Part shown: piece after piece, positions 1-6,284 of the stretch
Layout of the letters: every line of letters begins with the position of its first letter
Numbering within the stretch: position 1 is the first letter of the stretch
Virus record (IMG/VR): IMGVR_UViG_2778261344_000018
Strand: one strand, 5' to 3'
Origin: a virus
Lineage: Duplodnaviria; Heunggongvirae; Uroviricota; Caudoviricetes
DNA length: 6,284 bases
Made by a program: the position numbers and the translations under genes
Notes under the pieces: model-generated
What the model was told of the DNA's origin: nothing
Database searches by the model: none
The model's input: the letters and a program-made list of their open reading frames with translations, nothing else

Positions 1-356
1 TCGCCGTCTGCCTCCGCAATGGCCACCGCCACATCCAGCACATCTTCCGCTTCACGCGTATCGTGTTTCACATCCTCGATCTCACGTAACGCCGCACGAC
101 GACCAATTTTAAAGTTCGTATCCAGCTGACCGATAATGGTTGCGCTAATCGCATTAATTTCTGACGTAAACGCGGACAACGCAGGCTGGTTACGCAAGAT
201 CTGCTCGATCTTCGCTTTCTCTGAAGCCTCACATTCACCATCTGCATAGGCCACCAGATAGGCAGCATTAATAACCGCCTGTGCCAGATCACGTTTCTCA
301 AACTTTTTAATTTCCACTGCCGCTCGGCGGGCTTTTTTACCAAAAATACCAAACAT
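1..356 (-). CDS. TerB-like domain protein (tellurite-resistance TerB family), 3' end beyond window start
   Basis: ATG at 356-354 (minus) preceded by AAGGAA SD; frame stays open to position 1 (so it is absent from the ORF track). My translation: MFGIFGKKARRAAVEIKKFEKRDLAQAVINAAYLVAYADGECEASEKAKIEQILRNQPALSAFTSEINAI... The AYADGE...E...I pattern resembles the TerB fold from memory; not verified by search. Confidence 0.5.
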   Translation of the reverse strand, partial: MFGIFGKKARRAAVEIKKFEKRDLAQAVINAAYLVAYADGECEASEKAKIEQILRNQPALSAFTSEINAISATIIGQLDTNFKIGRRAALREIEDVKHDTREAEDVLDVAVAIAEADG

Positions 357-486
357 CGTGACGTTCCTTTGGGTGGGTGAGCCAACGCCCGGGAGCGATC
401 TGCCCACAGAGAAAGTCACACTGACCACTCCGTAAGCTCACCCCCGAAAGGCTCTGTGGTTGATATGCGCCGGGCGTGGCGCGGAT

Positions 487-511
487 ACAAAAAAGGCCGC
501 CAATAGCGACC
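487..511 (-). terminator. Intrinsic terminator after the 69-aa ORF
   Basis: Minus strand reads GGTCGC-tattg-GCGGCC (one G.U pair) followed by TTTTTTGTAT; lies 35 nt past the stop of the 546..755 ORF. Confidence 0.5.
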
Positions 512-545
512 TCAGTTACGGGATTATTCTGGGGTTAAACGACTG

Positions 546-755
546 TTACTCCCCCCAGACAAAATCATCACTTCCTGTTCGATGCGAGCCATAGTGAACC
601 TCGTACTTATCTCCCATCTTTCTTGCTTCCGTTTCTGCGTCTTCCTCTGTCGCAAAAACCCCAACAAGATGCCAGGGCGAGCTTCTTACCACAGCCCAAC
701 CTTTAACCCATCCTTTGTTGTCCTTATCTTCCATTAACACTTCAGAAACAAACAT
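546..755 (-). CDS. Hypothetical small protein (69 aa), cargo gene downstream of the phage tRNA cluster
   Basis: Complete ORF with ATG at 755 and AAGGAG SD about 6 nt upstream; acidic, non-hydrophobic protein (MFVSEVLMEDKDNKGW...); no family recognised. Confidence 0.55.
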   Translation of the reverse strand: MFVSEVLMEDKDNKGWVKGWAVVRSSPWHLVGVFATEEDAETEARKMGDKYEVHYGSHRTGSDDFVWGE

Positions 756-807
756 ATTTATCTCCTTGTGGGTACCCAGAGATATTTTATGATTGCTCCC
801 GGTCAGA

Positions 808-1032
808 TCAATAAAGTGGCTTCAATTTTGCCTTAATGATCAAATCAGGGTGATTGACGGAATCGTACACCACCTCAATATTTTCATCCGTGGCGTCGAT
901 AAGATATTCTTTTACATAAGGACCTGTTGATTTTCCATGAAATACATCTTCAACAAGTACACTCTCCCCCTGAACAACACGAAAACTAACTTCTGTTTCG
1001 AACGGACCAATCGTCACCATCAGTTTTTTCAC
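808..1032 (-). CDS. Hypothetical small protein (74 aa; or 70 aa from the ATG at 1020)
   Basis: Complete ORF; strong AGGAGG SD at 1038-1043 just upstream of GTG 1032; soluble-looking (MKKLMVTIGPFETEV...), not a holin; no family recognised. Confidence 0.5.
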   Translation of the reverse strand: MKKLMVTIGPFETEVSFRVVQGESVLVEDVFHGKSTGPYVKEYLIDATDENIEVVYDSVNHPDLIIKAKLKPLY

Positions 1033-1081
1033 ATAGCCTCCTGATAAGCACTCGATTTATTAGTTAATGGTGTAACGCAGA

Positions 1082-1109
1082 TACAAAAAAAGGCCCGCAA
1101 AAGCGAGCC
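1082..1109 (-). terminator. Intrinsic terminator after the tRNA cluster
   Basis: Minus strand reads GGCTCGC-tttt-GCGGGCC followed by TTTTTTTGTAT, 14 nt past the 3' CCA of the last tRNA. Confidence 0.6.
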
Positions 1110-1122
1110 AAGTAAATAAATA

Positions 1123-1199
1123 TGGCGCGTTGTACTGGATTCGAACCAGTGACCGATTGCTTAGAAGGCAATTGCTCTGTCCGACTGAGCTAACAACGC
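1123..1199 (-). tRNA. argO: tRNA-Arg, anticodon UCU (reads AGA/AGG)
   Basis: 77-nt cloverleaf read by hand: acceptor GCGTTGT/ACAACGC, D-stem GCTC/GAGC, anticodon stem ATTGC/GCAAT with loop CTTCTAA, T-arm ACTGG-TTCGAAT-CCAGT, encoded CCA. Symbol follows the ileZ-argN-argO order remembered from Stx-phage literature. Confidence 0.85.
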
Positions 1200-1212
1200 A
1201 TGATGCTGATAA

Positions 1213-1289
1213 TGGACCGCCATCGGGGACTTGAACCCCGCACAGCCAGCTTCGAAGGCTGACGCTCTATCCCGATGAGCTAATGGCGG
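1213..1289 (-). tRNA. argN: tRNA-Arg, anticodon UCG (reads CGA/CGG)
   Basis: 77-nt cloverleaf: acceptor CCGCCAT/ATGGCGG, D-stem GCTC/GAGC, anticodon stem TCAGC/GCTGG with loop CTTCGAA, T-arm CGGGG-TTCAAGT-CCCCG, encoded CCA. C1:G72 and a U discriminator are atypical; isotype from anticodon only. Confidence 0.8.
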
Positions 1290-1296
1290 TTTGTGA

Positions 1297-1372
1297 TGGT
1301 GGCCCTTGCTGGATTTGAACCAGCGACCTGGCGATTATGAGTCGCTCGCTCTCACCACTGAGCTAAAGGGCC
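1297..1372 (-). tRNA. ileZ: tRNA with CAU anticodon, most likely tRNA-Ile2 (lysidine, reads AUA)
   Basis: 76-nt cloverleaf: acceptor GGCCCTT/AAGGGCC, anticodon loop CTCATAA, T-arm GCTGG-TTCAAAT-CCAGC, encoded CCA. Close to the E. coli ileX sequence as I remember it, which favours Ile2 over elongator Met. Confidence 0.8.
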
Positions 1373-1412
1373 GGGCGCAGGATAATAACGGTACGTAACT
1401 AATCCTGCAATA

Positions 1413-1505
1413 TCATCCGTTCTGACTGACTAAATCCTGAACTTCCCTGACCGTCTGCTCAAAACGTTCAGTCTCCAGCTCAACGCCAATTGCACGACGC
1501 CCCAG
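1413..1505 (-). pseudogene. 3' remnant of a DNA methyltransferase gene (about 30 codons)
   Basis: Minus-strand frame ending at TGA (1415-1413) translates ...AAMSLGRRAIGVELETERFEQTVREVQDLVSQNG*, which matches the conserved LGRRxIGxE segment that follows the SAM-binding motif in N6/N4 methyltransferases. No start codon or N-terminal domain; upstream the frame runs into the terminator hairpin. Confidence 0.35.
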
Positions 1506-1532
1506 CGACATTGCTGCTTTGACGCTACAGAC

Positions 1533-1563
1533 ATAAAAAAGCCAGCCACTGGGGGAGGCTGGC
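1533..1563 (-). terminator. Intrinsic terminator, candidate tR' of the late operon
   Basis: Minus strand reads GCCAGCC-tcccccagt-GGCTGGC followed by TTTTTTAT; about 250 nt downstream of the candidate late promoter. Confidence 0.6.
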
Positions 1564-1741
1564 AAACTCGTAGAGCAAAATGCTGTTACGCAAACTTCGT
1601 TACAGGGTCATCCTGCAATACAAAAAATACACAATATTTAGAAAACTAATAGTGCCATGTGCAATTTTTAAGATTTTGTTATTAATTGTGGTCGCACCTT
1701 CCTTTCTGTGTACTTTCCGTATAGCTCACAGGATTCTGGGT

Positions 1742-1768
1742 ACAAAAAAACCCGCGCATCGGCGGGTT
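1742..1768 (-). terminator. Intrinsic terminator just downstream of the candidate late promoter
   Basis: Minus strand reads CCCGC-cgatgc-GCGGG followed by TTTTTTTGTA. Confidence 0.55.
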
Positions 1769-1814
1769 CTTAAATCTTATCAACGGTAGACATACAAAGC
1801 CCATCGTTGGGAAA

Positions 1815-1843
1815 ATCTTATCCATATTTTTTGAAAAATGCAA
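1815..1843 (-). promoter_or_regulatory. Candidate sigma70 late promoter (PR'-like) directly downstream of Q
   Basis: Minus strand TTGCAT (-35; 1843-1838), 17-bp spacer, TAAGAT (-10; 1820-1815), starting 32 nt after the Q stop codon. Hexamer match only; no qut site identified. Confidence 0.3.
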
Positions 1844-1874
1844 GCATCATGTCGTCATCTTCGGCGAAAACCAT

Positions 1875-2627
1875 TTATCTTGTCACCTTTCTCAATTGTA
1901 TCTCTGCATATGCTTCTTCCTGCCAGCACTTTGTAACCAGTTTATCAATGACATCTGCATATCCTTTGTACCACTGATAATCCGTCAGGTCTGGTACCAG
2001 CTTCTGGACATGAAGCCGCGCCAGTGTGGTTGGTAAACTGCTAAACCGGTTTCCATTGCAACGCCCACAAACCTTATAAACAGGCGTGCCATGAAGCCGG
2101 GTTCTTTTTTCATCCAGGACAATACCTTTACCCTTGCACCCTCTGCATGCTGTGCTGACTTCTCCCTTACCATGACAATGCTGACATAGTTCCTTCACCC
2201 ACTCTTCCTTAATAACAGATTCCCCGCTTCTGGAGTGTTTCACCACCTCGCGCAATACATTATGAAATCCAGTACCAGCACAATGCTCACAGCGAGCCTT
2301 ACTTGCCGCAGACCTGGAATAATCAGCAAAGGCAAAATTCACAAGGTAAGGAATGATCTGTAGCCGGGTTTCTTCACTCAATTTATTCAATGTCGGGTTA
2401 TCCAGTGCCATCGCGTAATTGAGCAGACCTTCAATCGCAAACTGAGGATCCTGAACACCAACTTTTGCCAGGAATAAAGCAAACCCAAGCGGTGCTTTTG
2501 ACTGCACCATCCCCTGCGCAGCCATCACATCCGTAATTGTTAAACCACCAGAGCCTGTCGCCGGTGCGTCATCGCTCAGTTTTGGAGATTTCGGGGAGTA
2601 ATATTTCGGTAAGGCTTCAAGGTTCAT
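1875..2627 (-). CDS. Late antiterminator Q-like protein (250 aa) with four CxxCxGxG zinc-finger repeats
   Basis: ATG at 2627 with GGAGA SD upstream (the track ORF's first 14 codons lack an SD). Lies between a YdfU-like gene and the promoter/terminator/tRNA block, as Q does in lambdoid phages; 250 aa equals K-12 QuuQ. Contains CEHCAGTG, CQHCHGKG, CRGCKGKG, CGRCNGNR. Function inferred from synteny. Confidence 0.6.
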   Translation of the reverse strand: MNLEALPKYYSPKSPKLSDDAPATGSGGLTITDVMAAQGMVQSKAPLGFALFLAKVGVQDPQFAIEGLLNYAMALDNPTLNKLSEETRLQIIPYLVNFAFADYSRSAASKARCEHCAGTGFHNVLREVVKHSRSGESVIKEEWVKELCQHCHGKGEVSTACRGCKGKGIVLDEKRTRLHGTPVYKVCGRCNGNRFSSLPTTLARLHVQKLVPDLTDYQWYKGYADVIDKLVTKCWQEEAYAEIQLRKVTR

Positions 2628-2640
2628 GCTCGTTCTCCAC

Positions 2641-3690
2641 TTACGCCAGTACGCCAATTGCCAGCGCACGATCGATAAAACGAAATATCAGCTCCAGCTG
2701 AGAGCCATACTTCTCTTCAAATGCCACGGTATCCGCATGAAGCTCGTTGTGATGCTCCCGACACAGCGGTAGCGTGAAAATATCGTGAGATTTTGTCCCC
2801 ATTCCGCCCTGACCATGACCAATCAGGTGATGGGGATCGTCGGCTGGCTTACCACAACACGCACACGGCTGTGTCTTTACCCAGCGTGTGTATTTCTCAT
2901 TTACCCAGCGGCGACGTTTAGGTCGTTTCATGAAGGATTCCGGAGACTCCGGATCAACGGCAATGCTGACCACCGTCTTTTCCTGTGGTGGGTTCTGTTG
3001 CTGGTGGGTGTGAGGCGGTAGCGCAATATTTTTTGTGCGCTGCTTCAGTATGCTGGTGGCGGTCTGTTCTCCCGGTATGATGTCGCTTTCACGGTATACG
3101 GAGCGGATTTTTTCCGCACGCAACCCCAGCGAACGACGTAATACCGCTTCCGGTAGCGCGTCCGCCACCTGATTGCGGACCGCCCACCAGGATAATTCAG
3201 CCAGCGATAATTCCCGTTCCTGTATGCCATTCATTGCGTGGCGGATGACGTCAATCATCCATGCTGACAGGTTTTGTTGAGCAAGTTGCTCGAGTGATTC
3301 TGATGTCTGGTCGCGCAGCTGGTTGTCACAGTGCCAGCACAACACCATCGCGCCGGTACCATAACGGTGAATGACTGTTTCGCTGTGATGATAATCGCCG
3401 TGTGGCCACTGGCAGGATTTCACGTGACGTAATAACCAGTCAGACAGTGCACCTGCACCACCTGCTGCACGAATAACCCGCTCATCGCTGAAAAATGGCA
3501 GTAATGTTTTATCCTCTGCCAGCGGCTGGCGAACGGCAGGAACGACTCCGGACGGCAGACCGCGCATGTTTTTCGGTTCCGGCTCCACCAATATTCTGCC
3601 GTTATGGAATACTGACATTGATTCACGGCCTGGCTTAACGATAACCAGACCGAGTTCCGGTACCAGAACAGGTCGAAGTAATACCCGCAC
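2641..3690 (-). CDS. ydfU: DUF968-family protein with C-terminal HNH-type motif (YdfU-like, 349 aa)
   Basis: Complete ORF with GTG start at 3690 and GGAGG SD overlapping the upstream stop. C-terminus CACCGKPADDPHHLIGHGQGGMGTKSHDIFTLPLCREHHNELH is an HNH-like Cys/His motif. Length equals K-12 Qin YdfU and it sits immediately upstream of Q. Confidence 0.65.
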   Translation of the reverse strand: MRVLLRPVLVPELGLVIVKPGRESMSVFHNGRILVEPEPKNMRGLPSGVVPAVRQPLAEDKTLLPFFSDERVIRAAGGAGALSDWLLRHVKSCQWPHGDYHHSETVIHRYGTGAMVLCWHCDNQLRDQTSESLEQLAQQNLSAWMIDVIRHAMNGIQERELSLAELSWWAVRNQVADALPEAVLRRSLGLRAEKIRSVYRESDIIPGEQTATSILKQRTKNIALPPHTHQQQNPPQEKTVVSIAVDPESPESFMKRPKRRRWVNEKYTRWVKTQPCACCGKPADDPHHLIGHGQGGMGTKSHDIFTLPLCREHHNELHADTVAFEEKYGSQLELIFRFIDRALAIGVLA

Positions 3691-3691
3691 G

Positions 3692-3961
3692 TTACCTCCA
3701 GATGCGCTGCTGGAATGTGCGGGACGGACGCGGTGGGCGTTCGGAATAAGGGAGCCTGGCGGAGATTATCCAGTGACGACGATCGAAGCTGAGATCTTTC
3801 TGAAACTCGTAACCACGCCTGCGGTAACACTGGATCAGCCATTCGGCCTGTTCTTCAGTGCATAGGGGATGCTGGAACCAGTCGGTTTTAAATACGTGCG
3901 AACACCGCCCTTGCCTACTGGCAAGGGCGGCAGAATTGTGCAATCTGCTATCGTGCGCCAT
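3692..3961 (-). CDS. Rem-like small prophage protein (89 aa)
   Basis: ATG at 3961 with GGAG SD 7 nt upstream; its stop abuts the start of the YdfU-like gene. Called Rem-like by position only. Confidence 0.45.
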   Translation of the reverse strand: MAHDSRLHNSAALASRQGRCSHVFKTDWFQHPLCTEEQAEWLIQCYRRRGYEFQKDLSFDRRHWIISARLPYSERPPRPSRTFQQRIWR

Positions 3962-4014
3962 CGGGATCTCCGGTGGCACGGTGTTTCTCAGCGACGGTTC
4001 AAGTCAGCCTGATT

Positions 4015-4242
4015 TTATAGCTGCTTCTGAATATCATCAACAGGTAATCCTGCCAACTCTCTTACCTCAGAAAGAAGAGAAAGGCTTACAACAACCTCAT
4101 TACTTCGCATAACAAAACCACATTGAAAAGAACCATCACTGTTTCTGTAAACAACAACCGGGCGCGTGCTCTCATAAAACCCCGGGATCAAACTGGCTGG
4201 GATTTTCACAACACCTCCTGACGTAAAGGAAATGAAATGCAT
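4015..4242 (-). CDS. Small protein (75 aa) with possible AbrB/MazE-like swapped-hairpin motif
   Basis: ATG at 4242 with a GAGAGAAG-type SD. The segment VKIPASLIPGF...RPVVVYRNSDGSFQ resembles the AbrB/MazE/SpoVT signature; weak, eye-only. Divergent from the plus-strand TA operon. Confidence 0.4.
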   Translation of the reverse strand: MHFISFTSGGVVKIPASLIPGFYESTRPVVVYRNSDGSFQCGFVMRSNEVVVSLSLLSEVRELAGLPVDDIQKQL

Positions 4243-4430
4243 TATCGCTTCTCTCGGACTATAACCATGAAAAGAGACGCATTTCACTCAGTAAATCTGA
4301 GGATTTTATGCGCAAGAACAATGACTTTTTCTGTCTGCCGTTTATACAATCTGAATTACGTCTGTTTTTTGAACACCGATAAATCAGCAAGCATTCTCAA
4401 ATAAAGATTGCCTCCATAGTCCACATGGTG

Positions 4431-4449
4431 TAACACTATGTGTTATATA
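4431..4449 (+). promoter_or_regulatory. Extended -10 promoter (TGtTATATA) overlapped by an inverted-repeat operator for the TA operon
   Basis: TAACAC-tat-GTGTTA inverted repeat at 4431-4445 overlaps TGT+TATATA at 4441-4449; GAGG SD at 4457-4460; ATG at 4466. Confidence 0.45.
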
Positions 4450-4465
4450 AAATGCAGAGGCAGGT

Positions 4466-4837
4466 ATGCGAATTTTCAAAAACGCCTGGTTTGAACGTTT
4501 CGCCCGAAAACATCGGATTTCCGATAAATCGCTGCGCAAAATCGTGGAGCAGGCCGATAAGGGGATCATATCCGCAAATTTGGGTAGTGGTGTCATTAAA
4601 CAAAGATTAGCCCGAAGTGGTGGCGGAAAATCAGGCGGTTACCGGACAATAATTTTTTACCGCGTTGCAGAAAAAGCCTTTTTCATCTACGCATACGCAA
4701 AGAATGAACGAGAGAATATCACTGCTATAGAGGAAAATGCTTTTCGAAAAGCCGCTCCCCATGTCCTCAATCTTACTGATGAACAGCTGGCACAATTGAT
4801 TCAACAAGGCCAGTTCACGGAGGTACCCAATGAGTAA
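4466..4837 (+). CDS. Type II toxin, RelE/ParE superfamily (HigB-2-like), 123 aa
   Basis: Complete ORF, ATG at 4466. Core ...RLARSGGGKSGGYRTIIFYRVAEKAFFIYAYAKNERENI... matches the Gly-rich/RxI(I/F)Y/KNE pattern of HigB-2-type toxins as I remember them; its stop overlaps the next gene's start by 8 nt. Confidence 0.6.
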   Translation: MRIFKNAWFERFARKHRISDKSLRKIVEQADKGIISANLGSGVIKQRLARSGGGKSGGYRTIIFYRVAEKAFFIYAYAKNERENITAIEENAFRKAAPHVLNLTDEQLAQLIQQGQFTEVPNE

Positions 4838-5147
4838 AAATTACCGCAGTGATGCACTTGCATCTGTACATGAAATGATGGAGTCACTCCATGATATCGG
4901 TGCAATCACAAAACAAACTATGCGCGAATTCGATGAAACTTGTCTTCAGCCTGCGCCGGTAATGTCTCCGGAAAGGATCCGTGCACTGCGAGAACGAGAG
5001 CATCTGTCTCAACCTGTTTTTGCCAGATACCTCAACGTCAGTAAAAACCTGATATCAGACTGGGAACGAGGAGTGAAACGCCCGGGAGGTGCAGCTCTTC
5101 GGCTTCTTTCAGTTGTCGAGAAAAACGGGATCCAGGTAATATCCTGA
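4830..5147 (+). CDS. HTH (XRE/Cro-C1 type) antitoxin, HigA-2-like, 105 aa
   Basis: ATG at 4830 with GGAGG SD 6 nt upstream, translationally coupled to the toxin. C-terminal SQPVFARYLNVSKNLISDWERGVKRPGGAALRLL is a typical helix-turn-helix. Confidence 0.65.
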   Translation: MSKNYRSDALASVHEMMESLHDIGAITKQTMREFDETCLQPAPVMSPERIRALREREHLSQPVFARYLNVSKNLISDWERGVKRPGGAALRLLSVVEKNGIQVIS

Positions 5148-5155
5148 TATTCTAA

Positions 5156-5190
5156 TACAACAAAACCCGCCGAAGCAGGTTAAGTGCGGG
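5156..5190 (-). terminator. Probable terminator of the hok transcript
   Basis: Minus-strand stem ACCCGC/GCGGGT (5165-5170 with 5186-5191) with a 15-nt loop, followed by TTTTGTTGTATT. The large loop lowers confidence. Confidence 0.35.
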
Positions 5191-5220
5191 TGCGTTGAGG
5201 ATGCCTGACACATCAGAGGT

Positions 5221-5242
5221 GGCGAGGGATTTCTCCCTCGCC
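5221..5242. other. Perfect 9-bp stem hairpin in the convergent intergenic region
   Basis: GGCGAGGGA-tttc-TCCCTCGCC lies between the ends of the plus-strand TA operon and minus-strand hok. No clean U-tract on either strand; could be part of the hok 3' fold-back element. Confidence 0.4.
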
Positions 5243-5249
5243 AGGTCTC

Positions 5250-5405
5250 TTACTCCTCAGGTTCGTAAGCTGTGAAGACAGCGACCTCCGTCTGGCCGGT
5301 TCGGATTCGTACCTCGCAGAGGTCTTTCCTCGTTACCAGTGCCGTCACTATGACGGTTAAACAGATGACGATCAGGGCGATTAACATCGCCTTTTGCTGC
5401 TTCAT
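5250..5405 (-). CDS. hokD: Hok/Gef-family membrane toxin (51 aa), HokD-like
   Basis: ATG at 5405 with AAGGAG SD. MKQQKAMLIALIVICLTVIVTALVTRKDLCEVRIRTGQTEVAVFTAYEPEE has the single TM helix and conserved Cys/Glu C-terminus of Hok. The track's 70-aa ORF is an in-frame extension from ATG 5462 with no SD. Confidence 0.85.
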   Translation of the reverse strand: MKQQKAMLIALIVICLTVIVTALVTRKDLCEVRIRTGQTEVAVFTAYEPEE

Positions 5406-5639
5406 AGCCTGCTTCTCCTTGCCTTTCGGCACGTAAGAGGCTAACCTACATGTGCAAAGCATGAAATTGGCCTCAGATTAATGTTAAGCGTCCTGCAAGA
5501 CGCGTAATGTTAACTGGGGCTTTTCTCTGTCTGCCTTACGGCGGCATGCCCGAGGCAGACAGCCTCAAGCACCCGCAGCAATTCTACTTAACTCTTCTTT
5601 CCCCGCAAATCATTTTATCCCCGATGGTAATGTTCTCCC

Positions 5640-5659
5640 GATATGGGAATTCCCATATC
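5640..5659. repeat. Perfect 20-bp palindrome centred on GAATTC
   Basis: GATATGGGAA|TTCCCATATC is exactly self-complementary; it lies 18 bp past the stop of the truncated gene and upstream of the hok leader. No U-tract, so more likely a dimeric-protein binding site than a terminator. Confidence 0.5.
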
Positions 5660-5676
5660 AAGGTTAACTCAATCGG

Positions 5677-6085
5677 TTAAAGCTCCATTAATTTTCCGGC
5701 CAGTTCATCTCGTGGCATTACCAGCCATCCGCGCGATTTAAGCAAAGCCAGGGCTTCTTCAACCGTCACCAGCTGGCCAGGCGCATAACTTCGGATGAAG
5801 GCGGTTTTATCGTCACGGATCGCCAGGTGAAAATCGATATTCATTTTTCCCATAGCCCGCTCTTTCTCGTACTGGTTGAAGTAACTGTCTTCGAGTTTTT
5901 CGAATACTTCCCACGCCTGATCGGTTTCGAGCATTTTTGCATGACGGGCTGCTCCGCGTTCTGTCCAGAGGATGAGAGTGCGGGTTTTGGGAGAAATTTT
6001 CACCTCATTTTGCGACTCGTTTAAAACTAGTCGCAAATTTTTGAGCTCATCACCAACAGCTTTAAAGAAGTGTTTTCCCTCAATA
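5677..6085 (-). pseudogene. 5'-truncated prophage gene (about 136 codons remain), interrupted by IS insertion
   Basis: The frame ending at TAA 5679-5677 runs upstream into the IS terminal repeat at 6086. The first in-frame Met of the non-IS part is about 50 codons in, so the native N-terminus is missing. Product unknown (possibly Bro-N/antirepressor-like; very tentative). Confidence 0.45.
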
Positions 6086-6284
6086 TGAACCGCCCCGGGT
6101 TTCCTGGAGAGTGTTTTATCTGTGAACTCAGGCTGCCAGATCATTATTTCCGATGGAAGCATAATAAGCTTTTTCTGCTTCTGCCGGAGGAATATGGCCC
6201 AGCCTTTCCAGCAATCGTCGATTGTTATACCAGTCCACCCACGTGAGTGTGGCCAGTTCCACTTCTGCACGGTTTTTCCAGCTC
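6086..6284 (-). mobile_element. Right end of an IS3-family insertion sequence (IS629/IS1203-like), continuing beyond the window
   Basis: Plus strand at 6086 reads TGAACCGCCCCGGGTTTCCTGGAGAGTG..., which I recognise from memory as the IS629 terminal inverted repeat; a transposase reading frame on the minus strand ends 42 bp inside it. Confidence 0.65.
6128..6284 (-). CDS. IS3-family transposase OrfB, C-terminal 51 codons (5' part outside window)
   Basis: Minus frame open from the window edge translates ...SWKNRAEVELATLTWVDWYNNRRLLERLGHIPPAEAEKAYYASIGNDDLAA*, stop at 6130-6128. The WVDWYNNRRL...PPAE tail is typical of the rve integrase-core C-terminus. Not in the ORF track because it has no start in the window. 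Confidence 0.65.
   Translation of the reverse strand, partial: SWKNRAEVELATLTWVDWYNNRRLLERLGHIPPAEAEKAYYASIGNNDLAA

Follow-up and report, generated by a model that had tools for sequence, protein, structure and literature searches.

Introduction

In Stx phages, the region between the late antiterminator gene Q and the lysis genes carries stxAB, preceded by pR'/tR', the tRNA genes ileZ-argN-argO and a terminator and followed by nanS-p and the lysis genes. Since this slot carries Shiga toxin, its other occupants matter for EHEC biology as well. A second point of reference are the morons, among them those of HK97 and HK022 and the bor and lom genes of lambda, which represent extra cassettes between genes that adjoin each other in a relative and which have their own terminator and a deviant G+C content. 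Phage P1 encodes the proteins TciA and TciB, whose names rest on sequence similarity alone and whose genes are non-essential for P1. TciA has a TerB domain, and such domains were recently validated as parts of the three defence systems Bunzi, Shango and Dionysus; there, a mobile element encodes a TerB-domain protein alongside a membrane protein, and the proposed role of TerB is 'membrane surveillance' (bioRxiv 10.1101/2022.05.11.491447; 10.1101/2025.09.30.679545). A conflict-related role has been predicted for DUF2188, a further domain considered below (cited in bioRxiv 10.1101/2022.04.27.489752).

Here we analyzed a stretch of 6,284 nt from a Caudoviricetes record (the window), and in particular its positions 1–1110, which hold two genes for small proteins of 74 and 69 amino acids (F74 and F69) and the first part of a TerB-family gene. 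A preliminary description of this DNA had taken the three genes as one uncharacterised cargo in the position of stxAB.

Results and Discussion

Layout of the locus

The features of the region are compiled in Table 1; all those of positions 1–1110 and of the upstream block are encoded on the minus strand. In a 99.6%-identical RefSeq locus (L001), the gene order is Q, tRNAs, terminator, 74-aa gene, 69-aa gene, terminator, tciA, tciB, terminator, nanS-p and holin. Positions 1076–1400 are 95–96% identical to Stx2 phages, e.g., 933W and VT2-Sakai, with the Stx2-phage homology starting at position 1076. Flanked by the tRNA terminator on one side and by nanS-p (esterase) and the lysis genes on the other, the genes indeed occupy the slot of stxAB, as had been proposed. 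The same elements surround the slot as in stxAB phages and late Q-dependent expression is presumably shared as well, but the cargo here is unrelated and devoid of toxin domains. In our reading, the locus would be the Q-to-lysis region of a lambdoid, non-Stx prophage such as occurs in E. coli O145, O103 and O157. In phage JLK-2012, the tRNAs are directly followed by tciA-tciB, yjhS, S, R and Rz.

Table 1. Coordinates of features at the locus, in window numbering; a point in the strand column marks direct repeats.
Feature	Position	Strand	Remarks
tciA (TerB-family), first 118 of 143 codons	1–356	-	starts at 356, truncated by the window edge at base 1
tciB (DUF3927, 55 aa)	beyond base 1, next to tciA		RefSeq context L001
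Leader, 136 nt, G+C 0.60	357–492	-	between cassette terminator and tciA start
Right direct-repeat copy, ~45 nt	473–516	.	holds the cassette terminator
Intrinsic terminator closing the 74/69-aa cassette	513–493	-	GAGGTCGCTATTGGCGGCCTT then T-run; terminator scan
69-aa gene (F69)	546–755	-	ATG start, AAGGAG upstream
Spacer between the small genes, 52 nt	756–807	-	carries the SD of the 69-aa gene
74-aa gene (F74)	808–1032	-	GTG start, AGGAGG 5 nt upstream
Left direct-repeat copy	1069–1113	.	holds the post-argO terminator 1109–1092 (minus strand), which precedes the 74-aa ORF
tRNAs ileZ (anticodon CAT), argN (TCG), argO (TCT)	1123–1372	-	ARAGORN, Rfam, RefSeq annotation
Terminator-type repeat copies	1529–1546 and 1738–1755		repeat search
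pR'/tR' region and DNA-methylase remnant	between Q and tRNAs
Late antiterminator Q	1875–2630	-	Pfam Antiterm PF03589, E=2e-52; RefSeq annotation

The 74/69-aa cassette is an insertion

The two small genes lie on a 566-bp insertion (about 510–1075) bracketed by a duplicated terminator sequence, the two repeat copies (473–516 and 1069–1113; repeat families D1–D3) sharing 79–82% identity. Phage Evi represents the exact empty site, in which window positions 1–509 are joined directly to 1076–1410 via a single terminator copy. The cassette would most likely have entered by recombination at the duplicated terminator. The scan found no terminator between F74 and F69, which accordingly form one unit. 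The preliminary description had each unit closed by its own terminator, which holds for the small-ORF pair (513–493) as well as for tciAB (L001 8559–8541, after tciB and outside the window); it had also noted the low G+C content of the small ORFs, and the values of 0.39 for the 74-aa ORF, 0.46 for the 69-aa ORF and 0.42 for the whole cassette, relative to 0.484 for the window and 0.50–0.60 for the flanks, bear this out. Terminator-like hairpins within 130 nt after the 69-aa-family gene were seen in 54 of 59 distinct cassettes, with differing stem sequences.

Thus, like the morons of HK97/HK022 and lambda, the cassette is inserted between genes that are adjacent in relatives (Evi, JLK-2012), has a terminator of its own and deviates in G+C content. 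It differs from classical morons in comprising two genes instead of one and in that a promoter scan, albeit a crude one, found no own promoter for the copy in the window. The cassette is also present, at 93% identity over window positions 483–1291, in a Salmonella prophage in the order tRNA, terminator, 74-aa gene, 73-aa gene, terminator and holin, with no TerB gene; HicAB and ParDE genes adjoin this Salmonella copy.

The two small proteins

On the evidence of the sequences, both small genes are real coding genes. The dN/dS values relative to the Salmonella copy are 0.18 (74-aa) and 0.41 (69-aa) and fall to 0.07–0.16 with distant copies, the range for F69 being 0.07–0.41; homologues at 35–70% identity are spread across Enterobacterales. 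Both genes have the strong SD sequences previously ascribed to them. Their shortness and the lack of an above-threshold Pfam family for either might suggest ORFs that arose by chance in non-coding spacer DNA, but the low dN/dS values, the cross-genus homologues, the strong SDs and the confident AlphaFold2 (AF2) model of F74 refute this idea, to which we assign a negligible probability.

F74 is predicted to be a soluble all-beta protein without signal peptide or membrane segment, and its AF2 model (pLDDT 87) has six strands. It matches PHROG 2571 (unknown function; E=2e-26), and its family is small according to an exhaustive HMMER search. Two long repeat proteins retrieved in this search, P0026 and P0027, were spurious (MBG/SprB and LRR/HEAT-like repeats). 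Small genes upstream of the 69-aa homologues of Pseudomonas phages were considered as distant F74 relatives and dismissed (hhalign probability 0.2%; one gene tested).

F69 is likewise predicted to be soluble and to lack a signal peptide and membrane segments. Its family alignment has 24 invariant columns, with the conserved motifs SPWHL and YGSHRxGSDDF. The protein matches PHROG 4280 (unknown function; E=6e-41), and a profile search retrieved 503 clusters with 'hypothetical' names, a single UniRef cluster being labelled DUF2188; the family reaches Pseudomonas and alphaproteobacteria as well. The AF2 model is weak (pLDDT 59) and has a predicted beta-beta-alpha-beta core. F69 resembles DUF2188 and DUF7336 proteins in size and in this predicted core, but differs in that all its matches to them stay below the Pfam thresholds: for DUF7336, it scored 17.1 bits (cut-off 25), the family being matched by 4 of 11 F69 family members. 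The DUF2188 identity to which the UniRef name had led was discarded, with no Pfam DUF2188 match among 21 members scanned. A SPOR-domain identity was likewise abandoned, the resemblances being sub-threshold and not significant.

Neither F74 nor F69 has a Pfam family above threshold, profile searches of both families against PDB sequences gave nothing below E=0.6, and fold searches with the small proteins returned nothing specific. None of the PADLOC-DB v2 models, which include Shango and Bunzi, matches TciA or TciB; the best PADLOC scores were E=0.0056 for TciA (PDC-S48, 13.8 bits) and E=0.014 for F69, with none for F74, TciB and the esterase, and NCBIfam yielded no meaningful match for any of the five proteins. 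The 74/69 pair is thus conserved and without a characterised family, fold or defence model, and the proposed PADLOC check for a defence system came out negative. The epithet 'uncharacterised' given earlier to the cargo as a whole is appropriate for the small ORFs, but not for the TerB gene, which is a homologue of the known P1 tciA.

The TerB cassette

The TerB assignment itself was confirmed: the 118 residues encoded in the window score 39.2 bits against Pfam TerB (PF05099; cut-off 24.4), and the full 143-aa TciA matches the solved Klebsiella TerB structure (PDB 2jxu) with E=4e-8 over residues 15–137 as well as PHROG 632 'tellurite resistance' (E=1e-68). In tblastn, it is a full-length homologue of P1 TciA with 41–52% identity, and a homologous gene pair in the same slot of JLK-2012 is annotated tciA/tciB. 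A further partner had been anticipated beyond the window, and this is the DUF3927 gene tciB, which overlaps tciA by 4 nt in L001 and whose product matches PHROG 1470 'TciB-like' (E=4e-30). Inspection of its sequence revealed two hydrophobic stretches, and a two-helix membrane peptide is predicted. The module is of the P1 type in that the TciA homologue has a gene for a small hydrophobic TciB-like product as its direct downstream neighbor. Differences are that no equivalent of tciC was seen and that the pair belongs here to a lambdoid late operon, with the tRNAs on one side and nanS-p on the other.

The leader upstream of tciA is predicted to form a long hairpin (fold of 350–520 on the minus strand, -69 kcal/mol, z=-2.45) and accompanies tciA elsewhere, at 97.8% identity in JLK-2012 and 89% in Evi; Rfam gave no match for it. 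Literature searches retrieved a single study on DUF3927, dealing with phage-plasmids, and no paper for the four RefSeq protein accessions.

Distribution and independence of the two cassettes

Of 5426 complete E. coli genomes, 859 (16%) have the TerB/DUF3927 pair, at 4034 places in total and with a median of six copies, which makes tciA-tciB a very abundant TerB module that is already annotated. About 97% of these places lack the small-ORF pair. The latter is present in 110 E. coli genomes, the copies being at least 99% identical in 102 of the 110, and all E. coli loci inspected share one prophage context.

Related loci were gathered with the 69-aa family; the alignment of the 74-aa family is without a conserved stretch. 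The two genes are adjacent and in the same order in 94 of the 116 related loci; wherever both genes occur (95 loci), they share a strand and the 74-aa-family member comes first, directly ahead of its partner except in one IS-interrupted case. The pair is present, among others, in Salmonella, Xenorhabdus, Yersinia, metagenomic phages and the cultured phage mEp237 (gp60/gp61). Each small gene also occurs on its own in intact phages, which weakens the claim that the two work together: Stx2a, Stx2c and Stx1a phages have a solitary 74-aa homologue that overlaps the stop codon of Rz, and in Pseudomonas phages the 69-aa gene is counter-oriented inside the tail cluster.

The 74-aa, 69-aa and TerB genes, with or without tciB, might constitute one co-functioning system. 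About 90 complete E. coli genomes have the three genes side by side and on one strand, in keeping with the initial description; moreover, a few more distant loci (5/13 in the L107 group, and L010) have TerB no more than 6 kb from the pair. Yet the co-occurrence in E. coli weighs little, as it stems from near-identical copies in one prophage context. On the wider scale, a TerB gene is located within 6 kb of the pair in only 35 of the 116 related loci, mostly close relatives, and over 30 different variants of the pair lack a neighboring TerB gene, so that the distribution, including the tciAB places devoid of the pair, largely refutes a common system and with it the expectation that the three genes co-occur outside this one prophage. 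Likewise, a terminator and the 136-nt leader separate the two units, and Evi lacks exactly one of them. Distribution and empty site consequently resolve the three-gene cargo into two independent cassettes, and we regard a single system as very improbable. Our leaning, held with some reserve, is toward two independent, stacked morons that are transcribed by Q read-through and have the functions considered below.

Among 131 phage hits, TciA was found in no record named Stx-converting, and tciAB and stxAB therefore look like alternative occupants of the slot. The TerB cassette, with tciA, the overlapping tciB, a structured leader and its own terminator, is the usual occupant in EHEC-type prophages. 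The comparison shows that the slot takes up exchangeable terminator-bounded cassettes, namely stxAB in Stx phages, tciAB in most non-Stx EHEC prophages and the 74/69 cassette as an extra in a minority. Current concepts are left unchanged by these findings, the architecture being textbook lambdoid moron biology; their value lies in a cleaner annotation and in two targets for experiments.

Expression

A crude consensus scan of the minus strand found no sigma-70-like site in 1033–1110 or 357–492, and a weak promoter-like match overlapping the spacer (TTGATC-16-TAAAAT, 811–784) agrees in 9 of 12 positions, which is no better than the shuffled expectation. With no convincing sigma-70 promoter and with both cassettes behind terminators downstream of pR', we infer Q read-through: transcription would occur mostly after induction, by Q-modified polymerase reading through the terminators, as for stx2. 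The annotated promoters of P1 tciA, taken together with the crudeness of our scan, mean that the 136-nt leader may contain a weak promoter of its own. Some other copies of the 74/69 cassette have an extended -10-like TGTGATAAT upstream; this and the counter-oriented 69-aa genes of Pseudomonas phages hint at expression in the lysogen in some relatives.

Possible functions

By analogy to TerB of the ter operon and to Bunzi, Shango and Dionysus, TciA-TciB is probably an envelope-protection or superinfection-exclusion module, which would act at the inner membrane. The partners found in the three defence systems (a helicase/ATPase, a pore-forming toxin, a MAEBL protein) are absent here, TciB being only a 55-aa hairpin. 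For the 74/69 pair, which is widespread and includes gp60/gp61 of mEp237 as a cultured representative, we infer that the products are probably small cytoplasmic binding proteins in phage–host or phage–phage conflict; since no PADLOC model matches and the fold searches gave nothing specific, the 'conflict' part is without positive support. A more specific and rather doubtful version would have the beta-sandwich 74-aa protein and the 69-aa protein as an undescribed conflict module of temperate Enterobacterales phages and tciA-tciB as a minimal TerB-based membrane exclusion system. The 74/69 proteins would then serve as paired counter-defence inhibitors or as a device that excludes competing phages, and their terminator-bounded cassette would spread among hot spots in late regions.

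Two other functions of the pair have to be weighed. It could be an accessory of the lysis cassette, regulating, e.g., lysis timing or endolysin or spanin function, as many phages (L007, L009, L066, L069, L078, L093, L104 and mEp237) have the pair right behind Rz/Rz1 or right in front of the holin gene, the lone 74-aa homologue of Stx phages overlaps Rz, and F69 shows a weak, sub-threshold resemblance to peptidoglycan-binding SPOR domains. However, the SPOR matches lack significance, signal peptides and membrane segments are absent from both proteins, and at the present locus tciAB and the 1.85-kb esterase gene intervene between the pair and the holin gene. Other copies are found in tail or head-tail regions (L020, L091, L099), and the 69-aa gene of Pseudomonas phages lies counter-oriented in the tail cluster. 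The edges of lysis cassettes attract morons in general, lambda bor being an example. We therefore consider a lysis accessory unlikely.

Less probable still is a role in stabilising or protecting the prophage as a toxin-antitoxin or abortive-infection module. Two small adjoining genes would fit this idea, as would the many such modules in the prophage region (hokD/sok and RelE/HTH in the window; HicAB and ParDE next to the Salmonella copy), but the pair has no similarity to any toxin-antitoxin family in Pfam, NCBIfam or PADLOC, and no promoter or operator is evident upstream. The genes do not overlap, each having its own strong SD and being separated by the 52-nt spacer, and their solo occurrence in intact phages would be unexpected for a toxin without its antidote.

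Two minor observations concern small RNAs and neighboring genes. Rfam, applied to the whole window at E≤1, gave no match in 1–1110, its matches being the tRNAs and sok only, the window also encoding hokD/sok and a RelE/HTH pair. A preprint on Pas sRNAs lists TerB among the neighbors of PasA and PasC; as it places these beside the holin/lysozyme operon and a sialic-acid esterase gene, PasA/PasC are expected beyond the window.

Two modules in the stxAB slot

The window (6284 bases) spans the part of a lambdoid prophage devoted to regulation and late control, read on the reverse strand, and is 99.6% identical over bases 1-1400 to prophages in STEC/EPEC strains of E. coli, O145 and O103 among them. 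In L001, the RefSeq locus of E. coli strain RM9872, the transcription order is DUF968 protein, antiterminator Q, DNA-methylase remnant, tRNA-Ile and two tRNA-Arg, the 74-aa and 69-aa hypothetical proteins, the TerB-family protein (143 aa), a DUF3927 protein (55 aa), and then SASA-family esterase (nanS-p type), holin, YdfR, lysozyme and terminase. The Stx-phage character of the upstream block, claimed in the preliminary description, was borne out, the tRNA block and terminator (1076-1400) sharing 95-96% identity with Stx2 phages, 933W and VT2-Sakai among them. The two small ORFs with strong Shine-Dalgarno sequences are likewise present in the stxAB slot. What did not hold is the grouping of both with the TerB gene into one co-occurring three-gene system. 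Of 116 loci encoding a 69-aa-family protein (genomes and viral contigs, scanned by family HMMs), 94 have a co-oriented 74-aa-family gene upstream, and just 35, chiefly loci closely related to the window, have a TciA homologue within 6 kb. These counts make the 74/69-aa pair a conserved cassette of two genes whose association with TerB is incidental; a three-gene system is largely refuted by this distribution, together with an empty site and a Salmonella copy lacking TerB.

The pair forms an inserted cassette of its own. Homology to phage JLK-2012 ends at base 509-512 and Stx-phage homology begins at 1076; in phage Evi, bases 1-509 are fused straight to 1076-1410 via one terminator copy, so that Evi represents the exact empty site. 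The inserted segment measures 566 bp and is bordered by a direct repeat of ~45 nt on each side (473-516, 1069-1113) with the terminator inside the repeat. The Salmonella prophage copy, 93% identical over window 483-1291, is directly followed by a holin. Within E. coli, the cassette occurs in only 110 complete genomes, with copies at least 99% identical in 102 of them; the contexts inspected were the same prophage, and all three partial copies inspected were IS3-family disruptions. The preliminary description had assigned each unit its own terminator, which stands for the hairpins before and after the pair and for the one following tciB, but the terminator scan found none between the 74-aa and 69-aa ORFs, which thus form one unit. 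Of 59 distinct cassettes, 54 have a terminator-like hairpin 3' of the 69-aa-family gene, and the stems differ in sequence. Cassettes seem to be exchanged across genera at terminators, which would serve as common junctions.

Features of the window and of related loci (L-numbers)
Location	Strand	Feature	Remarks
356 to 1, exiting the window	-	TerB-domain ORF	full protein 143 aa
357-492	-	tciA leader, 136 nt	G+C 0.60; long hairpin predicted, z=-2.45
483-500, 1079-1096, 1529-1546, 1738-1755		terminator-type motif, four copies within 1.3 kb	GC hairpin + ACAAAAAA on plus strand
513-493, 1109-1092	-	terminator-like hairpins with T-runs	terminator scan
546-755	-	69-aa ORF	ATG start, AAGGAG upstream
808-1032	-	74-aa ORF	GTG start, AGGAGG 5 nt upstream
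1297-1372	-	tRNA	ARAGORN: Met (anticodon CAT); RefSeq: tRNA-Ile
1413-1526	-	DNA methylase gene remnant, C-terminal fragment	RefSeq pseudogene; between Q/tR' region and tRNAs
3692-3961, 4015-4287	-	two small ORFs, 89 and 90 aa	between DUF968 and RelE module
4466-5147	+	RelE/ParE-family toxin (123 aa) overlapping HTH antitoxin-like gene (105 aa)	PF06296, E=1e-47
5250-5574	-	hokD-type type I toxin gene with sok antisense RNA	Rfam sok 117 bits, E=5e-27; RefSeq hokD at matching place
within 5677-6284		truncated antirepressor-like ORF (ORF6N domain)	adjoins IS3-family fragment
6128-6284		IS3-family transposase fragment	ORF translation
L001 8559-8541		TerB-unit terminator	outside window, after tciB
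~25-65 nt upstream of 74-aa-family start; L011, L074, L077, L086, L088, others		conserved inverted repeat GCATTACAGCAGGCATTCACTGAGTGCCTGTGATAATGC	includes TGTGATAAT
L119 2501-2725 (Stx2a phage Stx2_EH1846) and 27 other phage records		lone 74-aa-family gene	~41% identical; overlaps Rz endopeptidase stop
L033 ~5100-6183		Bordetella petrii fusion	69-aa domain C-terminal to trypsin-like protease (PF13365, E=4e-11); one ORF by own scan, not from an annotation
L010 (metagenomic phage contig) 489-6932		conflict-gene-rich late region	Q, SIR2_2 protein (656 aa), TerB-like, antirepressor, 74/69-type pair, Band_7, Acb2/Tad1-hairpin protein

The TerB gene and its partner

On sequence similarity, the TerB gene is a homologue of P1 tciA: the full protein aligns end to end with PHROG 632 ('tellurite resistance'), matches the solved Klebsiella TerB (2jxu) at E=4e-8 and shares 41-52% identity with P1 TciA. 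The expectation that partners lie beyond the window proved correct, as the next gene in L001, encoding the DUF3927 protein, matches PHROG 1470 ('TciB-like'). TciB is a 55-aa peptide with two predicted hydrophobic helices; in L001 the tciA stop and the tciB start overlap by 4 nt, which suggests translational coupling. Phage JLK-2012 has both genes at the equivalent place, annotated as tciA and tciB, its order being Q, three tRNAs, tciA, tciB, yjhS, S, R, Rz. tciAB in the stxAB slot is already in public annotation, and the architecture is ordinary moron biology. What we add is modest, namely the resolution of the three-gene finding into two modules, the exact empty site with its repeat junctions, and the identification of a 74/69-aa cassette, conserved but uncharacterised, that a cultured phage also carries.

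tciAB is very abundant: across 5426 complete E. coli genomes we counted it at 4034 places, spread over 859 genomes, and a genome that carries it has a median of six copies. None of the 131 phage records with a TciA homologue is named as Stx-converting, which makes tciAB and stxAB look like alternatives for this slot. The P1 gene names were given on similarity alone, and the one functional datum that we found is their non-essentiality in P1. The 136-nt leader is conserved alongside tciA in other phages and had no Rfam family match. The terminator after tciB (L001 8541-8559, GGCTGCGCATGGCGTGGCC) has a nearly exact match just upstream of the 74-aa gene of Xenorhabdus hominickii (L013).

The 74/69-aa pair

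Both small ORFs are real genes. They are, as first described, more AT-rich than their flanks (G+C 0.39 for the 74-aa and 0.46 for the 69-aa ORF; window 0.484, flanks 0.50-0.60). Relative to the Salmonella copy, dN/dS is 0.18 (74-aa gene) and 0.41 (69-aa gene), the latter falling to 0.07-0.16 against distant copies; selection and conservation exclude chance ORFs. The 69-aa family is well conserved (motifs SPWHL and YGSHRxGSDDF), a profile search yielding 503 clusters at 90% identity, all named 'hypothetical'; the 74-aa family is smaller and was reached solely through exhaustive HMMER search. Pair loci encode 63 distinct protein variants, from Salmonella, Xenorhabdus, Yersinia, Pseudocitrobacter, Scandinavium and many uncultured phages; in cultured coliphage mEp237 the pair is gp60 and gp61. 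Searches of Pfam, NCBIfam and PADLOC gave nothing above threshold for either protein, the matching PHROGs are both of 'unknown function', and neither protein has a signal peptide or hydrophobic segment. The 69-aa structure model is weak (pLDDT 59) and its fold matches were noise; weak matches to DUF7336, SPOR and DUF2188 (one UniRef label) were not confirmed.

The pairing is strong, not obligate. The 69-aa family occurs without its partner in Pseudomonas, Azotobacter, Ralstonia and alphaproteobacteria; in Pseudomonas phages the gene lies within the tail cluster in the opposite orientation, behind small genes that are unrelated. No 74-aa-family gene stood alone among the 116 loci, a set collected via the 69-aa family; elsewhere, a lone one directly follows Rz in Stx2a, Stx2c and Stx1a phages, where no 69-aa-family gene or remnant was found after it. 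Such solo occurrences of each gene conflict with a toxin-antitoxin pair, for which there was also no family match. A lysis accessory is suggested by the frequent adjacency to Rz or holin, but some copies lie in tail regions and the cassette has its own terminator. In Bordetella petrii, the 69-aa domain appears fused to a trypsin-like protease, the only fusion seen and a hint that this domain serves in binding or sensing; a gene for a STAND/AAA_16-like ATPase comes next.

Expression and putative function

The interval from the tRNA terminator to nanS-p, which lies downstream of Q and pR', holds two stacked cassettes, each bounded by terminators. No sigma-70-like promoter was found upstream of either cassette, and at least two terminators precede both, which argues for Q-dependent bulk expression. 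Most cassette transcription would probably come from Q-modified polymerase after induction, the established route for stx2. The cassettes may additionally have weak promoters of their own: promoters are annotated for P1 tciA, and an extended -10-like TGTGATAAT stands ahead of related 74/69 cassettes. The inverted repeat GCATTACAGCAGGCATTCACTGAGTGCCTGTGATAATGC, found in many non-E. coli copies and absent from that of the window, could be an operator, promoter or RNA hairpin.

By likeness to the amphitropic TerB of the ter operon and to TerB proteins of the anti-phage systems Bunzi, Shango and Dionysus (bioRxiv 10.1101/2022.05.11.491447; 10.1101/2025.09.30.679545), TciA-TciB would probably be an envelope-protection or exclusion module at the inner membrane. 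The 74/69-aa proteins are tentatively read as small binding proteins of the cytoplasm that probably serve in conflict between phage and host or between phages, given how small and mobile they are, the hot spots they occupy and the genes near them in related loci (SIR2, Band_7 and Acb2/Tad1-like genes). That the pair, or tciAB, constitutes an undescribed conflict module strikes us as rather unlikely.

Other residents of the window

The tRNA at 1297-1372 is the ileZ-type of Stx phages, decoded as Ile once lysidine-modified. The RelE/ParE-HTH pair runs counter to the surrounding phage genes. A Pfam search with the 89- and 90-aa ORFs gave zero matches; RefSeq has hypothetical proteins at their counterparts, the 89-aa ORF as such and a 64-aa ORF inside the 90-aa frame. 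At 5677-6284, the O145 reference locus has different genes, which indicates that the window prophage is rearranged at this end.

Follow-up and report, generated by a model that had tools for sequence, protein, structure and literature searches.

The window, the whole stretch of 6,284 nucleotides that we analysed, is 99.8% identical to O103:H2 strain 129 from end to end and represents the nin/Q region of a lambdoid prophage of Shiga-toxin-type Escherichia coli. The phage genes run along the minus strand of the window. Read in their own direction, they begin with an ORF6N antirepressor gene, interrupted by an IS3-family element, followed by hok with its leader (an Rfam sok match of 117 bits), a toxin-antitoxin pair on the opposite strand, and then two small ORFs, a DUF968 gene, the Q antiterminator gene and three tRNA genes. 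The features around the pair, referred to below together with its operator as the module, are:

4429-4447, no strand: 19-bp palindromic operator (predicted), TGTAACAC-tat-GTGTTATA, with arms complementary at 7 of 8 positions
4466-4837, plus strand: toxin gene, 123 aa, PF06296 (HigB-2 family, RelE/ParE superfamily)
4830-5147, plus strand: antitoxin gene, 105 aa, with a C-terminal helix-turn-helix (HTH)
4429-5136, plus strand: mobile cassette of operator and both genes, common to different prophage contexts
5164-5181, minus strand: terminator of the hok transcript, a hairpin followed by a T-run in the terminator scan
5250-5405, minus strand: hok, convergent with the toxin-antitoxin pair

The preliminary description, made from the letters of the DNA, had placed a toxin-first pair here with hok on the opposite strand and convergent with it, and both observations hold. 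The terminator scan found no plus-strand T-run after the hairpin at 5164-5181, and the module is therefore without an obvious terminator of its own.

A Shine-Dalgarno-like GAGG (4457-4460) lies 5 nt 5' of the toxin ATG. The toxin matches PF06296, its sole Pfam family, from end to end, with residues 1-120 on profile positions 1-120 (E=1.4e-47; 161.3 bits against a cut-off of 27). A 55-residue fragment of Vibrio cholerae HigB-2, taken from the PDB alignment, also exceeds the PF06296 cut-off, and a recent survey assigns HigB-2 (Q9KMA6) to this family and K-12 RelE to PF05016 (Gerdes 2025, PMC11980606). The closest solved relatives of the toxin by sequence are the V. cholerae HigB-2 chains, a weak similarity with an E value of about 4e-4 over residues 38-90 only. 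To compare folds we used an AlphaFold2 model built with 25 relatives, which is of moderate quality (mean pLDDT 77.3, pTM 0.72; one of five models confident); in this model the predicted order of elements, beta-alpha-alpha-beta4-alpha-alpha, is that of a RelE-like (BECR) fold, and in a Foldseek search of the PDB the best 10 matches are VcHigB2 without exception (probability 0.97-1.0, TM 0.50-0.61). Mutagenesis of VcHigB2 has shown that Arg51, Arg64, Tyr82 and Lys84 matter (PMC5416850), and these residues align to R47, R60, Y77 and K79 of the toxin. R47, R60 and K79 are invariant across the 25-relative alignment, whereas position 77 is Tyr or Phe and Y75 is invariant, which leaves the assignment of the catalytic tyrosine uncertain. 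By homology to the V. cholerae and Acinetobacter baumannii HigBA2 systems, the toxin is predicted to be a ribosome-dependent mRNA endonuclease. Membership of the K-12 RelBE family was considered and rejected, as the toxin belongs to PF06296 and not PF05016, the toxin gene comes first and the antitoxin is an HTH_3 protein.

The antitoxin gene has its own Shine-Dalgarno-like sequence (GGAGG at 4819-4823, 6 nt 5' of its ATG) and shares an 8-nt overlap with the toxin gene, ATGAGTAA. Its product carries an HTH_3 (XRE-type HTH) match at residues 50-94, and among solved structures it is closest to V. cholerae HigA-2 (E=6.7e-8), with residues 45-99 aligning on VcHigA2 39-93. Residues 1-44 are strongly conserved family-wide and of the right length, and give no alignment to VcHigA2. 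The Pfam search thus places the two proteins in the RelE/ParE-HTH type of toxin-antitoxin pair and, together with the solved relatives, bears out the HigB-2/HigA-2-like family proposed earlier. As the antitoxin is also 28% identical to K-12 YiaG, over an alignment of about 90 residues, it falls in the broad group of relE-yiaG modules; against the NCBIfam YiaG equivalog model (NF007481) it scores 24.6 bits, below the cut-off of 110. The pairing itself is general: the antitoxin gene stands directly 3' of the toxin gene and overlaps it in 77 of 80 species loci, and at the other three the contig stops just past the toxin gene. The two genes are hence adjacent, co-oriented and co-inherited, as is characteristic of type II toxin-antitoxin systems.

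We then turn to the sequence upstream of the toxin gene, where the preliminary description had pointed to an inverted repeat at 4431-4445 as an autoregulatory operator. The repeat, TAACAC-tat-GTGTTA, is present and forms the perfect core of the 19-bp palindrome at 4429-4447. Taken alone it is not significant, because when the 100 nt upstream are shuffled, 21% of the shuffled sequences contain a 6/6 repeat whose spacer is 9 nt or shorter; its significance comes from the conservation of the longer palindrome. In an alignment of the sequences 5' of the toxin gene in E. coli and Salmonella relatives, whose toxins are 62-89% identical to that of the window, the sole conserved block was TGTAAyACTATGTGTTAy, with unrelated flanks. 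Extending the comparison to 80 species loci from Proteobacteria, Acidobacteriota, Chloroflexota, Cyanobacteria, Deinococcota and others, we found the 19-bp motif (consensus TrTmAyAC-N3-GTrTkATA) at 78 of 79 species loci, and at 87 of the 88 related loci with enough upstream sequence. Its distance from the toxin start downstream of it is 13-42 nt, apart from one outlier at 7 nt for which the start is uncertain. An operator weight matrix gave a mean of 23.7 upstream and a best score of -0.9 in coding-sequence controls; since the matrix was trained on the same upstream regions that it scores, what carries weight is how far these scores lie above those of the coding controls.

The half-sites also change symmetrically, for instance from AACAC..GTGTT to GGCAC..GTGCT, and they do so together with the antitoxin. 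The recognition helix NVSKNLvSDWERGvK goes with AAC/AAT/CAC half-sites and NVTsSLVSKWERGEK with GCAC..GTGC half-sites, a co-variation that is based largely on one clade and could therefore reflect a single event. Because the palindrome recurs across these loci and changes with the recognition helix, we regard it as a genuine predicted operator, and there is strong computational support for 4429-4447 being bound by the antitoxin in an autoregulatory manner, as had been suggested. VcHigA2 protects a single 19-bp inverted repeat, TGTACGC-N5-GCGTACA, from the -35 through the -10 (PMC11006873). Its four base-contacting residues all differ in the window antitoxin (N73, S76, D77 and V82), so DNA recognition is not transferable residue by residue, and these differences agree with the window operator differing in sequence from that of V. 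cholerae. A kinship between the two operators, which share a length of 19 bp and, in some copies, outer TGTA..TACA, was set aside for the same reason, and the resemblance is possibly coincidental. We also considered a LexA box and rejected it, as the window motif does not contain CTGT-N8-ACAG; Salmonella higB-2, a listed SOS locus, offers no precedent, since the LexA box there is distant and shared with a neighbouring gene.

Four candidate promoters can be placed around the operator:

4321-4350, plus strand: ATGACT-18-TACAAT, the sole plus-strand call of the promoter scan
4408-4436: TTGCCT-17-TAACAC, from consensus
4441-4449, plus strand: extended -10 TG-t-TATATA, overlapping the right operator arm, putative
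4446-4451, plus strand: -10 TATAAA, homologous to the -10 of family members with TTGAAn-17-TAnnnT, putative

None of the four is decisive from its consensus, and the promoter position is offered as a prediction. The extended -10 is the one favoured in the preliminary description: the TG-t-TATATA is indeed there, but its final T is absent and the promoter scan made no call at this site, which leaves it plausible but weak. Two geometries recur in the family. In many relatives a TTGAAn abuts the 5' edge of the operator and the -10 begins at operator position 18, and in enteric relatives a TTGCAG-17-TACTAT is centred on the operator. The window fits neither well, and its -35 at the family-homologous position is poor. 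Every operator-proximal candidate overlaps the operator. The site at 4321-4350 lies 116 nt 5' of the toxin ATG and outside the mobile cassette; one other locus (L010) keeps hexamers of this type as ATGACT-18-TATACT, and if this promoter were used, the operator would serve as a downstream roadblock.

The limits of the cassette follow from comparison with loci L003-L009. In blastn searches the homology to the window runs from 4428/4429, where the operator has its left edge, to 5134-5136 in all contexts, and since it ends exactly there, operator, toxin and antitoxin move as one cassette. A segment containing the module is present in 203 of 5,426 complete E. coli genomes, as compared with 2,771 that carry a rem-type segment, and the module occurs in one of 50,697 phage records. 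Besides O103:H2 strain 129, O145 RM9872 and O157 FDAARGOS_293 are examples of carrier strains. The E. coli and Salmonella copies occupy several slots of lambdoid prophages, both in nin regions and in the int-proximal early-left region, and in every slot their neighbours lie mostly on the strand opposite the module. Relatives are also plasmid-borne, with 27 such plasmids in Rhizobium, Agrobacterium, Halomonas and other genera. The other copies of the module are not beside hok; the adjacency to hok is specific to the context of the window and is not conserved, and a hok-linked functional unit was rejected on this ground.

Altogether, these results indicate that the window very probably carries an intact, autoregulated type II toxin-antitoxin system of the HigB-2/HigA-2 kind (PF06296 toxin with an XRE-HTH antitoxin), borne as a mobile cassette in antisense orientation within a lambdoid prophage of the Shiga-toxin E. 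coli (STEC) type. Gene structure, family, fold, catalytic residues, purifying selection, the operator with its co-variation and the insertion site were computed directly. From these and from the studied relatives we infer that the toxin is toxic, cleaves RNA and is neutralised by the antitoxin, that the antitoxin binds DNA, where the promoter lies and what the module does biologically. By analogy, the toxin would cleave mRNA codons in the ribosomal A site, and the antitoxin would be made from the overlapping, coupled reading frame. The conserved N-terminal segment of the antitoxin may wrap around the toxin and keep it inactive, and an antitoxin dimer is expected to bind the 4429-4447 palindrome through its C-terminal HTH domains and repress the operon. 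The toxin would then be freed once the labile antitoxin is lost.

What the module does for its carrier is a separate matter. In A. baumannii, HigA2 of plasmid pAB120 represses its own promoter with the toxin as co-repressor, and the module stabilises plasmids (PMC5906591). Because studied HigBA2 systems stabilise plasmids and the subfamily is plasmid-borne elsewhere, carrier addiction is the default reading, and selfish stabilisation of the prophage or plasmid is the likeliest role, to which we give about an even chance by analogy. Protection against other phages is a possible by-product of it. That defence is instead the main function, with the module expressed in the lysogen and mediating abortive infection or superinfection exclusion when an infecting phage causes antitoxin loss and translation shut-off, appears rather unlikely. 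The module is prophage-borne and lies on the strand opposite the phage genes, like lysogen-expressed morons, it sits in variable slots shared with antirepressor and hok genes, and HigBAC toxin-antitoxin-chaperone modules, which also belong to the RelE/ParE superfamily, abort phage infection (PMC11980606). However, the toxin has no match among the PADLOC-DB v2 models and the antitoxin only generic HTH matches, the PHROG families of both proteins are annotated as of unknown function, and members of the subfamily are frequent in many phyla, both chromosomal and plasmid-borne, which fits general addiction. The functions demonstrated for HigBA2 relatives are, moreover, plasmid stabilisation and stress-induced transcription. 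If a role in phage defence or an effect on the induction of Shiga-toxin-type prophages were true, it would be relevant to the biology of enterohaemorrhagic E. coli (EHEC).

It is tempting to speculate that the antisense placement is itself functional, a proposal to which we assign a low probability. The lysogen would express the module from its own operator-controlled promoter, and upon prophage induction, or superinfection by a related phage, strong head-on early-right transcription would switch off antitoxin synthesis and free the toxin, which could act as a timed switch of host translation or as a trigger of abortive infection. The convergent hok/sok locus, whose 3' end faces the module, might act jointly with it, and in that case a type I and a type II toxin-antitoxin system would both be linked to prophage induction.

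A very improbable alternative is that the module is a decayed or domesticated remnant with an inactive toxin, whose HTH protein has no function left but the control of transcription, a role proposed for orphan YiaG. The distant relationship of the antitoxin to this orphan regulator (at the identity given above) would be in keeping with such a fate, as would the alanine at antitoxin position 88, which is proline in more than 90% of relatives, and the truncation of some E. coli toxin copies (P0010-P0012 and the short CDS in phage PhiR12_3). In the window, however, both genes are full-length relative to the family, the catalytic residues are kept, and alanine at position 88 also occurs in intact copies from Acidobacteriota. 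Purifying selection acts strongly on both genes (dN/dS 0.04-0.13 for the two together), with values of 0.06-0.10 for the toxin gene and 0.04-0.13 for the antitoxin gene, far below 1, at synonymous sites that are near saturation in each.

The insertion site was determined by comparison with the Qin prophage of E. coli K-12, with which the window shares homology at 1747-4001 (Q, DUF968 and a small ORF) and at 5162-5419 (the hok terminator and hokD), the second block starting by the terminator hairpin. Between these blocks K-12 has 405 bp with rem, and the window has 1160 bp with an ORF at 4015-4209 and the module. This ORF resembles Rem significantly in a C-terminal block (local score 52 against 22 ± 4 for shuffled sequences, with none of 2000 shuffles reaching 52) and is thus probably a divergent rem allele. 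Because it resembles Rem, the module is an insertion between a rem-like gene and the hok terminator, with no exchange of genes. The preliminary description had instead put the module where relBE stands in K-12 Qin and proposed that it had replaced that pair at a conserved Qin-like locus beside hok, an idea that hardly retains any credibility. In its favour, both loci hold a type II system beside hokD and upstream of the DUF968 and Q antiterminator genes, and relB, relE and hokD are indeed co-directional in K-12 Qin. Yet relBE lies 5' of hokD, past window position 5419 and thus on the other side of hokD from the module; since that place is taken in the window by the hok leader and its sok match, the module is neither at the relBE position nor in place of relBE. 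The gap that it occupies holds rem in K-12, and a sequence that keeps a rem-like gene has had the module added, not swapped in. The absence of hok beside other copies of the module argues in the same direction.

The proposal that the palindrome arose by chance, in a promoter region that is AT-rich and has overlapping TATA-like hexamers, and is no protein-binding operator, can be dismissed as scarcely credible: shuffled upstream sequences yield a repeat like its core often enough, as noted, but the same 19-mer stands in the same place across phyla between unrelated flanks, its symmetric half-site changes follow those of the recognition helix, and its arms are complementary in 87.8% of cells (G-T counted as paired), a symmetry that is abolished, at 12-59%, when the partner columns are slid.

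RefSeq names the two proteins 'type II toxin-antitoxin system RelE/ParE family toxin' and 'helix-turn-helix domain-containing protein', and the family, the fold and the mode of regulation are already known. A literature search by RefSeq accession returned no study of the module, that on DUF1044/PF06296 returned surveys only, and in the literature searched we found no description of a family-wide operator. The present analysis adds a precise and testable predicted operator for a very widespread, unusually conserved and uncharacterised HigBA2-type subfamily, together with the limits of the mobile cassette and a corrected comparison of the locus with K-12 Qin. Its practical value is modest.

Among known systems, the module is closest to HigB-2/HigA-2 of V. 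cholerae (VCA0468/0469; PDB 5JAA, 5JA8 and 8A0X), the top PDB match by both sequence and fold. The two share a PF06296 toxin and toxin-first order, similar sizes (123 + 105 aa in the window, 110 + 104 aa in V. cholerae), the alignment of the RelE-like catalytic Arg, Arg, Tyr and Lys, and an antitoxin with an N-terminal toxin-binding part (predicted in the window) and a C-terminal XRE HTH, as well as a single 19-bp inverted-repeat operator at the promoter (likewise predicted in the window). In contrast, identity is only about 20%, and sequence similarity is confined to the toxin's beta-sheet core and the antitoxin's HTH. The operator is built as 8-N3-8 in the window (TGTAACAC tat GTGTTATA) and as 7-N5-7 in V. 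cholerae (TGTACGC N5 GCGTACA), and the carrier is a lambdoid prophage in the former and a superintegron cassette in the latter. HigBA2 of A. baumannii pAB120, which we compared by description only, is likewise toxin-first with a ribonuclease toxin, and it is plasmid-borne, as are relatives of the window module, although it belongs to another host and another carrier element. The relE-yiaG modules place PF06296 toxins 5' of YiaG-like proteins whose HTH resembles HigA2 (PMC11980606); toxins of this subgroup have extended disordered N-termini, whereas that of the window toxin is short and highly conserved among its relatives.

The remaining two systems are more distant. RelBE of K-12 Qin is also a type II system with a toxin of the RelE/ParE superfamily, located beside hokD in a related lambdoid prophage, and K-12 RelE is a ribosome-dependent mRNase, the same activity that we propose for the window toxin. 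However, RelE belongs to PF05016, the antitoxin gene comes first and RelB is no HTH protein, and relBE is co-directional with hokD on its 5' side, whereas in the window the module is on the 3' side of hok and encoded by the other strand. HigBA of Proteus vulgaris (Rts1) resembles the module in having the toxin first and an XRE-HTH antitoxin that represses at promoter-overlapping operators, but its toxin belongs to PF05015 and its antitoxin leaves the active site uncovered and has no N-terminal segment for neutralisation.

Conservation of the HigB-2/HigA-2-like toxin-antitoxin subfamily between phyla is unusually high: across 80 species loci (L011-L090; alignment A2), toxins share 50-66% and antitoxins 49-82% identity with the window proteins. 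Nearly every position of the toxin's N-terminus is invariant (invariant columns R-x-FKNAWF-x-RF-x-RK), and the operator is likewise common to the subfamily across phyla in these loci. Residue 88 of the antitoxin (window 5091-5093) is Ala in the window and Pro in more than 90% of relatives (GGPALRLL), and Ala is also seen at this position in Acidobacteriota copies that are intact. The toxin gene starts with ATG in the window; GTG or TTG is the apparent start in approximately 48 of the 80 species loci. The Salmonella toxins (L007-L009) are called as 127 aa, and their annotated start probably lies four codons too early; a GTG where E. coli has ATG gives a 123-aa toxin, a length typical of the family.

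Only one of 50,697 phage records, Escherichia phage PhiR12_3 (L092, PV340552.1), carries the module, with 79% identity and at the following position:
3501-4223, module near the integrase end.
The toxin CDS is annotated there at just 85 aa, so the module or its toxin may be disrupted. An E. coli variant with an 85%-identical toxin (L003-L006) has an additional plus-strand gene immediately 3' of the antitoxin gene:
L003 4696-5001, plus strand, HTH_3 protein of 101 aa, also in L004-L006 (90 aa as called in L006).
This arrangement may represent a three-component form of the module; the window module lacks the third gene.

Several features surround the module in the window:
1123-1372, minus strand, three tRNA genes, Met(CAT), Arg(TCG) and Arg(TCT), directly downstream of the Q antiterminator gene.
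4015-4209, minus strand, small ORF, 64 aa in RefSeq, PHROG 31309.
5250-5574, minus strand, hok and its upstream leader; the leader matches Rfam sok RF01794 at 117 bits.
5677-6085, minus strand, ORF6N antirepressor gene, adjoining the IS3-family transposase end.
6128-6262, minus strand, C-terminal end of the IS3-family transposase, within 6086-6284.

The 5' part of the antirepressor gene appears to be truncated by the IS3-family element, and window matches in many genomes reach no further than 6085. In prophage contexts that differ in other respects, ORF6N-type antirepressor genes are repeatedly found next to the module or close to it (window 5677-6270; L003 2985-3659; L004 2406-3074; L009 4024-4602).

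The 4015-4209 ORF shares a 24-residue C-terminal block with Rem of E. coli K-12, with a local alignment score of 52 versus 22 +/- 4 for shuffles. It probably represents a divergent allele of rem, in the place that rem has in K-12. The hok locus contains a mok-like extended ORF; hokW-sokW of Sp5, a related prophage locus, has been demonstrated to promote phage release (PMC8621323). Homology of K-12 hokD to the window ends 14 nt before the ATG of hok; relBE is found there in K-12, whereas the window hok retains its upstream leader at that place.
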